Both the position numbers and the translations under genes were made by a program. The notes beneath the pieces were generated by a model. The model worked only from the letters and a program-made list of their open reading frames with translations. It was not told the origin of the DNA and ran no database searches. From Rhizobium sp. Q54 (GTDB lineage: Bacteria; Pseudomonadota; Alphaproteobacteria; UBA2966; CAIVPW01): DNA of 64,000 nucleotides. Shown piece after piece: positions 1 through 64,000 of this stretch. Each line of letters begins with the position of its first letter. The first letter of the stretch is position 1. The stretch lies in contig CAMDPO010000001.1 in NCBI GenBank assembly GCA_945904955.1, positions 28,293 to 92,292 of the forward strand, given 5' to 3'.

Positions 1-1007
1 CCCTCACCCTGCGCCATCAGCTGCAGGGCGTGTGGCACGTCGATGGCGCCGCCGTGATTGCTGCCGTCGACGACGCGCACATCGCCACGTTCGCCGAGCA
101 ACTCTACGATCCACTGCTCGGCTGGACGTTCAAGCCCGCGACGACGGCGATTCCGTACACGGCGTTCGACGCGCGTGGCGCACGGCGCGATTCGCGCCCG
201 TGGACGGGGCGCATCGTCGCCTACGGCGATTCCAGGACCTTCGGCGCCAACGTGGCCGACGACGCGACCTGGCCACATGCGCTGGGCGAGCTATTGGGCG
301 AAGGCGTGGCCAACTTCGGCGTGCTGCGCTACGGGCCCGACCAGGCGTTCCTGCGCCTGCGCGAGAACGTCGCGGTGCTGGGGTCGCCTGACGTCGTGAT
401 CTTCGGCATCTCGAGCGACGGCATTGCGCGCGCCGTCAACGCGTGGAGCTACCTCTACGATCGCGAGGAGCCGCTGGCCTTCAAGCCGATGCTGGAGGTG
501 GGCGGCGGACGCTGGCTGCCGAATCCGTTGGCCTCGCTCACCGACCGGGACTCCATCGCAGCCGCGCTCACCACGGCAGCGAGCGCGCCCGACTACTGGC
601 AGATATTCAACGAATCGCGGCCGGTGCCGGAGTTTCCGTACCTGTGGGCGGCTGCCGATACCGCCGACTACCTGCTGGTCCGCGCGCGGCGCTGGCAGGA
701 CCTATGGCAGGAGCCGCGCGCCGTGGCGACCATGGACGCGATCGTCGACGAGCTCGTATCGCTGGCACGCGTGCGCGGCTTCCGGCCGGTGCTGCTGTTC
801 ATTCCGTTGGTGGAGGACGTACGCCTGCATGCGGCGGGCAAGCCCGCGACCTATGCAACGTTCGCTGCGCAAACGGCGAATACGTATGCAGATCGGCTCA
901 TTGTCGCCGACCCGCTGGCGGTGGGCTTCCATGCGGGACTATTTGCTGCCGCACCGAATCAGGTGCTGGCGGAAACGGTGTTCGCCGCCCTTAGAAGCAT
1001 TCCTTGA
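1..1007 (+). CDS. SGNH/GDSL-like hydrolase family protein, 5' end outside the window
   Basis: ORF 30..1007 is open back to base 1 in the same frame. It has a GDS block (VAYGDSRTFG) plus later Gly and Asp/His-containing blocks typical of SGNH hydrolases, and GC3-rich codons. Confidence 0.5.
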   Translation, partial: LTLRHQLQGVWHVDGAAVIAAVDDAHIATFAEQLYDPLLGWTFKPATTAIPYTAFDARGARRDSRPWTGRIVAYGDSRTFGANVADDATWPHALGELLGEGVANFGVLRYGPDQAFLRLRENVAVLGSPDVVIFGISSDGIARAVNAWSYLYDREEPLAFKPMLEVGGGRWLPNPLASLTDRDSIAAALTTAASAPDYWQIFNESRPVPEFPYLWAAADTADYLLVRARRWQDLWQEPRAVATMDAIVDELVSLARVRGFRPVLLFIPLVEDVRLHAAGKPATYATFAAQTANTYADRLIVADPLAVGFHAGLFAAAPNQVLAETVFAALRSIP

Positions 1008-1476
1008 AGTTCGAGCGCTCACAGGCGGCCGCCATTTCGTGCGCCTTGTCGCGCTGGGCGAAGGTCAGCGTGGCCTCGAGTTCGTCGCGATCAACGGCGC
1101 GGGCCGGCACGCGATCGGCTGCCAGGCTCAGCCACATGTCGCCGCGCACCGGATCCGCGTCGACGCCGAGACCGCGTGCGTACATCGTGCCGAGCAGGGT
1201 GAAGGCGTAGGTGTCGCCCTGCTCCGCCGCCATCCGGTACAGCCGAACCGCTTCGACGTAGTTGCGCGTCGTGCCGCGGGCGAAGGCGTGCATCATTCCG
1301 AGCTGCACCTGGGCGAGGGGATGACCCTGCTCCGCGGCCGTGCGGTACAGCCGCAACGCCGCCGGATAGTCGGCGCGGTCGTAGGCGGCGAGAGCGTCCT
1401 CGTAGGGGCCGGCGACAGCTGGCGCCGCGCCGGCGACCAGCAGAGCGACCAAGACTCCGCGCGCCAAGCTTTTCAT
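991..1476 (-). CDS. Sel1-repeat (TPR-like) secreted protein
   Basis: ORF 991..1518 taken from the internal Met (MKSLARGVLVALLVAGAAPAVAG signal peptide). It has repeated Sel1 motifs (AEQGHPLAQVQLGMMHAFARG, AEQGDTYAFTLLGTMYARGLG). Its start abuts the stop of the upstream gene at 1478. Confidence 0.6.
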   Translation of the reverse strand: MKSLARGVLVALLVAGAAPAVAGPYEDALAAYDRADYPAALRLYRTAAEQGHPLAQVQLGMMHAFARGTTRNYVEAVRLYRMAAEQGDTYAFTLLGTMYARGLGVDADPVRGDMWLSLAADRVPARAVDRDELEATLTFAQRDKAHEMAAACERSNFKECF

Positions 1477-1477
1477 G

Positions 1478-2185
1478 TCACAGCGCCTGCGCGATGTGGC
1501 GCAGCGTGCCGGCTGCATCGCTGTGGACGATGGTGCCGTGGCACGGGATGAGGCGTGTGAGGCCCGGGATCGCAGCCCATCTCTGGAAGTCCGCGCGCAG
1601 GGCCTCCTTGTCTCTCATGAAGAACAGCTTGAAGATCGGCGGCACCTTTGGCCCGGTGAATCCGATCATGCGCAAGAACCACGGCGTCGTGGCCGGATCG
1701 TTGTTCTGGAAGGCGTCGCAGAACACCAGGCTGGTGCGCGCGCCGTTGCCGCTGCGCGCGATGACGATCGGCTCGTCGCTCTTGGTGCCGGCAACCTCCG
1801 CAACCGCGACGGCGGGATCGGGTGGGATGTCTTCCAAGGCTCCGTCGGTGTCGAACTTGGCGCGCATCTTGGCGACTTGCGACTTCGGCCCGAACAGCTT
1901 GAGGCCAAGGCGCTCGCGGAATGGATGCGCATCGATGCCGTGATTGTCGTGGGCGACGATCAGATACGCGGGCTTCCCCCACGCCAGAATCTCGGCGAGC
2001 ACCTCATCGCGTACGGGAACCGCGTGATAGAACAGCAGCGTTCCGTCCGAGCGCTTGACGATGGTCATGCGCCGTTTGTGCGGCAGGCCCGGCACGGAGC
2101 CCTGCACCGCCCACAGGTTGTCATCGAGCTTCTCGATGGGGTCGTGCGGCGCCACGATCCACGGACGCGTGCGGTGCTTCGACAT
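1478..2185 (-). CDS. hypothetical protein (possibly DUF4336-like), co-oriented with the Sel1 gene
   Basis: 235-aa ORF with good GC3 bias and no recognisable catalytic motif. The family assignment is tentative. Confidence 0.4.
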   Translation of the reverse strand: MSKHRTRPWIVAPHDPIEKLDDNLWAVQGSVPGLPHKRRMTIVKRSDGTLLFYHAVPVRDEVLAEILAWGKPAYLIVAHDNHGIDAHPFRERLGLKLFGPKSQVAKMRAKFDTDGALEDIPPDPAVAVAEVAGTKSDEPIVIARSGNGARTSLVFCDAFQNNDPATTPWFLRMIGFTGPKVPPIFKLFFMRDKEALRADFQRWAAIPGLTRLIPCHGTIVHSDAAGTLRHIAQAL

Positions 2186-2263
2186 TGGTGGTCCGCTCCT
2201 TTGGTTGCGCTATCGCGCAACGCTGCAATCCACCCAAACTGTCTCCCGCTTGGGAGGCCCAGC

Positions 2264-3646
2264 TTACGCGAGCTTCCGTTTTCGGAAGCGGCCGAGATCG
2301 GCGGTGCTGAGGCCGACCTTCAAATGCGCCACGCCGTCGCCGTCGTCGGTGCGTTCGTGGACGACGCCCTTGGCGTAGATCCACGCCATCATCTGGCCGT
2401 CACTGAGCGGCACGTCGAGATCGACGATCTGGCGGCCGGCCGACAGCTTTTCCTCGATGGCGGCGAGCAGGCGATCGGTGCCCTCCCCCGTCGTCGCGGA
2501 AACCGCCGCCTGTTGCGGTCCGTCTTGGCCTTGCGCGCCGCCGCTGCGACGCGCGGCCGAGTTCTCGACGTGGCGGCGCTGGTCGTCATCGAGCAGGTCG
2601 ATCTTGTTGAGAATCTCGATGGCGTGGGCCTGGGTCTCCGCCGTCACGCCCAGGTCGTTGAGCACGCCGAGCACGTCATCGCGTTGCGCTTCCGAGTCCG
2701 GATGGGCGACGTCGCGCACGTGCAGGATGAGGTCGGCCTGCAGCACCTCCTCGAGGGTGGCGCGGAACGCGGCGACCAACTCGGTCGGCAGGTCGGCGAT
2801 GAAGCCGACGGTGTCGGACAGAATGGCTTTGCGGCCGCTCGGCAATTCGAGGGCGCGCATGGTCGGGTCGAGGGTCGCGAACAGCATATCCGCTGCGAGT
2901 ACGTCGGCCTTGGTCAGGCGATTGAACAGCGTCGACTTGCCGGCGTTGGTATAGCCGACCAGGGCGACCACGGGCCACGGCACGCGGGCGCGATTGTCGC
3001 GATGGATGCCGCGCGTCTTCTTGCTGCGATCGAGGTCGCGCTTGATGACCTTGATGCGGTCGTCGATGTGCCGCCGGTCGGCCTCGATCTGGGTCTCGCC
3101 GGGGCCGCCGAGGAAGCCGAAACCGCCCCGCTGGCGCTCCAAGTGAGTCCACGAACGCACCAGGCGGCCGCGCTGGTACTGCAGCGCCGCGAGCTCGACC
3201 TGCAGTGCGCCTTCGCGCGTGCGGGCGCGCTCGCCGAAAATCTCCAGGATCAGGCCAGTGCGGTCGATGACCTTGCAGTCGAGCTCCTTTTCCAGGTTGC
3301 GCTGCTGCGCACCGGTGAGCGGCCCGTCGAAGATGAGGATGTCGATTTTTTCCTCGGCGACGAGGCCCTTCATGGTCGTGACGCGGCCCTCGCCCAGGAA
3401 GGTCCGGGGGTTCGGCAGCTGCACGGACACGACCTCGGCGTGGCGCACCTCGAGGCCGATCGCGCCGGCGAGGCCGACCGCCTCAGCGAGACTCGCCTCG
3501 GGCGTGCGGCGCAGGTCGCGCGCACCCTTGCGCTGGTGCGGATGGACGACGAACGCACGTTGGGGGCCGACGCGCGGAGGTTCCTCCGGCCCGCGCCGGC
3601 CCTCCGGCTCTTGGTCTACTTCAGGTTTCTTCGCGTTCCGCGCCAT
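2264..3646 (-). CDS. hflX: GTPase HflX
   Basis: It has G1 [10 protein letters not shown]3 DTVGF and G4 NKID motifs and an HflX N-terminal domain. It lies immediately downstream of hfq. The ORF start overlaps the hfq 3' end by about 26 nt, and no alternative start exists in frame. Confidence 0.88.
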
Positions 3647-3878
3647 CGGTTTCCGTCTCGAACAATTGCACTGCCTGGGACGGCATCACCGTGGATACCG
3701 CGTGTTTGTAGACCAACTGGGAGTGCCCTTCGCGCCGCAACAGCAGCGAGAAATTGTCGAACCAGGTGATGACGCCCTGGAGCTTGACCCCGTTGACCAG
3801 GAACACGGTCACCGGAAGCTTGCTCTTGCGCACATGATTGAGGAACACGTCCTGGAGGTTTTGCGTCTTCTCGGCCAT
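3621..3878 (-). CDS. hfq: RNA chaperone Hfq
   Basis: 85 aa with Sm1/Sm2 motifs ([27 protein letters not shown]) and an acidic C-terminal tail. Order hfq then hflX is the classical arrangement. Confidence 0.95.
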
Positions 3879-3961
3879 AGCGGCACCCTCCTTATTCTTG
3901 TTTGTGTAGGTGCCTGTATTCCCCGGACTGGCCGGTTCGCAGACCCTACAGTTCGATGAAC

Positions 3962-4873
3962 TTACGCAACCTTGGCTGTTTTTTGTAGGGGGCGAACGGG
4001 CACCCCCGCTAGCGCCGCAGCAACCCTCGCTTCGTAGAGCGGGCGAATACGCGCGTAGACGGGCCCCGGCTTGCCCTTGTCAGCGCCTTGGCCGATGGCG
4101 TGGCCGTCGAGGGCGACGACCGGCAGCACGTAGGACGTGGTGCTGGTGACCATCGCCTCGCGCGCGGCCAGGGCCTCGGCGCGGCTGAAGGCGCGTTCGA
4201 CGACCTGGACGCCGGCCTCGCGGCACGCGTCGAGCAGCGACGCCCGGGTGACGCCGCCGAGCAGCGCGGTGCCGAGGGCGCGGGTGACGAGATGGCCCTT
4301 CTTGTCGACGATCCAGGCGTTGGAGGCGCTGCCTTCGGTGACGTCGCCGGCGTCGTCGATCAGCCAGGCCTCGTAGGCGCCGGCCGCAGTGGCCTGCTGG
4401 CGCGCCAGGATGTTCGGCAGCAGCGCGATCGACTTGATGTCGCAGCGGCCCCAGCGGATGTCCGGCAGGCTGATGACCTTGACCCCGTCGCGCACGGCGG
4501 ACTCGTTCGGCGGCGCCACGGTGCGCGAGGTGACGACCAGGGCGGGATCGGTGTTCTTGGGGAAGGCGTGGGCGCGCCTGGCGACGCCCCGGGTAACCTG
4601 CATGTAGACGATGCCGGTGACGACGCGGTTGCGCCGCACCGTCTCGCGCACGACCACGCGCAGCGCCGCGCGCGCCATGGGCGCGGCGATTTCGAGGCCG
4701 GCGAGCGAGCGATCGAGGCGGTCGAAGTGCGGCTCGAGATCGACGAGTTGGCCCTCGCGCACCGCGATGACCTCGTAGACACCATCGGCGAACTGGTAGC
4801 CGCGATCCTCGATGTGGACGCCGGCGACGCTGTGCGGGACGTACTGGCCGTTGACGTAAGAGATACGAGACAA
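3962..4873 (-). CDS. dat: D-amino-acid (D-alanine) aminotransferase, PLP fold type IV
   Basis: Strong similarity to Bacillus D-amino-acid aminotransferase motifs ([48 protein letters not shown]). I chose the TTG start at 4873, which is preceded by GAGGAA. The ORF's upstream part (to 4960) runs through a REP element and encodes the spurious PELVEGRG / LRQAQHE peptide. Confidence 0.78.
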
Positions 4874-4875
4874 GG

Positions 4876-4960
4876 TGTTGTTCCTCAGAACCTCATGCTG
4901 AGCCTGTCGAAGCATTAGGCGTGGTGAGCCTCGTCCTTCGACAAGCTCAGGACGAAGCAA
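4876..4960. repeat. REP-like hairpin element (CTGAGCYTGTCGAAG ... CTTCGACARGCTCAG), same family as 23750-23822
   Basis: Imperfect inverted repeat ctcatgctgagcctgtcgaag / cttcgacaagctcaggacgaag with a loop of about 22 nt. A second copy of the core lies in the eno-ftsB spacer. Confidence 0.6.
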
Positions 4961-4966
4961 GCGTTG

Positions 4967-6376
4967 TCAGTTCGGTGCGCCCGGAACTCCGCCCTGGCCG
5001 CCGCGTTCGTTGGCGACGCCGAGCGCCTTGAGCTTGCGGTGCAGGGCCGAGCGTTCCATGCCGACGAAGCTTGCGGTGCGCGAGACGTTGCCGCCGAAGC
5101 GGGTGATCTGGGCGGTGAGGTACTCGCGCTCGAATACCTCCCGCGCTTCGCGCAGGGCCAGCGACATGATGTCCTCGGCGCCGGACGGCAGCACCGTGGC
5201 GATGGTGCCGGCGCCGAGCTCGGCCGGCAGCATCGAGGCCTGGATCACCGGCGCGTCGGACGGCGCCATGATGAGCAGGCGCTCGATCAGGTTGCGCAGC
5301 TCGCGCACGTTACCGGGCCACTCGTAGGCCTGGAGGATCGCCATGGCGTCCTCGTCGATCTCGCGGCCAGGCAGGCCGGTGCTCTCGGCGGTGCGGCGGA
5401 TGAAATGGCGCGCCAGCATCGGGATGTCCTCGCGGCGGTCGCGCAGGGCCGGCACGCGGATCGGCACAACGTTGAGGCGGTGGAACAGATCTTCGCGGAA
5501 GCGGCCGAGGGCGATCTCATCGTGCAGGTCGCGCGATGACGCCGAGATGACGCGCACGTCGACCTGGATCTTGGTGGTGCCGCCGACGCGCTCGAAGGTC
5601 TGGTCCTGGAGCACGCGCAGGATCTTGGCCTGGGTTTCGAGGGGCATGTCGGCGACGTGGTCGAGGAACAGCGTGCCACCGTGGGCCTGCTCGAAGGTGC
5701 CGACCTTGCGGGCGCCGCCGCTGATCCCGTCCTCCGTGCCGAACAGTTCGACTTCCATGCGTTCGGGCGCCATCGCCGCGGCGTTGACGACGACGAACGG
5801 GCCGTCGGCGCGCTTGGACATGGAATGCACCATGCGCGCCACGACTTCCTTGCCCGAGCCGGGCGGTCCGGAGATGAGCACGCGGCTGCCGGTCGGCGCG
5901 ACCTTCTCGACGGCGTTGTGCAGCGCGGTGACGGCCGGCGAGGTACCGATCAGATCGGTCTCGGGTCCGCCGCGCAGGCGCAGCTCGCGATTCTCGCGGC
6001 GCAGGCGCGCCGCTTCGATGCCGCGCCGCACCATGGTGATGAGACGGTCGGCCTGGAAAGGCTTCTCGATGTAGTCGTAGGCGCCGGCCTTGATGGCAGC
6101 GACGGCGGTTTCGATGTTGCCGTGGCCGGAGATCATGATCACCGGCAGGTCGGGATCGTCGGCGAGCACGCGCTCCAGCACCTTGAAGCCGTCGATAGCG
6201 CTGCCGTTCAACCAGATGTCGAGGATGAGCAGCGTGGGCAGGCGCGCACGCATGCCTTCGAGGCCGGCCTCGGCGCTGGCGGCCGAGCGCGCCTGGTAAC
6301 CCTCGTCCTGGAGGATGCCGGACACGAGCTCGCAGATGTCGGCTTCGTCGTCGACGATCAGGATGTCATGCGCCAT
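4967..6376 (-). CDS. ntrX: sigma-54-dependent response regulator NtrX
   Basis: Receiver domain (DDEADI...D54), AAA+ sigma-54 interaction domain (GPPGSGKE, GAFTGA-like ESELFG, arginine finger) and a C-terminal HTH. It follows ntrY. Confidence 0.9.
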   Translation of the reverse strand: MAHDILIVDDEADICELVSGILQDEGYQARSAASAEAGLEGMRARLPTLLILDIWLNGSAIDGFKVLERVLADDPDLPVIMISGHGNIETAVAAIKAGAYDYIEKPFQADRLITMVRRGIEAARLRRENRELRLRGGPETDLIGTSPAVTALHNAVEKVAPTGSRVLISGPPGSGKEVVARMVHSMSKRADGPFVVVNAAAMAPERMEVELFGTEDGISGGARKVGTFEQAHGGTLFLDHVADMPLETQAKILRVLQDQTFERVGGTTKIQVDVRVISASSRDLHDEIALGRFREDLFHRLNVVPIRVPALRDRREDIPMLARHFIRRTAESTGLPGREIDEDAMAILQAYEWPGNVRELRNLIERLLIMAPSDAPVIQASMLPAELGAGTIATVLPSGAEDIMSLALREAREVFEREYLTAQITRFGGNVSRTASFVGMERSALHRKLKALGVANERGGQGGVPGAPN

Positions 6377-6409
6377 GGCGGATGGGGACCCGATTCCTAA
6401 AGGATGCGG

Positions 6410-8665
6410 CTAGACGGCAGAACGCAGCGGCAAGCGCGTGACGGTCGGCGCTACCGCCATGGGCGGATCGGCCAGGAGATGCAGGCCGACGCAGGCGCCG
6501 CCCCCCGCCCGGTCGTCGAGGGTCAGGCGGCCGCCGTGGTCGTCCAAGACCCTGGCGACGATGGCGAGGCCGAGGCCGGTGCCCTTCTCGCGGGTCGTGA
6601 AGTACGGCTCGGTCAGGCGGGCTCGGTCGCCGTGCGGCAAGCCCTTGCCGTTGTCGAGCACCTCGAGCAGAGCGCCGTTGGCTTCGGTCGTCACGCGCAC
6701 GACGATCTCGCCGGGCGCCAGGCCGTCGGCGGCTGGCCGCTCGGTGATCGCCTGGGTGGCGTTGAGCAAGAGGTTGGTCATCACCTGCGCGATCTGGCGG
6801 CTGTCGCAATGCACGCTGACCGGCAGGTCGGGCGCCTCGACGCGGTAGGTGATGTTCGGATTGGCGACCTTCTGCAGGAAAAGCGCCTGACGCGCGAGCT
6901 CGCTCAGGTTTTCCTCGCGGAACACCGGCGCGGGCATGCGTGCGAACGACGAGAACTCGTCGATCAGCCGGCCGATGTCGCCGACCTGGCGGATGATCGT
7001 GTCGGTGCACTGCTTGAAGACCTCGGGATCCGAGGCGACTTCCAGGGCGTACTTGCGCTTGAGGCGCTCGGCCGAGAGCTGGATCGGCGTCAGCGGGTTC
7101 TTGATTTCATGGGCGATGCGCCGGGCGATGTCGGCCCACGCGGCGTTGCGCTGGGCGGACAACAGCTCGGTGACGTCGTCGAAGGTGACGACGAAGCCAA
7201 GGATGGTGCCGGCCGAGCCTTCCGCGGCGATGCGCACGAGCAGCGTGTGGGTGACGCCGCCGCGCATGATGGCGACCTGGCCCTGGGCGAGCCGCCACGG
7301 GCGCTCGCGCGCCTCGGCGAGCAGCCCGTTGAGTTCGGGCACCGCATCGACGAACGGCGTGCCGGACAGCGCTTCGGCACTGCTACCCAACAGCTGAACG
7401 GCGGTACGGTTGGGCAGGTTGATGCGGCCGTCCGCGTCGAGGCCGACGACGCCCGACGAGACGCCCGACAGCACCGCCTCGGTGAAGCGGCGCCGGTTGT
7501 CGAGCTGCTGGTTGGCGTCGATGAGCTCGCCGCGCTGGTTTTCCAGCTGGCTCGTCATGCGGTTGAAGGCGCGACTGAGACTGGCGACCTCGTCGTCGGC
7601 CGGGCCCTCGGTGACGCGCGCGGACAGGTCGCCGGTGCGGATGCGCTCGGCCGCCTGCACCAGCGCCGACACCGGCGCGATCAGGCGTGATGCGAAGAAC
7701 AGCGCCAGCCACACGGCGGCGAGCAGCAGCAACAGCGCCACCAGGATGAACACCAGGGCGAAGCGCACCTGGAAGGCCGAGCGTTCGTTGTACAGGCGCT
7801 CGTATTCGGCGACGGCGTTGCGCGTAGCGTCGGCCTGCAGGAGCAGCGTCGTGTCGACGAAGCGGCCGACATAGAGGTAGGCGTCGACGAGGCGGTCGAT
7901 GCGCACCAGGGCGCGCACCCGCGTCTCGTCGTCGGTGGTGGCGACGACGACCTCGCCGCGCTCGGCGCGGTCGTACGCGGCGACCGGCGCCTGGTCGAAC
8001 TGCATGCTGAAGCTGAGGCCGGACCGCGCCAGCACGCGGCCATAGCGATCGAACACGATCGCTTCGGGCAGGTTGCGGGAACGCGTCTCGGAGTCGAGCA
8101 ATTGACGGAAGCGCACCGGGTCGTTGCGGATGACCGCGGCCTGGCGGTTGATCTCCGCCGCCATGGCTAGCACGTCGGCGCGGATGCGGTTGCTGTGCTC
8201 GGCGACGTAGGCCTCGGCAACCTCGACCGAGGCGGTGAGCGCGGTGCTGACGCGCTCGTCAAACCACGATTGCAGGCCGAGGTTGAAGAACAACGCCGAG
8301 AAGATCGCGACGATGATGGCTGGCACCACCGCCAGCAGGCCGAACAGGACGACCAGACGGCTGTGCAGGCGCGAGCCGACCGAGCCGCGGCGTCGCTCGA
8401 TCCACAACAGCACGAGGCGGCGCGACACGACGACGCCGAGCGCGAGCACGACGACCAGGTCGACGATCATCAGCGACAGCACCGCATCGGGGTCTGGCCC
8501 CAGCGGACCGGTGCGGGTCACGGCGACGTAGGTGGCAACTCCGGAGCCGACGGCGAGCAGCGCCAGGGAGATGGCGAGACGGCGGCCGAGCTCGGCGCTA
8601 CGCGCCCAGCGCATGAACCGCGAGGTCGACGACAGGCTTTCGAGAGCCGGGGTGTCTACCGACAT
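6410..8665 (-). CDS. ntrY: sensor histidine kinase NtrY
   Basis: N-terminal TM segments, HAMP, PAS, HisKA (HEIKNPLTPI) and HATPase_c (GTGLGLAIV) domains. The start is taken at MSVDTPALE (Met 19 of the ORF). Confidence 0.85.
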   Translation of the reverse strand: MSVDTPALESLSSTSRFMRWARSAELGRRLAISLALLAVGSGVATYVAVTRTGPLGPDPDAVLSLMIVDLVVVLALGVVVSRRLVLLWIERRRGSVGSRLHSRLVVLFGLLAVVPAIIVAIFSALFFNLGLQSWFDERVSTALTASVEVAEAYVAEHSNRIRADVLAMAAEINRQAAVIRNDPVRFRQLLDSETRSRNLPEAIVFDRYGRVLARSGLSFSMQFDQAPVAAYDRAERGEVVVATTDDETRVRALVRIDRLVDAYLYVGRFVDTTLLLQADATRNAVAEYERLYNERSAFQVRFALVFILVALLLLLAAVWLALFFASRLIAPVSALVQAAERIRTGDLSARVTEGPADDEVASLSRAFNRMTSQLENQRGELIDANQQLDNRRRFTEAVLSGVSSGVVGLDADGRINLPNRTAVQLLGSSAEALSGTPFVDAVPELNGLLAEARERPWRLAQGQVAIMRGGVTHTLLVRIAAEGSAGTILGFVVTFDDVTELLSAQRNAAWADIARRIAHEIKNPLTPIQLSAERLKRKYALEVASDPEVFKQCTDTIIRQVGDIGRLIDEFSSFARMPAPVFREENLSELARQALFLQKVANPNITYRVEAPDLPVSVHCDSRQIAQVMTNLLLNATQAITERPAADGLAPGEIVVRVTTEANGALLEVLDNGKGLPHGDRARLTEPYFTTREKGTGLGLAIVARVLDDHGGRLTLDDRAGGGACVGLHLLADPPMAVAPTVTRLPLRSAV

Positions 8666-8920
8666 CGTCAGCGGGCCGGCTCTTGGAGGACAAGACCGGC
8701 AGCGGCGGGTAAGGCGCACCCCCCCGTCAAGGCGAGGGCCGGTCGTGGCAGGGGTGCGATCTGGAAGCTTGCTTTCATTGCGCCTTGGGCAGCCGCGGCG
8801 GTCGTCAGGCGTCCGCCCTCTACCAAAGGGCGGGACCGGACTCTACGCACGTAGTTGCAGTCCGGCAACAGTGGCGGAGGGTTAGGCCGCCCCAGCCGGT
8901 GCCCTGGGGCGCTTGGTCTG

Positions 8921-10358
<1,438 letters not shown>

Positions 10359-10372
<14 letters not shown>

Positions 10373-11549
10373 TGTCTCCTATCTGGATCGCGCGGGACGC
10401 GCGTGAATCGTCGTTCGCGCGGTTCGCCCGCGCTTCATCGTGGATGTAGATGGGCAAGCGCACGCGGAAGATCGTCCGGCGCGGTTCGGATTCGAATTCG
10501 ACGACGCCGCGCAGATCGCGCACGACCTTGGCAACCAGGGCAAGGCCGAGACCGGTGCCGCCCGGCTTGCTGGTGACGAAGGCGTCGAACAGGTGCGCGC
10601 GCATCTCCTCGGACACGCCGGGACCGTTATCGAGCACGCTGATCTCGAGCGGCAGGCTCATGCGTTCGCGTGTGCCCGGCACGTTGACGCGCACGCCTTG
10701 GCGGTACGCCGTGGTCAGGACGACGTCGCCGCCGCCGGACTCGGGCGCAGCCTCGCAGGCGTTCTTGACGAGATTCAGGAACACCTGGATGAGGCCATTG
10801 CGGTCGGCGGCCGCCGGCGGCAAGGACGGGTCGTAGCGCTCGGTGAAGCGCACGTGGCGGCCGAAGCCGCCCTGCGCCAGCTTGCGGACATGGCCCAGCA
10901 CCTCGTGGATATTGACGGGGCGCACCTGGACCGTGCCCTCCTCGCCGAACTGATCCATTTGGTCGATGAGGGCGCAGATGCGATCGGTTTCGTGACGGAT
11001 GAGCTGCGTCAGTTCGCGGTCGGCCTCGCTGCAGTTCTGCTCGAGGAGCTGCGCGGCGCCGGAAATCCCGGACAGCGGGTTCTTGACCTCGTGGGCGAGC
11101 AGCCGGGCGATGCCCATGACGGAGCGCGCGGCGCCGCGGTAGCTGAGCTGGCGATCCATGCTCTCGGCGATGGAGCGCGGACGCACCGAGACGACCAGAC
11201 TGCCGGGCGCTTCGAGGACGGGCGAGACACCGACATCGACGCGATGAGCACCGAGCCGCGGGCCCGCAACCTCGACGCCGTGGTCGGAGAGGCCGCTGCC
11301 GTGCTTGCGCACCATGGCGACCAAGGCGACCAACGGGCTGTCGGCGGTGACCAGCGACGCGAGCGACGCCCCGCGCAGGCTGGACGAGGCGGCGCCGAAG
11401 AACTGCTCAGCGGCCGGATTCACCCAGTGGATCGAGTCATCGGCGTCGATGACGAGGACCGGGTCCGGCAACGCGGCAAGAACCACGTCGGCGCTGATCG
11501 CCGCGGTTCTGGGCAGACTCACAGCTTGACCTTCAATTTCGCTGATCAC
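10359..11549 (-). CDS. ntrB: nitrogen regulation sensor kinase NR(II) NtrB
   Basis: PAS domain, H-box ([10 protein letters not shown]), N and G boxes (GTGLGLALV), about 396 aa, preceding ntrC. Confidence 0.85.
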
Positions 11550-11699
11550 GTAGGCAACGAGCGTCCCAAAGTCCGTATCAACTTACCGGTTATTGATTAA
11601 ATATTGGGCGGAAAGTCCGGTGGTGGACAAACCTTGGGCAGCATACGCGGGACGGCGCGGGAGAACAAGGGCATCCATTGTTCGGACGCTACGGAGCAG

Positions 11700-11756
11700 G
11701 GCCGCAAAAAAGTGAAGCGGCCGACCAGTTGCCTGGCCGGCCGCCCGGTCGGGACC
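11700..11756 (-). terminator. putative rho-independent terminator downstream of the degP-like gene
   Basis: GC-rich stem CCGACC...GGTCGG followed on the minus strand by a T-run (plus-strand gcaaaaaag), just 3' of the stop at 11770. Confidence 0.35.
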
Positions 11757-11769
11757 CCACGGCGTTAGT

Positions 11770-12927
11770 TTAGCGGCCGTTGGCAGCGGGAGCTGTGCGC
11801 GGAGGGGTGGGTTCCGCTATCAGCTCGAGGCGTGCGGTCTGGCTGCGGTCGCCGCGTGCGTAGGTAACCTCGACCTGTTCGCCGCGCCGGATCAGGGCGA
11901 GACGGTTGCGCAGATCGCGGGTATCGCGCACGTCAGTGCCGTTGAGGCGCGTGATGACGTCGCCGCGCTTCAGTCCGGCACGTTCGGCGCTCGAGCCTGG
12001 CTCGACCCCCATCACCACCGAGCCGCGGCCCGGCTGGCGATCGAGGCTGAGCTCGCGGATGACCGTCGCGGTCACGTCGGCGACTTCGACGCCGAGGCGG
12101 CCGCGCTGCACCTCGCCGAACTCGATGATCTGGGTCATGACGGCGCGTGCCATGTCGATCGAGACGGCGAAGCCGATGCCGATGTTGCCGCCCGGCCCGA
12201 GGATGGCAGTGTTGATGCCGATCAGCCGGCCATTGAGATCCAGCAGCGCACCGCCGGAGTTGCCCGGATTGATCGAGGCGTCGGTCTGGATGAAGTCTTC
12301 GTAGCCCTCGATGTTGAGGCCACCGCGGCCGAGCGCGCTGACGATGTCCGAGGTCACCGTCTGGCCGAGGCCGAACGGGTTGCCGACGGCGATGACGAAG
12401 TCGCCGACTTTGAGGCTGCTCGAGGTGCCGAGCGTCACGGCGGTGAGGTTGTTCGCGTCGACCTTGAGGACAGCGATGTCCGTCTCTGGGTCGGCGCCGA
12501 CCAGCTTGGCCTCGACTTGCCGCCCGTCCGTCAGGGTGACGTTGATGGTGGTGGCGTCTGCCACGACGTGGGCGTTGGTCAGGAGGTAGCCGTTGCGGGC
12601 ATCCACCACGACGCCGGAACCAGCCGACTGGAACGGGCGCTCGCGGGGCTGTTGCCCCTGCCCCTGCGCCCCGTCCGGGAGGAAGCGGCGGAAGAACGGG
12701 TCCTGCATCAGCGGGTTCTGCTGCTGCTGGCGCACGGTTCCTTCGACGGCGATGTTCACGACGCCGGGCGTCACCTTCTCGATGAGCGGCGCCAAGGTCG
12801 GGATGCCGCCGCGGGCTTCGTCGATAGGAAAGCCCGCCGCGATCACGGGGGAGGTCGCAAGCAACACGGCGAATGCCGCGGCGCCGGCGGCGTACTTGCC
12901 GGCCAGGGCCAGATTCGGAACCGGCAT
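11770..12927 (-). CDS. periplasmic serine endoprotease, DegP/HtrA family (single PDZ)
   Basis: Signal peptide and catalytic triad context (TNAHVV, GDFVIAVGNPFGLG, GNSGGAL), with one PDZ domain. Confidence 0.85.
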   Translation of the reverse strand: MPVPNLALAGKYAAGAAAFAVLLATSPVIAAGFPIDEARGGIPTLAPLIEKVTPGVVNIAVEGTVRQQQQNPLMQDPFFRRFLPDGAQGQGQQPRERPFQSAGSGVVVDARNGYLLTNAHVVADATTINVTLTDGRQVEAKLVGADPETDIAVLKVDANNLTAVTLGTSSSLKVGDFVIAVGNPFGLGQTVTSDIVSALGRGGLNIEGYEDFIQTDASINPGNSGGALLDLNGRLIGINTAILGPGGNIGIGFAVSIDMARAVMTQIIEFGEVQRGRLGVEVADVTATVIRELSLDRQPGRGSVVMGVEPGSSAERAGLKRGDVITRLNGTDVRDTRDLRNRLALIRRGEQVEVTYARGDRSQTARLELIAEPTPPRTAPAANGR

Positions 12928-13087
12928 GTTCGTCTCCTAGACTTGTGCGTTGGTGGGGTGACTTGAAATACGGGCGGACCCCGGCGCATCCAAGCCCTGC
13001 GACACCCGGCGATGCGCGCGAAAAGACCTGACCCTTGCGGGCGCCCCGGCTGGAATTCGGAGGTAGCCCGGCATAGGGTGCCCGACG

Positions 13088-14263
13088 ATGCGCGCGTTCG
13101 CCCTCATCGTTGCCGCCGGCCGCGGATCGCGCGTGGGGGGCGACATCCCCAAGCAGTACCTGCCTCTGGCCGGCGAAGCAGTGTTGCGCCATTCGCTGCG
13201 CACGTTCGCGAGCCATCCCGCCATCACCGGCACGCGCGCCGTCATCCACGGCGATGATCGCGTGCTGTATGACGCGGCGGCCAACGGAATGAACGTGCTG
13301 GCGCCGGTGACGGGCGGCGCGCTGCGTCAAGAATCGGTGCTGCGCGGGCTCGAAAGCCTGGCGGAACATGCTCCCGACGTCGTCCTGATCCACGACGGTG
13401 CGCGGCCGCTCATCAGTGCCGCCACCATCGGCTCGGTGCTGGACGGGCTGGCAACCCGTCCGGGCGCGATCGCGGCCATTCCCGTCCGCGACACCCTGAA
13501 GCGTGGCGCCGGCGACACGATTGCGGCGACCGTCGATCGCCGCGACCTGTGGCGCGCGCAGACGCCGCAAGGATTCCGCTTTGCCGATATCCTGGCGGCC
13601 CACCGCGCTGCCGCGGGCCGCGAACTCACCGACGACGCCCAGGTTGCCGAGCAGGCCGGCCTACCGGTGACCCTGGTGCACGACAGCGAGGACAACCTGA
13701 AGATCACGACACCGGCGGATCTGATGCGCGCCGAGGGCATCCTGGCGGCCGCGACGTCGCAATCTCTTGGCGACGTGCGCGTCGGCTCAGGCTTCGATGT
13801 GCACCGGTTCGGACCGGGCGACGCCGTCATGCTGTGCGGCGTACGCATTCCCTTCCACGCCGGCCTGGAAGGACATTCGGACGCCGACGTCGGCCTGCAT
13901 GCGCTGTGCGACGCACTGCTGGCGACCGTTGCCGCGGGTGACATCGGCCAGCACTTTTCGCCCAGCGACGCGCGCTGGCGCCATGCCGACTCGAGTCAGT
14001 TCGTCGCCTTTGCGGCGTCGCAGGTGCGCGAGCGTGGCGGCATCGTCGCCCACGTGGACATCACGGTGATCTGCGAAGCGCCAAAGGTTGCGCCCCATCG
14101 CGCGGCGATGAGCGCGCGCATTGCCGAGATCCTTGGCATCGCCGGCGACCGCGTCAGCGTCAAGGCGACGACGACCGAGCGGCTTGGCTTCACCGGCCGC
14201 GGCGAGGGCATCGCGGCGAGCGCGACGGCCACGGTGCGTCTGCCGTGGCGCGGCGGCCGATGA
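13088..14263 (+). CDS. ispDF: bifunctional 2-C-methyl-D-erythritol 4-phosphate cytidylyltransferase / 2-C-methyl-D-erythritol 2,4-cyclodiphosphate synthase
   Basis: N-terminal IspD motif ([16 protein letters not shown]) and C-terminal IspF motif ([14 protein letters not shown]). The fusion is typical of alphaproteobacteria. Confidence 0.92.
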
Positions 14264-14742
14264 GCCGGGTACCTCCCGGTCCGCCGCTCAACACGGCCTG
14301 GGCGCTGCTGGCGACCTGGTTCGGCGCCGGACGGCTGCCGTTCGCGCCGGGCACATGGGGCTCGTTGGCGGCGGTGCCGTTTGCGGCAGTGCTGCAGTGG
14401 CTGGGCGGCCCGTGGGCGATCGCGCTTGCCGCCTTCCTCCTTTTCTTCGTCGGCTTATGGGCCAGCTTGCGCTACGTCAAGGCGACCGGACGCAAGGATC
14501 CCCAGGACATCGTCATCGACGAGGTCGTCGGCCAGTGGATCGCGCTGATCCTCGCGCCCATCTCCCTCGAAGGAGTCTTGCTCGCGGTGGTGCTGTTCCG
14601 TGCCTTCGACATCGTCAAGCCCTGGCCGATCCGCTGGATCGAGCGGCGCTGGCCGGGACCGCTCGGCGTCATGCTCGACGACGTCGTCGCCGGATTGGCG
14701 GCGCTCGCGGTGATGGCCGTCGTGCGCTGGATCGGCGGATGA
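14245..14742 (+). CDS. pgpA: phosphatidylglycerophosphatase A
   Basis: 165 aa, PgpA motifs ([28 protein letters not shown]). Its stop overlaps the cinA start (ATGA). Confidence 0.8.
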
Positions 14743-15242
14743 TCGCGCTCGATCCGGCGCTGGTGGCGCGCGCGGCAGAATTCATCGCAGCGTGCACGCG
14801 TGCCCAGCTCACCGTGGCGGTCGCCGAGTCGTGCACCGGCGGGCTGATGTCGGCGCTCCTCACCGACGTGCCGGGCGCGTCAGCGGTCGTGAAGCTCGGT
14901 GTCGTCACCTATTCCAACGAATCCAAGGTGAGCATGCTCAAGGTGCCGCAGCACGCCCTCGACGAGCACGGTGCGGTGAGCGCCCAGGTCGCCATTGCCA
15001 TGGCGCAAGGCGTGATCGCCGCCGGGGGCGCGCACCTCGCGGCAAGCATCACCGGCATCGCCGGTCCGCTCAGCGACAATACGTCCAAGCCCGTCGGGCT
15101 GGTTTACATCGCTGCGGTGCGGCGCGGCCAACAACCGGGCGTGCAGCGATTCCAGTTCGGCGCGATCGGCCGCGACAAGGTGCGCGCCGAGTCCGTCATT
15201 GCCGCTCTCACGATGCTCGAAGGCCTGTTGCAGCCCGCGTGA
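14739..15242 (+). CDS. CinA C-terminal domain protein (nicotinamide-nucleotide amidohydrolase PncC-like)
   Basis: The internal Met (residue 207 of ORF 14121..15242) gives a 167-aa protein with the AESCTGGL motif of the CinA/PncC deamidase domain. The upstream ORF extension overlaps pgpA out of frame. Confidence 0.8.
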   Translation: MIALDPALVARAAEFIAACTRAQLTVAVAESCTGGLMSALLTDVPGASAVVKLGVVTYSNESKVSMLKVPQHALDEHGAVSAQVAIAMAQGVIAAGGAHLAASITGIAGPLSDNTSKPVGLVYIAAVRRGQQPGVQRFQFGAIGRDKVRAESVIAALTMLEGLLQPA

Positions 15243-15964
15243 CCGACGAGCGGGATGACACGAACGCCGTGCGCGGCAGCGACGTGCTGCGCGCAATCTT
15301 GTCGGTCGCGGGCCTCAGCATCGGCCTCGGTGTCACCATGCTGTTCGCCTACAGCGTGCTGGTCGTGTTCGGCTACGAGGGCACGTCGTTCCTGTCGCTG
15401 CCCATTGTACTGGCGCTTGAATCGGTTGCCATCCTCGGCGGCATCTACTTCGCCCTGGTGCGCACGGGGCGGCTGACGTGGCGCGACCTTGGTTGGGTTC
15501 CAGTAGCGCCGGGGTGGCTGGTGGTGGCGGGGCTCACCAGCCTCGCCATCTACGCGGCGGCGATCGCCCTTGTCACCCTCGCCCGCACCATCCTCGGCGA
15601 CGCGGGGTTCGGTGTCACGCCGCCGCTGATGGAGGTGTTCCCGCGTTCGCTGCTCGGATTCATCGGCAGCTTCGTGTTTGGCGCCATCACGGTGCCGATC
15701 GCCGAGGAGTTCCTGTTCCGCGGCCTGCTGTTTCGCTGGCTGCGCAACCGTTGGGGGTTCGCAGCGGGTGCGTTCGTGAGCGCGCTGGTTTTTGCATTGG
15801 CGCATCCGCCGGCGTCGGGCTCGGCGCCGCTCATCTTCCTGATCGGCCTGGCCCTCGCCTACTTCTATGAGCGCTCCGGCTCCCTGTGGCCGAGCATGGT
15901 CCTGCACGGCGTCAACAACGCCGTCGGCATCGCGTTCATCTACCTGACGATCTGGGTCGCATAG
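15239..15964 (+). CDS. CPBP family intramembrane metalloprotease (CAAX protease / Abi-like), copy 1
   Basis: Multi-pass TM protein with the EExxFR motif (IAEEFLFRGLL), FxxxH (FALAH) and a distal His (VLHGVNN). The GTG start overlaps the cinA stop (GTGA). The start is uncertain. Confidence 0.65.
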   Translation: MTDERDDTNAVRGSDVLRAILSVAGLSIGLGVTMLFAYSVLVVFGYEGTSFLSLPIVLALESVAILGGIYFALVRTGRLTWRDLGWVPVAPGWLVVAGLTSLAIYAAAIALVTLARTILGDAGFGVTPPLMEVFPRSLLGFIGSFVFGAITVPIAEEFLFRGLLFRWLRNRWGFAAGAFVSALVFALAHPPASGSAPLIFLIGLALAYFYERSGSLWPSMVLHGVNNAVGIAFIYLTIWVA

Positions 15965-16002
15965 GTCTCCGCGTGTCGCCGCCCATCGCTCGCGCACCGA
16001 TC

Positions 16003-16629
16003 ATGACCGCCGGCCAGGTTTTGGCGATCTTCGTGATCGACCGTGCCTTGGAGTGGGTCGCCGGCTTCAGCCTCTACTTCTTGGATGAGGATCCGGAGAC
16101 ATTCCGGATCGCGACCAACGTCTGGTACGTCGTCCTGGGTGTCGCACCATTTGCGATCGTCGCCGCAGTGCTGCGCGGTGTCTCGTGGCACGAGCTCGGT
16201 TGGCGGCCGGCACCGCGCCGGTGGTACGGCGCGGCGCTGCTCGCCGTGCTCGTCTACTGGGTCGGATCAGGGATCGTGAACGCGCTGTTGCCGGAGATGG
16301 GCGAACCGGCCGCAGAGACCCTCTCGCAGTTTGGCGGCCGTTCCATTCTTGAAGTGTTGGTGATCACGGCGGTTGCGGGTCCGTTGGCCGAGGAACTGCT
16401 GTTCCGCGGAGTGCTGTACCGCTGGCTGCGCGACCGCTGGGGTGTTGTGGCCGCAGTCGTCCTCAGCAGCGCTACGTTTGCCCTTGCGCACGATGACCGC
16501 GCGTCGATCGGGCTCTTCGGATTTGGGGTGCTGATGGCGCTCTTGTATGAGCGATCAGGCTCACTCTATGTGGCGGTGTTCGCTCACGTGGTGACCAACG
16601 TGCTGCTCGTACTAATTTACGCGCTCTAG
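16003..16629 (+). CDS. CPBP family intramembrane metalloprotease, copy 2 (tandem paralog)
   Basis: Same motif set (LAEELLFRGVL, FALAH, FAHVVTN). ATG at 16003, with an alternative GTG at 15973. Confidence 0.65.
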   Translation: MTAGQVLAIFVIDRALEWVAGFSLYFLDEDPETFRIATNVWYVVLGVAPFAIVAAVLRGVSWHELGWRPAPRRWYGAALLAVLVYWVGSGIVNALLPEMGEPAAETLSQFGGRSILEVLVITAVAGPLAEELLFRGVLYRWLRDRWGVVAAVVLSSATFALAHDDRASIGLFGFGVLMALLYERSGSLYVAVFAHVVTNVLLVLIYAL

Positions 16630-17123
16630 GGAGCGCGACGAGCAGCGCCGCGCAGGGACGACCCCTCTGTGCCACTGCGTTTGGCCTTCGGGGCTGCGCG
16701 ATACAGCTCGGCGGCGCGCGCCTCGAACGACGCGACCATGTGGTGGACGGCGCGGTGGAAGACGGCGCCCATCATCGTCTGCAGCAGGAAGCTCTTGAAG
16801 GCGAAGTCGATGGTGAAGTCGACCTTGCAGCCGCCCTTGTCGCGCGAGAACTCCCAGACGTTGTCGAGAAACTTGAACGGGCCTTTGATGCCGACGACTT
16901 CGATCTTGCGCGGCCGTTCGAGCAGCACTTTCGACGTGTAGGTCTCGTGGAGAGGTCCGTAGCCGATGCGGAGGTCGGCGATGGCTTCGCCGTCCTTGCG
17001 CTCGACGATTAGGGCGTTGGTGCACCACGGCAGAAAATCGGGGTACTTCTCGATGTCCGCCACCATGTCGAAGATTTGGGTGGGCGTGTACGGAAGGACG
17101 CGGCTTTCCTTGTGGTGATGCAT
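16626..17123 (-). CDS. ratA: SRPBCC-fold RatA-family protein (type II toxin RatA-like / CoQ-binding COQ10-like)
   Basis: 165 aa with the polyketide-cyclase/SRPBCC signature at the N-terminus (VLPYTPTQIFDMVADIEKYPDFLPWC). Its start overlaps the lipA stop by 1 nt, and its 3' end overlaps the convergent CPBP gene by 4 nt. Confidence 0.75.
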   Translation of the reverse strand: MHHHKESRVLPYTPTQIFDMVADIEKYPDFLPWCTNALIVERKDGEAIADLRIGYGPLHETYTSKVLLERPRKIEVVGIKGPFKFLDNVWEFSRDKGGCKVDFTIDFAFKSFLLQTMMGAVFHRAVHHMVASFEARAAELYRAAPKAKRSGTEGSSLRGAARRAP

Positions 17124-18061
17124 TAGGCGAGCGCCGCCGCGCGCGCGGCTTTGAGCCGCGCGAAGTCGTCGCCAGCGTGATACGACGAGCGCGTCAGCGG
17201 CGAACAGGCGGCAAGGAGAAAGCCCTTGCCCATCGCGTAGCGCTGCAGCTCCTCGAATTCCTCCGGCGTGACGAAACGATCGACGTGCGCGTGCTTCGGC
17301 GTCGGCTGCAGGTACTGGCCGATGGTGAGGAAGTCGACCTCGGCGGAGCGCATGTCATCCATGACCTGCAGCACCTCGGCCTTGGTCTCGCCGAGGCCGA
17401 CCATAAGGCCGGACTTGGTGAAGATCATCGGGTCGCGTTCCTTTACTTCCTGCAGCAAGCGCAGGGAGTGGAAGTAGCGCGCGCCCGGGCGGATGGTCGG
17501 GTACAGACGCGGCACCGTCTCGACGTTGTGGTTGTAGACGTCGGGCTTGGCGGCGACGACCGCGGCGATGGCGCCGTCCTTGCGCAGGAAGTCGGGCGTC
17601 AGGACCTCGATGGTGGTGCCGGGCGCCTCGGCGCGCAGGCGTTGGATGACTTTGACGAAGTGCCCCGAGCCGCCGTCATCGAGGTCGTCGCGATCGACGG
17701 ACGTGACGACGACGTGGGTGAGGCCGAGCTTCTTGATCGACAACGCGACGTTGTCGGGCTCGAACGGATCGACATGGCCGGGCTTGCCGGTGGCGACGTT
17801 GCAGAACGAGCAGGCGCGCGTGCAGACCTCGCCGAGGATCATCACCGTGGCGTGGCCTTGGCTCCAGCATTCGCCGATGTTGGGGCACGCGGCTTCCTCG
17901 CACACGGTGTGCAGGTTGGCCTCGCGCATCAAACGGCGGGTCCGGTGGTAGCCCTCCGAGGTCGGCGCCTTGACGCGAATCCAGGGCGGCTTCGGCGTGC
18001 GCGCGCTTTGGGGCGTGCGCTGAGGCGCCGGCGGGGCAACGATGGTTTCGGTGTCGCTCAC
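17123..18061 (-). CDS. lipA: lipoyl synthase
   Basis: Radical-SAM CxxxCxxC (CTRACSFC) and the auxiliary cluster cysteines ([12 protein letters not shown]). The GTG start at 18061 is preceded by GAGG and avoids overlap with the lpdA stop. Confidence 0.9.
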
Positions 18062-18068
18062 GGTTGCC

Positions 18069-19475
18069 TCACAAATGTATCCGCCGCCCGAGGGCGTCAA
18101 GCACGGACTCGTGCATCATCTCGGACAGCGTCGGATGCGGGAAGATGGTTTCGGCAAGGGCCGCCGCCGTCGTCTCGTGGGTTTTGGCGATGACGTAGCC
18201 GTGGATCAACTCGGTGACCTCGGCGCCGATCATGTGGGCGCCCAGGAGCTCGCCGGTCTTGGCGTCGAACACCGTCTTCACCAGGCCTTCCGGCTCGCCC
18301 ATGGCGATCGCCTTGCCGTTGCCGAGGTACGGGAAGCGGCCGACCTTCACCTCGCTTCCTCTCTCTTTGGCCTCCGCCCTGGCCTTGGCTTCGGTCAGGC
18401 CGACACTGGCGATCTGGGGCATGGAATATGTGCAGCCCGGGATGGACGTGACGTCCAGCGGATGCGGGTCCTTGCCGGCGATGCGCTCGACGCAGACGAC
18501 GCCTTCGTGGCTCGCCTTGTGTGCCAGCCACGGCGGGCCGACCAGGTCGCCGATGGCATAGACGCCTTTGACGCCGGTCTCACCCCACTGGTTCACCACG
18601 ACGTGGGTCTTGTCGATCTTCACGCCCGCGGCTTCGAGGCCGATGTTCTCGACGTTGCCGACGATACCGACCGCAGAGATGATGCGCTCGACTTCGATGC
18701 GTTGCTCGCCATTGGGAGTCTCGAGGGTCGCGGTAACTCCGTCGGCGCTCTTCTTGAGCCCGCCGACCTTCGACTTGGTGTGCAGCACGATGCCTTGCGC
18801 CGTGAACTGCTTGGCGGCGAAGGCGGAGATCTCTTCGTCTTCGACGGGCAGGATGCGATCAAGCAACTCGACGACCGTCACGGCGGCGCCCATCTGTCGG
18901 TAGAAGCTGGCGAACTCGATGCCGATGGCGCCGGAGCCGACAACCAGTAGCGACTTGGGCATGGCAGTGGGCACCATCGCCTCGCGGTAGGTCCAGATGC
19001 GATCCCCGTCTGCCTCGAGGCCGGGCAGCTGGCGGGCGCGCGCGCCGGTGGCGAGAATGATGTGCGGCGCGGAGAGTTCCGCGACGGGCTTTCCATCTTT
19101 CTCGACGGCGATGGTGTTCGGCGCGCTAAGACGGCCGCGGCCGTCGATCACTTTCACCTTGTTCTTCTTGAGCAGGCCGCTGACGCCCAGGGACAGCCGC
19201 CGCGCCACCTTGCGGCTGCGTGCGACGACCTTGGCCATGTCGAAGCGGATGTTGTCGACCGCGAAGCCGAACTCGTCGAGGTGATGCAGGAGGTGATGAA
19301 TCTCGGAGGCGCGCAGAAGCGCTTTGGTCGGGATGCAGCCCCAGTTGAGGCAGATGCCGCCGAGATGGTCGGACTCGACCAGTGCGGTGTTCATGCCGAG
19401 CTGGGCCGCGCGGATCGCAGCGACGTACCCGCCAGGCCCGCCGCCCACGACGACGAGATCGAATTCGTCAGCCAT
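18069..19475 (-). CDS. lpdA: dihydrolipoyl dehydrogenase (E3)
   Basis: FAD motif GGGPGGY, redox disulfide [12 protein letters not shown], and a C-terminal dimerisation domain with HPTLSE. Confidence 0.92.
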
Positions 19476-19579
19476 CTTCTTGGATGCGCGCTATCCGCAC
19501 GCCAGGTCTTCGCCGCTGACGTTGCTGGCGACGGCGTGCAGGTACTGCTTTGCCACATCGACGTTGTTCATGGAGTCTT

Positions 19580-20791
19580 TCACAGCAGCATGGTCATCGG
19601 CTCCTCGAGGAAGCCTTTGACCGCCGTGAGGAATTGCGCGCCGATGGCGCCGTCGACGACGCGATGGTCGCACGACAGGGTGCAGCTCATGACGGTGCCG
19701 ATGGCGAGCGCACCGTGCTTGACGATGGGCCGCTTCTCGGCGGCGCCCACCGCGAGAATGCCGGCCTGGGGCGGATTGACGATCGCGCCGAAGTCCTTGA
19801 TGCCGTACATGCCAAGGTTGGAGATGGCGAAGCCGCCGCCCTGGTACTCCTCGGGCATCAGCTTGCCGGCGCGCGCCTTCTCGGCGAGCGCGCGCATCTC
19901 GGCCGAGATTTCGGCGAGACCCTTGGCGTCGGCGCGCCGGATGATCGGCGTGATGAGGCCGTTGGGCAGCGCGACGGCGATCGCAACGTCGATCGATGAC
20001 AGGCGCAGCGTGCCGGCCGTGGTCCACTGCGAGTTCATCTCCGGCACCTTGCGCAAGGCGAACGCGACGGCGCGGATGACGAAGTCGTTGACGCTGAGTT
20101 TCGTTCCTTCGCCCGCGCGCGCATTGAGTTCGGCGCGCGCCTCCATGAGGCGATCGACGATGCAATCGACGTTCAGGTAGATGTGCGGGATCGTCCGCCA
20201 CGCTTCGCTGAGACGCTCCGCGGTGATGCGGCGGACGTTGTTGTATGGGAGCAGAGTGCCCGCTTCGCTCGGCGACGCCGGCGCCTTTGCAGCGACGGCC
20301 GCCCGCGACGCGCCGGCAAGGTCGCGCTGCACGACGCGGCCGCCGGGGCCGGAGCCCTTCAGCGACGCAAGATCGATGCTTTGCTCTTTGGCGAGCTTGC
20401 GCGCGAGCGGACTCGCCAGGACACGGGCCGAGCCGTTTGGCTTGGGAGCGGCGACCGAAGTCGCGGCGGGCGATGCGACCGCCGCGGGCCTGGCAACCGG
20501 CGCCGTCGCTGCCGGCTTCGGTGCGCGATCGAGGACGGACTTGTCCTCGCCCTCTTCGAGCAGCATGGCGATGACGCTGTTGACCTTCACGCCGGCGGCG
20601 CCGGCGGGGACGACGATGCGGCCCAACGTGCCGGCGTCGACGGCTTCGAGTTCCATGGTCGCCTTGTCGGTCTCGATCTCGGCGATGACGTCGCCCGCCT
20701 TGACCACGTCCCCTTCCCGCTTGTGCCACGTCGCCAGGCGGCCTTCGGTCATGGTCGGCGACAACGCCGGCATGGTGACGGGAATCGGCAC
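19580..20791 (-). CDS. pdhC: pyruvate dehydrogenase complex dihydrolipoamide acetyltransferase (E2)
   Basis: Lipoyl domain ([13 protein letters not shown]), Ala/Pro-rich linker, E3-binding domain and catalytic domain (SCDHRVVDG). Confidence 0.9.
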   Translation of the reverse strand: MPIPVTMPALSPTMTEGRLATWHKREGDVVKAGDVIAEIETDKATMELEAVDAGTLGRIVVPAGAAGVKVNSVIAMLLEEGEDKSVLDRAPKPAATAPVARPAAVASPAATSVAAPKPNGSARVLASPLARKLAKEQSIDLASLKGSGPGGRVVQRDLAGASRAAVAAKAPASPSEAGTLLPYNNVRRITAERLSEAWRTIPHIYLNVDCIVDRLMEARAELNARAGEGTKLSVNDFVIRAVAFALRKVPEMNSQWTTAGTLRLSSIDVAIAVALPNGLITPIIRRADAKGLAEISAEMRALAEKARAGKLMPEEYQGGGFAISNLGMYGIKDFGAIVNPPQAGILAVGAAEKRPIVKHGALAIGTVMSCTLSCDHRVVDGAIGAQFLTAVKGFLEEPMTMLL

Positions 20792-22161
20792 TAGCGGTAC
20801 AGTACGGCCTTCGCCGCCGCGACGACGTGCTCGGGTTTCGGCAGCGCGAGCTTCTCGAGGTTGGCAGCGTAGGGCAGCGGCACGTCCTGGCCGGTGACGC
20901 GCGTCGGCGGCGCGTCGAGGTCGTCGAACGCGTGCTGCACGACCAGCGCGGCGATCTCGGCGCCGAGGCCGGCGGTCGGCCAGCCCTCTTCAACCGAGAC
21001 GATGCGGTTGGTCTTGCGCACCGACGCGAGGATGGTGTCGAGGTCGAGCGGGCGGAGGGTGCGCAGGTCGATGACCTCCGCTTCGATGCCATCCTTGGCG
21101 AGCTCGTCGGCCGCCGCGAGCGAATGCGCGACGCTGAGCGAGTGCGCCACAATGGTGACGTGCCTGCCCTCACGGGCGATACGCGCCTTGCCGATGGGAA
21201 TCACGTAGTCGCCGGTCGGCACTTCGAACGAGCGGCCGTAAAGCAGCTCGTTCTCCAGGAACACGACCGGGTTCGGATCGCGGATGGCCGCCTTGAGCAG
21301 GCCCTTCGCGTCGGCCGCCGTGTACGGCGAAATCACCTTCAGCCCCGGCACGCTGGCGTACCACGCGGCGAAGTCCTGGGAGTGCTGCGCGGCGACGCGC
21401 GCGGCGGGTCCGTTCGGTCCCCGGAACACGATCGGCACCGGCATCTGGCCGCCCGACATGTAGAGGGTCTTCGCCGCCGAATTGACGATGTGATCCATCG
21501 CCTGCATGGCGAAGTTGAACGTCATGAACTCGACGATCGGCTTGAGCCCCGCGTAGGCAGCGCCGACGCCAACGCCGGCGAAGCCGTACTCGGTGATCGG
21601 CGTATCGACGACGCGACGCGGACCGAACTCGGCGAGCAAGCCCTGGCTGACCTTGTAGGCGCCCTCGTATTGCGCGACCTCTTCGCCCATCAGGAAGACG
21701 TCGGGGTCGCGGCGCATCTCTTCGGCCATGGCGTCGCGCAACGCTTCACGCACGGTCTGCGTCACCATGGCACCAGCGGCCGCAGGCTCCGTCGACTGGG
21801 CCTTCGGCTTGGTGGGCTCCTTGATCGGCACCGGCTTTTGCGCAGGCGGCGCCTTGACGGGCTTCGGCTCCGGAGCGGGCCCCTTGGGCGGCGCCTTGTC
21901 GAGCGCTTCCTTGCCCTCGCCGTCATTCAGGAGGAGCGCGATGATTTCGTTCACCGGCACATCGTTGGTGCCTTCCGGGACAACGACTCTACCGAACACG
22001 CCATCGTCGGCAGCTTCCAGCTCCATGGTCGCCTTGTCGGTCTCGATTTCGGCAATCACGTCGCCGCTGGCCACCTTCTCGCCGACCGACTTGCGCCAGC
22101 GCGCGATGCGCCCGTGAGTCATGGTCGGCGACAACGCCGGCATGCGGACGGCGGTGGGCAC
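20791..22161 (-). CDS. pdhB: pyruvate dehydrogenase E1 beta subunit with N-terminal lipoyl domain
   Basis: N-terminal lipoyl domain ([11 protein letters not shown]), PK-rich linker, then the transketolase-like E1 beta core. This is the typical alphaproteobacterial form. Confidence 0.9.
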
Positions 22162-23190
22162 TTACGCGTCCACCAGGATGTCGGTGTAGAGCTCCGACGG
22201 ATCGGGCTCCGGGCTCTGCTGGGCGAACTCGGCGGCGCCGGTGACGCGATCCTTGATCTCGCGGTCGATGGTCTTGAGCTCGCTCTCATCGACGCCGGCC
22301 TTGAGCAGGCGGTCGCGCACGTTGTCGATGGGATCGCGCTCGGTCTTGACCTTGTCGACCTCCTCGCGCGTCCGGTACTTGGCCGGGTCGGACATGGAAT
22401 GACCGCGGTAGCGATAGGTCATCATCTCCAAGATCATCGGGCCTTCGCTGCGTGCGTGCGCCACGGCATCGTCGGCGGCCGACTTCACCGTCAGCACGTC
22501 CATACCGTCGACCTGGCGGCCGGGGATGCCGAAGCTCTCGCCGCGCTTGGACAACTGCGTCTGCGCCGACGAGCGCGCGACCGAGGTCCCCATGGCGTAC
22601 TGGTTGTTCTCGATGATGAACAAGATGGGCAGCTTCCAGAGCTGCGCCATGTTGAACGATTCGGCGACCTGGCCCTGGTTGGCGGCGCCGTCACCGAAGT
22701 AGGCGAGCACGACGTTGCTGGTGTCGCGGTAGCGCTGCGCGAACGCCAGGCCCAAGCCGAGCGACGCCGGCGTGCCGACGATGCCGTGGCCGCCGAAGAA
22801 GTTCTTCTCGCGCGAGAACATGTGCATCGAGCCGCCCTTGCCGCGGCTGTAGCCACCGGTGCGCCCGGTGAGCTCGGCCATGACGCCCTTCGGATCCATG
22901 CCGGTCGCCAGCATGTGGCCGTGGTCGCGGTAGCTGGTGATGACCATGTCGTCCGGCGTGATGGCCGCCTGCATCCCCACGACGACCGCTTCCTGGCCGA
23001 TATAGAGATGGCAGAAGCCGCCGATCAGGCCCATGCCGTAAAGCTGGCCCGCCTTCTCCTCGAAGCGGCGGATCAGCAGCATGTCGCGGTAGTAGCGCAG
23101 CAGTTCGTCGCGGCTGTGCTGGGCACCGCCGCTGCCGCCGTTGGGTTTCGTGCTCTTGGTGGTCTTGGTGACCATGGAGGACCGCATCAT
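22162..23190 (-). CDS. pdhA: pyruvate dehydrogenase E1 alpha subunit
   Basis: TPP-binding motif region (GDGAANQG, YRYRGHSMSDP), directly upstream of pdhB. Confidence 0.9.
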   Translation of the reverse strand: MMRSSMVTKTTKSTKPNGGSGGAQHSRDELLRYYRDMLLIRRFEEKAGQLYGMGLIGGFCHLYIGQEAVVVGMQAAITPDDMVITSYRDHGHMLATGMDPKGVMAELTGRTGGYSRGKGGSMHMFSREKNFFGGHGIVGTPASLGLGLAFAQRYRDTSNVVLAYFGDGAANQGQVAESFNMAQLWKLPILFIIENNQYAMGTSVARSSAQTQLSKRGESFGIPGRQVDGMDVLTVKSAADDAVAHARSEGPMILEMMTYRYRGHSMSDPAKYRTREEVDKVKTERDPIDNVRDRLLKAGVDESELKTIDREIKDRVTGAAEFAQQSPEPDPSELYTDILVDA

Positions 23191-23296
23191 ACCGCCAACG
23201 CCGGGCGAAATGCGCGGCCCATACGGGTGCTAAGCGTCGCAGCCCGCAAGGAAATTGCCGCGAAGTCGGTGGAACGGAAACGAATCGCTGAAAGAG

Positions 23297-23605
23297 CTAG
23301 CGACCGAGAATGATGACTTCGTCCGGCCGGGCTAGCCCGAGCACGGCGCGCGCCCGCTCATCGAGCAGGTCGCGGTCGAGAGCTTCCTCGCGCAGCAGGG
23401 TGACGCGGCGCTCCAAGGTGGCGATGCGGGTGGCGTTGAGCGTCTGGCGCTTCTCGAGAGCTTCGAGCTGACCGGTGAGCTGGAACCACTCTTCGATGCC
23501 GCGATCGCCTTGGACGGCGTGGTAGCCGAAGTACGCGATGGCGGACGCGCCCAACAGGGTCGCGAGCGCCGTCCGGGATCGCTGCCTCAGCTCGAACAGA
23601 CCCAC
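23297..23605 (-). CDS. ftsB: septum formation initiator family protein (FtsB-like)
   Basis: 102 aa with an N-terminal TM segment plus coiled coil. It sits in the conserved eno-ftsB-pdhA position. Confidence 0.72.
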   Translation of the reverse strand: MGLFELRQRSRTALATLLGASAIAYFGYHAVQGDRGIEEWFQLTGQLEALEKRQTLNATRIATLERRVTLLREEALDRDLLDERARAVLGLARPDEVIILGR

Positions 23606-23627
23606 GCGTTCAGAGAATCATGTCGGG

Positions 23628-23730
23628 CGACAAAAAACAACGCCTGGATTGCTTCGCTTCGCTCGCAATGACCACTGTCATTGCGAGGAGCGCAGCGACG
23701 AAGCAATCCAGACGTTGTTCCTTTTTGTCG
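23628..23730. repeat. near-perfect 103-bp palindromic element (DCFASLAMT-type alphaproteobacterial repeat)
   Basis: The outer arm cgacaaaaaacaacgcctggattgcttcg and the inner arm gcttcgctcgcaatgac are both mirrored around a cactg centre. Spurious ORFs translate it as LDCFASLAMT. Confidence 0.7.
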
Positions 23731-23749
23731 GTGGTCCGCTCACCACTCC

Positions 23750-23822
23750 TCACCCTGAGCTTGTCGAAGGGTGAGTGTGCTGAGCCGGCGGTGCAGCCTC
23801 ATGCTTCGACAAGCTCAGCATA
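23750..23822. repeat. REP-like hairpin element (CTGAGCTTGTCGAAG arms), same family as 4876-4960
   Basis: ccctgagcttgtcgaaggg ... catgcttcgacaagctcagcatg inverted repeat with a loop of about 27 nt. Confidence 0.6.
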
Positions 23823-23836
23823 AGGTTTGGCCGTCC

Positions 23837-25159
<1,323 letters not shown>

Positions 25160-26025
25160 CTACGCGACGGTGCGGGCCTTGGTGATTCGGTCGAGTGCGA
25201 TAACGGTTTCGAGCAATTCCGGCAAGTCCGACAAGCGCACCATGTTGGGTCCGTCACTCGGCGCGTTGTCGGGATCCTGGTGGGTTTCCATGAAGATGGC
25301 GGCGCAGCCGACTGCTGCGGCGGCCCGGGCCAGCACCGGCACATACTTGCGCTCGCCGCCGGTGCGATCCCCTAGCCCGCCCGGCTGCTGCACCGAATGG
25401 GTGGCGTCGAAGACGACCGGATAGCCGGTCTCGGCCATGGCCGGCAGGGCGCGGAAGTCGGACACCAGGGTGTTGTAGCCGAACGAAGCGCCACGCTCGG
25501 TAAGGAGGATCTTGTCGTTGCCGGTGCTCGCCACCTTGGCGGCGACGTTCTTCATGTCCCAGGGCGCGAGGAACTGGCCCTTCTTCACGTTGATGACGGC
25601 GCCGGTCTTGCCCGCGGCGATGAGCAGGTCGGTCTGGCGGCACAGGAACGCCGGGATCTGCAACACATCGACGACCTTCGCGACCGGTGCGCACTGGTCC
25701 GCGTCGTGTACGTCGGTAAGCACCGGACAACCAAACTTCGCCTTCACCTCGGCGAACACCTCGAGCGCAGCGTCGAGACCGACACCCCGGAAGGCGTCGC
25801 TCTTGGTGCGGTTCGCCTTGTCGAACGACGTCTTGTAGATGAGGCCGATGCCGAGCTTCTTGGTGATCTCGCTGAGCGCGCTCGCCATCTCCATCGCGTG
25901 CGCGCGGCTCTCCATCGCGCACGGCCCGGCGATCAGCGCGAGCGGCCGATCGTTGGCAATCGACACGTTGCCCACCTGAACGGTGCGCGGACGCGTTCCG
26001 CCGAGCTTGGTGCGATCGGAAGCCA

Positions 26026-26026
<1 letters not shown>
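25160..26026 (-). CDS. kdsA: 3-deoxy-8-phosphooctulonate synthase
   Basis: 288 aa starting at MASDRTKLGG. The ATG overlaps the pyrG stop (TAATG). KDO8P synthase motifs are present (GPCAMES, KTSFDKANR, DATHSVQ). Confidence 0.9.
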
Positions 26027-27705
<1,679 letters not shown>

Positions 27706-27740
27706 CTAGTTAGAACCGCACACTCGACGCGGTGCGCAGG

Positions 27741-28238
27741 CTACTTACCGAACGGAACCGCGGGCGCGCCTGGTGCGGCCGGAGCCGGATTGAACGGAAC
27801 AATGGGGTTCTGGTTGGCGGGCGCCGGCTGCGGCGCCGGCTGGAATCCGGCCGGGCCCTCGGGCGTATTGGCGCCAGGAATCGGTGTCGCCGTGGGGGCC
27901 GGGACCACCGGTGCGGGAGCACCGAAATTGGGCGTCGGCGCCTGCATGGGCACGTTGATGGGCGGCAGCTCGGGCGCCCGATCGAGGACGGAGCCACGCT
28001 GGCTGCCACCGCTGAGCACCGCGAGCAGAATGCTGGTGGCCATGAAGGAACCGGCGAGGATCGCCGTGGTGCGCGTCAGCAAGTTGGCCGTGGTGCGGCC
28101 GCTCATCAGGCCGAGGCCGCCACTGGCGCCGCCGCCGCCACCCATGCCAAGGCCGCCGCCCTCACTGCGCTGCAGCAGGACGACGCCGCACAACGCGATC
28201 GCCAACATAACGTGGATGACCAGGACGATCGTTTGCAT
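27741..28238 (-). CDS. secG: preprotein translocase subunit SecG with extended Pro/Ala-rich C-terminus
   Basis: N-terminal 75 aa match SecG (two TM segments, Gly-rich loop), followed by a low-complexity PAPxxP tail of about 90 aa. Confidence 0.8.
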   Translation of the reverse strand: MQTIVLVIHVMLAIALCGVVLLQRSEGGGLGMGGGGGASGGLGLMSGRTTANLLTRTTAILAGSFMATSILLAVLSGGSQRGSVLDRAPELPPINVPMQAPTPNFGAPAPVVPAPTATPIPGANTPEGPAGFQPAPQPAPANQNPIVPFNPAPAAPGAPAVPFGK

Positions 28239-28325
28239 CGCGACTCAGCTGAAGGAAGGAACGGCGGCCCGAATACGGATCACTGGGGGCCGCGGGCGGG
28301 CTTATACCACAGCAAGTTGGGATGA

Positions 28326-29231
28326 CTAGTCGGCGGCTTCAAGTTGCGGACCCCTCCTCCGCTCCTTGGGCGGTGAGATTTTCAGCCGCACCCACCCGAC
28401 CAGGGTCACGCCCAGGCCGAGGGCCAAGATTACCCACGCGGGACGGATGCCTGATTCGAGAGAGAAATTGGCGCCCAGCACCGCCGATACCGGGATGCGG
28501 CCCGCCGAGCTGATCCCGTAGAACGCGGCCTCTGCCGCCATGGTCAGGATCGCAGCGCCGACCGAAAGAATCACCAGCCAGGGCGTGGGCATGGTGCCGC
28601 GCCACGCGTACAGCAGCCGGTACGCCAACAGCCAGATCAGGAGGCCGGCGAGAATCTGCGCTTCGGGCGTCTGCAGCTTCGCCAGCAGCAGGTAGAAGTG
28701 CAGCATCGCCAGGATGCCGACGGCGTAGACCAGCTGGTGCAGGCGGCGCCAGCGGGCGCCACCAAGGCGCTTCACCATCATGTCTGTCGAGGTGACGGTG
28801 AGCGGCACCATCGCCAGCACGGCGAGCGTGCCGACCAGCAAGTACAGGCGCAGCACGATCTCGGAGCCGATGCGGCCAAGGTCGTAGGCCATGTACGGCA
28901 CGTAGATCCACAAGTGCACGGCCGAATAGACGAACGCGGCGATGCCGATCATGCGGCGCAGGGTGACGAGCTTCGGCCACTGCAGGGTGCGCCGCAGCGG
29001 CGTGACGGCAAGCGTCAGCACGATGAAGCGGATGCCCCACAGGCCGGTCTCGTTGAGCAGTGCCTTGAGCGGAAAGCCGCCGAGGTTGTCCGTCGTGTAC
29101 GCCCAACCGAGCCAGACGCCCGGCGCCGCCAGCAACGCAAAGGTCGCGGCCTTGAGCGGCGCGAACGTGCCAGCCTTGTCGGTGAACGGCGCCAGCGCGC
29201 GCCGTCGCACCTCCGCGGCCGTCAGCGCCAC
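28326..29231 (-). CDS. ferric-reductase-like transmembrane domain protein (MsrQ/YedZ-like heme-binding membrane subunit)
   Basis: Six predicted TM helices with the conserved His pattern of the ferric reductase TM domain (SAVHLWIY, QLVYAVGILAMLHFYLL) and an RRxLG motif. Confidence 0.55.
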   Translation of the reverse strand: MALTAAEVRRRALAPFTDKAGTFAPLKAATFALLAAPGVWLGWAYTTDNLGGFPLKALLNETGLWGIRFIVLTLAVTPLRRTLQWPKLVTLRRMIGIAAFVYSAVHLWIYVPYMAYDLGRIGSEIVLRLYLLVGTLAVLAMVPLTVTSTDMMVKRLGGARWRRLHQLVYAVGILAMLHFYLLLAKLQTPEAQILAGLLIWLLAYRLLYAWRGTMPTPWLVILSVGAAILTMAAEAAFYGISSAGRIPVSAVLGANFSLESGIRPAWVILALGLGVTLVGWVRLKISPPKERRRGPQLEAAD

Positions 29232-29236
29232 GCTGC

Positions 29237-30037
29237 CTACGCCTTGACGCGAACGGGAGCGCTCACCTCGGAGGGCTTGGGCACCGCCTCGATGATCTGC
29301 CAGAAGGTATCGGCCTTGAGGCTCGCGCCCCCCACGAGCGCGCCGTTGACGTGCGGCACGCGCAGGATCTCGTTGGCGTTCTTCTCGTTCACCGAGCCGC
29401 CATACAGGATGCGGATGGCGTAGCCGTCGTAGTCGAACATCTCAAACAGCAGGTCGCGGATGTGCTGATGCACCTCGGCGATCTCGGCGTTGGTCGGCGT
29501 GCGGCCGGTGCCGATGGCCCATACCGGCTCGTAGGCGATGACGGCATTGGCCGAGCCGCTGCCTTCGGGCACCGACTCCTGCAGCTGCTTGGTGACGACC
29601 TCGAGGGTCTTGCCGGCGTTGCGCTCGGCCTCGGTCTCGCCGATGCAGATGATCGCCGTCATGCGCGTCCTCTGCACCGATTCGGCCTTGGCGTGGACGA
29701 CTTGGTTGGTCTCGCCGTGGTCGCGGCGGCGCTCGGAGTGCCCGACGATACAGCAGGCGCAGCCCAGGTTGGCGATCATCTCGGCAGAGATGTCGCCGGT
29801 GTGGGCGCCGGTTTGCAGCGGGCTGCAATCCTGGGCGCCGACGCGCAAGGGAGTCGCCGACAGGAAGGCGCAGATCGAGCCGGTCAGCGTGAGCGGCGGA
29901 CAGATGGCGACGTCGACCGACGGGCCGACGCGGCCCAACATCTTTTCGGCGATGTCGTTGGCCAAGGCGTGGCCGTCGTTGTGGAAGAGGTTCATCTTCC
30001 AGTTGCCGGCGATCATTGGAATCGGTGCGTTCGCCAT
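29237..30037 (-). CDS. tpiA: triose-phosphate isomerase
   Basis: Motifs IAGNWKMN, catalytic His (IVGHSERR), catalytic Glu (AYEPVWAIGTG) and loop YGGS. Confidence 0.9.
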   Translation of the reverse strand: MANAPIPMIAGNWKMNLFHNDGHALANDIAEKMLGRVGPSVDVAICPPLTLTGSICAFLSATPLRVGAQDCSPLQTGAHTGDISAEMIANLGCACCIVGHSERRRDHGETNQVVHAKAESVQRTRMTAIICIGETEAERNAGKTLEVVTKQLQESVPEGSGSANAVIAYEPVWAIGTGRTPTNAEIAEVHQHIRDLLFEMFDYDGYAIRILYGGSVNEKNANEILRVPHVNGALVGGASLKADTFWQIIEAVPKPSEVSAPVRVKA

Positions 30038-30073
30038 CCGCCTGCTAGCTCCCCGCTCTTTGGCCGCTCGTGC

Positions 30074-31168
30074 CTAGTCCCTTACGTTGGGTACGACCGC
30101 ACCGCCCGCCACCTGCTTATTGCGGATTTCCTGGGCCGTCTTTTCGATGGCCAAGAACCGCAGCGCGGTGGAGGGATGCGTGCCGCCCCGGAGATGAATA
30201 GCACCCGGGTCGAGCACTGCGAAGCGCCGGATCACGTCGGCAGCGTTCTTGACGTTGTAGCCGGCGCGGGCCGCGTAGTAGGTGCCGACGTAGTCAGCCT
30301 CGGATTCGTATTCCTGGCTGTTGGCGCGCGCGCCGTAGGTGGCGCCCTGCACGGCGAGGCCAAGGCCGACCATGGCCCCCAGCGGTCCAGCAGCCAGCAG
30401 AGCCCCACTCGCCCCGATCAGGCCGCCGGTGACGGCGTTCTGGGTGGCGGAGTCGCGATGCCCGAGCACGTTGTGAGCGAGTTCGTGGCCGACGATCAGA
30501 GCGAGCTCGTCCGGTGTCCTGACGAAGCGCAGCAGGCCGGTGGTCACCTCGACCTTGGAGCCGTCCGCGAACGCGTTGATGCGCTCCGAGCGGCGCAGGG
30601 CGAAGCCGTAGTCGCATGCGCGCTCAGGAGTGACCGCGAGCGACAGCTTCTCCGTGCCCCGTTTCACCGTGATGGCGACGGGACCGGCCCCGGCGGCGGC
30701 GCCAAACGCTGCCATCATTTCGGTCTGGCCGCGCACGCCGTTGCCGATATCCTGGCCGGCAACGGCCAGGATACGGTCGCCGACGGCGAGGCCGGCGTCG
30801 GTTGCCGGGCTGTTCGGGATGACCGAGAAGACCCAAGGCTGATCGTCCACGTCGTTGGCGCCCTCGACGTTGCCGAACACCTTGCGCGCCGCGACGCGCT
30901 GGACGGACGGAAAGCCGCCGGCATTGGTCGCCAGCATGCCGGTGTAGAGCGGGCCGGCCTTCGGGCAGCTGTCGGCGTTGGCCCGGGCCAACTCGGCGAA
31001 CACCGTACTGGCGAGCACCAGCTGGTCGCGATAGTCGGTAAGGAAGATCTCGTGCTGCTTCTCGACCTCGGCAATCGCCAGCCGGTTGTCGACATCCGGC
31101 AGCAAGGCGGTGCGCCCCGCACACGCCGTGAGAAGAACGCACGCCAAGATACTGAACGTACTACGCAT
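30074..31168 (-). CDS. M48-family Zn metallopeptidase lipoprotein with PDZ domain
   Basis: Start taken at MRSTFSILACVLLTAC (lipobox LTAC). HEXXH (HELAHNVLGH) plus a downstream Glu (EYESEAD), with an internal PDZ-like segment. Confidence 0.7.
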   Translation of the reverse strand: MRSTFSILACVLLTACAGRTALLPDVDNRLAIAEVEKQHEIFLTDYRDQLVLASTVFAELARANADSCPKAGPLYTGMLATNAGGFPSVQRVAARKVFGNVEGANDVDDQPWVFSVIPNSPATDAGLAVGDRILAVAGQDIGNGVRGQTEMMAAFGAAAGAGPVAITVKRGTEKLSLAVTPERACDYGFALRRSERINAFADGSKVEVTTGLLRFVRTPDELALIVGHELAHNVLGHRDSATQNAVTGGLIGASGALLAAGPLGAMVGLGLAVQGATYGARANSQEYESEADYVGTYYAARAGYNVKNAADVIRRFAVLDPGAIHLRGGTHPSTALRFLAIEKTAQEIRNKQVAGGAVVPNVRD

Positions 31169-31476
31169 ATACCCCGTCCCTGAGTGGCTCATAGTGCCGC
31201 CAACTCGGATTCCGATAATTCGTGGGCGACCCCCGCCGCCCGGCACGAATTCCGGCAATTTTTCTGGTACCCGAGAATTCTACCTCCGTCGAGGGACCAA
31301 GGCTCCCCCTTCCGCGCCCTTGACAGGCGTCGGGCCCGGCAACGGCGGCCGGAACACGCCTCGCAAAGGCATTGACAACCAAGGCAATAGGACGCACTTC
31401 CGCCTCTCGAATCGCCGGTCAAATCTTCCTCTAAACTCTTCGGCGCCCTTTCAAATCCTCCGGTCCGCACCCCTCC

Positions 31477-33423
31477 ATGCTTGCAGCCCTTCGTAGCGCG
31501 ACACAGTCCTGGATCGTCCGCGGTTTCCTCTTGGTGATCGCGTCGACGTTCGCGCTCTATTTCGGCTCCGGCGCGAGCATGTTCGCGAGCCTCGCCAACC
31601 AGCCGGTGGCACAGGTTGGCAAGATCGAGATCTCCCAGACCGAGTTCGCCGAGGCCTATCGCCAGCGCTTCCTCGACCTCTCCGGCCAGCTGACGCCGGA
31701 CCAGGCGCGCCAGTTCGGCCTACCGTTCAGCGTGCTGTCCGAGCTGGTCGGCGGCGCCCTTATCGACAACGCGGCGCGCTCCCTCGGCATCGCGGCGTCG
31801 GACGCGCTGCTGGCAGCCGATATCCGTGCCCAGGTCGGCGCGATCTCGCAGTCGATGTACCAGAGCATGTTGCGCCAGCAGGGCCTGACGGTTCCGGAGT
31901 TCGAGCGCCTGGTGCGGCGCGACCTCGTGCGCGCGCAGCTGAGCGCCGCGGTGGCCCCACAGCCGAGCGTGCCGCGGCTGCTTGCCGATACGCTCTACAA
32001 GTACCGCCAACAGCGGCGCATCGTGGAGTACGTGATCATTCCGGCGGCGGACGCCACCGACATCGGCACGGCCGACGACGCCGCGCTGGTCGAGTACTAC
32101 ACGACGAACGGACGCCGCTACACGGCGCCAGAGTTCCGCGAAGTGGTGTGGGTCGCGCTGCGGCCCGAGGACGTGGCTGCAACCGTGCAGGTCGGCGAAG
32201 CCGCCGTCGCCGAGGAGTACGCGGCGCGGCGCCAGGAATTCACCACGCCCGACACGCGCGGCCTCTCCCAGCTGTTCTTCAACACCGAAGCCGAGGCGAT
32301 CGCGGCACGCCAGCGCATCGACCAGGGGGTTCCCTTTGCCGAAGCAGGGCGCCCGCCCGCCGCAACCCCTGCCCCTGCCGCTCCGGCGGGAGGCGCCCCT
32401 GCTGCGGCGATACCTGCCGCCGACACAACCAGCCTCGGTACCGTGCGGCGCGAGGAACTCGCCGCGGACATCGCCGAGCCGGTGTTCGCCCTCGAGGAAG
32501 GCGCCGTCAGCCAGCCGCTGAGGAGCGTGTTCGGCTGGCACGTCTACAAGGTCAACTCGGTGCAGCGCGGCGGCACCAAGGCGCTCGCCGAGGTGCAGGA
32601 ACAGCTGCGCGCGGAGTTGGCGCGCGAGCAGGCGCTGGCCGAGCTCTACTCCCTGTCCGTGACCCTCGACGACGCGCTGGCCGCCGGCGCAACTCTGGAA
32701 GTTGCCGCGCAGCGCGTCGGCCTGACCGCATTCAAGGAGACCATCGACATCCAGGGCCGCAACCGCGGCGCTCAGGCGATCCTCAACCTGCCGCCCTTCG
32801 CGCAGTTCCTGCCGTTGGCGTTCCGCACCGAGAAGGGCCGCGAGTCGCGCCTGATCGATGCGCCGGAAGGCGGCTACTTCGTGCTGCGCATCGACGACAT
32901 CCTCGCGCCGGCGCCGCTGCCGCTCGACACCATCAAGGAGCGCGTCCAGGCCGACTGGTTCAACGAGCAGCGCGGCAAGCGCACCGAAGCCGCCGCCCAG
33001 GTCTTTCTCGACAAGGCCAAGACCAACGGCGACATCGTTGCTTACGCGACCGAGGCCGGGCTGAAGGCCGAAACGACGCCGCCGTTCACGCGCAGCGGCC
33101 TCGGTCTCGACGCCGCCAACACGCTATCGCCGGCGCTCGTCGGCCAGATGTTCACCGCCAGTGTCGGCGACTTCGGGCTGGCGCCCATCTTCGGTGGATA
33201 CTCTGTGGCGCGTCTCAAGGAGATCGTCGCCGTCGAACCAGCCGAGGCGCTGGAGGCTGTCGCGACGATCCGCGGCGAGCTCGGGCGCAACATGTCGAAC
33301 GACATTCTGTCGGCGTACCAAACCGCGCTGCGCGAGGAATACGGCATCGAGATCAACGAGCGCGCGCTCGATCAGGCCCTCACGGTCGCGACCCAGGGCC
33401 TGGCCACGATCCCGGCGCGCTAG
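31477..33423 (+). CDS. ppiD: periplasmic chaperone / peptidyl-prolyl isomerase PpiD-like
   Basis: N-terminal TM anchor, SurA-N-like chaperone region and a parvulin-like segment, about 648 aa. It is immediately upstream of trpE, as in many alphaproteobacteria. Confidence 0.75.
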   Translation: MLAALRSATQSWIVRGFLLVIASTFALYFGSGASMFASLANQPVAQVGKIEISQTEFAEAYRQRFLDLSGQLTPDQARQFGLPFSVLSELVGGALIDNAARSLGIAASDALLAADIRAQVGAISQSMYQSMLRQQGLTVPEFERLVRRDLVRAQLSAAVAPQPSVPRLLADTLYKYRQQRRIVEYVIIPAADATDIGTADDAALVEYYTTNGRRYTAPEFREVVWVALRPEDVAATVQVGEAAVAEEYAARRQEFTTPDTRGLSQLFFNTEAEAIAARQRIDQGVPFAEAGRPPAATPAPAAPAGGAPAAAIPAADTTSLGTVRREELAADIAEPVFALEEGAVSQPLRSVFGWHVYKVNSVQRGGTKALAEVQEQLRAELAREQALAELYSLSVTLDDALAAGATLEVAAQRVGLTAFKETIDIQGRNRGAQAILNLPPFAQFLPLAFRTEKGRESRLIDAPEGGYFVLRIDDILAPAPLPLDTIKERVQADWFNEQRGKRTEAAAQVFLDKAKTNGDIVAYATEAGLKAETTPPFTRSGLGLDAANTLSPALVGQMFTASVGDFGLAPIFGGYSVARLKEIVAVEPAEALEAVATIRGELGRNMSNDILSAYQTALREEYGIEINERALDQALTVATQGLATIPAR

Positions 33424-33428
33424 CTTCC

Positions 33429-34943
33429 ATGGCGCTGCATCCGGCAACGACCGCGTTCACGAAGAACTATGACCTGGGCAAACCCCAGGTGGTGTGGACC
33501 GACCTCGTCGCCGACATGGAGACGCCCGTCTCCACGATGCTCAAGCTCGCCAAGGGCACGCCGAACTCCTTCCTGCTGGAATCGGTAGAACGCGGCGCCA
33601 ACCGCGGCCGCTACTCCATCGTCGGGCTGCGGCCCGACGTCGTGTGGCGCTGCAAGGGCGAGCGCGCCGAGATCGCGCGCAACGCCGACCGCGGCGATGT
33701 CCGCTTCGTGCCGTCGCCGGAGAGCGCCCTCGCCTCCCTGCGTTCGCTGGTGCGCGAATCGCGCATCGAGCTGCCCGCCGAGTTGCCGCCGATGGCGTCG
33801 GCCCTGGTCGGCTACGCCGGCTACGACATGGTGCGCCTGGTCGAGCGCATCCCAAACAAGAACCCCGACGTGCTCGGCGTACCGGACGGCATGTTCGTGC
33901 GGCCGACCGTGATGGCAATCTTCGACTCGGTGAAGGATGTCGTCACCATCGTCACGCCGGTGTGGCCCCAGAAGGACGTCACCGCGGCCCAGGCGCTGTC
34001 GCGTGCAACGGAACGGCTCGAGCGCGCCATGGGCGACCTCGAGAAGCCGCTCGGCCCGAGCACGGCGACCGCCGACGTCTCGGCGTTGCCGGAGCCGACG
34101 TCCAACCGCACGCGCGCGCAGTATCACGCGATGGTGGCCAAGGCGAAGGAGTACATCGCGGCCGGCGACATCTTCCAGGTCGTGCCGTCCCAGCGCATGA
34201 AGGTGCCCTTCACGCTGCCGCCCTTCGCGCTCTATCGCGCCCTGCGCCGCACCAACCCCTCGCCGTTCATGTTCTTCCTCGATTTCGACGGCTTTGCCGT
34301 CGTCGGCTCGAGCCCCGAAGTGCTGGTGCGCCTGCGCAACGACACGGTGTCGATCCGGCCGATCGCCGGCACGCGCCCGCGCGGCGACACCCACGCCGAG
34401 GACGAGCGCCTGGCCGAGGAAATGCTCGCCGATCCCAAGGAGCGCGCCGAGCATCTCATGCTCCTCGACCTCGGCCGCAACGACGTCGGCCGCGTCGCCC
34501 GCATCGGTACGGTCAAGGTCACCGACCAGATGATCGTCGAGCGCTACTCCCACGTCATGCACATCGTCTCGAACGTCGAGGGCAAGATCGACCCGCAGCA
34601 CGACGCGATGGACGCGCTGCTCGCCGGCTTCCCGGCCGGCACTGTCTCCGGCGCACCCAAGGTGCGCGCCATGGAGATCATCGACGAGCTCGAGAGCGAA
34701 CGCCGCGGCATCTATGCGGGCGCGGTCGGCTACCTCTCCGCCAACGGCAGCATGGACACCTGCATCGCGCTGCGCACCGCCGTGGTGAAGGACGGCACGA
34801 TGTATGTGCAGGCCGGCGGCGGCGTCGTCGCCGACTCGGACGCTGAGGCGGAATACCAAGAGAGCCGCAACAAGGCCAAGGCCCTCCTGCGCGCCGCCGA
34901 AGAAGCCGTGCGCTTCGCCACCAGCAGCGACAAGTCGCTGTAG
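33429..34943 (+). CDS. trpE: anthranilate synthase component I
   Basis: 504 aa, chorismate-binding domain motifs (LESVERG, GAVGYLS, GGGVVADS) and an N-terminal Trp feedback region (LLES). Confidence 0.9.
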   Translation: MALHPATTAFTKNYDLGKPQVVWTDLVADMETPVSTMLKLAKGTPNSFLLESVERGANRGRYSIVGLRPDVVWRCKGERAEIARNADRGDVRFVPSPESALASLRSLVRESRIELPAELPPMASALVGYAGYDMVRLVERIPNKNPDVLGVPDGMFVRPTVMAIFDSVKDVVTIVTPVWPQKDVTAAQALSRATERLERAMGDLEKPLGPSTATADVSALPEPTSNRTRAQYHAMVAKAKEYIAAGDIFQVVPSQRMKVPFTLPPFALYRALRRTNPSPFMFFLDFDGFAVVGSSPEVLVRLRNDTVSIRPIAGTRPRGDTHAEDERLAEEMLADPKERAEHLMLLDLGRNDVGRVARIGTVKVTDQMIVERYSHVMHIVSNVEGKIDPQHDAMDALLAGFPAGTVSGAPKVRAMEIIDELESERRGIYAGAVGYLSANGSMDTCIALRTAVVKDGTMYVQAGGGVVADSDAEAEYQESRNKAKALLRAAEEAVRFATSSDKSL

Positions 34944-34963
34944 GGCATTTCACCGATCGTGCA

Positions 34964-35070
34964 ATGGATGCGCGGGTCAAGTCCGCGCATGAGGGCCTTG
35001 GGGCTAGTCCTACCGCGGCACCGTTGCCCCACTCTTCGTCATGCGCGGGCTTGACCCGCGCATCCATCAC
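34964..35070. repeat. composite inverted repeat: two copies of a 29-bp hairpin unit (GATGGATGCGCGGGTCAAGYCCGCGCATGA) in opposite orientation with a 47-bp spacer
   Basis: Copy 1 is at about 34964-34992 and copy 2 (reverse complement) at about 35038-35066. Each unit is itself a 9-bp-stem palindrome. It translates as MRGLDPRIH / MDARVKPAH in spurious ORFs. Confidence 0.7.
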
Positions 35071-35094
35071 TGCGGCGAAATCGTACAGGTCTTC

Positions 35095-35340
35095 TCAGTT
35101 CGGGTTCGCCTGGACGATCAGGTCGATCTTCCGGGCACGCGGCCAGTGCTTGATGTTCTTCTCGCGTTGCAGCGCGACGCGAATGTCTTGGTGACGCTCA
35201 ACGTAGACGAGACGCTTGAGGCCGTAGCGTTTCGTGAATCCTTCGACGAGGCCTTCGCGGTGCTCCCACGCACGCTTAGCGATGTCGCTCGTCACGCCGA
35301 CGTACAGCGTGCCGTTCGGCGTGTTGGTATGTAGACCCAT
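35095..35340 (-). CDS. GIY-YIG nuclease family protein (small, about 82 aa)
   Basis: GIY-YIG motifs TLYVGVTSDIAKR ... YGLKRLVYVE ... KNIKHWPR. The start is taken at the internal Met (MGLHTNTP). The longer ORF to 35394 begins inside hairpin copy 3. Confidence 0.72.
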   Translation of the reverse strand: MGLHTNTPNGTLYVGVTSDIAKRAWEHREGLVEGFTKRYGLKRLVYVERHQDIRVALQREKNIKHWPRARKIDLIVQANPN

Positions 35341-35367
35341 CCGCCCACCGCCATCGTTCGCTCTGCG

Positions 35368-35396
35368 ATGGATGCGCGGGTCAAGCCCGCGCATGG
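35368..35396. repeat. third copy of the 29-bp hairpin unit (perfect palindrome ATGCGCGGG-TCAAG-CCCGCGCAT)
   Basis: gatggatgcgcgggtcaagcccgcgcatgg lies immediately 5' of the GIY-YIG gene on its coding strand. Confidence 0.7.
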
Positions 35397-35402
35397 CGGT
35401 GA

Positions 35403-35981
35403 CTATACGGCCGACGCCGCCTCTTTGAGCGGCGCGCGCGTTGCCAGCAGCGCCTTAATCTGCTGGATCGCGGCGTTGACCCGTTCGACCATGACGCGGT
35501 CGGCGTTGGTGACCTGGCCCTGGAACACGAGGTTGCGGTAGCGGTTCAGGTCCAACAAGTCGGCGTAGAACGCGCGGTCGATCGCCGCGGCGCCGCGCAG
35601 TGCTTCGGCCAGCTCGCGGAAGCAGCCGCGGCGAGCTCGTAGCGCGCAGGGTTGACGTCGAGGATCGCCGTCGAGATGACGAGCACCGACTTGCCCGGAA
35701 AGTCCCAGCGATTGGTGAACAGGACCGTCAGGCTGAGCACCATGCCGAGGCCCGTCAGCGCCGCCAGGCGGTAGGGGTCGTGATGGTAGCTGGAGGCGCA
35801 GCTCGGAATGCGCGTCCGCCAGCGACTCATCGCGCGCGCGGCGCGACTCCATCAGGCTCAGCACGACCGCGTATCCGGTCAGCAGAAACACAACGAACGC
35901 GGAGATGCTCTGCGCCGCCGCGCTGAACGTCCAGTAGATGAACTCGCTGTCAGCTGCGACGCCTGCTTGCGTTCTTCGCAA
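35403..35981 (-). pseudogene. probable frameshifted or fragmented gene for a membrane-anchored hypothetical protein
   Basis: ORF 35403..35981 has a plausible N-terminus (TM helix FVVFLLTGYAVVLSLM) and C-terminus (AIDRAFYADLLDLNRYRNLVFQGQ). Its middle is Arg/Pro/Gly-rich out-of-frame junk. A plausible middle segment (DPYRLAALTGLGMVLSL...VNPARYELAAA) is in a different frame (ORF 35546..35830). Confidence 0.3.
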
Positions 35982-35992
35982 AGGAGGGCGCG

Positions 35993-37252
35993 CTAGGCGC
36001 GCCGGGCACGATCGAGCAGGAGGGCACGCTCGCGCGCGTTGCGCGTGAGGGAGGCGGCGCGCTCAAACTCCGCCTTTGCCTCTTTGTTGCGGCCAAGCTT
36101 AGCGAGGAAATCGCCGCGCACCGCGGGAAGCAGGTGGTAGCTCTTGAGAGCAGGAATGCCGACGAGGGTGTCGATGATCTCCAGGCCCGCGGCAGGCCCC
36201 GAGGCCATGGAGACGGCGACGGCGCGGTTGAGCTCCACGACCGGGGACGGCGCGATCGTCCCCAGCGCCGTGTAGAGCGCAACGATGCGCGGCCAGTCGG
36301 TAGCATCCGCGGTCAACGCGCGCGCATGGCAGGCCGCAATCGCTGCCTGCAGCACATAGGGACCGGTCGGTTCCCCGATCGCCTCCGCGCGCGCCAGCGC
36401 GCGCAAGCCGCGGCCGATGAGCAGGCGGTCCCAGCGGGCCCGGTCCTGCTCCAACAGCAGGATGGGCTCGCCTCCAGGCCCGGTGCGTGCCGCCGAGCGC
36501 GACGCTTGAATCTCCATCAGCGCGACGAGGCCATGCACCTCGGGATCGGTGGGCGTCAGCTCGGCGAGGATGCGGCCGACCCGCAACGCCTCCTGGCAGA
36601 GCTGCGGACGCATCCAGTCGTCACCGGCGGTGGCCGAATAACCCTCGTTGAAGATGAGGTAGATCACCTCGAGGACCGAGCTGAGGCGATCGCCGCGTTC
36701 CGCACCACGCGGCACTTCGAATGGCACCTTGGCGTCGGCAAGCGCGCGCTTTGCCCGCACGATGCGCTGGGCGATGGTCGGCTCCGGCGTCAGGAAGGCG
36801 CGCGCGATCTCGTCGGTGGTGAGGCCGCCCATGACGCGCAGGGTCAGCGCCAACCGCCCTTCCGTCGCCAGTAGCGGATGGCATGCCGTGAAGATCAGGC
36901 GCAACAGGTCGTCGCCGATGTCGTCGTCCAACGCGGTGTCGTAGTCCGGCACCGCCAGCTGCTGGTCGATCTCGAGATCGCGCCCGATCTCCTCGTGCTT
37001 GCGCTGCTTGAGCTTGCGGTGGCGCAGGCGGTCGATGGCGCGCCGCTTGGCTGTTTGCATCAGCCACGCGCCCGGGTTGGCCGGGACTCCGTCCGTGCGC
37101 CAGCGCTCCAGCGCGGTCACCAAGGCGTCCTGCGCCAGCTCCTCGGCCGCGCCGACGTCGCGCACCATGCGCGCGAGGCCGGCGATCAGCCGGGCCGACT
37201 CGATCCGCCAGACCGCGTCGATGGCGCGGTCTACGTCGCGCGCATCGCCCAC
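35993..37252 (-). CDS. ECF-type RNA polymerase sigma-70 factor with long C-terminal extension (about 419 aa)
   Basis: Sigma region 2 (AEELAQDALVTALERW...RRAIDRLRHRK) and region 4 (LTTDEIARAFLTPEPTIAQRIVRAKRAL), followed by a C-terminal domain of about 230 aa. Its start is 2 nt after the yciI-like stop. Confidence 0.8.
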   Translation of the reverse strand: MGDARDVDRAIDAVWRIESARLIAGLARMVRDVGAAEELAQDALVTALERWRTDGVPANPGAWLMQTAKRRAIDRLRHRKLKQRKHEEIGRDLEIDQQLAVPDYDTALDDDIGDDLLRLIFTACHPLLATEGRLALTLRVMGGLTTDEIARAFLTPEPTIAQRIVRAKRALADAKVPFEVPRGAERGDRLSSVLEVIYLIFNEGYSATAGDDWMRPQLCQEALRVGRILAELTPTDPEVHGLVALMEIQASRSAARTGPGGEPILLLEQDRARWDRLLIGRGLRALARAEAIGEPTGPYVLQAAIAACHARALTADATDWPRIVALYTALGTIAPSPVVELNRAVAVSMASGPAAGLEIIDTLVGIPALKSYHLLPAVRGDFLAKLGRNKEAKAEFERAASLTRNARERALLLDRARRA

Positions 37253-37254
37253 GA

Positions 37255-37812
37255 CTACTTCTTCTTGGCGCGCTTGGCTTTCGCTGGCTTCTTGGCCTTC
37301 CCAGGCTTCTTGCCGACGGCCTTCGCGGGCTTGCGCGCTTTGGCGGCCTTCTTGCCCTCGGCGTAGACCATGCGCGCGCCCTTCGCCTTCTTCGCGAGCT
37401 TCTGGCCGAGCTTCTTGTGGCGCTTCACCGCTTTGTTGTCACCGAAGTCGTCGAGCTCGAACAGCTGGCGAAGCTCGATCTCGCCCTCGCCATCCATGTG
37501 CCCACCCGACTCGTAGGGAACGCGCTTCGCCCACTCGATCGCTTCCGCTTTCGAGCGCACATCGACGATCCAGTAGCCGGCGATCAGCTCCTTGGCTTCA
37601 GCGAACGGGCCGTCGATCACCTTCGGCGCCTTGCCGGCGGCGAAGCGGACGCGCGCGCCCTTGTCGCTGGCCTGCAAGCCGGTGCCGTCGATGAGGATGC
37701 CGGCCTTGGCCAAGCTCTCGTTGTACTTGGCCATGGCGGTCAGCGTTCCCTCGCTCGGCAACACGCCCGCCTCGGTGTCCTTGTTGGCCTTGACCATCAT
37801 CATGAATCGCAT
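37255..37812 (-). CDS. YciI-like (DGPF/Dabb-fold) protein with Lys/Ala-rich histone-H1-like C-terminal tail
   Basis: Start MRFMMMVKANK with GGAGG 5 nt upstream. The core of about 125 aa has the YciI pattern (GILIDGTGLQ...PKVIDGPFAEAKELIAGYWIVDV...AIEWAKRVP). The 60-aa tail is KAVKRHKKLGQKLAKKAKG...KKPGKAKKPAKAKRAKKK. Confidence 0.7.
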   Translation of the reverse strand: MRFMMMVKANKDTEAGVLPSEGTLTAMAKYNESLAKAGILIDGTGLQASDKGARVRFAAGKAPKVIDGPFAEAKELIAGYWIVDVRSKAEAIEWAKRVPYESGGHMDGEGEIELRQLFELDDFGDNKAVKRHKKLGQKLAKKAKGARMVYAEGKKAAKARKPAKAVGKKPGKAKKPAKAKRAKKK

Positions 37813-38005
37813 CGCGTCCTCCGGAGTTCGTGCACGGTACCGCGCCGCTTCATCGACGGGGATATGCCGCCGTAGCAGTGCGTTCGTCCGACGACCCGTC
37901 GTTAGCATGGCGCAGGCAATAGCGGCGACCACGTTCGGCACCCAAAGCGCCACGCTCGACGCGCTGCAGTAGCCGGACGAAGGCCGCCCTTGAACGGAGG
38001 CCTGC

Positions 38006-39628
38006 ATGCTGGCGAACAACACGGTTGGCGCCCCTTCCCTGCGCCTCGGCACCCCCCTTCGCACGGGCGTGGTCGCCCTGCTGGCCGCTACTACCGGCCT
38101 GACTGCGGTGCCTTCGCGTGCCGCCGATGTCGTCTCGCTCAGTTCGCTCACCTCGCATCGCGCCAACTACCGGCTGGCCATGGCGGACGTCGATCGGCGC
38201 ACCGGTATCCAGTCCATCGAGGCGGACTGCACATCGAGATGTAGCGTTCGTGCAGCGGCACGATCGAGACACAGCAATTTGCTGTGGACCCGGACCGGGT
38301 ACACCGACGGCCGCGTGCGCGAGGAACGCACCGCCGTCGGCCTCGATGAGAATCCGCGCACCCAGGCGATGAACTTCGAGACGCGCCGCACCCGCGATGC
38401 GCGCACAGAGGATTTGCCGGGCCGGCCGCAGCTCAATTTCGGCACGCGCTTGCCGGACGAGGCGCGCGTCGACACGTTCTCCGGCCGCGCCCAGCCGGCC
38501 ACCGGACGCAACGCCCGCGGCACCCAAGTGGCGTTCACCTCGCCCAATGGCTGGACGATGCCCATCCCCGCCGGGACAGTCTTCCCCGCCGAGTACACCC
38601 GTACCCTCGTCAACATGGGCGCCACCACGGAAGCCCAGCGCTCGATGCACCTCTTCGACGGCGCGTCGACCAACGGGCTGTATCGCGTGGTCGCCAAGAT
38701 GGTGGGCGCGGTGCCAAAGGACCAAGCGGTCCCCGAGGCCGGACGCACCGACCTCGGCGGCCGTACGTCGTGGCGCTATGAAGTCGAGCACTTCGCGCCG
38801 GGCGCGGCCGACGCCGCGCCGGAGTACACCGCCAACTACCAGATGTTCGACAACGGCGTGATCGGCGAATTGGCGCTCGACTACGGCACCTATCGCCTGG
38901 ACGGTGACCTGCGCAGCCTCGAGTTGCTGGCGGCGCCCGACTGCGGCCGTGGCCCGACAGTGCTCGCGACGGCTACGCCGCCGCGTGGCACTACGCTGCC
39001 CACTGGTCGCACGAGCGGGCCGACACCGCCGCAGATGACCGCCGGGACGGACAGTGGCGGCAACATCTTCGCGCGCACGGCCGCGGCATTCTTCGGAGGT
39101 GTCGAAGGTGCAAGCCTGGCCGCGGATGAGCCGAACGGGGAGGCGGTCGCGGAGTATGAAGAGCTCACGATCGACGACGAGCGCTGCCGGCGCGCGCGGC
39201 CCCACCCGAATTGCCAGGTCGATGCCGCCGAGCCGGCGGGCGTCGCTCAGACTGCCGGATTGCGGCCGCAGCCGCCGCAGCCGACCCCCGGCCCGGGACC
39301 AGGCAACCCAGCGCCGAATCCCAATCAGACCGCGGCCACCTCTCCTGCGCCGCCCGCACCGGCGGGCGGCGTCCGCATCACGGTGCAGCGCGGCACCGCT
39401 TTGCAGGGAGTGGCGCCCTCGACGAGGACGGAAACGACGGCCACCGCTACGGCGCGGGCCACTGTACCTGCGCCCACAACCACGACCGCGGCTGCGACCA
39501 CCAACGGAACTACGGCGGCGAGAGCGGCCACCACGGCCGCAGCTAGCGCGGCCGCAAGGGCGGCGGCGAATCTTAGCGGCTGGCGCGAGCGATCAGGTCG
39601 GAGTTTGGAGCGGACACCAGGGCGCTGA
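38006..39628 (+). CDS. secreted hypothetical protein, possibly EipB/DUF1849-like, with long Pro/Thr/Ala-rich C-terminal low-complexity region
   Basis: Signal peptide (ALLAATTGLTAVPSRAAD). The core of about 300 aa has two Cys (ADCTSRC ... APDCG) that could form a disulfide. The C-terminal 200 aa are PQPPQPTPGPGPGNPAPNP / TTTAAATTNGTTAARAATTAAASAAA. The 3' end overlaps the convergent deacetylase gene by about 55 nt. The family call is tentative. Confidence 0.4.
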   Translation: MLANNTVGAPSLRLGTPLRTGVVALLAATTGLTAVPSRAADVVSLSSLTSHRANYRLAMADVDRRTGIQSIEADCTSRCSVRAAARSRHSNLLWTRTGYTDGRVREERTAVGLDENPRTQAMNFETRRTRDARTEDLPGRPQLNFGTRLPDEARVDTFSGRAQPATGRNARGTQVAFTSPNGWTMPIPAGTVFPAEYTRTLVNMGATTEAQRSMHLFDGASTNGLYRVVAKMVGAVPKDQAVPEAGRTDLGGRTSWRYEVEHFAPGAADAAPEYTANYQMFDNGVIGELALDYGTYRLDGDLRSLELLAAPDCGRGPTVLATATPPRGTTLPTGRTSGPTPPQMTAGTDSGGNIFARTAAAFFGGVEGASLAADEPNGEAVAEYEELTIDDERCRRARPHPNCQVDAAEPAGVAQTAGLRPQPPQPTPGPGPGNPAPNPNQTAATSPAPPAPAGGVRITVQRGTALQGVAPSTRTETTATATARATVPAPTTTTAAATTNGTTAARAATTAAASAAARAAANLSGWRERSGRSLERTPGR

Positions 39629-40544
39629 CCGGAACGAGAACGAAGCCCCGTTCGGCAAGGGTCGGCAGCCATGCCTCGAGGGCAGCGAGCGTCGCGACCT
39701 TCGGATGCCCGATGGCAATGGCGCTACCATCGCGGCGCGCGACCGCTTCCAGCTCGCGCAGCCGAGCCCCGATGGCCTCGGCGGTCTCTTCGTTGTCGAG
39801 GAACACGTCGCGCGACAGGAACGGCACGCCGGCGGCACGGCTCGCCGCCCGGCCGACGGTGTGGCCGGTGGTGACCGAATCGAGGAACAGCAGGCCGCGG
39901 CGCGCGAGCGCGCGCATCAGCACGTCCATAGCGGCCCGGTCTGCGGTGAAGCGGCTGCCCATGTGGTTGTTGATGCCGACGACACCATCGATGCCCGCGA
40001 TGCGATCCAGCGCCCAGTCGATGCGGCGCTGCAACTCGGCACCCGTCTGGCCGAGCAACAGGACATTGATGCCGGGGTCGACGTCCCAGACCTCTGGCTC
40101 CATCGGCACATGCAGCATCAGCTCGTGGCCCCTGCCCCGCGCCGCCGCTGCCATGCCGGGAAGATCAGCGGCGTAGGTCATCAAAGACAGGGTGAGCGGA
40201 CCGGGCAGCGCGACCGCGCGGCGCGCGTTCGGCACATGGACCCCGACGTCGTCGATGACCACGGCGATACGCGGACGACCGTCGGGAATCGCGGCTACGG
40301 CCATCAAGGGAAACGCCGCAACGGCCCCAACCGGTTCCAATGCGGCCGGCGACTCAGCCGAGGGCGGCGGCACAATGTTGGCGGTGATGGCGACGCTCGC
40401 CGGCTCGGACGGCCGCGCCAGAGTCGCGATGCTGGCGCCGATGCCCGCGCCCATACCCACCGCAGAAAGACCTGCGACCACGATGGCAACCCAAACCGGT
40501 CGCCGCAGGGCACGCGAGACAACGCGAAGGGGACGGCGTCGCAC
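39573..40544 (-). CDS. divergent polysaccharide deacetylase family protein (YibQ-like)
   Basis: N-terminal TM anchor plus a domain with AVVIDDVG...LHVPMEP...INNHMGSRFT...LFLDSVTT motifs. Confidence 0.72.
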   Translation of the reverse strand: MRRRPLRVVSRALRRPVWVAIVVAGLSAVGMGAGIGASIATLARPSEPASVAITANIVPPPSAESPAALEPVGAVAAFPLMAVAAIPDGRPRIAVVIDDVGVHVPNARRAVALPGPLTLSLMTYAADLPGMAAAARGRGHELMLHVPMEPEVWDVDPGINVLLLGQTGAELQRRIDWALDRIAGIDGVVGINNHMGSRFTADRAAMDVLMRALARRGLLFLDSVTTGHTVGRAASRAAGVPFLSRDVFLDNEETAEAIGARLRELEAVARRDGSAIAIGHPKVATLAALEAWLPTLAERGFVLVPVSALVSAPNSDLIARASR

Positions 40545-40576
40545 GCGGCGACACTATCGCCTAGCTGCAGCAGGCG

Positions 40577-41011
40577 CTACCGCGAACGGGCGCTGATACT
40601 CGCCGCAACCAGCGACTGTGAATCGGGCTGGGCGAGATCGACCAGGATCGGACAATCCGGCCGGTCGTCCCCAGAACAGCAATCGGCGAGCTGGTGCAGC
40701 GTCGTGCGCATCGCCTGCATCTCGGCGACCTTGCGATCGAGGTCGGCGATGCGCGCCACGGCGATTGCCTTGACGTCCGAGCTGCAGCGCTTGCGGTCGC
40801 GATACAGGTCGAGCAACTCGCCGACCTGATGGACCGAGAAGCCGAGCGAGCGCGCCCGGCTGACGAAGCGCAACGTATCGACGTCGGCGTCGCTGTAGTC
40901 CCGATAGCCGTTGGGCGTTCGGTTCGCCTTGGCCAGAAGACCCACGCTCTCGTAGTAGCGGATGGTCTTGGCGGCGACGCCCGAACGCGCAGCGGCCTCC
41001 CCGATGTGCAT
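40577..41011 (-). CDS. MerR-family metal-responsive transcriptional regulator (CueR/HmrR-like)
   Basis: N-terminal MerR HTH (IGEAAARSGVAAKTIRYYESVGLL), dimerisation helix, and a C-terminal CCSGDDRPDCP metal-binding loop. Confidence 0.8.
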   Translation of the reverse strand: MHIGEAAARSGVAAKTIRYYESVGLLAKANRTPNGYRDYSDADVDTLRFVSRARSLGFSVHQVGELLDLYRDRKRCSSDVKAIAVARIADLDRKVAEMQAMRTTLHQLADCCSGDDRPDCPILVDLAQPDSQSLVAASISARSR

Positions 41012-41048
41012 GCGTCTGTGACTCCCTAACCAACAAAACAGTTACGGA

Positions 41049-41080
41049 GAAATAGGCGTTCCACTCGATGGAAGGTCAAG
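41049..41080 (-). promoter_or_regulatory. putative MerR-type promoter with long spacer and dyad operator
   Basis: On the minus strand: TTGACC, then 19 bp containing the dyad TTCCA-N5-TGGAA, then TATTTC, about 40 nt upstream of the regulator start. Confidence 0.3.
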
Positions 41081-41419
41081 GGACGCGTAGCCACCCTGCG
41101 TGAATCTCGGGCCGAAGTCGCACGTGATGCGGGGGAGGAAGTACTGCCTGTAAGGCCTTTCAGTGTAGGGCTTTCTACGGGCCGATGCGGTCCCAACCGT
41201 GGTGCCCGGTGGTCAAGATCCAGCCAGCGGCCGCCACCCCGCAACGCCCGGGCTCGCGCTGTGCGCATTCGTCACAGGGCGCCAAGCGCCGCGAGTCAGT
41301 TGCTGCGGCGTCTGTCCGTGCATGTCGGCCGACCGCCTGCGCCGGCGCTTTGTCCCGCGGCATTCTCGGACTACGTTGCGGGTCGGGACACGCCCCTACG
41401 CTTGGTACAGGCAATTGAA

Positions 41420-42019
41420 ATGCTTGTTGTTATCGATAACTACGACAGCTTCACGTACAACCTGGTGCATTTCCTGGGTGAGCTCGGCGCCGAGTCGCAG
41501 GTGCTGCGCAACGACGCTAAGACCGCAGACGAGGTTTTGTCTCTAAAGCCTTCTGCTATCGTTCTTTCTCCGGGGCCATGTGACCCGGATCGCGCCGGCA
41601 TCTGCATCGACCTCGTGCGCAAGGCGGCCGGCAAAGTTCCGGTGCTGGGCGTGTGCCTTGGCCATCAGACCATCGGCCAGGTGTTCGGCGGCCGCGTCAT
41701 CCGCGCGCCCGTAGCCATGCACGGCAAGCTCAGCCGCATCCGCCACCAGGGCAAAGGCGTGTTCGCGGGCCTCGCCAACGAGTTCCAGGCGACCCGCTAT
41801 CACTCCCTCATCGTCGAGCGCAGCAGCCTGCCCGCGGACCTTGAGATCACGGCGGAGACCGACGACGGCCTGATCATGGGCCTCGCCCACAAGCGGCACG
41901 CCATTCATGGCGTGCAGTTCCATCCCGAGAGCATCGCGTCCGAGGGCGGCCACCGCCTGCTCGGCAACTTCCTGCGCCTCGCCGGCATGCCGGTGCGCCA
42001 GGTTCCGCAAGCCGCCTAG
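41420..42019 (+). CDS. trpG: anthranilate synthase component II (glutamine amidotransferase)
   Basis: Start at [15 protein letters not shown]. Class I GATase motifs GVCLGHQ and HPES. Confidence 0.9.
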
Positions 42020-42021
42020 CC

Positions 42022-43056
42022 GTGGCCGAAGCGCGCAGCCTCAAGCCGCTGATCGGCCGCGTCGCCGGTGGCGAGCGCCTGTCGCGCCCCGATACGAGGG
42101 AAGCGATCGACATCATGATGTCGGGGGAGGCGACCTCCGCCCAGATCGCCGCGTTCCTGATGGCGCTGCGCGTGCGCGGCGAAACCATCGACGAGATCAC
42201 CGGCGCCGCCGAGGGCATGCGCGCCAAGGCCCTGCCCATCCGCGCTCCTGCCGGCGCCATGGACGTGGTCGGTACCGGCGGCGACCAGAGCAGCAGCTAC
42301 AACGTCTCGACCGCAACGGCGTTGGTCGTCGCTGGTTGCGGCGTGCCGGTCGCTAAGCACGGCAACCGCGCCATGTCATCGAAGTGCGGCTCGGCCGACG
42401 TGCTGGCGGCGTTGGGCGTCGCCATCGAGTGCGATCCAGCCCTGGTGCAGCGCTCCCTCGATGAGGCAGGCGTCTGCTTCATGCTGGCGCCCAAGCACCA
42501 CGCCGCGATGAAACACGTCGGGCCGACGCGCGTGGAGATGGGCACGCGCACCATCTTCAATCTTCTCGGGCCTCTTTCGAATCCGGCCGGCGTGAAGCGC
42601 TACCTGCTGGGAGTGTTCTCTGCCCAATGGGTCGAGCCCCTCGCCCACGTCCTCGGCCAGCTGGGCGCCGAGCGCGCCTGGGTCGTGCACGGCTCCGACG
42701 GCCTCGACGAGATCACCATCACCGGCCCGACCAAGGTCGCCGAACTGCGCGACGGCAAGGTCCGTACGTTCGAGATCGCCCCGTCCCACGCCGGCCTTTC
42801 CGCCGGCAAAGCGGAGGGCATCAAGGGCGCCGACGCCGCCACCAACGCCCGGGCGGTACGCGGCGTACTCGCGGGCGAGCCGAGCACTTTCCGCGACATC
42901 GTCCTGCTCAACGCCGCCGCGGCGCTGATCGTCGCCGGCAAGGCGGAGGATCTCCAGCAGGGCGCGGCGCTCGCCGCCAAGTCCATCGACGGCGGCAAGG
43001 CCAAGGCAGCCCTCGACAAGATGGTGAGCGTCACGACGGCGGCGGTGCCCGCCTGA
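42022..43056 (+). CDS. trpD: anthranilate phosphoribosyltransferase
   Basis: Motifs VGTGGD and KHGNRA. GTG start 2 nt after the trpG stop. Its stop overlaps the trpC ATG. Confidence 0.9.
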
Positions 43057-43880
43057 TGACGGAAAGCGTCCTCGCCCGCATCTGCGCCGACAAGCGCGAG
43101 CACATTCGCCTAACGCGCAAGGCCAAGCCGATCTCCGCCGTGGAGCGCGAGGCCAAGGCGCAATCGCCGGTACGCGGCTTCGCCGCGTCGCTGGAGAAGG
43201 CCGTCGCTCGCAGCGGCACCGGTCTGATCGCCGAGGTGAAGCGCGCCTCGCCGTCGAAGGGCACTCTGCGCACCGAATTCGCCCCGGCCGATCTCGCCAA
43301 GGCCTACCAGGCCGGAGGGGCCGCGTGCCTCTCGGTGCTGACCGACACGCCATACTTCAAGGGCTCGGACGCCGATCTGATAGCGGCGCGCAACGCCGTG
43401 ATCCTGCCGGTGATCCGCAAGGACTTCATGCTCGATCCCTACCAGGTGGTGGAGTCGCGCGCGCTGGGCGCCGACTGCATCCTGGTGATCATGGCCGCAC
43501 TCGACGACATGCAGGCCGCCGAGATCGCGTCCGTCGCATCCGAATGGAAGATGGACGTGCTGGTCGAGGTCCACGACGAGAAGGAGCTCGAGCGCGCCGC
43601 CCACATCGGCGGCACCCTGCTCGGCATCAACAACCGCAACCTCAAGACCTTGACCATCGACCTCGCCACCACCGAGCGCCTCGCGCCCCGCGCGCCCAAG
43701 GGCACGCCACTGGTGTGCGAAAGCGGCATCGAGACCGCGGCGGACGTCCAGCGCATGCAGCGCATCGGTGTCACGCGCTTCCTGGTCGGCTCTGCCCTGA
43801 TGGTGCAGCCGGACGTCGCCCAAGCCGTGCGCACCCTCCTCGCCCCGGCCGGCGTCGCGCCGCAGGCGCGCACGGCATAG
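43056..43880 (+). CDS. trpC: indole-3-glycerol phosphate synthase
   Basis: 274 aa, motifs EVKRASPSKG, LPVIRKDF and GINNRNL. Confidence 0.9.
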   Translation: MTESVLARICADKREHIRLTRKAKPISAVEREAKAQSPVRGFAASLEKAVARSGTGLIAEVKRASPSKGTLRTEFAPADLAKAYQAGGAACLSVLTDTPYFKGSDADLIAARNAVILPVIRKDFMLDPYQVVESRALGADCILVIMAALDDMQAAEIASVASEWKMDVLVEVHDEKELERAAHIGGTLLGINNRNLKTLTIDLATTERLAPRAPKGTPLVCESGIETAADVQRMQRIGVTRFLVGSALMVQPDVAQAVRTLLAPAGVAPQARTA

Positions 43881-43883
43881 GGC

Positions 43884-44369
43884 ATGGGCAAGCTCACCCA
43901 CCTCAACGACAAGGGCGAGGCCCACATGGTCGACGTGGGCGCGAAGAGCGTCACCGAGCGCATCGCCCGCGCCGCCGCGACCATCACCATGGAGCCCGCG
44001 ACGCTGGCGTTGATCCTGGAAGGCGGCGTCGCCAAGGGCGACGTCATGGCGACCGCGCGCCTCGCCGGCATCATGGCGGCGAAGCGCACGCCGGATCTCA
44101 TCCCGCTCTGCCATCCTCTGGCGCTGACCAAAGTGTCGGTCGAGCTGACGCCCGACCCGAACCGCAACGCCATCGACATCGTCGCGACCTGCAAGGTCTC
44201 CGGCCAGACCGGTGTCGAGATGGAGGCGCTGACCGCCGCGTCGGTCGCCGCCCTCACCGTCTACGACATGTGCAAGGCGGTCGATCGCGGCATGACCATT
44301 TCGGGCGTTCGCCTCCTCCACAAGTCCGGCGGCAAGTCCGGGACGTGGAACGCCCCCGAAGCCCCCTGA
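43884..44369 (+). CDS. moaC: cyclic pyranopterin monophosphate synthase
   Basis: 161 aa with the MoaC signature ([22 protein letters not shown]). Confidence 0.9.
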
Positions 44370-45577
44370 TTCCCGTCGACGAGGCGCGGCAGCGCATCGC
44401 CGCGGCGATGCGCCCCGTCGGCATCGAAACCGTTCCCCTCGACCAAGCCTTGGGCCGCGTCCTCGCTGAGGACGTCACGGCGCGCGTCAGCCAACCGCCG
44501 GTGGCGGTGTCGGCCATGGACGGCTACGCCGTGCGCGGCGCCGACGTGCAAAGCGTGCCCACCACTCTGCGCCGTGTCGGCGAAGCGCCCGCCGGCGGTT
44601 CCCACCCTGGCACCGTGAAGGCCGGCGAAGCGGTGCGCATCTTCACCGGCGGTCCGGTGCCTGCCGGCACCGACACCGTCGTGCTGCAGGAGAACACCGA
44701 GGCGATCGGCGACCAGGTCGTCGTGCACCAGGTCACCGCGCTCGGCCGCCACGTCCGCGCCGCCGGACTCGACTTCGAAAACGGACAGACTCTGTTGCGC
44801 ACCGGGCGCCGTCTGAGCGCGCGCGACGTAGGCCTCGCCGCCGCGATGAACGTTCCGTCCCTGCGCGTGCGCAAGCGGCCGCGCGTCGCCGTGCTGAGCA
44901 CCGGCAGCGAACTCGTTTCTGCCGGGGGCGCCGTCGGCCCCGCCCGCATCGTCGATGCCAACGGCCCGGCGCTGGCGGCGGTGCTGCGCTCCTTCGGCGC
45001 CGAGCCCGTGTCCCTCGGCATCGCGCGCGACGACGTCGCGACGCTGCAGGACGCCGCCGCGCATGCGCGCGGCACGGACCTCTTCCTCACCTTGGGCGGT
45101 GCCTCGGTTGGCGAGCATGACCTCATTCAGAAGGCGCTCGGCCTGCAAGGCCTAGCCGTCGATTTCTGGAAGGTCGCCATCCGCCCCGGCAAGCCGCTGA
45201 TGTTCGGCCGCCTCGGCGAGCTGCCCGTCCTCGGCCTGCCCGGCAATCCGGTGTCCGCGCTGGTATGCGCGCTCCTGTTCGTGGGCGCCGCCGTCGACGG
45301 ACTGCTCGGCCGTCCGCTCGCAGAACCGACGATCACCGCCACCCTCGGCCGCGACCTCGAAGCGAACGACACGCGCCAGGACTACATGCGCAGCGAGCTC
45401 GTGCGCGGCGCCGACGGGACGCTCATCGCCACGCCGCTGGCGCGCCAAGACTCGAGCATGCTCGCCAGCCTCGCCGCATCGGGTTGCCTGGTCGTGCGCG
45501 CACCGTTTGCCCCGGCGCTCAAGGCCGGCGCGCTCGTACCGATCATCCCGTTCGGCGTCGGTCCCGAAGGCTATTGA
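44345..45577 (+). CDS. moeA: molybdopterin molybdotransferase
   Basis: MoeA domains ([17 protein letters not shown]-like [17 protein letters not shown]). No in-frame ATG, so I chose GTG at 44345, overlapping the moaC 3' end by 25 nt. The start is uncertain. Confidence 0.78.
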
Positions 45578-45631
45578 TCGGCGGTGTGACTTCGCCGCTT
45601 GGCCTTCGGAAAGGGGGTTGACCCCTTGGGA

Positions 45632-45646
45632 GAACCAAACTAGAAC
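45632..45646. promoter_or_regulatory. alphaproteobacterial LexA box (GTTC-N7-GTTC direct repeat, here read as GAAC-N7-GAAC)
   Basis: GAACCAAACTAGAAC lies about 70 nt upstream of the lexA ATG. A second degenerate site GTTCTACCCCTGGTTC (N8 spacing) follows at about 45668-45683. Confidence 0.6.
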
Positions 45647-45716
45647 GTGTGCCGATGTTTAGCTTTTGTTCTACCCCTGGTTCGTGCCCGGGGCAGACAC
45701 GACGGGGGCGCGGCGC

Positions 45717-46415
45717 ATGTTGACCCGCAAGCAACACGAACTCCTTATGTTCATCAACGAACGGCTCTCGGCCTCGGGGGTTTCGCCCTCGTTCGACGAG
45801 ATGAAGGAGGCGCTCGGCCTGCGCTCCAAATCGGGCATCCACCGCCTGGTGACCGCCCTGGAGGAGCGCGGCTTCATCCGCCGCTTGGCGCACCGCGCCC
45901 GCGCCCTGGAAGTGCTCAAGCTGCCCGAGCAATCGGTGCCCAGTACCACCCCGGCCATCACGCGGGCCTCCGTCATTCGCCCCGATTTTGCCGGCCGCCG
46001 GCCGAGCCTGCCGCCGCCGTCGTCGACCGAGACGCGCACCCTGCCCCTCTACGGCCGCATCGCTGCCGGCACACCCATCGAGGCGCTGCGCGATCAGTCG
46101 AGCTTCGTCGAGGTGCCGACCACCCTGCTTGAAGGCGGCGAGCATTACGCCCTCGAAGTGTCGGGCGACTCGATGGTCGATGCCGGCATCTTTGACGGCG
46201 ACACGGTGATCATCCAGCGCACCGACGCGGCCGACAACGGCACCATCGTCGTGGCTCTCGTCGACAACGAGGAAGTCACCCTCAAGCGGCTGCGCCGCAA
46301 GGGCAACTCTGTCGCGCTCGAGTCGGCCAACGAAGCCTACGAGACCCGCATCTTCGGACCCGATCGCGTCCAAGTGCAGGGCAAGCTCGTCGGCCTCATG
46401 CGCAAGTACAACTAG
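45717..46415 (+). CDS. lexA: LexA repressor
   Basis: N-terminal winged HTH ([15 protein letters not shown]...[20 protein letters not shown]) and the S24 peptidase domain with catalytic Ser (GDSMVDAGI) and Lys (TLKRLRRKG). Confidence 0.92.
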
Positions 46416-46620
46416 CGGCGCTGGCGCTTCCTTCGCCGGCCGGCATACCCGATGGGTATGCGACGGGCACCGGCAACGTGGTGCAGAAGGTGGCCGAATA
46501 GGCGCCTGACGACGTCAACCCATGGCATAGGCCTTGCTTCGCTGCCGGCAGGACCCTCTGTCCGGTGCCGGCCATGCGTGCTCCTCCTCGTTGCGACTGC
46601 CGCGGCATCGGCCCCCGCGC

Positions 46621-48858
46621 ATGAACGCGTTTCCGGGCCGCACCGCGCTCGCCACCGCCACGGAATCGGCCGATCTGGAGGATGCGCTGCGCGCCGCCGC
46701 CGCCGCGCGCACCGAGCCCTGCCCCTACAAGGCCCTGCCCGACGACGCGCGCTGGGGAGCCGCCGGCTCGGCAATAATTGCCCAGCATGCGCCGCGCTTC
46801 CGCGTGTCGCGCACGACGCGCATCGCCACCGCCGGCAGCTGCTTCGCCCAACACTTCGGGCGCTGGCTGCAGGCCAACGGCTACGCCTACGTCATCGCGG
46901 AACCCGGCCCGCTTGCCCTCGATGCGGAGCAGCAACGCCTGCAAGGCTACGGCGTCTACTCGGCGCGCACCGGCAGTGTCTACACGCCGCGCCAGCTCGT
47001 GCAGCTATTCGACCGCGCCCACGGCGCCTTCGTCCCATCCGAGCACCCGTGGCCCCAGGGCGATGGCTTCGTCGATCCGTTCCGCCCGCGCGTGCAACCG
47101 CTGCCGTTTCCGTCCCTCGAAGCCCTCGCCGCGGATCGCGCCCAACACTTCGCCGCGGTGCGCGAAGCGTTCGCGACCTGCGAGCTGTTCGTCTTCACCC
47201 TCGGCCTGACCGAGGCGTGGCGCAGCCGCGCCGACGGCGCAGTATTCCCGACCTGCCCCGGCTGCGGCGCCGGCACCTTTGCCGCCGCCGACTACGAGTT
47301 CGTGAACTTCAGCGTCGAGGAGACGGAGGCCGACCTCGAGGCATTCGTCGCGCGTCTCGCCGGCGTCAATCCACGCGCCCGCGTGCTGCTCACGGTCTCC
47401 CCGGTTCCCCTCGTCGCGACCATGGCCGGCCGCCCGGCGCTGCAAAGCAGCGTGTACTCGAAGTCGGTTCTGCGCGTCGCTACCCAGCGCGTCCGCGATC
47501 GCCACGCCCACGTCGAATACTTTGCGTCCTACGAGATGGTGACGCACCCGTATCACACCCAGCCGGCCTTCGCCCCGGACCGCCGCACGGTGACGACCGC
47601 CACCGTCGCGCGGGTCATGCAGGCATTCGCGCAGCACTTCGTCTCGGACCATGCCGACGCCGCCGACCCGCCGCCGAACGTGGATGCCGGCGCCATCGCG
47701 CGCATCGAGGCCGCCAGCGACGGCGGGCGCGAACAATCGATCTGCGACGAAGTCGCCGCCTACGCCCTGCAGATGCCGGCGGACGAGCTGCTCGCGTCGC
47801 GCCCCTGGGAGCTCTACGCGGGCACCACCAGCACGGTGTATTGCCCCGCAGAATTCCGCGCTGCGACCGGACAGGTCGACAAGACTCTGTATCCGCCCAT
47901 CGGCTACGAGTTGCGCGCCCACGCCGCCGTGACCTCGTGGCTCGACGCCGTTGGTGCCAGTGCCGGCGACGGAATCACCCTGTGCCTCGGCGGCTCCACG
48001 ACCGCGCGCAGCAGCAACTGGCCCTTCCATCTGCATCGCCTGCTCGGCGCTGGGCCGGTGCTCAACCTAGGCGCCAACGGCTCAGTCGCCGCGTTCGATC
48101 GCCGCATTCTGGCGGCCGTCGCCGAGCCCCTGATCCAACGCGGCATCCCGATCCGTCGTGCCATTCACCTGGTCGGCTACAACGACGTCCACGCCCGCCT
48201 GGTTTCCCTTGCCCGCTTCGCGCGCGGCGAGCAGCCGGACTATGCGAGCGACCACGACTGCGCCGGCATTGTCGGCCTTGTGGCGCCGCCGCGACCGCGT
48301 CTCGGGCACAGCGTGCGGCGGCCGCGCAATGACGACGAAGATCTCTCCCTGTTCCTGCCGGGCGCCGCCTGGGAGCATCACCTGACCCGCATGGTGACTG
48401 CCGCGATCGACGGGGTCGGCGCCGAAGCCTCCCGCCTTGGCATTCCCTTCACCACGGTCCTGCAGCCGATCGCCACGGATCTCTTCTATCCGCTGTACGG
48501 GCGAGTCATGCGCTCGCTGTTCGAGCACGCTGCCGGCGCCGATGTCGCTCCACCGGTGGCCCGCCTGCCCGGCGAATCATTCCTCGCCTGGCGCCGGCGC
48601 AATCATTTCTCGCGCTGTGCCGGCGAGAATGCCGCGATGGCCAAGGCCGCCACCCTGGGCTACGACCTCGACGTCGATGGGATTTACCAAGGGCTCGTCG
48701 ACCACTTCCGCGAGCGCGAGCACGCGGGCTACGTCGACTTGTCGATGGCCTGCATCTACCGCGAGTCGCCGCAGTTCCTCTTCAAGTGGGATGCCTGCCA
48801 CTACAGCCCGGCGGGCGCGGCCATCGTCGCCGACGAAATCCGAAGAGCGCTGCGCTAG
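46621..48858 (+). CDS. two-domain protein: N-terminal GSCFA-family domain fused to a C-terminal SGNH/GDSL-type hydrolase-like domain
   Basis: The literal GSCFA motif (RIATAGSCFAQHFGRWL) is near the N-terminus. The C-terminal half carries SGNH blocks I (ITLCLGGSTT), II (NLGANGS), III (VGYNDV) and V (WDACHYSPAG). Start taken at MNAFPGRT (46621), with an alternative at 46534. Confidence 0.6.
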   Translation: MNAFPGRTALATATESADLEDALRAAAAARTEPCPYKALPDDARWGAAGSAIIAQHAPRFRVSRTTRIATAGSCFAQHFGRWLQANGYAYVIAEPGPLALDAEQQRLQGYGVYSARTGSVYTPRQLVQLFDRAHGAFVPSEHPWPQGDGFVDPFRPRVQPLPFPSLEALAADRAQHFAAVREAFATCELFVFTLGLTEAWRSRADGAVFPTCPGCGAGTFAAADYEFVNFSVEETEADLEAFVARLAGVNPRARVLLTVSPVPLVATMAGRPALQSSVYSKSVLRVATQRVRDRHAHVEYFASYEMVTHPYHTQPAFAPDRRTVTTATVARVMQAFAQHFVSDHADAADPPPNVDAGAIARIEAASDGGREQSICDEVAAYALQMPADELLASRPWELYAGTTSTVYCPAEFRAATGQVDKTLYPPIGYELRAHAAVTSWLDAVGASAGDGITLCLGGSTTARSSNWPFHLHRLLGAGPVLNLGANGSVAAFDRRILAAVAEPLIQRGIPIRRAIHLVGYNDVHARLVSLARFARGEQPDYASDHDCAGIVGLVAPPRPRLGHSVRRPRNDDEDLSLFLPGAAWEHHLTRMVTAAIDGVGAEASRLGIPFTTVLQPIATDLFYPLYGRVMRSLFEHAAGADVAPPVARLPGESFLAWRRRNHFSRCAGENAAMAKAATLGYDLDVDGIYQGLVDHFREREHAGYVDLSMACIYRESPQFLFKWDACHYSPAGAAIVADEIRRALR

Positions 48859-50996
48859 GTTCCGCTCCGCGGTAGGACCCACGGACGCGCGCCGCGCGTT
48901 TGCGCGACGGACTGCACGCGGACGTCGCCGCCGCTGATCCACACGGCGTGCGCGCCGGATCGCCACATGTCCAGGCGATCGAGGACGACGGGCGCGCCAC
49001 AACGGACAAAGACCGCCACGGCCGCGACGACCACGTCCGCCGCACGACAATCCTCGGCCAGCGCCTCCTCGTGCTGCACCAGCGCGACCGTGACGCCGTC
49101 GGTGCGATAGAGGCAGCCAGTGCCGTCGCAACGCAGCCGGCCGTCGCCAGTGGCGTTGCCCGAGGCCGGCCAACGCCCGCCGCTCTCGCGGCCATCGCGG
49201 CGCAGCCAGGTGTCCACCGTGAAGTTGGAACGCGCAGACGAGACCCACAGGCCGCCGTCGGCGGCGCGCACCGCGAGATATGCCGCGTCCTCGCTCACCA
49301 GCACGTCCGGACGTGCGACCAGGACCGTGCTGAATAGGCCGAGCGCCAGCACAGGAATACCCACCAGACGCCAACGCGTCTGCCACAGGCAGAGCCACAG
49401 TCCAGAAATGGTAACCAGCGCGAGCCCGGCGACCGGCATCGCCGGCAGCGTGATGGCGGCGCCCGGCCACTCGGCGACCGCCTTGCCGATCGCCAGCATC
49501 CAATCGATGCCCCAACCCATCGGGTGCAGGGCCATCCATTCGAGACCGAGCGGCATCAAGGCAAATGCGGCGACCGCCCACGGCATGATCCACAGGCCAG
49601 TGATCGGCACGGCGACGAGGTTGGCGGCGAGCGAGTAGGTCGAGAACCGGTCGAAGTGGTAGAGCGCGAACGGCGCCGTGGCGAGACCGGCGACCAATGT
49701 CGAAAGCCCGACGCCGAACAGGTACAGCGCTGCCTTGCGCACGAACCCGGCGTTGCGTCCCCAGCGCGCGAACACCTCACGCGCGAGCTCATAGGCCGCG
49801 ATCAGTGCGACGACGGCCGCGAACGACATCTGGAAGCTCGGGCCGAGCAAGCTGTGCGGAGCGACGAGCAGCACTGCTGCCGCGGCCCACGCGACGAGCC
49901 GCATCGAGAACGGCCGCCGGTCGAGCAGAATCGCCACCATCGCAAGTCCGAGCATCAGGAACGAGCGCTCGGTCGGCGCGTTGGCTCCGGCCAGCAGGAA
50001 GTACCCGAAGCACCCGAGCAGCGCGACCGCCGCTGCCCACTTCTTGATGGGAAAGCGCAAGGCGACGGGCTCGATCGCCGCCAATGCCGCGCGGGTGATG
50101 AAGAACAGAATGCCGGCGAGCAGGCCGAAATGGAGGCCAGAAATCGAGATGATATGGGCGAGACCGGAGTCGCGTAGCGCCGCCCACGTCTTGTCGTCGA
50201 TGCCGGCGCGCTCGCCAGTCGTCAGGGCGGAGGCTACCGCACCAGTTTGTCCGTCGAGAACGGCATGAATGCGTTGGGACAGACCGTGGCGTACCGCCGC
50301 GATCGAGTCGCCCCAGCCAGGGTCGGCCGGCTCGAGCACGGTCGCGGCGGTGACTGCATAGCCGACCGCGCCGATGCGCTCGAACCAGGCTTGGCGCGCG
50401 AAGTCGAACGCGCCGGGCGCCGCCGGGGGCGACGGCGGCAAGAGGACTGCGCGCAGGCTGACGCGTTGGCTCGGCGCAATCGCCGCGCCGCGCGCGCGCA
50501 CCGTCACGCGAATGCGCGCCGGCGTTGCGTCTTGTTCGAGGCCGCTGATGACGACATCGGCCAGCGTAAGGCGCCGATCGTCGGGACGTTGCTCGACGAG
50601 TACCACGCGACCGGTGACAGCGACCGGTCCGATCTCGCGCGGCACCACGGGAGCGGCGACCATCGCCGTGCGAACCTGAGCGGCCGCGAACCCCAGGCCG
50701 CTGACGGCGAGGACGAGCGCGAGCAGCATTCCGCCGGTGCGGGCGCGTAACGCGAATCCGATGGCGATCGCGAGGGCCACCCAGGTCGGACCCAGCCACA
50801 GCGAAGGCTCGAATCGCAGCGCGAAGTAGACGACCACGCCCAGGCCCAGTGCGACCGGGAGCCACAGAGCCCATCGCTCGCGCTCAGCGAGGAAGATGGC
50901 GACGACGCGACGCCACGCCGCCGCTGCGATCAGCGGGCGCGCGGCGGCCGGCGCATCACGCTCCAGGTGCATCGCCCCTCCTCGCGCGAGGCGCAA
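48855..50996 (-). CDS. comEC: ComEC/Rec2 family competence membrane protein
   Basis: 713 aa, multi-pass membrane competence domain (ISGLHFGLLAGILFF) and a C-terminal metallo-beta-lactamase-like region. An alternative start is at 50972. Confidence 0.82.
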   Translation of the reverse strand: MRLARGGAMHLERDAPAAARPLIAAAAWRRVVAIFLAERERWALWLPVALGLGVVVYFALRFEPSLWLGPTWVALAIAIGFALRARTGGMLLALVLAVSGLGFAAAQVRTAMVAAPVVPREIGPVAVTGRVVLVEQRPDDRRLTLADVVISGLEQDATPARIRVTVRARGAAIAPSQRVSLRAVLLPPSPPAAPGAFDFARQAWFERIGAVGYAVTAATVLEPADPGWGDSIAAVRHGLSQRIHAVLDGQTGAVASALTTGERAGIDDKTWAALRDSGLAHIISISGLHFGLLAGILFFITRAALAAIEPVALRFPIKKWAAAVALLGCFGYFLLAGANAPTERSFLMLGLAMVAILLDRRPFSMRLVAWAAAAVLLVAPHSLLGPSFQMSFAAVVALIAAYELAREVFARWGRNAGFVRKAALYLFGVGLSTLVAGLATAPFALYHFDRFSTYSLAANLVAVPITGLWIMPWAVAAFALMPLGLEWMALHPMGWGIDWMLAIGKAVAEWPGAAITLPAMPVAGLALVTISGLWLCLWQTRWRLVGIPVLALGLFSTVLVARPDVLVSEDAAYLAVRAADGGLWVSSARSNFTVDTWLRRDGRESGGRWPASGNATGDGRLRCDGTGCLYRTDGVTVALVQHEEALAEDCRAADVVVAAVAVFVRCGAPVVLDRLDMWRSGAHAVWISGGDVRVQSVAQTRGARPWVLPRSGT

Positions 50997-51050
50997 TCAT
51001 GTGCCGAGGGTGACCGGCCAGCCAAGGCCGCGACGCGCTCGGGCGGCCTT

Positions 51051-51089
51051 CAAAAAAGCGAAAGGGGAGCAAGCAGGGCTTGCTCCCCT
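51051..51089 (-). terminator. rho-independent terminator for the small secreted-protein gene
   Basis: GGGGAGCAAGC-aggg-CTTGCTCCCC stem-loop followed on the minus strand by TTTTTTG, about 25 nt downstream of the stop at 51112. Confidence 0.5.
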
Positions 51090-51111
51090 CGCGCGATGCA
51101 AAGCTTCCGTT

Positions 51112-51441
51112 TTACTGGAAGCTGATCTGGCTGCAGGCGTTGCCCGGAAGGGGCGGCGCACCCGGCTGGCCGAGGCCCGGCCCGGTGTACGTCACATAGA
51201 TAGCGCGGCCCGCGGCGATCGTGGCGGGCACGGAGATATTCGCGGCCACGACGCAGGTGAACGGCGTGTGCGGCACGATGAGGCCGCTGCGCAGAGTCAG
51301 CGTCCGCGTAGCGCCATCCCACGACTGAAAGACCACGTTGGGTGCGCCCTGGTTGGGTCCCCCGAGTTCAGCAGCGAGCGTCACGCCTGGGACCAAGAGA
51401 CCAACTGCAAGAATTCCCGCAGCAATCGTATTCATATTCAT
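51112..51441 (-). CDS. small secreted hypothetical protein (about 109 aa)
   Basis: The start MNMNTIAAGILAVGLLVPGVTLAAE (signal peptide) is preceded by GGAGGAAAAC. The mature part is Gly/Pro/Thr-rich with 2 Cys. The gene is followed by a strong terminator. Confidence 0.45.
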   Translation of the reverse strand: MNMNTIAAGILAVGLLVPGVTLAAELGGPNQGAPNVVFQSWDGATRTLTLRSGLIVPHTPFTCVVAANISVPATIAAGRAIYVTYTGPGLGQPGAPPLPGNACSQISFQ

Positions 51442-51786
51442 GTTTTCCTCCCGAGGAATCGGCTCCGCCAAAGGCTGTCGCAGGGGGTGGTGGACCGTCT
51501 GTAGTTACGCGCTGCCTGGCCCTTCTGGCGGGGTCGGGCACAACGATATCCATTCTCGGGCGGAAGGACAATTGCTCTCCCGATTCAACCTTTGCGGGAG
51601 GTGTCGGTCGTTAGTTTTTCCGGCACAACGATTCTTGGGCGTTCTCTCCTTTACTTTGTCGTTGTGGCCGTTGGCGGTCGGTCGATTCGAAAAATCCTTG
51701 GCACTTCTTGCGGCGACCGTTCGAAACTGGCTCGCGTACACGGAGGGAGGGCAGGGCGCGCGGGCCAACGCGGGGGCGATCCCCAC

Positions 51787-51815
51787 TTGACGAATACGTA
51801 ACGTACCTTACATTG
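51787..51815 (+). promoter_or_regulatory. putative sigma70-type promoter with embedded 11-bp palindrome upstream of the DUF5681-like gene
   Basis: TTGACG, a 16-17-bp spacer containing TACGTAACGTA, then TACATT. It is followed by AGGAGAG and the ATG at 51848. The region 51480-51840 has lower GC than the flanks. Confidence 0.3.
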
Positions 51816-51847
51816 TGGGTTGAATAAGCACGGGATAGGAGAGCCCG

Positions 51848-52416
51848 ATGACCGAACGCTCCGCAACCTCGCCCCCGCCGCCCTCGCCTATTTCAGCCGC
51901 CAGCGTGTCGCCTATTTCGCCGCATGCGGCCGCGCCTATTTCCCGCGCGAAGCCGCGCGGCCGTCCCTTCCAGAAGGGCCAGGGCGGCCGACCAAAGGCT
52001 CGCGCAACAAGCTGACCTTGATGCGGGAGGCCTTGGCCGGTCACCACGCCGATGCCGTCGTGCAGCTCGCCCTCGCAGGAAACCGTCTCGCCACGATCGC
52101 GCTGATGGAGGCGCTCGTGCCGCCGCGCGCGTCGCCGGCCGTCGCAGAGATATCGGAGCCTCTCGATTCGGCGCGTCAGGGTGCGGCTGCCATGCAGACA
52201 GTGGTCGGCCTTGTCAGCAAGGGGGCCCTATCGCCTGCCGAAGGGCTTCGCCTCACGCGCCAGATCGATCGCAGTTGGCGCAAGAGCCACAAGGCCCGGC
52301 TCGCCCGCCTGCTTGCCGACGTCACTGGATCTTCCACCGGCGCGCGGGCATCTCGCGACGTCACGGTGCATGCTACAGATGCCGCCCCAACGAGCCCGCC
52401 CGCGCCGACCCGATAG
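51848..52416 (+). pseudogene. DUF5681-like (phage-associated) protein gene disrupted by a -1 frameshift in a poly-A run
   Basis: Frame A from ATG 51848 reads MTERSATSPPPPSPISAASVSPISPHAAAPISRAKPRGRPFQKGQGGRPK and then terminates. Frame B (ORF 51820..52416) continues as GSRNKLTLMREALAGHHADAVVQLALAGN... The joined sequence recreates the RGRPFQKGQ-GRPKGSRNK motif. The switch occurs at aaa (about 51994-51996), where aaaa would restore the frame. Confidence 0.45.
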
Positions 52417-52432
52417 AGCAGCACGTACATCC

Positions 52433-53869
52433 ATGGCCCCAATCGTTCGCTTCGCCCCCTCGCCCACCGGCTACCTGCACATCGGCAGCGCCCGCACCGC
52501 CCTGTTCAATTGGCTGTTCGCCAAGCACACCGGCGGCCAGTTCCTGCTGCGCGTCGAGGACACCGACGCAGAGCGTTCGACCCAGCCGGCCGTTGCAGCG
52601 ATCTTTGCCGGGCTGCGTTGGCTCGGTTTGAATTGGGACGGCGACGTCGTCCTGCAGTCAAAGCGCGCGCCGCGCCATCGCGAGGTCGCCGAGGCCATGC
52701 TCGCCGCGGGCAATGCCTACCGCTGCTACTGCTCGCCCGCCGAGCTGGAGCAGATGCGCGCCGAGCAGAAGGCCGCCGGCCAGCCCATGCGCTACGACGG
52801 CCGCTGGCGCGATCGCTCGCCGGCGGACGCCCCGCCCGGCGTGAAGCCGGTCATCCGTCTCAAAGCGCCGCGCGAGGGCGAGGTCATCATCAAGGACCTC
52901 GTCCAGGGCGACGTACGCATTGCCGCCGACCAGCTCGACGACATGGTGCTGCTGCGCGCCGACGGCAGCCCGACCTACATGCTCGCCGTCGTGGTGGACG
53001 ACTACGACATGGCGATCACCCACATCATCCGCGGCGTCGATCACCTGAATAACGCGGCGCGCCAGATGCAGATCTACCGCGCCATGGGCTGGACGGTGCC
53101 GGAGTTCGCCCATATCCCGCTCATCCACGGCCCCGACGGCGCTAAGCTGTCAAAGCGCCACGGCGCCCTCGGCGTCGAGGAGTACGAGAAGATGGGCTAC
53201 CGTCCCGAGGCCATGCGCAACTACCTGGCGCGCCTCGGCTGGGCGCACGGCGACGACGAGATCTTCTCGACCAAGCAGGCGATCGAGTGGTTCACCCTCG
53301 ACCGCATCGGCCGCTCGGCGGCGCGCTTCGACTACGACAAGCTGCGCAGCCTGAATTCCCACTACTTGGTGACGGCCGCCACCGAAGACCCCGATGGCCT
53401 GGTGCGCGAGGTGATCGACCGCATCCCGCGCCTCCGCGACATTGACCCGGCCCTGGCGGCCCCGGCCGCCGCTCTGCATCCGGCAGCGGCGGCACGCTTG
53501 AAGATGCTGATGTCCGAGCTCGCCAAGCGGGCCAAGGATATGAACGAGCTCGCCTTCAGCGCGGTGCCGTTCGCGACGAGCGGCGCCTTAGTGATGGATC
53601 CGAAGGCAGAGGCGCTGCTCAAGCCCGAGGCACGCGCCATGCTCGGCCGCCTCGCCACGGCTCTGTCCGCGGTCGCCGAGTGGTCCGTGACCGCCCTCGA
53701 TGTCGCGGTGCGTGCGTTCGCCGAGGCGGAGGCCCGCAAGTTGGGCGACGTTGCCCAGCCGATGCGCGCCGCCCTCGCCGGCCGCACCGTTTCGCCGGGC
53801 GTGTTCGAGGTGATGGTCGCCCTGGGCCGCGACGACAGTTTGACGCGCCTGCGCGCCCAGGCGACGTAG
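52433..53869 (+). CDS. gltX: glutamate--tRNA ligase
   Basis: HIGH ([14 protein letters not shown]) and KMSKS-like (KLSKRHG) class I motifs, 478 aa. Confidence 0.92.
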
Positions 53870-53956
53870 CGGGACCTTGGCTTGTCGGCACGGCGATTCA
53901 CCATATACTCCGTAGCAACTCGTACCGCGCCGCCCGGCGCCTAAGGACCCGGCCGC

Positions 53957-55339
53957 ATGGCCAAGGAAGCACCCAAGACGACGCACGCAGCACCGCGAGC
54001 CGTCGCGACCGCGCGGCCTGTCGAAGCTCCGGCCGGGGCGAAGCGCCCATCGGTGACGGTGACCGACAACTCGACGGGCAAGTCCTACGAGTTCGCTCTG
54101 CAGCAGGGCACGGTCGGACCTGCGGTCTTCGACATTCGCAAGCTCTACAACGAGTCCGGGCTGTTCACCTTCGACCCCGGCTACATGTCGACGGCGAGCT
54201 GCGATTCGAAGATCACCTATGTCGACGGCGAAGAAGGCGTCCTCCTCTACCGCGGCTATCCGATCGAGGAACTGGCCGAGAAGAGCTCCTTCCTCGAGGC
54301 GGCGTACCTGCTGCTCCAGGGCGAGCTGCCGACCCCCGCCGAGTTCAAGGACTTCACCACCAAGATCACGCGCCACACCATGATCCACGAGCAGCTGACC
54401 CAGCTGTTCCGCGGCTTCCGCCGCGACGCCCATCCGATGGCGGTCATGGTCGGCGTGGTCGGCGCCATGAGCGCCTTCTATCCCGGCGAGTCGATCGGCG
54501 CGGCGCACGCCGGCGAACGGCTCTCCAACATTCATCGCATCATCGCCAAGGTGCCGACCATCGCGGCCATGGCCTACAAGTACTCGGTCGGCCAGCCGTT
54601 CATGTACCCGCGCAACGACTTGTCGTTCGCGGGCAACTTCCTGCACATGGTGTTCGCCGTCCCTGCCGAGGAGTACCGGGTCAATCCGGTGCTCGAGCGT
54701 GCGCTCGACGACATTTTTATTCTTCACGCCGACCACGAGCAGAACGCGTCCACCTCCACGGTACGCCTCGCGGGCTCATCGGGTGCCAATCCCTTCGCGT
54801 GCATCGCGGCCGGCATCGCCTGCCTGTGGGGGCCCGCCCACGGCGGCGCCAACGAGGCGGTGCTGACCATGCTGGAAGAGATCGGCAGCGTGAAGCGCAT
54901 CCCCGAGTTCATCGCGCGCGCCAAGGACAAGGACGATCCGTTCCGGCTGATGGGCTTCGGCCATCGCGTCTACAAGAGCTTCGACCCGCGCGCCCAGGTG
55001 CTGCGCAAGCGCGCCCACGAGGTGCTGGACGAGCTCGGCATGCGGGACGAGCCGCTCCTGTCGCTTGCCCAGGAGCTCGAGCGCATCGCCCTCGAGGACG
55101 CCTACTTCGTCGAGCGCAAGCTGTACCCGAACGTCGACTTCTACTCGGGCATCATCCTGCGGGCGATGGGGTTCCCGTCGAGCATGTTCACCTCCCTGTT
55201 CGCGGTCGCCCGCACCGTTGGCTGGTGCGCCCAGTGGGCCGAGATGATCGCCGATCCTTCCCAGAAGATCGGCCGCCCGCGCCAGCTCTATACCGGCGCG
55301 CCGAAGCGCAGCTACACGCCGATCGGCAAGCGCAGCTAG
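53957..55339 (+). CDS. gltA: citrate synthase (type II)
   Basis: 460 aa, motifs [24 protein letters not shown] and GFGHRVYK. Confidence 0.95.
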
Positions 55340-56532
55340 CTCGGGGCGGCCGTCGATGCCGGCAGCTTGCCGTCGATCACCTTCAGCACCGTGTCCGCCG
55401 CCGCCTGCGACGGCGATCCAGCGAGCGGAGTCAGCATGGCAATCGCCTCGGCCGCTCCCTCCAGCTGCGCCGCACGCCGCTCCGGGTCGGTAAGCACCGC
55501 CGCGACCGCATCGGCCAGACGCGCCGGCGTACAGGCGCCTTGCAGCAGCTCCGGTACGACTGGCCGCCGCAACAGCACGTTGACGAGGTGCACGTAGGGC
55601 GTGCGCGCCAACCGGCTGACGATCATCCAGGTGAGGGGGTTCATGCGGTAGGCGATCACATGCGGTACCTGGGCCAACGCAAGTTCGAGCGCGACCGTGC
55701 CCGAGGCCGCAAGCCCGACGTCGCTGGCAGCCATCGCGTCGTACTTCTCGTCCGGCGGCACGACGATCGTCGGCGCACGCCAGGTCTGTGCAGCTGCCCG
55801 GACGGTCGCCTCGAGGTGCGGCACCGCCGGCACCACCGCGGTGAGCCCTTCGAACTCGCCCGCCAGCGTCCGCACGGTCTCGCCGAACGGGCCCAACAGG
55901 CGGGACGTCTCGCTGCCGCGGCTGCCGGGCAGGACGCAGACGACCGGCGCATCGCTAGCAATGCTGTGACGGGCGCGGAACGCCGCGCGGTCGCCCGACC
56001 GCGCACCGGACTCGATGACCGGGTGCCCGACGAAGGTGCTGCGCAGCCCCTCCTCCTCGAACAGGCGAGGCTCGAACGGCAACAAGGTCAGCAGGTGGTC
56101 GAACAGCGGCGCGATCTTCTTGGCGCGGCCCGGCCGCCATGCCCACACGCTCGGTGCGACGTAGTGGATCATGGTCAGGCCCTGAGGCTTGAGCCGCTTC
56201 GCCAGGCGGAAATTGAAGCCCGGCGAATCGATGGTGACGATCGCGTCGGGTCCGCTCGCCAGGGCGTGGTCCTCGGCTTCGCGCAATCGGCGCGCGAGGT
56301 GGCGCACCTTGGGCAGCACCTCGGCAATCCCCATGAGGCTCAGCTCCTGCATGGGGAACAGCGACACGAGTCCGCGCGCCTCCATGACGGGGCCGCCGAT
56401 GCCTGTGAAGCGCACGGCGCCACCCGCGCTCGCCTGGAGTGCCGCCATCAGTCCGGCACCGAGCGCGTCGCCCGACGCCTCTCCGGCCACCAGCATCACG
56501 TGCAGGGTGCGGCGGGTTCGAACGGTCCCCAT
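55336..56532 (-). CDS. lpxB: lipid-A-disaccharide synthase
   Basis: N-terminal VAGEASGD motif, about 390 aa, in the conserved lpx cluster. A start at 56499 ([10 protein letters not shown]) is also possible. Confidence 0.85.
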
Positions 56533-56541
56533 GCGCGGGCG

Positions 56542-57390
56542 TCAGGCCAGATCGGCGGCGCTCAGGCCGTAAACGAACTGCCCGGTGGCGGTCGCCGTTG
56601 CCACCACCTCGGCGCGGCGCACGATCAGGGTGCCGCCCGCCTCGATGGCGACGCCGGCCAGCCCGGCCGCGCGAACGGCGGCGATAGTGTCAGGGCCAAT
56701 GACGGGCAGGTCGACGCGCCGATCCTGTCCCATCTTCTTCAGCTTCACGAGGACGCCGGCCTGGCCTTCGCGCTTCAGCTCGGCGCAACGGCGCAGCAGC
56801 GCGTCGGTTCCCTCGACCGCCTCGACACCGAGGACGATGCCCTGCTGCACGACGACGGCATGGCCGACATCGACGGCGCCGAGCGCGCGCGCAACCGCCA
56901 CGCCGCGCGCAATGTCGGCGCGATGGGCATCAGTGGGGGCGATCGCGCCCAGCGCACCGGGTGGCGCCAGCAGGTCCTCAAGAAGGTCGTCGGCGCCGAG
57001 GACGCGAAACCCCTCGCCTTCCAACTCTTTCACCAGCACGCGCAGGACGGCGTCGTCACCACCGGCGGCGGCAACCTTGGCGAGCACGAGCAAGCCGCGC
57101 GCGTCAGGACGCAGGGTCGAAAGAGCCGGCCGGCGCATGCGGCCGGCGAGCACCACGGCCTGGCAGCCGGCCTGGCGCAGCAGCTGGAACGTCTTGCCGA
57201 CCGCCGCGATGTCGACCCACGCATGGCGCGTGCCGGCGACAAGGCCAGGATCGGTGAAGCCGTTGAAGGCGACGACGAACGGTTCGCGGCCGCCGGCGCG
57301 GCACGCCTCGACCAGCATGCCGGGGAGGTCACCGCTTCCCGCGAGGATGCCGACGCTCTGCGCCGAAACGGCCGCCGCCGACCCGGTCAC
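56542..57390 (-). CDS. lpxI: UDP-2,3-diacylglucosamine diphosphatase LpxI (DUF1009 family)
   Basis: GTG start 3 nt after the lpxA stop. Motifs GILAGSGDLP and a C-terminal region ending LIVRRAEVVATA. About 282 aa, located between lpxA and lpxB as in alphaproteobacteria. Confidence 0.75.
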   Translation of the reverse strand: MTGSAAAVSAQSVGILAGSGDLPGMLVEACRAGGREPFVVAFNGFTDPGLVAGTRHAWVDIAAVGKTFQLLRQAGCQAVVLAGRMRRPALSTLRPDARGLLVLAKVAAAGGDDAVLRVLVKELEGEGFRVLGADDLLEDLLAPPGALGAIAPTDAHRADIARGVAVARALGAVDVGHAVVVQQGIVLGVEAVEGTDALLRRCAELKREGQAGVLVKLKKMGQDRRVDLPVIGPDTIAAVRAAGLAGVAIEAGGTLIVRRAEVVATATATGQFVYGLSAADLA

Positions 57391-57392
57391 CG

Positions 57393-58232
57393 CTAGCCGC
57401 TCCGCGCGACCTTGGGTTGGCAGAGCGCGCGATCCGCTTGCGCCTTGATGAATCCGAGCACTTCCCCGACCAGTGGATTGTCGCCGAACTCCTCGCTCAC
57501 GTCGGCGATTCGCTCCTTGAAGGTGCCCTCTTCGCCGAACAGCATGCGATACGCCTTCTGCAGGTTGTGGATCGCCTCGCGCTCGAAGCCGCGGCGCTTC
57601 AGGCCCACCAGGTTGAGGCCCGCAAGGTGGGCGCGGTCGCCCATTACGGTGCCGAAGGGAATGACGTCCGACTCGACGGCCGACATGCCGCCGATCATGG
57701 CGTGGGAGCCGATGCGGACGAACTGATGCACCGCCGACATGCCTCCGAGAATGGCGTGGTCGCCGATCTCGACGTGCCCCCCGAGGGTGGCGTTGTTCAC
57801 CAGGATGACGTGGTTGCCGATCTTGCAGTCGTGGGCGACGTGCGCGCCTGCCATGATCAGGCAATCGTCGCCGATCCTCGTCAGCATGCCGCCACCGCGC
57901 GTGCCGGGGTTGATAGTGACGTGCTCACGAATCTTGCAGCGGGCGCCGATCACCACTTCCGACGGCTCGCCCGCAAACTTGAGGTCTTGCGGCGCGTGGC
58001 CTACGCAGGCGAACGGAAAGATCTCGACGTTCGGCCCGATGCGCGTGCGGCCGGCCACCACGACGTGCGAGTGAAGGATTGCGTTGGGCCCGAGCTCGAC
58101 GTCCGCGTCGATGCGGCAGAACGGTCCGACCTTGGTACCGGCACCGAGGCACGCACCCGCAGCGACGACGGCGGTGGGATGAACGTCGCGCGTGTCCGCG
58201 TCGCGGGTCGCCTGCGCCTGTTGCTTACTCAT
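57393..58232 (-). CDS. lpxA: acyl-ACP--UDP-N-acetylglucosamine O-acyltransferase
   Basis: Left-handed beta-helix hexapeptide repeats, a catalytic His region (GGMSAVHQF) and a C-terminal helical domain. Confidence 0.85.
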   Translation of the reverse strand: MSKQQAQATRDADTRDVHPTAVVAAGACLGAGTKVGPFCRIDADVELGPNAILHSHVVVAGRTRIGPNVEIFPFACVGHAPQDLKFAGEPSEVVIGARCKIREHVTINPGTRGGGMLTRIGDDCLIMAGAHVAHDCKIGNHVILVNNATLGGHVEIGDHAILGGMSAVHQFVRIGSHAMIGGMSAVESDVIPFGTVMGDRAHLAGLNLVGLKRRGFEREAIHNLQKAYRMLFGEEGTFKERIADVSEEFGDNPLVGEVLGFIKAQADRALCQPKVARSG

Positions 58233-58692
58233 CGACGACCATGGCGCTGAAGTTCGCTTCGGCGACCACCTTTTCGTCCACGGTGCACTTGCCGTCGAAC
58301 TTCCAGACGTTGGCGCGGCGGTGCGTCCTGGTGACATGGATGCGCATCGAATCGCCCGGCACCACCGGCTTGCGGAAGCGCGCGTTCTCGATAGCGAGGA
58401 AATACACGAGCTTGCCGGACCCTTGCAGGTCGCGCTCGGAGTAGGCGCACAGCACCGCTGCGGTCTGCGCCATCGCCTCGACGATCATCACCCCGGGCAT
58501 GATCGGGCGCGCCGGGAAGTGGCCTACGAAATGCGGCTCGTTGATGGTGACGTTCTTGATACCGACCGCGCTCTGATCCCGAATCAAGTCGACGACGCGA
58601 TCGACCATGAGCATCGGATAGCGATGGGGGATCATCTGCATGATCTGCAGGATGTCGGCCGTACCGACCTCGATGCCGGCGGTATCGTTCAT
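58225..58692 (-). CDS. fabZ: 3-hydroxyacyl-ACP dehydratase FabZ
   Basis: 155 aa, hotdog fold with the HFVGHFP motif ([16 protein letters not shown]). Confidence 0.9.
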
Positions 58693-59723
58693 CACTCCTC
58701 CTTGGCCGCGTCGGGCGCCAACTTTGCCATCTTCCGCAGAGCCGCAGTTTGCCGGTGCCAGGCGCGAATGGGAACCGCCGGATAGCCACCCACGACTTGG
58801 CCCGGCGGAACGTCGCGAATGACGCCGCTGCCGCCAGCGATCTGAACGCCGGACCCGATGGTCAGGTGCCCGGCGATGCCGACCTTGCCACCCATGGCGA
58901 CGAAATCCCCGAGGGTCGTGCTGCCAGCGATGCCGCAAAGGCCAGCGACGATGCAGCCGCGCCCGAGGCGCACGTTGTGCCCGATGTGGACCAGGTTGTC
59001 GATCCAGCAGCCCGGGCCGATCACCGTGTCGGGCCCAGAGCCGCGATCGATCGTGGTGTTGGCGCCGACCTCGACGCCATCGTGAATGATGACGCGGCCG
59101 AGCTGCGGCACGCGGATGTGGCCCTTGGGGTCGGGGACAAAGCCAAAACCATCCTGTCCGACGCGCACGCCGGCATAGAGGTTGACGTTGGCGCCGATGA
59201 CCGCGTGGCTGATGCTCGCGCCGGCACCGACCCGGCATCCGTCACCCAGGACGACACCACGCCCGATGCTGGCGTTGGCGCCGAGGAAGCAGCCATTGCC
59301 GATCTCGGCATGGGCGCGAATCACGACCCCCGGCTCGATGGTGCAGCCGGCGCCGATGCGGGCGGAGGCATCGATATGCACGGTTGCCGCCACGCCTGCG
59401 TCCGGCCGCGGCTCGGGATACAGGAGCGCGGCAGCAAGGGCGAAGGTGCGATGCGGGTTGTTGGAAAGCAGCAGCACCGCGTCCTTGGGTGCCAGGTCAC
59501 GATGCTTGGCGCGGATCGCGATCGCGCCGGCGCGGCTCGCGGTCACCTGCGCGCGGTAGCGCGGGTTGTCGAAGAACGCGAGGTCTGCAGGCCCGGCCGC
59601 GTCCAAAGCGGCGACGCCGGCAATGTGTCGCGTTCCTTCACCCGCGACGGTCGCCCCGCTTCGTTCCGCTAGTTCGGCCGCGCTGAACGGACCGCTGGCC
59701 CTGAAGAAGCGCGGATCGGGCAT
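58692..59723 (-). CDS. lpxD: UDP-3-O-(3-hydroxyacyl)glucosamine N-acyltransferase
   Basis: 343 aa, N-terminal LpxD domain plus hexapeptide-repeat beta-helix. Its stop overlaps the fabZ start by 1 nt. Confidence 0.9.
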
Positions 59724-60377
59724 CTACCGTTCAGGCGGCAACGTTACCGCGACGGACGGCAGCCGCTGATCGACGCGCGTCTGCGTATCCGCAGTCAGGT
59801 CGAGCGCCGCCGTCGGCACCAGCACCGCATTGCGGTCGAGCACCAAGTTGAAGCCGCGCTCGCGCTGCAATTCGGTCAGCGCCGAGACGATCGCCGTCGT
59901 CACCTTACCCATCGCCTCGCTAAAAAGACGATCCAAGGTGCGATTGCGTTCCTCCACCAAGCGTTGTGCGCGATCGACGGCGGCCTCGAACTCACGGCGG
60001 CGCGCCGCGAAAGCGTCGGCGGCCAGGATCGCCTGCTGACGCTGCAGCTCTTGCTCCTGGGCGCGCAGCTGATCCTCGATCTTGCTGATCTCGGTCGAGT
60101 AGACCTCCTGGATGGCCGCCAGCTGGCGTTGGATGTCCTTGGCAGCCAACGAGTTGGCGCGCACTTGAGCGACGTCCACGACGCCGATGATCGCGGCCGG
60201 CAAGGGTCCCGCTGGTGTCTGCGTTGCTGCCTTGGGAACGACCTGCGGGGCCGTGGGCGTAGTGGTCTTCGGGACAACCGGCGCCGGCGTGGTCGTTTTG
60301 GGAGTCACCTGCGCCCACGCATTCGACGCCAAGAGGATCCCCGCCAGCAGGGCAAACACTCGAACCATCATGCGCAA
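59724..60377 (-). CDS. OmpH/Skp family periplasmic chaperone
   Basis: Signal peptide (ALLAGILLASNAWAQ), Thr/Pro-rich linker and a coiled-coil Skp body, located between bamA and lpxD. Confidence 0.8.
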   Translation of the reverse strand: MRMMVRVFALLAGILLASNAWAQVTPKTTTPAPVVPKTTTPTAPQVVPKAATQTPAGPLPAAIIGVVDVAQVRANSLAAKDIQRQLAAIQEVYSTEISKIEDQLRAQEQELQRQQAILAADAFAARRREFEAAVDRAQRLVEERNRTLDRLFSEAMGKVTTAIVSALTELQRERGFNLVLDRNAVLVPTAALDLTADTQTRVDQRLPSVAVTLPPER

Positions 60378-60392
60378 ACCTTTGCTTGAAAC

Positions 60393-62711
60393 CTAGAAGC
60401 GCGAGCCAAAGCTGAACCGGAACCGCTCGGTGCGGTCGAACTCCTCGGTACGCAATGGCCAAGCGAATTCGAAGCGAATCTGTCCGATCGGTGACATCCA
60501 CGAAAGGCCGGTGCCATAGGTGATGCGCGGCTCGGTGCTGTCGAATATTCCGCTCGGTCCCGGCTCGATGCCTGGGCCCCACAGCGCGCCCATGTCGGTG
60601 AACACGCTGCCACGCACGCCCAAGTCCCTCGGCAAGCCGATCGGGAAGCTCATCTCGGCCGTCGTCACATAGTAGGCCTTGCCACCCAGCGAATCGAGCG
60701 TGTCGGGGTCGCGCGGACCAATGCCCGAATTGCGGAATCCGCGGAACGTGTCGCCGCCCATGTAGAAACGGTCGGCGATGCTCAGGTCCTTGCCGAGGCC
60801 CGTGATGTGGCCGACGTCGGCGGCGAGAGTGCCGATCCAGTCCTCGGACCACAGTGGCGTGTGGAACTCGGCGCCGGCGACCGTACGCAGGTAGCGCGCC
60901 TCGCCGCCGAAGCCAGCAAGTTCCTGGTTGATGCGGAGCGCGTAGCCCTCGGTCGGGAACAGCACGTCGTTGCGGCGGTCGTACAGCAGCGAGTAACCGA
61001 TCGCCGAGATGAGGCGCTTTCCCTCCTGCTCGCGGATGTAGCGCGATGCGTTGTCGCCCACGCTCTCGACGCCAACCTGACGCAACGTATAGCGGAAGCT
61101 CGAACTGAGATTCTCGGTGAGGGGCAAGCCGGCGCGCAGCGAGAACCCCTGGGTCGAGAGCATGTAAGACGAGGTCCGGCGCAGGTCGCTGGTACGGGTG
61201 AACAGATCGAAGCCGGCCGAGATGCCGCGCCCCATGAAGTACGGCTGGGTGAACGAAAGATCGAGATCTTGCCGCCGCGTCGCATAGGTGATGCCGAGGC
61301 GCAGGGCGAGGCCGCGGCCCAGCAGGTTGCGCTCCGACAGGCTGATGTCGGCGATGAACTGATCCGTCGTCGAATAGCCGAACCCGAACACGAGCTCGCC
61401 GGTCGAACGCTCGCGCACCGTCATGTTCAGGTCGACGCGATCGGCCGGCGCGACGCCCTGAAGCTCCGGCGGCAACGGCGACTCGGCCGGCCGCTGATTC
61501 ATCTGCACATCGTCGAAGTAGCCGAGCGCCCGCACGCGCTGCAGCGAACGCTGTACCTTGGCGGTATTGAAGGCGTCGCCTTCCGAGATGCGGAATTCGC
61601 GGCGAATCACCGAGTCCAAGGTACGGACGTTGCCGGCGATATTGATTCGGTCGACGTAGACGCGCGGACCCTCGGCCACCTCGTAGACAACGGCGATGGT
61701 GCGCGCCTCGCCGTCGCGCGTGATACGCGGCCGAATGTCAACGAAGGCGTAGCCGAAGCGGCCCGCCTCGAACGTCATGTCGAGGATCGTGTCCTCGATG
61801 GCGGCGGAGCTGAACGTCTCGCCCTTCTTGGTCGAGACGAAACTGCGCAGGTCGTTGGCGTTGAGCTCTGGAATGCGCGAGACAACGTCGATATCTCCGA
61901 ACGTGTAGCGCGCGCCCTCGTCCACGGTGAATGTCAGGAAGAAGTCGCGCCCATCCGGCGTCAGCTGTGCCACCGCCGAGGTCACGGCAAAGTCGGCGTA
62001 GCCGCGCGAGTTGTAGTAGCGGCGCAGCTGCTCCTGATCGAACGAGACACGGTCGGGATCGTAGGTGTCATCCGTGGTCAGGAAGCGCCACCACCGCGCT
62101 TCCTTGGTTTGAATGGCAGCGCGCAGCGCGTTGTCGCTGTAGGCCCGATTGCCGATGAAGCGGATGCGGCGGATGCCGGTCAGCGGCCCTTCGTTGACCT
62201 CGAACACGAGATCGACGCGGTTCTGTGGCAGTTGGATGACCTTGGGCTCGATGCTGGCCGCAAAGCGTCCATTGCGGTGATAGACCTGCAGGAGGCGCTG
62301 CACGTCCGCCTGCACGCGGCTGCGCGTGAAGACGACGCGCGGACGCAACTGGACCTCGGGCTCGAGCACCTCGTCGCGGACGGCGCGATTGCCCTCGAAA
62401 GCAATGCGATTGATGACGGGGTTCTCGACGACCCGCACCACCAGCGCGTTGCCGGCACGCGAAATGGTGACGTCGGCGAACAGGTTGGTGGCAAACAAGT
62501 TCTTGAGAGAATTGTCGACGCGGGTCGCGTCAGCCTGGTCGCCCGGACGGATGTCCAGGTACGAGAGGATCGTCTCGCGCTCGATGCGCTGATTGCCCTC
62601 GACGCGAATCTCAGCGATCGCCGGGGTCGGCGCCTGCACCTGCGCCACCGCGCCGCCGACGGCGAGCGTCAGCGCCAGGCAGACGCCAAAAATGCGCAGA
62701 AACTGCGTCAC
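60393..62711 (-). CDS. bamA: outer membrane protein assembly factor BamA
   Basis: 772 aa, signal peptide, five POTRA-like repeats and a C-terminal Omp85 beta-barrel ending in RFRFSFGSRF. Confidence 0.92.
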   Translation of the reverse strand: MTQFLRIFGVCLALTLAVGGAVAQVQAPTPAIAEIRVEGNQRIERETILSYLDIRPGDQADATRVDNSLKNLFATNLFADVTISRAGNALVVRVVENPVINRIAFEGNRAVRDEVLEPEVQLRPRVVFTRSRVQADVQRLLQVYHRNGRFAASIEPKVIQLPQNRVDLVFEVNEGPLTGIRRIRFIGNRAYSDNALRAAIQTKEARWWRFLTTDDTYDPDRVSFDQEQLRRYYNSRGYADFAVTSAVAQLTPDGRDFFLTFTVDEGARYTFGDIDVVSRIPELNANDLRSFVSTKKGETFSSAAIEDTILDMTFEAGRFGYAFVDIRPRITRDGEARTIAVVYEVAEGPRVYVDRINIAGNVRTLDSVIRREFRISEGDAFNTAKVQRSLQRVRALGYFDDVQMNQRPAESPLPPELQGVAPADRVDLNMTVRERSTGELVFGFGYSTTDQFIADISLSERNLLGRGLALRLGITYATRRQDLDLSFTQPYFMGRGISAGFDLFTRTSDLRRTSSYMLSTQGFSLRAGLPLTENLSSSFRYTLRQVGVESVGDNASRYIREQEGKRLISAIGYSLLYDRRNDVLFPTEGYALRINQELAGFGGEARYLRTVAGAEFHTPLWSEDWIGTLAADVGHITGLGKDLSIADRFYMGGDTFRGFRNSGIGPRDPDTLDSLGGKAYYVTTAEMSFPIGLPRDLGVRGSVFTDMGALWGPGIEPGPSGIFDSTEPRITYGTGLSWMSPIGQIRFEFAWPLRTEEFDRTERFRFSFGSRF

Positions 62712-62757
62712 GACCCCCGTCCCCCCACTACCGCAAACTAGCTACGAAAATGCCCGA

Positions 62758-63846
62758 TCATGTTCCCGGACGGCCGAGATCATTCCAGGTCGCAAAGAAC
62801 ATCAGCATCAGTACCAGCGCCAGCCCCAACCGGAATGCGTATTCCTGAGCACGCGGCGCCAGCGGCCGTCCCCGCACGGCCTCGAAGGCGTAGAACAACA
62901 AATGACCGCCGTCCAGCAGCGGCACCGGAAACAGGTTGATGAGCCCCAGGTTGACCGAGAGCAGCGCCATGAACTCGATCACAGCGCTGACGCCGATCTG
63001 GGCGGCCTCACCCGACATGCGCGCAATTCCCAGCGGCCCGGAAAGGTCGTCCGCCGGCATGGTGCCCGTGATCATCCGTCCGACAGACACCAACGTCTGG
63101 GTCGTGATGAACCACGTCTGCTTGCCGGCATACCACAGCGCCTCGGCTGGATTGCGGCGGACCTGCTCGAACCCGGCGCTGCGCACACCGAGATAGCCAA
63201 CCACATGCTCGCGGCCGCTGCGATCGGTTAGGGTTCGCGTCCCCGGCGTGGCGCGCAGCGTCACGTTCTGTCCGTCGCGCAGCACGACGAAGTCCATCTG
63301 GCGGCCGGCACCAACCAGCACCAGCTGCATCAGGTCCTCGAACCTCTGCACAGCGAAGCCGTCGACCTCGACGATACGGTCGCCGCCACGGAAGCCGGCC
63401 TGGGCCGCAACCGTGTCGGGCTGCACCTCGGCGATCACCGGCGTCGTAAACGGCTGACCGACCGTGGCGAAGAGCCCGGCGAACAGCAGGATGGCGAAAA
63501 TGAAATTGGCGGCCGGCCCGGCGACGACGACAGCGGCACGGCTGCCGAGCGGCTTGTGGTGGAACGAGAACTCGCGTTCGGCGGGCGAAATTTCCTGCGC
63601 CGGTCCCGCGGAGCTCACGCCCATGTCGCCGAAGAACTTTACGTAACCGCCGAGCGGGATCCAGCTGATCTTCCAGCGCGTGCCGGAGCGGTCGGTCCAG
63701 CCGAAAATCTCTTTACCGAAGCCGATCGAGAACGTCTCGACACGCACTCCACGCCAGCGCGCGACAAGGTAGTGCCCCATCTCGTGCACGAACACGAGAA
63801 CGGTCAGCACGACCAAGAAGGCGACGACGGACGTGACGATGGTCAT
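62758..63846 (-). CDS. rseP: RIP zinc metalloprotease RseP (site-2 protease)
   Basis: HEMGHYLVAR (HExxH) in TM1, an internal PDZ domain, and the LDG motif (NLFPVPLLDGGHLLFY). Confidence 0.88.
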   Translation of the reverse strand: MTIVTSVVAFLVVLTVLVFVHEMGHYLVARWRGVRVETFSIGFGKEIFGWTDRSGTRWKISWIPLGGYVKFFGDMGVSSAGPAQEISPAEREFSFHHKPLGSRAAVVVAGPAANFIFAILLFAGLFATVGQPFTTPVIAEVQPDTVAAQAGFRGGDRIVEVDGFAVQRFEDLMQLVLVGAGRQMDFVVLRDGQNVTLRATPGTRTLTDRSGREHVVGYLGVRSAGFEQVRRNPAEALWYAGKQTWFITTQTLVSVGRMITGTMPADDLSGPLGIARMSGEAAQIGVSAVIEFMALLSVNLGLINLFPVPLLDGGHLLFYAFEAVRGRPLAPRAQEYAFRLGLALVLMLMFFATWNDLGRPGT

Positions 63847-63907
63847 CTACGGTTCAGGTCAGGCCAGAGGGAGTCAGCGCCATCGAGGTCAGGAGGGTCG
63901 ACACGGC

Positions 63908-64000
63908 TCACTGCCCCATGAGCGCGCGTGCGGCTCGCCGGGCCATGGCATCGACTTCCAGGACGTCGTCCAACGTTGTGAGTGGCGTGCGGTCGGTCGT
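63908..64000 (-). CDS. 3' end of an upstream minus-strand gene (possibly dxr, by synteny only)
   Basis: An open frame on the minus strand ends ...VDAMARRAARALMGQ with the stop at about 63908-63910 and continues beyond the window. The dxr guess rests only on the usual dxr-rseP-bamA order. Confidence 0.25.
   Translation of the reverse strand, partial: TTDRTPLTTLDDVLEVDAMARRAARALMGQ

Follow-up and report, generated by a model that had tools for sequence, protein, structure and literature searches.

A lysine- and alanine-rich tail of restricted occurrence on the YCII/DGPF partner of an ECF42-type sigma factor

Introduction

The locus described here raises the question of why a YCII (DGPF) domain protein encoded beside an ECF sigma factor ends in a long lysine- and alanine-rich tail, whether this tail is genuine and what it might do. 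The locus lies in a stretch of 64,000 nucleotides from Rhizobium sp. Q54, hereafter the window.

The pair of an ECF42 sigma factor and a YCII (DGPF) protein is a known conserved unit (PMC8999054, PMC6180224). The C-terminal extension of ECF42 sigma factors is essential for activity and was proposed to bind some protein partner, the neighbouring YCII/DGPF protein being the suspected one; regulation of these sigma factors is thought to run through this extension, unlike that of ECF sigma factors controlled by anti-sigma factors (PMC8999054). In S. meliloti, the YCII gene of the ECF42 operon was unresponsive to overexpression of the sigma factor (PMC6180224). A sequence-only reading of the window had called the pair conserved but uncharacterised; the pairing is indeed known, but ECF42 is no longer wholly uncharacterised, given the essential role of the extension. 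The novelty of the locus is the tail on the YCII partner, the pairing itself being already known and common.

Organization of the two-gene unit

The locus is an ordinary, widespread unit, in which a small YCII/DGPF gene is followed by the gene of an ECF42-type sigma factor (Table 1). The same ORFs were called by an independent gene caller in an identical sequence from another data set (L166). An antisense ORF of 162 aa (36878–37366, +) overlaps the tail-coding region.

Table 1. Features of the YCII–sigma factor unit and its upstream region (positions in the window)
Feature	Position	Strand	Evidence
YCII/DGPF protein CDS, basic tail, 185 aa and TAG stop	37255..37812	-	ORF, Pfam PF03795, L166 gene call
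YCII (DGPF) domain, residues 1–124	37441..37812	-	Pfam, AlphaFold2, Foldseek, alignment
Ancestral C-terminal helix, residues 125–146, DNKAVKRHKKLGQKLAKKAKGA, net +8	37375..37440	-	homology to the end of relatives, predicted helix
Lys/Ala/Pro extension, residues 147–185, net +17, lineage-specific	37258..37374	-	absent outside the clade, pLDDT <50
18-nt tandem repeat, 2.2 copies, AAGCCTGGGAAGGCCAAG (coding strand), K-P-G-K-A-K	37273..37312	-	Tandem Repeats Finder, tail alignment
Junction AAGAAGAAG-TAG-TC-GTG	37250..37266	-	sequence
ECF42-type sigma factor, 419 aa	35993..37252	-	Pfam, identity to relatives
Upstream intergenic region, common to the operon and the divergent EipB-like gene	37813..38005	.	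alignment of 5 upstream regions

The sigma factor contains the Pfam domains Sigma70_r2 (residues 22–80), Sigma70_r4_2 (121–171) and DUF6596 (189–289), followed by ~130 more residues. Its core consists of sigma2 and sigma4 only, region 3 being absent, as is typical for ECF42, and it matches TIGR02937 (sigma70-ECF) with a score of 46.2 bits (cut-off 42.9). The C-terminal extension of ~235 aa includes DUF6596 (PF20239) at E 2.2e-36, and residues ~379–405 give sub-threshold matches to TPR_8, TPR_21 and TPR_2, all below the gathering scores (E 0.002–0.011). Matches in the PDB span the ECF core only. Among the matches listed, the identity to sigma factors of equal length from many phyla is 62–75%.

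The adjacent YCII/DGPF gene, another feature of ECF42, ends 2 nt upstream of the sigma gene. Among the matches listed, a YCII ORF of the same strand ends no more than 200 nt before the sigma gene in 48 of the 77 sigma relatives, distributed over many phyla, and lies within 4 kb in 70 of the 77, so that the conserved pairing put forward in the sequence-only reading holds, in agreement with published data (PMC8999054, PMC6180224). The ECF42/DGPF modules of S. venezuelae (SVEN_0747, SVEN_4377 and SVEN_7131), P. putida (ECF-10) and S. meliloti (RpoE10–SMc01151) have a similar sigma architecture, namely, sigma2, sigma4 and a ~235-aa C-terminal extension with DUF6596 and a weak TPR signal, and an identical gene order, the YCII gene preceding the sigma gene on one strand. 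In contrast to these modules, the YCII partner here carries a tail with a net charge of +25, comprising a basic C-terminal helix and a 39-aa disordered K/A/P extension.

Like the genes of ECF anti-sigma factors, the YCII gene is located beside the sigma gene and is co-transcribed with it, but it lies upstream rather than downstream. No domain of the ASDI, ZAS or any other known anti-sigma class was found in the YCII protein using Pfam and NCBIfam; only the YCII domain was detected. The flanking ORFs have Pfam matches to EipB_like and GIY-YIG, or none, although a divergent anti-sigma factor could escape Pfam.

The YCII domain is represented by a Pfam match (PF03795) over residues 1–105 with E 2.6e-16 and 60.3 bits (cut-off 24), and the IDGPF motif occupies residues 66–70. 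The family-invariant columns of a 106-sequence alignment are all kept. The domain is acidic (net charge -4, pI 5.1), and its AlphaFold2 model, with pLDDT mostly above 85, has the ferredoxin-like alpha+beta fold seen in experimentally determined YCII structures. In a Foldseek search against the PDB, the best match was 1S7I (PA1349) with probability 1.00, E 9.8e-07 and a target-normalised TM of 0.69 (sequence E 5.6e-08); HI0828, TftG and ClcF, sharing the fold and the DGPF motif, were also recovered. These four proteins, of ~90–125 aa, do not have the basic tail. TftG and ClcF act as enzymes on intermediates of chloroaromatic pathways, whereas genes of such pathways do not flank the locus here.

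Composition and architecture of the tail

Residues 125–185 of the YCII protein, DNKAVKRHKKLGQKLAKKAKGARMVYAEGKKAAKARKPAKAVGKKPGKAKKPAKAKRAKKK, agree exactly with the tail quoted in the sequence-only reading. They contain 38% K, 23% A and 5–8% P and have a net charge of +25 over 61 residues; across ten further proteins encoded in the window, 3.4% of residues are lysine, against which 23 K per 61 residues has a P of ~1.6e-18. The GC3 values of tail and domain are 0.92 and 0.90, respectively.

What had been described as a 60-aa tail is real, but about one third of it is the normal C-terminal helix of the family, and it consists of ~22 aa of ancestral helix and ~39 aa of new extension. Residues 125–146 are homologous to the 19–23-aa C-terminal end of the closest relatives, PSEAVDRHRELGKKLxKKK, directly after which the closest tailless relatives have their stop codon. 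Here, acidic residues of the ancestral helix are replaced by Lys. AlphaFold2 predicts a helix at residues 127–142 with pLDDT above 90, and residues 147–185, with pLDDT below 50, are predicted to be disordered.

The extension contains the motif [RK]-T-V-Y-A-G (also written R-[MT]-V-Y-A-[EG]), conserved in four lineages, and an 18-nt tandem duplication accounts for a 7-aa insertion specific to the lineage of the window. In composition and disorder, the tail corresponds to the K-A-P tails of H1-like proteins, AlgP and Hlp. A long tandem KPAA/PAKKA array of ~100–150 aa was not found; the 39-aa extension holds 2.2 copies of the 18-nt unit, and the tail has three imperfect K-P-[AG]-K-A units. The resemblance to AlgP/H1-type repeats noted previously is therefore one of composition, with no Pfam or NCBIfam match, three imperfect units and 39 aa instead of 154 aa.

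Occurrence and conservation of the tail

The tail was found in none of ~250 other YCII ORFs from 160 related loci, and this comparison with YCII partners shows it to be lineage-specific. A comparable K/A/P-rich stretch is present in one of 5116 ORFs from 161 related loci, namely, the ortholog in L081, and in none of the other ORFs of the window. With the full-length YCII protein as the query, matches were mostly tandem double-YCII proteins of 270–300 aa, uninformative on tails, and the query was then shortened to the C-terminal 99 residues. When 1.84 billion representative proteins were searched exhaustively, one cluster (50% identity) alone aligned through the tail. A tail-only query of a collection of 5.8 billion proteins gave one candidate and zero matches, the word index being probably unsuited to low-complexity queries. 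The tail has no match in Pfam at E up to 10 or in NCBIfam at E up to 1; as K-A-P tails are defined by composition, such a profile or homology test carries little weight.

The tail frame recurs in two further assemblies and three diverged metagenomic lineages. One assembly, a 4937-nt contig from another data set (L166), is identical in sequence, and the other (L165) is a single-nucleotide variant. None of the three diverged lineages has a stop codon after the helix, and all tail indels among the four lineages are multiples of three. The common core is KAVxRHKKLGxKLAKKAK-x(2-3)-[RK]TVYAG[ST]KKAAKAKKPA, while tail length is ~49–61 aa and the C-termini vary. Synonymous divergence (pS) in the extension is 0.36–0.60 between lineages. 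The pooled dN/dS rises from 0.17 in the domain to 0.28 in the helix and 0.39 in the extension, the tail values being based on ~30–55 low-complexity codons in which the alignment is uncertain. Judged from these sequences, the tail is real, in frame and selectively maintained, and not an artefact. Within the clade, it is never a separate ORF and a frameshift is excluded. With a genuine in-frame tail that is specific to the lineage, neither a frameshift nor a separate or absent ORF, the two findings named beforehand as fatal to the sequence-only reading, applies here.

Gene content suggests that the tail clade is alphaproteobacterial. In the L162/L163 lineage, an 8-nt duplication disrupts the YCII domain, which means that the YCII protein may be dispensable there or that the assembly is faulty.

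Intergenic junction and upstream region

The gap of 2 nt between the YCII stop codon and the sigma GTG, as previously reported, is genuine, since the junction reads as given in Table 1. A purine-rich stretch similar to a Shine–Dalgarno sequence (AAGAAG) is made up of the last three Lys codons, 5 nt before the sigma GTG; a role of these codons in initiation is suggested by the sequence. A similar arrangement, with a 1-nt gap and terminal AAGAAGAAG just upstream of the sigma start codon, is present in L162. In two of the four tail lineages (L081 and L164), a palindromic element of ~115 nt separates the YCII and sigma genes. Members of the tail clade thus do not all share the 2-nt junction, so that the proposed translational coupling is plausible here, but not a conserved property.

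Promoter-like or terminator-like sites were not found between the YCII and sigma genes, which implies their co-transcription. In consensus scans of 35300–38300, neither a sigma70-type promoter nor an intrinsic terminator was found, and no Rfam family was detected in the window. Upstream of the operon, a ribosome-binding site, GGAGGA (37817–37822), precedes the ATG of the YCII gene, and an alignment of five upstream regions contains the conserved blocks GCCATGCTAACGA (37899–37911) and CATATCCCCGTCGATGA (37850–37866). The divergent gene at 38006 is EipB-like and is missing from this position in one tail lineage.

The ECF42-type target promoter TGTCGG-N~17-CGTC is derived from targets of S. meliloti RpoE10 (PMC6180224). 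It was not found at 37780–38040 on either strand with one -35 mismatch permitted, that is, before the operon as well as before the divergent EipB-like gene, a result bearing on autoregulation and not on sigma specificity. A functional ECF42-type promoter is thus not evident before the operon, similar to what was reported for S. meliloti (PMC6180224). Across the window, the motif occurs five times where 2.6 matches are expected, a difference without statistical significance.

Origin and possible role of the tail

Analogy with known basic tails indicates that the lysine/alanine tail probably attaches the YCII protein to DNA or another polyanion. The fuller reading that we prefer, on which our judgement is evenly poised, is that of a standard ECF42 operon in which the YCII protein of this clade was remodelled to carry a disordered +25 tail as an electrostatic anchor to a polyanion. 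The operon and the remodelling are shown by the sequences. The YCII gene is followed by, and co-transcribed with, the sigma gene. The ~20-residue terminal helix of the family has lost its acidic residues, the stop codon has shifted ~40 codons downstream, and the new stretch has grown by tandem duplication of the 18-nt unit encoding K-P-G-K-A-K. The product combines the acidic folded YCII domain with a translated, selectively maintained tail of net charge +25, predicted to be intrinsically disordered. This tail may act as a non-specific electrostatic anchor, most likely to chromosomal DNA, alternatively to RNA or polyphosphate; it would concentrate an otherwise soluble YCII protein on the nucleoid, near RNA polymerase and the co-expressed sigma factor, and the YCII domain would retain its ordinary small-molecule-related role. 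Translation of the sigma gene is probably coupled here to that of the YCII gene via the 2-nt junction and AAGAAG, an arrangement that would be dispensable to the clade.

To our knowledge, YCII proteins have no link to DNA. Binding to DNA or polyphosphate and control of the sigma factor are suggested by composition and by analogy with better-known proteins. K/A/P-rich tails of Ku and Hlp of M. smegmatis bind DNA, and their repeated origin on unrelated proteins was proposed (PMC3553676); the KPAA domain of P. aeruginosa AlgP localises to polyphosphate granules and was proposed to link them to the chromosome (PMC9239181); in DdbA of Streptomyces, an H1-like domain is fused to a DksA-like modulator of RNA polymerase (PMC3643593). 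The tail described here is similar to these in composition, disorder, terminal position on a conserved protein, growth by short tandem repeats and lineage-restricted occurrence (PMC3553676, PMC9239181, PMC3643593), and in DdbA, too, an H1-like segment is combined with a module related to transcription. The differences are that it is much shorter, with 39 new residues and 61 in total versus ~100–154 aa (154 aa in the AlgP KPAA domain, PMC9239181), has only three imperfect P-containing units and no detectable homology, and is carried by a protein with no known nucleic-acid function. The short extension, the three Pro-containing units and the lack of a match to any known DNA-binding-tail profile argue against the anchor reading.

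A more far-reaching version, in which the tail makes the YCII protein a nucleoid- or polyphosphate-tethered cofactor of the ECF42 sigma factor, is improbable in our estimation. In this version, a small molecule would be sensed or converted by the YCII domain, and the charge and the TVYAG motif would bring the protein to DNA or to RNA polymerase, engaging the TPR-like extension of the sigma factor.

Alternative explanations

The tail could be a neutral low-complexity expansion, in which the stop codon was lost, slippage lengthened the stretch and a disordered soluble peptide was tolerated, selection acting on the nucleotides of the purine-rich ribosome-binding site and the tight sigma junction. 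The 18-nt tandem duplication, the varying lengths and C-termini, the looser constraint than in the domain (0.39 versus 0.17) and the absence of a profile match agree with this, as does the terminal AAGAAGAAG just before the sigma start codon in both the window and L162. We nevertheless consider it unlikely: TVYAG and its flanks are kept in four lineages despite the pS values of the extension, and the helix was independently driven basic by E/D-to-K changes, which slippage cannot explain. Moreover, L081 and L164 keep the tail although the palindromic element lies between it and the sigma gene, so that a role in initiation alone does not account for its maintenance.

Less probable still, and in our view doubtful, is a docking peptide, that is, TVYAG in a flexible basic linker bound by the TPR-like extension of the sigma factor or by RNA polymerase and switching the sigma factor on or off. 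Short extended peptides are the typical ligands of TPR-type repeats, and a conserved non-basic motif lies within the otherwise compositional tail. The tight linkage of both genes and the essential, presumed partner-binding ECF42 extension with YCII as the suspect (PMC8999054) point in the same direction. Set against this, the TPR assignment is sub-threshold, and none of the other ECF42-associated YCII proteins examined has the tail, which excludes docking as a general mechanism. A small comparison also speaks against a simple electrostatic attachment of the tail to the sigma extension, as charge complementarity was not seen: the extension has a net charge of +2 and shows no shift towards acidity relative to its counterparts in relatives (mean -3.0, sd 2.8).

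A signal for conditional degradation or sequestration, by which the tail would bind starvation polyphosphate and be delivered to Lon or trapped on granules in connection with nutrient stress, is very improbable. Degradation of basic proteins by Lon with polyphosphate was proposed for Lys-rich ribosomal proteins, and the tail has a high positive charge density and is predicted to be disordered. The AlgP KPAA domain is found at polyphosphate granules (PMC9239181), but no polyphosphate genes linked to the operon were seen in the window.

Finally, a sequencing or assembly frameshift or a mis-called ORF, with the true protein ending after the normal helix, for which the low-complexity tail, the high-GC genome and the overlapping antisense ORF might speak, is rejected with near certainty by the identical contig from another data set, the third assembly differing by 1 nt, the same frame in three diverged lineages, none with a stop after the helix, the dN/dS below 1 and the in-frame GC3 of 0.92.

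Significance

ECF42 is among the most widespread ECF groups, and its YCII/DGPF neighbour is a standing partner suspect (PMC8999054). A natural tailed variant provides a cheap handle on this suspicion, since comparison with and without the tail could show whether YCII proteins work at DNA or at RNA polymerase. In addition, the locus illustrates cleanly and on a small scale the birth of a disordered basic tail, through charge reversal in a helix, a downstream shift of the stop codon and slippage of an 18-nt unit. Should the tail be no more than tolerated, an ordinary ECF42 operon remains; if the cofactor reading is true, the lineage would represent a natural gain of function exposing the suspected physical link between YCII proteins and ECF42 sigma factors.

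Organization of the YCII–sigma factor gene pair

The 185-aa YCII protein contains a YCII-related domain (PF03795, residues 1–105, Pfam E 2.6e-16), the best PDB match of which is PA1349 (1S7I), and GGAGGA precedes its start codon (Table). The sigma factor gene, separated from the YCII stop codon by 2 nt, encodes an ECF42-type protein with the Pfam domains Sigma70_r2, Sigma70_r4_2 and DUF6596, followed by about 130 more residues with TPR matches, all of which are sub-threshold.

Table. Features of the YCII–sigma factor locus and related elements (window coordinates)
Feature	Position	Strand	Description
YCII gene	37812–37255	−	ATG at 37812, TAG at 37257–37255, 185 codons
Sigma factor gene	37252–35993	−	GTG start at 37252, 419 codons
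Divergent ORF	38006–39628	+	540 aa, EipB-like (PF08904) at residues 155–308 only
Polysaccharide deacetylase gene	39573–40544	−	convergent with the divergent ORF
Conserved block GCCATGCTAACGA	37899–37911		upstream of the YCII gene, common to all four tail lineages
Conserved block CATATCCCCGTCGATGA	37850–37866		upstream of the YCII gene, common to all four tail lineages
18-nt repeat	37273–37312		tandem, 2.2 copies, encoding K-P-G-K-A-K
Small GIY-YIG-domain ORF	35095–35394	−	within 34964–35430
Palindromic element, window copy	~23625–23735		upstream of the enolase gene

The sequence-only reading described a known conserved pair of uncharacterised function. The pair corresponds to the known ECF42/DGPF (YCII) arrangement: among the matches listed, a co-oriented YCII ORF ends at most 200 nt upstream of the sigma factor gene in 48 of 77 relatives, and in 70 of 77 a YCII ORF lies no more than 4 kb away. 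The function is, however, partly characterised, in that the C-terminal extension of ECF42 is essential and was proposed to act via protein interaction, with the YCII neighbour as a suspected, unproven partner (PMC8999054).

The top database relatives of the YCII domain (P0002–P0120, e.g., P0004, P0009 and P0025) are proteins of 270–300 aa in which a conserved linker, DFPVDPAEKPDGWREKEEQFR, connects two YCII domains in tandem; the two-domain architecture is widespread.

Composition and conservation of the C-terminal tail

The last 61 residues of the YCII protein (the tail, residues 125–185) contain 38% lysine and 23% alanine and carry a net charge of +25; the net charge of the domain is −4. Lysine makes up 3.4% of the other window proteins, and a composition of this kind, unique among the ORFs of the window, has a chance probability of about 1e-18, which bears out the K/A-rich terminus quoted in the sequence-only reading.

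An independent run (Logan ERR5863121) yielded a contig of 4937 nt that matches the window without any difference and on which both genes are called in the same way; a third assembly differs by 1 nt, resulting in M148T. Tailed YCII proteins were also found in three diverged metagenomic lineages, L081 (176 aa), L164 (173 aa) and L162/L163, in which the frame of the tail is kept and all indels are multiples of three. In the alignment, the common core consists of KAVxRHKKLGxKLAKKAK, 2–3 residues, [RK]-T-V-Y-A-G-[ST]-K-K-A-A-K-A-K-K-P-A and a variable basic end. At a synonymous divergence of 0.39–0.47, pooled dN/dS (Nei–Gojobori) rose from 0.17 in the domain to 0.28 in residues 125–146 and 0.39 in residues 147–185, values that are rough, with few codons and low-complexity sequence. 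A frameshift artefact, the explanation that would have removed the tail, is ruled out by the identical contig, the frame kept in the diverged lineages and the dN/dS ratios; judged by these comparisons, translation of the tail and constraint on its sequence are both clear.

In L162 (~740–800) and L163 (NCBI GCA_005802045.1, SXGR01206874.1), the YCII frame is shifted at the IDGPF codons by 8 nt duplicated in tandem (ATCGATGG ATCGATGG), and gene callers give ORFs of 78 and 95 aa. Two assemblies carry the duplication, which could mark a true pseudogene or stem from a read error common to both.

Origin and distribution of the tail

The 80 closest metagenomic YCII relatives (52–67% identical) all end 19–23 residues past the domain, with PSEAVDRHRELGKKLxKKK or a close variant. 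The window sequence DNKAVKRHKKLGQKLAKKAKGA corresponds to this C-terminal helix with acidic residues replaced; AlphaFold2 predicts a helix at residues 127–142 (pLDDT above 90). Only residues 147–185 are new, and these are predicted to be disordered (pLDDT below 50). As a whole, the protein is an acidic folded domain with a conserved, disordered appendage of net charge +25. The 18-nt repeat accounts for a 7-residue insertion found only in the window lineage. The tail therefore arose in three steps: the existing helix became basic, the stop codon was displaced, and slippage followed. Accordingly, the 60-aa tail noted earlier is real as a K/A-rich end, but it is composite and its helical part is ancestral.

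Whether the tail is lineage-specific, as had been asked, is answered positively and narrowly. Among the matches listed, 80 genome loci hold the closest sigma factor relatives (62–75% identical; Acidobacteriota, Actinomycetota, Myxococcota, Gemmatimonadota, Pseudomonadota and others), and none has a YCII tail that is basic or longer than 38 aa; a tail of this kind was likewise found in none of 80 metagenome loci. An exhaustive phmmer search of residues 87–185 against 1.84 billion representative proteins gave a single protein whose alignment runs through the tail, P0121, a representative of the tail clade. The other alignments stop at the ancestral helix end; the few exceptions, none of them K/A-rich, are fragments, ORFs that appear to be frame-shifted and a single repetitive protein that is unrelated. 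The reality and lineage-specificity of the tail are established.

Junction of the two genes

The junction reads AAGAAGAAG-TAG-TC-GTG and spans the three terminal Lys codons, the stop, the spacer and the sigma factor start. The purine-rich stretch of AAGAAGAAG lies 5 nt before GTG, which makes termination–reinitiation coupling, proposed earlier from the 2-nt gap, plausible here; the genes are arranged likewise in L162, 1 nt apart. However, in L081 (1400–1526) and L164 (1457–1529) a palindromic REP/MITE-like element of ~115 nt, with a predicted hairpin of about −63 to −64 kcal/mol, lies exactly between the genes; its conserved arms (GTCATTGCGAGGAGCGCAGCGACGAAGCAATCCAG) are 97% identical to the window copy. 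Judging by these loci, tight coupling is not conserved among tail-bearing lineages, which keep the tail even where it is lacking.

Elsewhere in the window, ORFs across both ends of the GIY-YIG ORF (+ from 35041, − from 35394) translate to the same peptide, MRGLDPRIH, which suggests inverted repeats bracketing most of this gene and overlapping its 5′ end.

Upstream region and divergent gene

In Sinorhizobium meliloti, the ECF42 sigma factor RpoE10 activates TGTCGG-N17-CGTC promoters, and expression of its own YCII–rpoE10 operon is not raised (PMC6180224). This motif is absent from both strands of the 193 nt that precede the YCII gene, even with one −35 mismatch; the region therefore lends no support to operon autoregulation or to the divergent gene at 38006 as a target, and the suggestion that this gene belongs to the regulon is not upheld. 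The divergent ORF has a signal-peptide-like N-terminus and, after the EipB-like match, ~230 residues of Pro/Ala/Thr-rich low-complexity sequence, and its 3′ end overlaps the polysaccharide deacetylase gene by 56 nt. The EipB-like gene is missing at this position in L162, where the YCII gene has the deacetylase gene as its immediate upstream neighbour; by this comparison it is outside the conserved unit. Both conserved upstream blocks are kept in L162 despite the different neighbour. Neither block fits the consensus of sigma70 or of ECF42, and the two may represent an operator or a promoter of unusual type.

Two nearly identical matches to an ECF42-type pattern, TGTCGGTCTCGAT[CT]TCGGC[GA]AT[GC]ACGTC, were detected at 20665–20692 and 22035–22062 (+), opposite adjacent minus-strand ORFs (19580–20791 and 20791–22161) with similar N-termini, which look like putative paralogous lipoyl-domain genes. 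The matches most likely reflect coincidental coding-sequence similarity and are not promoters.

Possible function of the tail

The composition of the tail, together with three precedents, suggests that it would bind a polyanion, most likely DNA, and thereby place the protein on the nucleoid. The Lys-rich PAKKA tails of Ku and Hlp in Mycobacterium smegmatis interact with DNA, and repeated origin of such tails on unrelated proteins has been argued (PMC3553676); polyphosphate granules were proposed to be anchored on the chromosome by the KPAA domain of AlgP (PMC9239181); and Streptomyces DdbA combines an H1-like segment with an RNA polymerase modulator of the DksA type (PMC3643593). The resemblance to AlgP/H1-type KPAA repeats noted earlier holds for composition, but the YCII extension is short, with only three P-containing units, and searches with the tail matched no profile; the likeness is one of composition and presumed function and does not place the tail in those families. 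DNA or polyphosphate binding and anti-sigma-like modulation by the YCII protein would be reasonable readings.

The net charge of the sigma factor extension is +2, at the basic end of the range of its relatives (mean −3.0, sd 2.8), and therefore gives no sign of charge-based docking of the tail on it. The conserved TVYAG motif would be compatible with a specific partner of the tail. A literature search found no paper tying YCII proteins to lysine-rich tails. The moderate interest of the finding lies mainly in the tailed YCII variant of a known module as an experimental handle on the YCII–ECF42 relationship.

What the first reader, a model, noticed from the sequence alone, without database searches (positions are those of the whole stretch)
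46621..48858. Large GSCFA + SGNH-hydrolase fusion protein between lexA and comEC
This 745-aa ORF carries the literal GSCFA motif (ATAGSCFAQHFGRWL) in an N-terminal domain of about 330 aa. The GSCFA family has no characterised function. Its C-terminal 400 aa show the SGNH/GDSL blocks I (LGGSTT), II (GANGS), III (GYNDV) and V (DACHYSP). The two halves together suggest a tandem esterase/acyl-transferase-like enzyme of unknown substrate. lexA and comEC are direct neighbours in most alphaproteobacteria, so this gene looks like a lineage-specific insertion. GC3 is host-like, so it is not a recent transfer.
Basis: partly seen in the sequence, partly recalled or inferred. Interest (0 to 1): 0.6.

Follow-up and report, generated by a model that had tools for sequence, protein, structure and literature searches.

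The report
Two-domain GSCFA–SGNH acyl-transfer enzyme
A 745-residue, probably cytoplasmic protein inserted between lexA and comEC in one small alphaproteobacterial lineage joins a poorly understood 'GSCFA' domain to a second, rare esterase-type (SGNH) domain. It most likely adds or removes acyl groups on sugars, as a fused form of a two-protein O-acetylation system first described in 2025.

Summary
ORF 46621..48858 (+) encodes 745 aa. Residues 67-336 match Pfam GSCFA (E 9e-46). The C-terminal half has no Pfam hit, but it carries all four SGNH blocks. S459, D724 and H727 are conserved in 96-100% of its relatives.

The GSCFA half keeps Ser73, Cys74 and Asp320 but lacks the block-V histidine. That position is Thr323, and it is never His in 120 clade members.

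The N-half is 41% identical to PipG of Pseudomonas entomophila. PipG works with a separate SGNH protein, PipF, in an O-acetylation step. Other clade members are fused to the CoA-binding WcbI domain (87 of the 120 best hits).

Full-length relatives are rare (about 12) and lie in modified-sugar or glycan gene clusters.

None of 80 alphaproteobacterial lexA loci carries this gene; lexA and comEC abut in most. One sister lineage has the gene at the same site, with dN/dS 0.22.

Verdict: a real, functional, rare fusion. It is a new variant of a known kind and of moderate interest.

The parts
46621..48858 (+). Whole gene, 745 aa, GSCFA-SGNH fusion protein; its stop codon overlaps the comEC stop (CTAG at 48855-48858)
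46819..47628 (+). GSCFA domain (res 67-336, Pfam PF08885), SGNH fold by model
46834..46848 (+). G72-S73-C74-F75-A76 motif (block I equivalent; Ser73 and Cys74 conserved)
   Evidence: 119/120 clade members, the other being a gap; S73A costs 4.0 bits against the Pfam model
47578..47589 (+). D320-R321-R322-T323: block V equivalent with Thr where the family model expects His
   Evidence: D320 and R322 in 120/120; position 323 is S/T/N/A/E/D, never H; T323H gains 3.4 bits, and no other single His substitution tested gains more than 1.1
47743..47751 (+). C375-D376-E377, part of a conserved '[IV]CDEE' tail motif of this GSCFA clade
   Evidence: C[DE][DE] found 15-46 residues after the end of the GSCFA alignment in 119/120 clade proteins, whatever their architecture; a C-E-D is also present near the C-terminus of PipG
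47803..48855 (+). C-terminal SGNH-fold domain (about res 395-745), a rare subfamily with no Pfam hit for this protein
47989..48003 (+). Block I G457-G-S459-T-T (predicted nucleophile Ser459)
   Evidence: G457 105/106, S459 106/106
48064..48072 (+). Block II N482-L-G484
   Evidence: N482 106/108; G484 81/108, with Ala in 23
48175..48186 (+). Block III G519-Y-N521-D522
   Evidence: G519 102/103, N521 74/103, D522 95/103
48790..48801 (+). Block V D724-A-C-H727 (predicted Asp/His of the triad)
   Evidence: D724 96/99, H727 99/99; read directly
46519..46620 (+). Conserved non-coding stretch directly upstream of the start codon (presumed own promoter or leader)
   Evidence: Far better conserved with L090 than the stretch directly after the lexA stop, by eye from the alignment; a 1-nt indel excludes coding; no consensus sigma-70 site; no significant RNA structure, z -0.15
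45717..46415 (+). lexA, upstream neighbour on the same strand, 205 bp before the gene
48855..50996 (-). comEC, convergent downstream neighbour

Best explanation
The gene encodes a soluble, probably cytoplasmic two-module acyl-transfer enzyme. It most likely O-acetylates (or otherwise O-acylates) a hydroxyl group of a sugar, glycan or similar metabolite. Module 1 (about res 30-385) is a PipG-type GSCFA domain. It has an SGNH fold and conserved Ser73-Cys74, Asp320, Arg322 and a Cys375-Asp-Glu tail, but it has no block-V histidine. Module 2 (about res 395-745) is a complete SGNH catalytic domain with Ser459 as nucleophile, His727/Asp724 as base, and Gly484/Asn521 as oxyanion hole. I propose that module 2 forms an acyl-Ser459 intermediate. 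The two modules then pass the acyl group to an acceptor held by module 1, possibly through the conserved cysteines. On this reading the protein is a single-chain version of the PipG+PipF pair. What is shown: the folds, the residue conservation, the fusion patterns, the gene neighbourhoods, purifying selection and the insertion. What is inferred: the reaction, the donor, the acceptor, and the direction (transfer rather than hydrolysis).
Against: There is no biochemical evidence for this protein or for any full-length relative. The C-half shows no detectable sequence similarity to PipF or to the small Methylocystis partner, so the parallel with PipFG is an analogy of architecture and not orthology. 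No PipD homologue was found. Most characterised SGNH enzymes are hydrolases. In this genome the gene has no glycan-pathway neighbours within the 64-kb window, so the substrate is unknown. The PipG study could not define the chemistry either. The relative orientation of the two active sites was not modelled.
Confidence: 0.5

Rival explanations
1. It is a hydrolase. One or both SGNH domains remove O-acyl groups (a de-O-acetylase or esterase) from a sugar, glycan fragment or lipid in the cytoplasm, and no transfer occurs.
Against: The homologous PipG is needed to make, not to remove, an O-acetyl group (PMC12828459). Relatives lie in biosynthetic clusters. Related domains are fused to donor-handling modules: WcbI, adenylation plus carrier protein, and carbamoyltransferase.
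Confidence: 0.25
2. Only the C-terminal SGNH domain is catalytic. The His-less GSCFA half is a non-enzymatic substrate-binding or scaffold module, as the OSK SGNH-fold domain is for RNA.
For: Position 323 is never His in 120 clade members, and the Pfam model prefers His there. OSK shows that SGNH folds can lose catalysis (PMC9487903).
Against: Ser73 and Cys74 are present in 119/120 clade members, the other being a gap. Asp320, Arg322, Glu198 and Lys281 are present in 120/120. That pattern is typical of an active site. PipG C47A abolishes product formation.
Confidence: 0.15
3. It is a peptide- or natural-product-processing hydrolase like CgnD, the SGNH-type enzyme that removes the leader peptide in crocagin biosynthesis.
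Against: Sequence identity is only 12%. No precursor peptide or RiPP genes lie here or near relatives. Contexts are sugar-modification clusters.
Confidence: 0.05
4. It is a decaying or functionless insertion that happens to keep an open frame.
For: It is an isolated gene in a housekeeping region. It has no consensus promoter. It evolves faster than its neighbours: 84% identity against 90-100%.
Against: dN/dS is 0.22 in both halves. All catalytic motifs are intact. The upstream region is conserved. The identical protein occurs in independent assemblies.
Confidence: 0.05

Closest known systems
PipG (GSCFA) + PipF (SGNH-type) + PipD of Pseudomonas entomophila, terminal O-acetylation of pseudotetraivprolide (PMC12828459)
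   Same: The N-half is 41% identical to PipG (E 6e-55). It shares the NPY..LP..W lead-in, AGSCFAQH, TLGLTEAW, TVSPVPL and x-R-R-x-V-T motifs and a Cys-acidic tail. In both cases a GSCFA module is paired with an SGNH module that has a full Ser/Asp/His triad.
   Different: Here the two modules are one polypeptide, with GSCFA first. The C-half is about 350 aa and is not detectably similar in sequence to the 240-aa PipF. No PipD was found. There is no NRPS/PKS context; relatives lie in sugar-modification clusters.
WcbI-GSCFA fusion proteins (Burkholderia, Sinorhizobium and others) and WcbI of the B. pseudomallei capsule (PMC4104973)
   Same: They carry the same GSCFA clade, 44-54% identical. That clade again has no block-V His and has the VCDEE tail. 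The GSCFA domain is again coupled to a second module linked to acetyl transfer.
   Different: The partner there is the helical CoA-binding WcbI domain (PF18588), placed N-terminal to GSCFA. Here the partner is an SGNH domain placed C-terminal, and no WcbI domain is detected.
SGNH O-acetyltransferases and esterases of glycans (PatB, OatA C-domain, AlgX, Ape1, CE2/CE3 esterases; review PMC9487903)
   Same: Same fold for both halves. The C-half has the Ser-His-Asp triad and blocks I, II, III and V, which predicts a covalent acyl-serine mechanism.
   Different: Those enzymes are extracytoplasmic. This protein has no signal peptide or membrane segment. It is a tandem of two SGNH folds, and the window protein does not reach Pfam thresholds for any GDSL model.
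CgnD (PDB 8a2n), SGNH-type hydrolase of crocagin biosynthesis
   Different: 12% identity. CgnD acts on a RiPP precursor, and no such context exists here.

Membership tests
GSCFA family (Pfam PF08885) | Match to the family HMM above the gathering score | tested here: met
   156.9 bits against a cut-off of 25; profile positions 1-237 of 237 covered
GSCFA family (Pfam PF08885) | Conserved N-terminal G-S-C-F-A motif | tested here: met
   G72-S73-C74-F75-A76; present in 119/120 clade members, the other being a gap
GSCFA family (Pfam PF08885) | SGNH-type fold (the family belongs to clan CL0264, PMC9487903) | tested here: met
GSCFA family (Pfam PF08885) | Block-V D-x-x-H histidine, as preferred by the family model | tested here: not met
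   Thr323 occupies that position. T323H raises the HMM score by 3.4 bits, while no other single His substitution tested adds more than 1.1. The position is never His in 120 clade members. This is a feature of the clade and does not exclude membership.
SGNH hydrolase superfamily (C-terminal half) | Block I G-x-S nucleophile | tested here: met
   G457-G-S459; S459 in 106/106
SGNH hydrolase superfamily (C-terminal half) | Block II Gly and block III G-x-N-D (oxyanion hole) | tested here: met
   N482-L-G484 and G519-Y-N521-D522. N521 is Asn in 74/103 relatives and Thr in 8.
SGNH hydrolase superfamily (C-terminal half) | Block V D-x-x-H | tested here: met
   D724-A-C-H727; D724 96/99, H727 99/99
SGNH hydrolase superfamily (C-terminal half) | Three-layer alpha/beta/alpha SGNH fold | tested here: met
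SGNH hydrolase superfamily (C-terminal half) | Significant match to a curated GDSL/SGNH sequence model | tested here: inconclusive
   No Pfam or NCBIfam hit for the window protein. Of the 12 relatives, 3 match Lipase_GDSL (best E 1.7e-4) and 2 match Lipase_GDSL_2 (best E 5.3e-3). The profile against PDB gives only weak SGNH hits (E 0.019-0.9).
PipG/PipF-type two-component O-acetyltransferase | PipG-like GSCFA component | tested here: met
   41% identity over 311 aa, E 6e-55
PipG/PipF-type two-component O-acetyltransferase | PipF-like SGNH component, homologous in sequence | tested here: not met
   BLASTP E >= 5.5; hhalign probability 0.3%. The fold class and triad layout are the same, but homology was not shown.
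PipG/PipF-type two-component O-acetyltransferase | PipD-like third component | tested here: not met
   tblastn of PipD against the window and the relatives' loci gave nothing below E 0.1. The rest of the genome could not be searched.
PipG/PipF-type two-component O-acetyltransferase | O-acetyltransferase activity | not testable with these tools
   Needs biochemistry or genetics
WcbI-GSCFA fusion proteins | WcbI domain (PF18588) | tested here: not met
   No PF18588 match in the window protein or in any of its 12 full-length relatives, even at E<=10

The most novel reading that the evidence does not exclude
The His-less proteobacterial GSCFA domain (Ser-Cys motif plus a VCDEE tail) is one half of an obligate two-module O-acyltransferase. 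It always needs a second acyl-handling module: a fused WcbI domain, an adjacent small PipF-like SGNH protein, or the fused large SGNH domain seen here. If so, this ORF is the natural single-chain form. A GSCFA protein would also be the 'unidentified partner' that WcbI was proposed in 2013 to need for capsule acetylation in Burkholderia pseudomallei.
Probability: 0.3. Interest if true: 0.65.

Novelty: new variant of a known kind. Interest (0 to 1): 0.45.

Why it matters
A 2022 review listed GSCFA (PF08885) among the five SGNH families with no known activity and no solved structure. The first functional clue, from 2025, is genetic and is not understood mechanistically. A natural fusion of a GSCFA domain to a complete SGNH catalytic domain offers a single-polypeptide system in which that chemistry could be reconstituted. 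Two other patterns point the same way: the widespread WcbI-GSCFA fusions, and small SGNH genes that overlap or abut stand-alone GSCFA genes. Together they suggest a general rule, that GSCFA works with an acyl-handling partner. That rule would make WcbI's proposed missing partner in Burkholderia capsule acetylation directly testable. The C-terminal domain also defines a rare SGNH subfamily that no Pfam model captures. For the biology of this organism the finding is minor: one accessory gene dropped into a frequently used insertion site.

Tried and rejected
1. A word-indexed homology search with the C-half alone returned nothing, not even the protein itself. This is a limit of candidate selection. 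The exhaustive profile search replaced it.
2. hhalign of the N-half against the C-half gave no similarity (probability 0.5%). The tandem is therefore not a recent internal duplication.
3. PipF against the C-half, by BLASTP and hhalign, and the Methylocystis 256-aa partner against the C-half profile, gave no similarity.
4. The GSCFA profile against PDB sequences gave only chance hits, consistent with no solved GSCFA structure.
5. The Foldseek afdb50 library was unavailable.
6. A search for insertion scars found only short, chance-level repeats, with no flanking direct or inverted repeats. No tRNA or mobile-element gene lies adjacent.
7. The promoter/terminator scan found no sigma-70 site and no terminator between lexA and the gene.
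8. The LexA box GTTC-N7-GTTC occurs only upstream of lexA. There is therefore no direct evidence that the gene is under SOS control, although read-through from lexA cannot be excluded.
9. The RNA fold of the conserved upstream 116 nt is no better than shuffles (z -0.15). Rfam found nothing in the whole window.
10. PADLOC and PHROGS were not searched. Nothing pointed to defence or phage.

Full report
**Observation.** The window contains an ORF at 46621..48858 (+) of 745 aa. The longest possible frame starts at TTG 46534 and gives 774 aa. Pfam places GSCFA (PF08885) on residues 67-336 with E 9.3e-46 and finds nothing in the C-terminal 400 residues. NCBIfam finds nothing at all. The upstream gene is lexA and the convergent downstream gene is comEC. 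The stop codons of the ORF and comEC overlap as CTAG. The identical protein is called on four contigs; the three places shown come from two ENA assemblies and one Logan assembly. A 1-nt indel in the sister locus within 46534-46620 argues for the ATG start.

**The C-terminal half.** Twelve homologues cover both halves. In them G457, S459, G519, D724 and H727 are invariant, and N482, G484 and D522 are nearly so. An exhaustive profile search of 1.84 billion cluster representatives found only 128 relatives at E<=1e-3, and 59 at 1e-10, so the domain family is rare. Across those relatives the SGNH residues hold:
- S459 in 106/106
- G457 in 105/106
- N482 in 106/108
- G519 in 102/103
- N521 in 74/103
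- D724 in 96/99
- H727 in 99/99

The GSCFA half has one important deviation. By position in the fold, D320-R-R-T323 sits where block V (D-x-x-H) lies. I used the Pfam model as an oracle. T323H raises the score by 3.4 bits, and five neighbouring His substitutions plus R331H change it by -3.1 to +1.1. D320A and S73A cost 4.7 and 4.0 bits. In 120 clade members S73 and C74 are present in 119/120 (the other is a gap), D320 and R322 are invariant, and position 323 is S/T/N/A/E/D and never His. A '[IV]CDEE' motif follows the domain in 119 of 120. In the window protein it is C375-D-E.

**Links to known biology.** Of the 120 best hits to the whole protein, 87 are fusions of the CoA-binding WcbI domain (PF18588) to this GSCFA clade. 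Others are fused to methyl-, sulfo-, glycosyl- or acyl-transferases, and WcbI lies N-terminal in these fusions. WcbI binds acetyl-CoA but was inactive alone, and was proposed to need an unidentified partner (PMC4104973).

A 2025 study of the Pseudomonas entomophila pip cluster gives the closest functional parallel (PMC12828459):
- The GSCFA protein PipG, the adjacent protein PipF and PipD are all required for a terminal O-acetylation.
- A pipG deletion is complemented only by pipFG.
- PipF Ser18 and His211 and PipG Cys47 matter. PipF's proposed triad is Ser18/Asp208/His211, and its best BLAST and FoldSeek matches are SGNH esterases.

The window N-half is 41% identical to PipG (E 6e-55). The C-half is not detectably similar to PipF, and no PipD was found.

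Two stand-alone GSCFA genes (one from a Methylocystis MAG, one from a JGI metagenome contig) are each preceded by a roughly 255-aa gene that overlaps or abuts them. The Methylocystis one carries GHSH, GGNE and DASH motifs and a weak Lipase_GDSL_2 match. In the cases examined, this His-less GSCFA clade thus comes with a second module: WcbI, a small SGNH protein, or the large SGNH domain seen here.

**Context of relatives.** The C-domain family also occurs in other architectures:
- TPR + GSCFA + C-domain
- carbamoyltransferase + C-domain
- adenylation + carrier protein + C-domain
- C-domain + TPR
- stand-alone proteins of about 340 aa

Full-length relatives sit among nucleotidyltransferases, epimerases, C- and O-methyltransferases, radical SAM enzymes, carbamoyl- and sulfotransferases and TPR-GT41 glycosyltransferases. 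These are clusters for heavily modified sugars or protein glycans. The protein has no signal peptide or membrane segment.

**The insertion.** I fetched 80 alphaproteobacterial lexA loci. In 67 of them comEC lies convergently downstream, and in 40 the gap is 150 bp or less. None carries the GSCFA gene. The nearest genome, a MAG labelled Rhizobium sp. Q54, has LexA 97%, MoeA 73% and ComEC 74% identical. In it only 13 bp separate the two stop codons.

A sister contig (LexA 100%, MoeA 98%, ComEC 90%) has the orthologue, 84% identical, at the same site. dN/dS is 0.22 overall, and 0.215 and 0.20 for the two halves, against 0.08-0.10 for moeA and comEC. GC3 and codon usage are host-like. No scars, repeats or mobile genes flank the gene. 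Eight other loci carry unrelated single genes in the same gap, so it is a recurrent insertion point. Those genes include TPR-GT41, glnS, cytochrome b561, GFA and an ECF sigma factor.

The rest of the window is housekeeping: ntrBC/YX, pdh, eno, pyrG, trp, moa, lpx and bamA. It offers no functional partner.

**Interpretation.** The best-supported reading is a cytoplasmic two-module O-acyl(acetyl)transferase that acts on a sugar or glycan. It would be a single-chain analogue of PipG+PipF. The C-terminal SGNH triad would do the covalent chemistry, and the His-less GSCFA module would supply acceptor binding, a cysteine relay, or both. The folds, conservation, fusion patterns, contexts, selection and insertion are shown. 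The reaction, the donor, the acceptor and the direction are inferred.

The main rival is simple esterase activity. The lesser rivals are an inert GSCFA scaffold, a CgnD-like peptide hydrolase, and a decaying gene.

**Novelty.** GSCFA and SGNH are known families. The GSCFA-SGNH fusion, the rare C-domain subfamily and the clade-wide loss of the block-V His are not described in the papers I could search. I rate this as a new variant of a known kind with moderate interest. Its main value is as a Rosetta-stone clue to how GSCFA domains work, and possibly to the identity of WcbI's partner.

Noticed in passing
window 45632-45646: This is the only GTTC-N7-GTTC match in the 64-kb window (GTTCTAGTTTGGTTC, minus strand). 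It lies just upstream of lexA, as expected for an autoregulated alphaproteobacterial SOS box. There is none in front of the GSCFA-SGNH gene.
   Followed up: partly
window 48855-48858: The stop codons of the GSCFA-SGNH gene (TAG) and of convergent comEC (CTA on the + strand) overlap as CTAG. The insertion therefore left no intergenic space or terminator between the two genes.
   Followed up: no
window 46519-46620 and L090 about 2090-2193: About 100 nt directly upstream of the start codon are far better conserved between the window and the sister contig than the roughly 100 nt just after lexA, by eye from the alignment. A 1-nt indel rules out coding. There is no consensus promoter, no Rfam hit and no significant fold.
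   Followed up: partly
window 46444-46460: A perfect 7-bp palindrome with a 3-nt loop (CATACCC GAT GGGTATG) lies 29 nt after the lexA stop. It is not conserved in L090 and no T-run follows it.
   Followed up: no
proteins P0001-P0120; window 47743-47751: A '[IV][IV]CDEE[AE][IL]' motif lies 15-46 residues after the end of the GSCFA alignment in 119 of 120 members of this clade. In WcbI-GSCFA proteins it is usually at the extreme C-terminus. A C-E-D is also present near the C-terminus of PipG. It could be a flexible cysteine-bearing tail involved in acyl relay. No paper I read describes it.
   Followed up: partly
one search hit list (for example P0048, P0061 and P0068 from Burkholderia; P0089 from Sinorhizobium fredii): Of the 120 best hits, 87 are WcbI(PF18588)-GSCFA fusions. 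WcbI of the B. pseudomallei capsule locus was reported to bind CoA but to need an unidentified partner. The fusion pattern nominates a GSCFA protein as that partner.
   Followed up: partly
L095 5234-6004 and 6001-7242; L096 5234-6001 and 6001-7254: Two stand-alone GSCFA genes (one from a Methylocystis MAG, one from a JGI metagenome contig) are each preceded by a roughly 255-aa gene that overlaps or abuts them and has no Pfam hit above threshold. The Methylocystis one has SGNH-like motifs (GHSH, GGNE, DASH). The arrangement echoes pipF-pipG. GDP-heptose pathway and sulfate-activation genes lie nearby in L095.
   Followed up: partly
L006 8702-10945; L026, L015, L046, L066, L053 (gap between lexA and comEC): The lexA-comEC gap holds unrelated single genes in other alphaproteobacteria, so it is a recurrent insertion point. 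The genes are a TPR-GT41 glycosyltransferase (L006), glnS (L026), an Rv2525c-like glycoside-hydrolase-like protein (L015), cytochrome b561 (L046), a GFA-family protein (L066) and an ECF sigma factor (L053).
   Followed up: yes
window vs L090: Synonymous divergence between the window and the sister contig is uneven. dS is 0.12-0.15 for moeA and lexA, but 0.43 for the inserted gene and 0.57 for comEC. This suggests a recombination boundary near the lexA/insert junction.
   Followed up: no
P0003, P0005, P0006, P0121: Some full-length relatives carry an N-terminal extension of about 100 aa or more. In P0121 it matches TPR models. P0009 carries a third, N-terminal Lipase_GDSL_2-like domain. TPR-GT41 glycosyltransferase genes lie directly upstream of P0006, and a TPR protein with a weak GT9 match lies upstream of P0003. 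This hints at a protein (possibly flagellin) glycan as target.
   Followed up: partly
Apart from one MAG labelled Rhizobium sp. Q54 (LexA 97%, but MoeA and ComEC only 73-74%), the best LexA matches are 61-72% identical and come mostly from Rhodospirillales-type MAGs. The organism belongs to a poorly sampled lineage, and its assignment to Hyphomicrobiales is uncertain.
   Followed up: partly
window 39576-40544 (-) and about 38006-39628 (+): A divergent polysaccharide deacetylase (PF04748) and an EipB-like protein lie about 6-8 kb upstream of the finding. They are the only envelope- or glycan-related accessory genes near it, and no link to the finding was established.
   Followed up: no

Follow-up and report, generated by a model that had tools for sequence, protein, structure and literature searches.

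In about 70 of 80 related genomes comEC and gltX lie side by side in divergent orientation, mostly 15-250 nt apart, which agrees with the initial annotation that they are adjacent in many relatives. In the window, as we call the whole 64,000 nucleotides (64 kb) analysed here, the gap amounts to 1436 nt. The initial annotation had described this stretch of about 1.4 kb as carrying a gene for a small secreted protein and a frameshifted DUF5681-like gene; this description holds, and relative to about 70 other alphaproteobacteria the stretch is an insertion. It raises the question whether a mobile element or prophage is decaying here, or whether the insertion has a longer history. We favour, with a probability of about 0.68, an old, vertically inherited two-gene insert between comEC and gltX, of which the DUF5681-family gene, here called dufL, was recently broken by a one-base deletion. 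The locus has the following features:

48855-50996, minus strand: comEC, left boundary gene (Pfam Competence, 1.2e-67, and DUF4131, 2.4e-16; gene call in L001)
51052-51090 (stem 51062-51090), minus strand: intrinsic-terminator-like hairpin with T-run, 3' of the small gene
51112-51441, minus strand: ORF of the small gene, 109-aa product; GGAGGA precedes the start
51442-51786, no strand: non-coding spacer, consisting of a conserved core (51466-51610, alignment A2) and a lower-GC segment (51610-51785)
51787-51814, plus strand: sigma70-like promoter TTGACG-16-TACATT, the sole match in the region versus 0.2 expected from shuffles
51795-51805: palindrome TACGTAACGTA, inside the promoter spacer
51848-52015, plus strand: dufL ORF1, 55 aa, ending in ...KPRGRPFQKGQGGRPKARATS and the premature stop TGA (52013-52015); SD AGGAG at 51837-51841
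51885-51942, plus strand: three copies of the repeat CGCCTATTTC with an exact 24-nt period, in the dufL 5' coding region
51992-51998, plus strand: frameshift site CC-AAA-GG, one base fewer than the orthologous CCC AAG GGC (alignment A1, L109/L110)
51997-52416, plus strand: downstream part of dufL in the -1 frame (...GRPTKGSRNKLTLMREAL..., GSRNKLTLMREAL...PAPTR, stop), helical domain, frame still open
52372-52386, plus strand: conserved element GCTACAGATGCCGCC upstream of gltX, overlapped by the dufL 3' tail in the window clade
52433-53869, plus strand: gltX (glutamyl-tRNA synthetase), right boundary gene (Pfam tRNA-synt_1c, 1.2e-92, and Anticodon_2)

The probable start of comEC is the ATG at 50972, which gives 705 aa as called in Logan. 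Among the called genes with Pfam assignments GSCFA, comEC, gltX, gltA and lpxB are the neighbours of the locus, and an Rfam search of 50900-52500 at E<=1 found no match.

The first reading frame of dufL begins at a start codon conserved in the orthologues and encodes, besides the N-terminal tail, the RGRP motif and some of the GRPKG motif. Where the intact 176-aa orthologues read CGG CCC AAG GGC, the window has CGA CC AAA GGC. One base added in 51992-51998 gives a protein of 189 aa that aligns end to end with the intact orthologues (P0002, P0003 and L105 are collinear with the repaired product) and with DUF5681 proteins. The split by a -1 frameshift, as originally described, is thus a one-base deletion in a gene with intact orthologues. 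Its attribution to a poly-A slip in the AAA run fares less well: the missing base could be C, A or G, and the loss of an A is the least parsimonious of the three, with three extra substitutions against two each for C and G. The window sequence at 51989-51999 is the 11-base CGACCAAAGGC, and the versions of an intact gene, one base longer, are CGACCAAAAGGC, CGACCCAAAGGC or CGACCAAAGGGC. An ATG at 52021 follows 5 nt past the ORF1 stop, and AF2 places helices at residues 55-64, 68-76, 80-90, 109-125 and 130-176 of the dufL product. On the branch leading to the window six synonymous and two non-synonymous changes are found after the frameshift, and therefore the lesion is recent. In this genome dufL would accordingly be classed, from its sequence, as a recent pseudogene that has lost its function, or at best as a split gene.

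Public gene calls give a 198-aa product starting at TTG 51820 and thereby mis-frame the N-terminus; the correct annotation is a DUF5681-family pseudogene with intact orthologues. We rejected the TTG-started ORF as a real product, because no SD precedes the TTG, which stands 6 nt past the -10 hexamer, and because this frame is devoid of the conserved N-terminal motif. The repeats in the 5' coding region are found in two copies (CGCGTATTTC) in the orthologues versus three in the window, an expansion of 39 nt. The 10-mer of this repeat (CGCSTATTTC) occurs four times in the 64-kb window versus 0.14 times expected, and among the orthologues dS is low in the repeat segment.

Assigning the merged 189-aa protein to a family required more than a single profile search. 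No Pfam family was found at E<=1, so the gathering score of PF18932 is not reached, and NCBIfam returned nothing meaningful for this or for the 109-aa protein. A weak match to phrog_8771 (2.6e-4) covers residues 35-65. A BLAST search with the merged protein had been proposed; run as phmmer, it matched PF18932-annotated proteins at 29-40% identity. Comparing the clade alignment (A4) with an alignment of PF18932-positive proteins (A5) by hhalign gave a probability of 99.6% (E 9.8e-24, 136 columns). The N-terminal GRPF.KGQ(SGNP).GRPKGSRNK motif and the helical blocks are present in the window clade, only the SGNP insert is missing, and in alignment A3 the residues G47, R48, G51, R53, N54, A75, G78 and G126 are invariant. 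The label "DUF5681-like" is therefore justified by profile-profile homology and motif rather than by a direct Pfam match, and dufL is, judged by these alignments, a divergent member of the DUF5681 family.

The other gene of the insert is read in the opposite direction. The hairpin at its 3' side (51062-51090) has 13 pairs, eight of them G-C, with the tail TCGCTTTTTT and a T-run on the minus strand; the distant lineage L109/L110 has the same hairpin GGGGAGCAAGC...GCTTGCTCCCC. Such a hairpin would insulate comEC from the small-gene transcript. The gene had been called terminator-flanked, of which one terminator-like hairpin on the 3' side remains, not a flanking pair. By inspection only, the 109-aa protein has a hydrophobic N-terminus and a cleavage site between LAA and EL (MNMNTIAAGILAVGLLVPGVTLAA followed by ELG), in line with the signal peptide originally proposed; in the window its n-region contains no basic residue, while the orthologues have K (MKLN..., MKAKAK...). 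The mature part of the window's protein contains two Cys. No family of Pfam, PHROG or NCBIfam matched it, and only seven homologues (61-95% identity) were found among 5.8 billion clusters. With an omega of about 0.23 and a location that is always between comEC and dufL in the lineages carrying it, the small gene is by sequence a clade-restricted orphan encoding a small protein with a putative Sec-type signal peptide.

Between the two genes lie 406 nt (51442-51847) with 59% GC; 300-nt windows reach 55-57% versus 68-72% in the flanks, so that the roughly 400 bp of lower-GC non-coding DNA noted earlier are indeed there. The conserved core (51466-51610) probably serves the small gene as promoter and 5' UTR; a search for conserved RNA structure in this 5' UTR in eight lineages gave a covariation term of about 0 and no support. 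The lower-GC segment (51610-51785) is deleted in L003, L006, L007 and L105. It was considered as an insertion specific to the window, which was rejected because L115 and L116 have it in common.

The promoter-like element and the 11-bp palindrome of the initial annotation were both recovered, the palindrome within the 16-nt spacer of the promoter. All cassette lineages have kept this promoter, and so have L009 and L010, which have no intact dufL downstream. Because it is present in relatives without dufL, the promoter probably drives gltX. A dufL-gltX transcript would start near 51821. As dufL ends 17 nt upstream of gltX and no terminator was found between them, it is most likely the first cistron of such a transcript, as far as spacing and terminator absence can tell. 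The element GCTACAGATGCCGCC is invariant in alignment A1, third codon positions included; L009, a lineage without dufL, has it 42 nt ahead of gltX, and in L109/L110 it follows the dufL stop. As GCTA-N3-ATGCCGCC it may be a candidate second promoter.

The order comEC, small gene, dufL and gltX is syntenic in the window and in L003, L006/L105, L007 and L109/L110, and L115 may be added as a partial sixth, which has the small gene, the promoter and, of dufL, only the start. The clade consists of uncultured alphaproteobacteria for which metagenome assemblies, several of lake origin, are the only source; a scan of metagenome contigs added no further orthologues. In about 70 outgroup alphaproteobacteria no homologue of either cassette gene was found between comEC and gltX, where the gaps mostly measure 15-250 nt and a few contain other genes. 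The dS of the cassette (0.30-0.66) is comparable to that of gltX (0.28-0.51), and its omega of 0.36-0.45 overall and 0.08-0.42 in the core indicates purifying selection. The idea of a recent or strain-variable islet does not fit a cassette that is syntenic in at least five diverged lineages, with a dS like that of gltX and under purifying selection.

Losses are nevertheless part of this history. L009, the closest GTDB representative, has neither cassette gene, and L010 has only a 5' stub of dufL, in which the dufL start and, at an unchanged offset, TGATCCGCGTA are preserved; the GltX proteins of both are 78-79% identical to that of the window. Searches for dufL remnants in the leaders of L009 and L010 by tblastn and blastn gave nothing significant, and the identity in the start region of L010, seen by eye and regex, is the sole dufL trace there. 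L110 carries the cassette at 78% GltX identity and is thus as distant as the lineages without it. Because the promoter was kept though the genes are gone, L009 and L010 seem to represent secondary losses; how gain and loss are ordered hinges on an NJ tree of a single gene with poor resolution. L003 has an independent one-base deletion at the non-slippery GTG-TCGG, seen in three assemblies. Thus dufL decays repeatedly in the wider clade: by frameshift in L003, as a stub in L010, by absence in L009. Presence/absence polymorphism, proposed earlier as a check, exists at this deep level, in L009, L010 and the about 70 genomes without an intact cassette; no empty site turned up in any close strain.

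Several observations could still be taken for the remnant of a recently acquired, strain-variable prophage or integrative element which is now decaying. The family of the split gene is phage-associated, GC3 of dufL (0.74-0.77) and of the small gene (0.76) is below that of the neighbours (0.84-0.91), L009 and all more distant relatives lack the cassette, of which L010 has only the stub, and some relatives of the gene lie in islands resembling mobile elements, as in M. nodulans next to DUF927, lysozyme-type and IS630-type genes. However, a cassette fixed and syntenic in at least five lineages, with a dS equal to that of gltX and under purifying selection, is not expected from such a remnant, and the promoter and the L010 stub in lineages without the genes speak for an old presence followed by loss. 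The machinery of a mobile element is missing as well: no integrase, recombinase or other phage gene was found among the called genes with Pfam assignments in L001, L003 and L105-L108, and neither a second DUF5681 copy nor a tRNA or tmRNA gene in the 64-kb window. The proposed search for att-like direct repeats at the edges yielded nothing convincing, only short matches of 70-80%, none of them at the edges. We therefore consider a recent prophage or element very unlikely. From the suggestion of a decaying mobile remnant the phage-associated family, the frameshift and the insertion relative to about 70 genomes persist, but not its youth, and integrase, att site, tRNA and further phage genes are lacking; dufL is an ordinary decaying domesticated phage-derived gene and not an active mobile element.

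The lesion itself allows other interpretations than decay. The gene might still function by low-level -1 slippage of tRNA-Lys on CCA-AAG-G (A-AAG to AAA-G), or in two pieces, a 55-aa N-terminal peptide and a 132-aa C-terminal fragment re-initiated at ATG 52021. The sequence A-AAG is prone to slippage, as in E. coli dnaX (A-AAA-AAG) and B. subtilis cdd (CGA-AAG), and like these sites the break in dufL is placed such that a -1 slip, at AAG 51995-51997, restores the orthologous register (...GGRPKGSRNK...). Moreover, the downstream frame is open for 140 codons and has mainly synonymous changes, and the window clade and L109/L110 have all kept ATG 52021. Unlike programmed -1 sites, however, dufL has no X XXY YYZ heptamer, since in A CCA AAG (51991-51997) only the A-site A-AAG can re-pair, no stimulatory structure (the fold of 51985-52075, 91 nt, has z = -0.97, and 40 of 200 shuffles are as good) and no clear SD-like stimulator, with no AGGAGG-like element 10-14 nt upstream. 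Nor is the site conserved: the orthologues in L006/L105, L007 and L109/L110 are intact and require no shift, L003 is shifted elsewhere, at a non-slippery site as fits plain decay, and few non-synonymous changes are equally expected from a recent lesion. The slippery-run alternative offered at the outset fares badly in these tests; a programmed frameshift is unlikely, and the same holds for a dufL that is still functional in either form. That the frameshift is an error of sequencing or assembly, with the gene intact in the organism, is suggested by the origin of the contig from a metagenome, by the single base missing beside short runs (CC, AAA, GG) and by the otherwise intact ORF. But runs of two or three bases are not error-prone in short-read assemblies, the same mis-framed 198-aa product is present in NCBI, Logan ERR5863121 and ENA ERZ27280264, and no intact allele with more than 70% identity exists among 5.8 billion protein clusters. 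L001 and L002, with 100% and 99.67% identity respectively, carry the frameshift allele, and L002, from a different ENA assembly, represents another population with six SNPs in 1819 nt, all outside the frameshift site. Because the frameshift is shared with this second population it is probably no assembly error, an explanation which we regard as highly improbable.

For the old two-gene insert we propose the following course. An ancient insert would have entered the comEC-gltX intergenic region of this uncultured alphaproteobacterial clade and then been inherited vertically, with the small secreted orphan as one gene and dufL as the other. The dufL product would have a disordered, basic N-terminal part carrying the AT-hook-like motifs RGRP...GRPKGSRNK, and a C-terminal half that is helical and probably forms oligomers; from such features a small-terminase-like or AT-hook DNA-binding function may be suspected. 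Placed between a conserved sigma70-type promoter and gltX, dufL likely became the first cistron. In the window the single-base deletion at 51992-51998 would truncate its protein after 55 aa. The overlap of the dufL 3' tail with the conserved gltX leader element would account for the retention of the DNA even where the protein is not needed. The locus is thus an example of a phage-derived gene trapped between an essential gene and its probable promoter; DNA, promoter and leader element are retained, and the protein decays in several lineages independently of one another. Its importance lies mainly in annotation and as a small evolutionary case study, with nothing surprising to specialists.

One may speculate further that dufL encodes a domesticated small-terminase-like AT-hook DNA-binding protein, captured as leader cistron of an essential gltX operon, which binds the AT-rich CGCSTATTTC repeats in its own 5' end, as the relic of a pac-like site, or the palindrome-bearing spacer of the promoter, or both, which tunes dufL-gltX transcription or marks the site for packaging by a helper-phage or GTA terminase, and whose one-base deletions in two lineages are on/off variants. 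We regard this reading as very unlikely.

Comparison with known systems offers a functional lead for DUF5681, as phage members stand in the small-terminase position beside TerL and carry AT-hook-like basic motifs. The family PF18932 (function unknown; Proteobacteria and phages) shares with dufL the RGRPFxKGQ...GRPKGSRNK motif, the block LA..G(D/N)..A..L..ERL.PP, a second helical block with G.L.P.E and a similar length. In contrast to its members dufL has no SGNP insert between the basic motifs, has N- and C-terminal tails of its own and stands as a single gene ahead of gltX without a phage module, the window copy being frameshifted. A literature search on DUF5681 and on AT-hooks combined with small terminases found nothing informative; a DUF5681 protein is among the virion peptides of a phage proteome (PMC8954984).

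Homologues directly adjoin TerL in the viral contigs L091, L096, L100, L092 and L093, in L096 followed by a portal gene, and one lies about 1.7 kb from TerL in L097. Relatives stand directly upstream of TerL and portal, and in the Rhizobium phages RHph_N2, RHEph18 and RHph_Y25 an unnamed gene overlaps TerL. A phrog_8771-type relative is annotated as TerS (gp1) in Pseudanabaena phage Pam1 (ON014753.1), with the gene order TerS-TerL-portal, and matches the DUF5681 profile with 77.8% probability (E 1.9e-5, 60 columns). Other relatives are found away from TerL, either in an island that also contains a DUF927 and a lysozyme-type gene (L126) or alone among housekeeping genes (L129). Gene order and this one database annotation suggest that the phage relatives occupy the small-terminase position. 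Like TerS, the dufL product would be a small protein in which helices follow a basic N-terminal segment for DNA recognition, and the short 5' repeats of dufL resemble the pac sites inside terS genes, where those of P22 and SPP1 lie. Unlike that of TerS, the dufL locus has no TerL, portal or other phage gene, its neighbours being comEC, gltX, gltA and GSCFA. Structure and profile searches recovered no solved TerS fold; no relative of known structure came up when the PDB was searched with a sequence profile, and a 35-aa motif query gave no matches.

PRGRP and GGRPKGSRNK in the dufL product were seen by inspection. The Pfam AT_hook profile does not match; the only DNA-binding PDB match of the family profile, the HMG-I/Y peptide 2ezd (positions 46-59), is not significant at E 0.46. 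The AT-hooks of HMGA (HMG-I/Y) proteins have the same R-G-R-P core, and GRPKGSRNK resembles AT-hook 2 of HMGA1, which reads PRGRPKGSKNK. This resemblance would concern the likely mechanism, binding of AT-rich DNA in the minor groove, and not descent.

Between comEC and gltX we find a small cassette of two genes, one for a putative secreted protein of 109 aa (the small gene) and a frameshifted DUF5681-like (PF18932) gene, here called dufL. The latter adds a broken member to a family that is known but uncharacterised, and its chromosomal position is unusual. The features of the region are as follows.

Features of the comEC-gltX region (window positions)
48855-50996, minus strand: comEC (Pfam Competence, 1.2e-67, and DUF4131)
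51062-51090: terminator hairpin of 13 pairs, then TCGCTTTTTT on the minus strand, 3' of the small gene
51112-51441, minus strand: small gene, ORF of 109 aa with GGAGGA upstream, N-terminus MNMNTIAAGILAVGLLVPGVTLAA/ELG
between small gene and dufL: non-coding spacer of 406 nt, 59% GC
51787-51814: sigma70-like promoter TTGACG-16-TACATT, the sole match in the region (0.2 expected)
51795-51805: palindrome TACGTAACGTA, within the promoter spacer
51848 (ATG) to 52013-52015 (TGA): dufL ORF1, 55 aa, SD AGGAG at 51837-51841
51885-51894, 51909-51918 and 51933-51942: three copies of CGCCTATTTC with an exact 24-nt period, dufL 5' coding region
up to 52414-52416 (TAG): downstream part of dufL, open in the -1 frame
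52372-52386: element GCTA-N3-ATGCC(C)GCC, 40-60 nt upstream of gltX
52433: start of gltX, 17 nt past the end of dufL

The initial annotation had described the region accurately, as ORFs, spacer, promoter, palindrome and split gene could all be located, apart from calling the small gene terminator-flanked: a terminator follows its 3' end, but it is a single one and not a flanking pair. The lower-GC non-coding DNA of about 400 bp which it had pointed out corresponds to the 406-nt spacer with promoter and palindrome, where the sliding-window GC content is 55-57% compared to 68-72% in both flanks. The GC3 values of the cassette genes (0.74-0.77) are below those of the neighbours (0.84-0.91), which is compatible with foreign origin or weak codon selection.

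A protein search with the merged conceptual protein of 189 aa recovered the mis-framed product of the window itself (198 aa, P0001), intact orthologues of 176 aa with about 70% identity (P0002, P0003), an orthologue of 139 aa (P0005) and many DUF5681 proteins with 29-40% identity. Aligned as DNA, the orthologues have GGC CGG CCC AAG GGC GCG CGC AAC AAG where the window has GGC CGA CC AAA GGC TCG CGC AAC AAG. The split by a -1 frameshift was therefore seen correctly: relative to the intact orthologues one base is missing within CC-AAA-GG (51992-51998), its exact position being ambiguous. Loss of a C or of a G requires two extra synonymous changes each and loss of an A three, so that the proposed poly-A slip, though possible, is the least parsimonious of the three. 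In public annotations (NCBI, Logan, ENA) the gene called at 51820-52416 encodes a protein of 198 aa from TTG 51820, which is in the wrong frame over the N-terminal third of dufL.

An assembly artefact is unlikely, because the identical allele is present in a Logan contig, which equals the window sequence, and in an ENA contig of another assembly, which differs from the window at six positions, none of them inside dufL (50783, 51202, 51269, 51270, 51275, 51553), and because no intact allele closer than 70% was found in the protein collection. Judging from these sequences, the frameshift appears to be real and lineage-specific. We regard dufL in the window as a recent pseudogene with a probability of roughly 0.68. 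Downstream of the break, six synonymous and two non-synonymous changes fall on the window branch, counted at codons that are the same in the three other close lineages. Assuming about 2.6 non-synonymous sites per synonymous site, this pattern is not neutral by our own calculation (binomial about 0.01), which leaves two possibilities, a very recent deletion or continued translation of the downstream part. A residual function via a -1 slip or downstream translation is rather unlikely, even if tRNA-Lys slipping by -1 on CCA-AAG-G would give back the exact orthologous register and an in-frame ATG lies at 52021, 5 nt past the ORF1 stop. The programmed frameshift in a slippery run, which had been offered as an alternative, is made unlikely by the absence from the site of an X XXY YYZ heptamer, of a stimulatory fold (z = -0.97) and of an upstream SD-like element, by the intact orthologues, which read without any shift, and by the break in a second lineage, which falls at a non-slippery site.

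Exact-protein look-ups revealed that the order comEC, small gene, dufL, gltX, gltA, lpxB is kept in several diverged lineages, namely L003, L006 with L105-L108 (whose intact dufL protein P0050 is recorded on 16 contigs), L007 with L008, L109 with L110, and L115, the last having no more of the cassette than the small gene, the promoter and the start of dufL. At synonymous sites dufL has diverged as much as gltX (0.30-0.66 and 0.28-0.51, respectively). Both observations speak against presence/absence variation among strains, for which a comparison had been suggested, and show the islet to be old and not accessory among strains. Omega is 0.36-0.45 for the whole dufL and 0.08-0.42 in its motif and helical core; gltX has 0.12-0.14 and the small gene about 0.23. 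A recent remnant of a mobile element is very unlikely. Neither an integrase nor att-like repeats at the islet edges nor a tRNA were found, so that the islet does not qualify as a typical prophage scar.

In a gltX-anchored scan of 80 alphaproteobacteria (one genome per species), comEC and gltX are divergent neighbours in about 70, usually 15-250 nt apart, and none has a homologue of either cassette gene. The closest representatives, L009 and L010, show 78-79% GltX identity; L009 lacks both cassette genes and L010 has a 5' stub of dufL left, while the equally distant L110 (78%) carries the cassette. Both L009 and L010 keep the promoter (TTGACT-17-TACAT with an ATAC[G/A]TA spacer), and L010 has in addition preserved the start codon of dufL and, at an unchanged offset of +17, TGATCCGCGTA. 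In place of dufL, L010 (434-676) has a proline-rich ORF of 80 aa beginning with the dufL start region (ATGA...TGATCCGCGTA), beyond which no similarity to anything tested was detected. The simplest history would begin with one ancient insertion; L009 would later have lost the genes, L010 would have kept a stub, and single bases would have been deleted at different sites in L003 (where three assemblies show the deletion) and in the window. This history is provisional, as the single-gene NJ tree leaves the branching order unsettled.

Other changes were seen at this locus. One population of a sister lineage (L106, 4484-8333) has comEC shortened to 246 aa, followed by unrelated UDG-like, HNH endonuclease and HIT genes, suggesting that comEC was interrupted by an insertion or rearranged internally at the level of strains. 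Different genes occupy comEC-gltX gaps of 1.2-1.9 kb in other alphaproteobacterial lineages (L020, L043, L049, L054, L061, L070, L071 and L079), by inspection a 311-aa PfkB-type sugar kinase-like gene in L043 and a glnS-like 568-aa tRNA synthetase in L071. The dufL 5' UTR of L115 (reverse strand) contains a run of 12 C between promoter and ATG; this may be a contingency-type homopolymer, or the contig may end there because of it.

Because the promoter at 51787-51814 is kept where dufL is not intact, and no terminator was found in the 17 nt that separate dufL from gltX, we infer that this promoter drives gltX with dufL as first cistron. Over approximately the last 45 nt of dufL (CATGCTACAGATGCCGCC...) the window-clade orthologues of the dufL DNA alignment do not differ at any position, third positions included. 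GCTA-N3-ATGCC(C)GCC also occurs upstream of gltX in L009 (4959-4973), which has no dufL, and between dufL stop and gltX in L109 and L110; it is missing from L010 and more distant relatives. Its position points to a leader element of gltX that the dufL frame of the clade has probably grown across, which would account for the dufL tail having a low dS and an omega near 1. The element may act as a leader signal or as a second, TGnTA-like promoter of gltX.

The 10-mer CGCCTATTTC occurs four times in the window (0.14 expected), the fourth copy at 41049-41058 on the minus strand. Orthologues have two copies of CGCGTATTTC, both with G where all three dufL copies of the window have C, which looks like a concerted change; a 39-nt expansion at the repeat is confined to the window lineage. 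The repeat may reflect repetition in the protein ([SP][PR]IS) or a site in the DNA. A 23-nt inverted repeat (51515-51537 / 51961-51983, 87% complementary, exact 14-mer CCAGAAGGGCCAGG; roughly 0.02-0.05 expected by chance) joins the hairpin in the spacer to the stretch of dufL that codes for RPFQKGQ and is not conserved among orthologues. Within the presumed 5' UTR of the small gene (51444-51575, minus strand), CCTTCCGC is conserved some 120 nt upstream and could pair with the SD region GCGGGAGG; in its alignment the orthologue hairpin CCGGCGCC-TGAC-GGCGCCGG shows one compensatory change in L003, with an overall covariation term of about 0.

The merged protein has no direct Pfam match, and the PHROGs search gave only a weak match over the motif. 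The DUF5681 likeness noticed initially is nevertheless borne out, as a profile of four clade sequences matches 23 PF18932-positive proteins with 99.6% probability (E 9.8e-24, 136 columns). The full alignment shows the RGRPF.KGQ...GRPKGSRNK motif and helical blocks in common; the SGNP insert usual for DUF5681 is absent from the window clade. In the AlphaFold model (pLDDT 81.6) the N-terminal 54 residues are disordered and helices span 55-64, 68-76, 80-90, 109-125 and 130-176; fold searches gave only generic helical matches. The basic motif closely resembles HMGA AT-hook 2 (PRGRPKGSKNK), the sole tool support being a non-significant profile match to the HMG-I/Y peptide 2ezd (E 0.46).

Of ten viral contigs examined, six have the homologue beside, or within about 1.7 kb of, a large terminase gene (TerL); in two of the six it overlaps TerL, and for one of these two an SU10-type portal was confirmed to come next. 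A phrog_8771-type relative overlaps TerL in Rhizobium phages, and that of cyanophage Pam1 (77.8% probability against the DUF5681 profile) is annotated as TerS in the order TerS-TerL-portal-scaffold-capsid. Some relatives are not beside TerL: one stands in a long contig alone amid housekeeping genes, and the Methylobacterium nodulans gene (CP001349.1, 672191-684640) is accompanied by a DUF927-domain protein, a lysozyme-type gene and IS630-type genes, with no terminase near. Another DUF5681 gene (L089) lies beside a PHROG-annotated DNA primase, again with no terminase near, and the layout of these last two is reminiscent of phage satellites with their own small terminase. The TerS-TerL module, the defining genomic context of TerS, is absent for dufL. 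Gene order and motif are best read as those of a small phage-packaging-type DNA-recognition protein; dufL, without directly matching the Pfam HMM, is distantly related to the DUF5681 / TerS-like phage proteins and would work like them.
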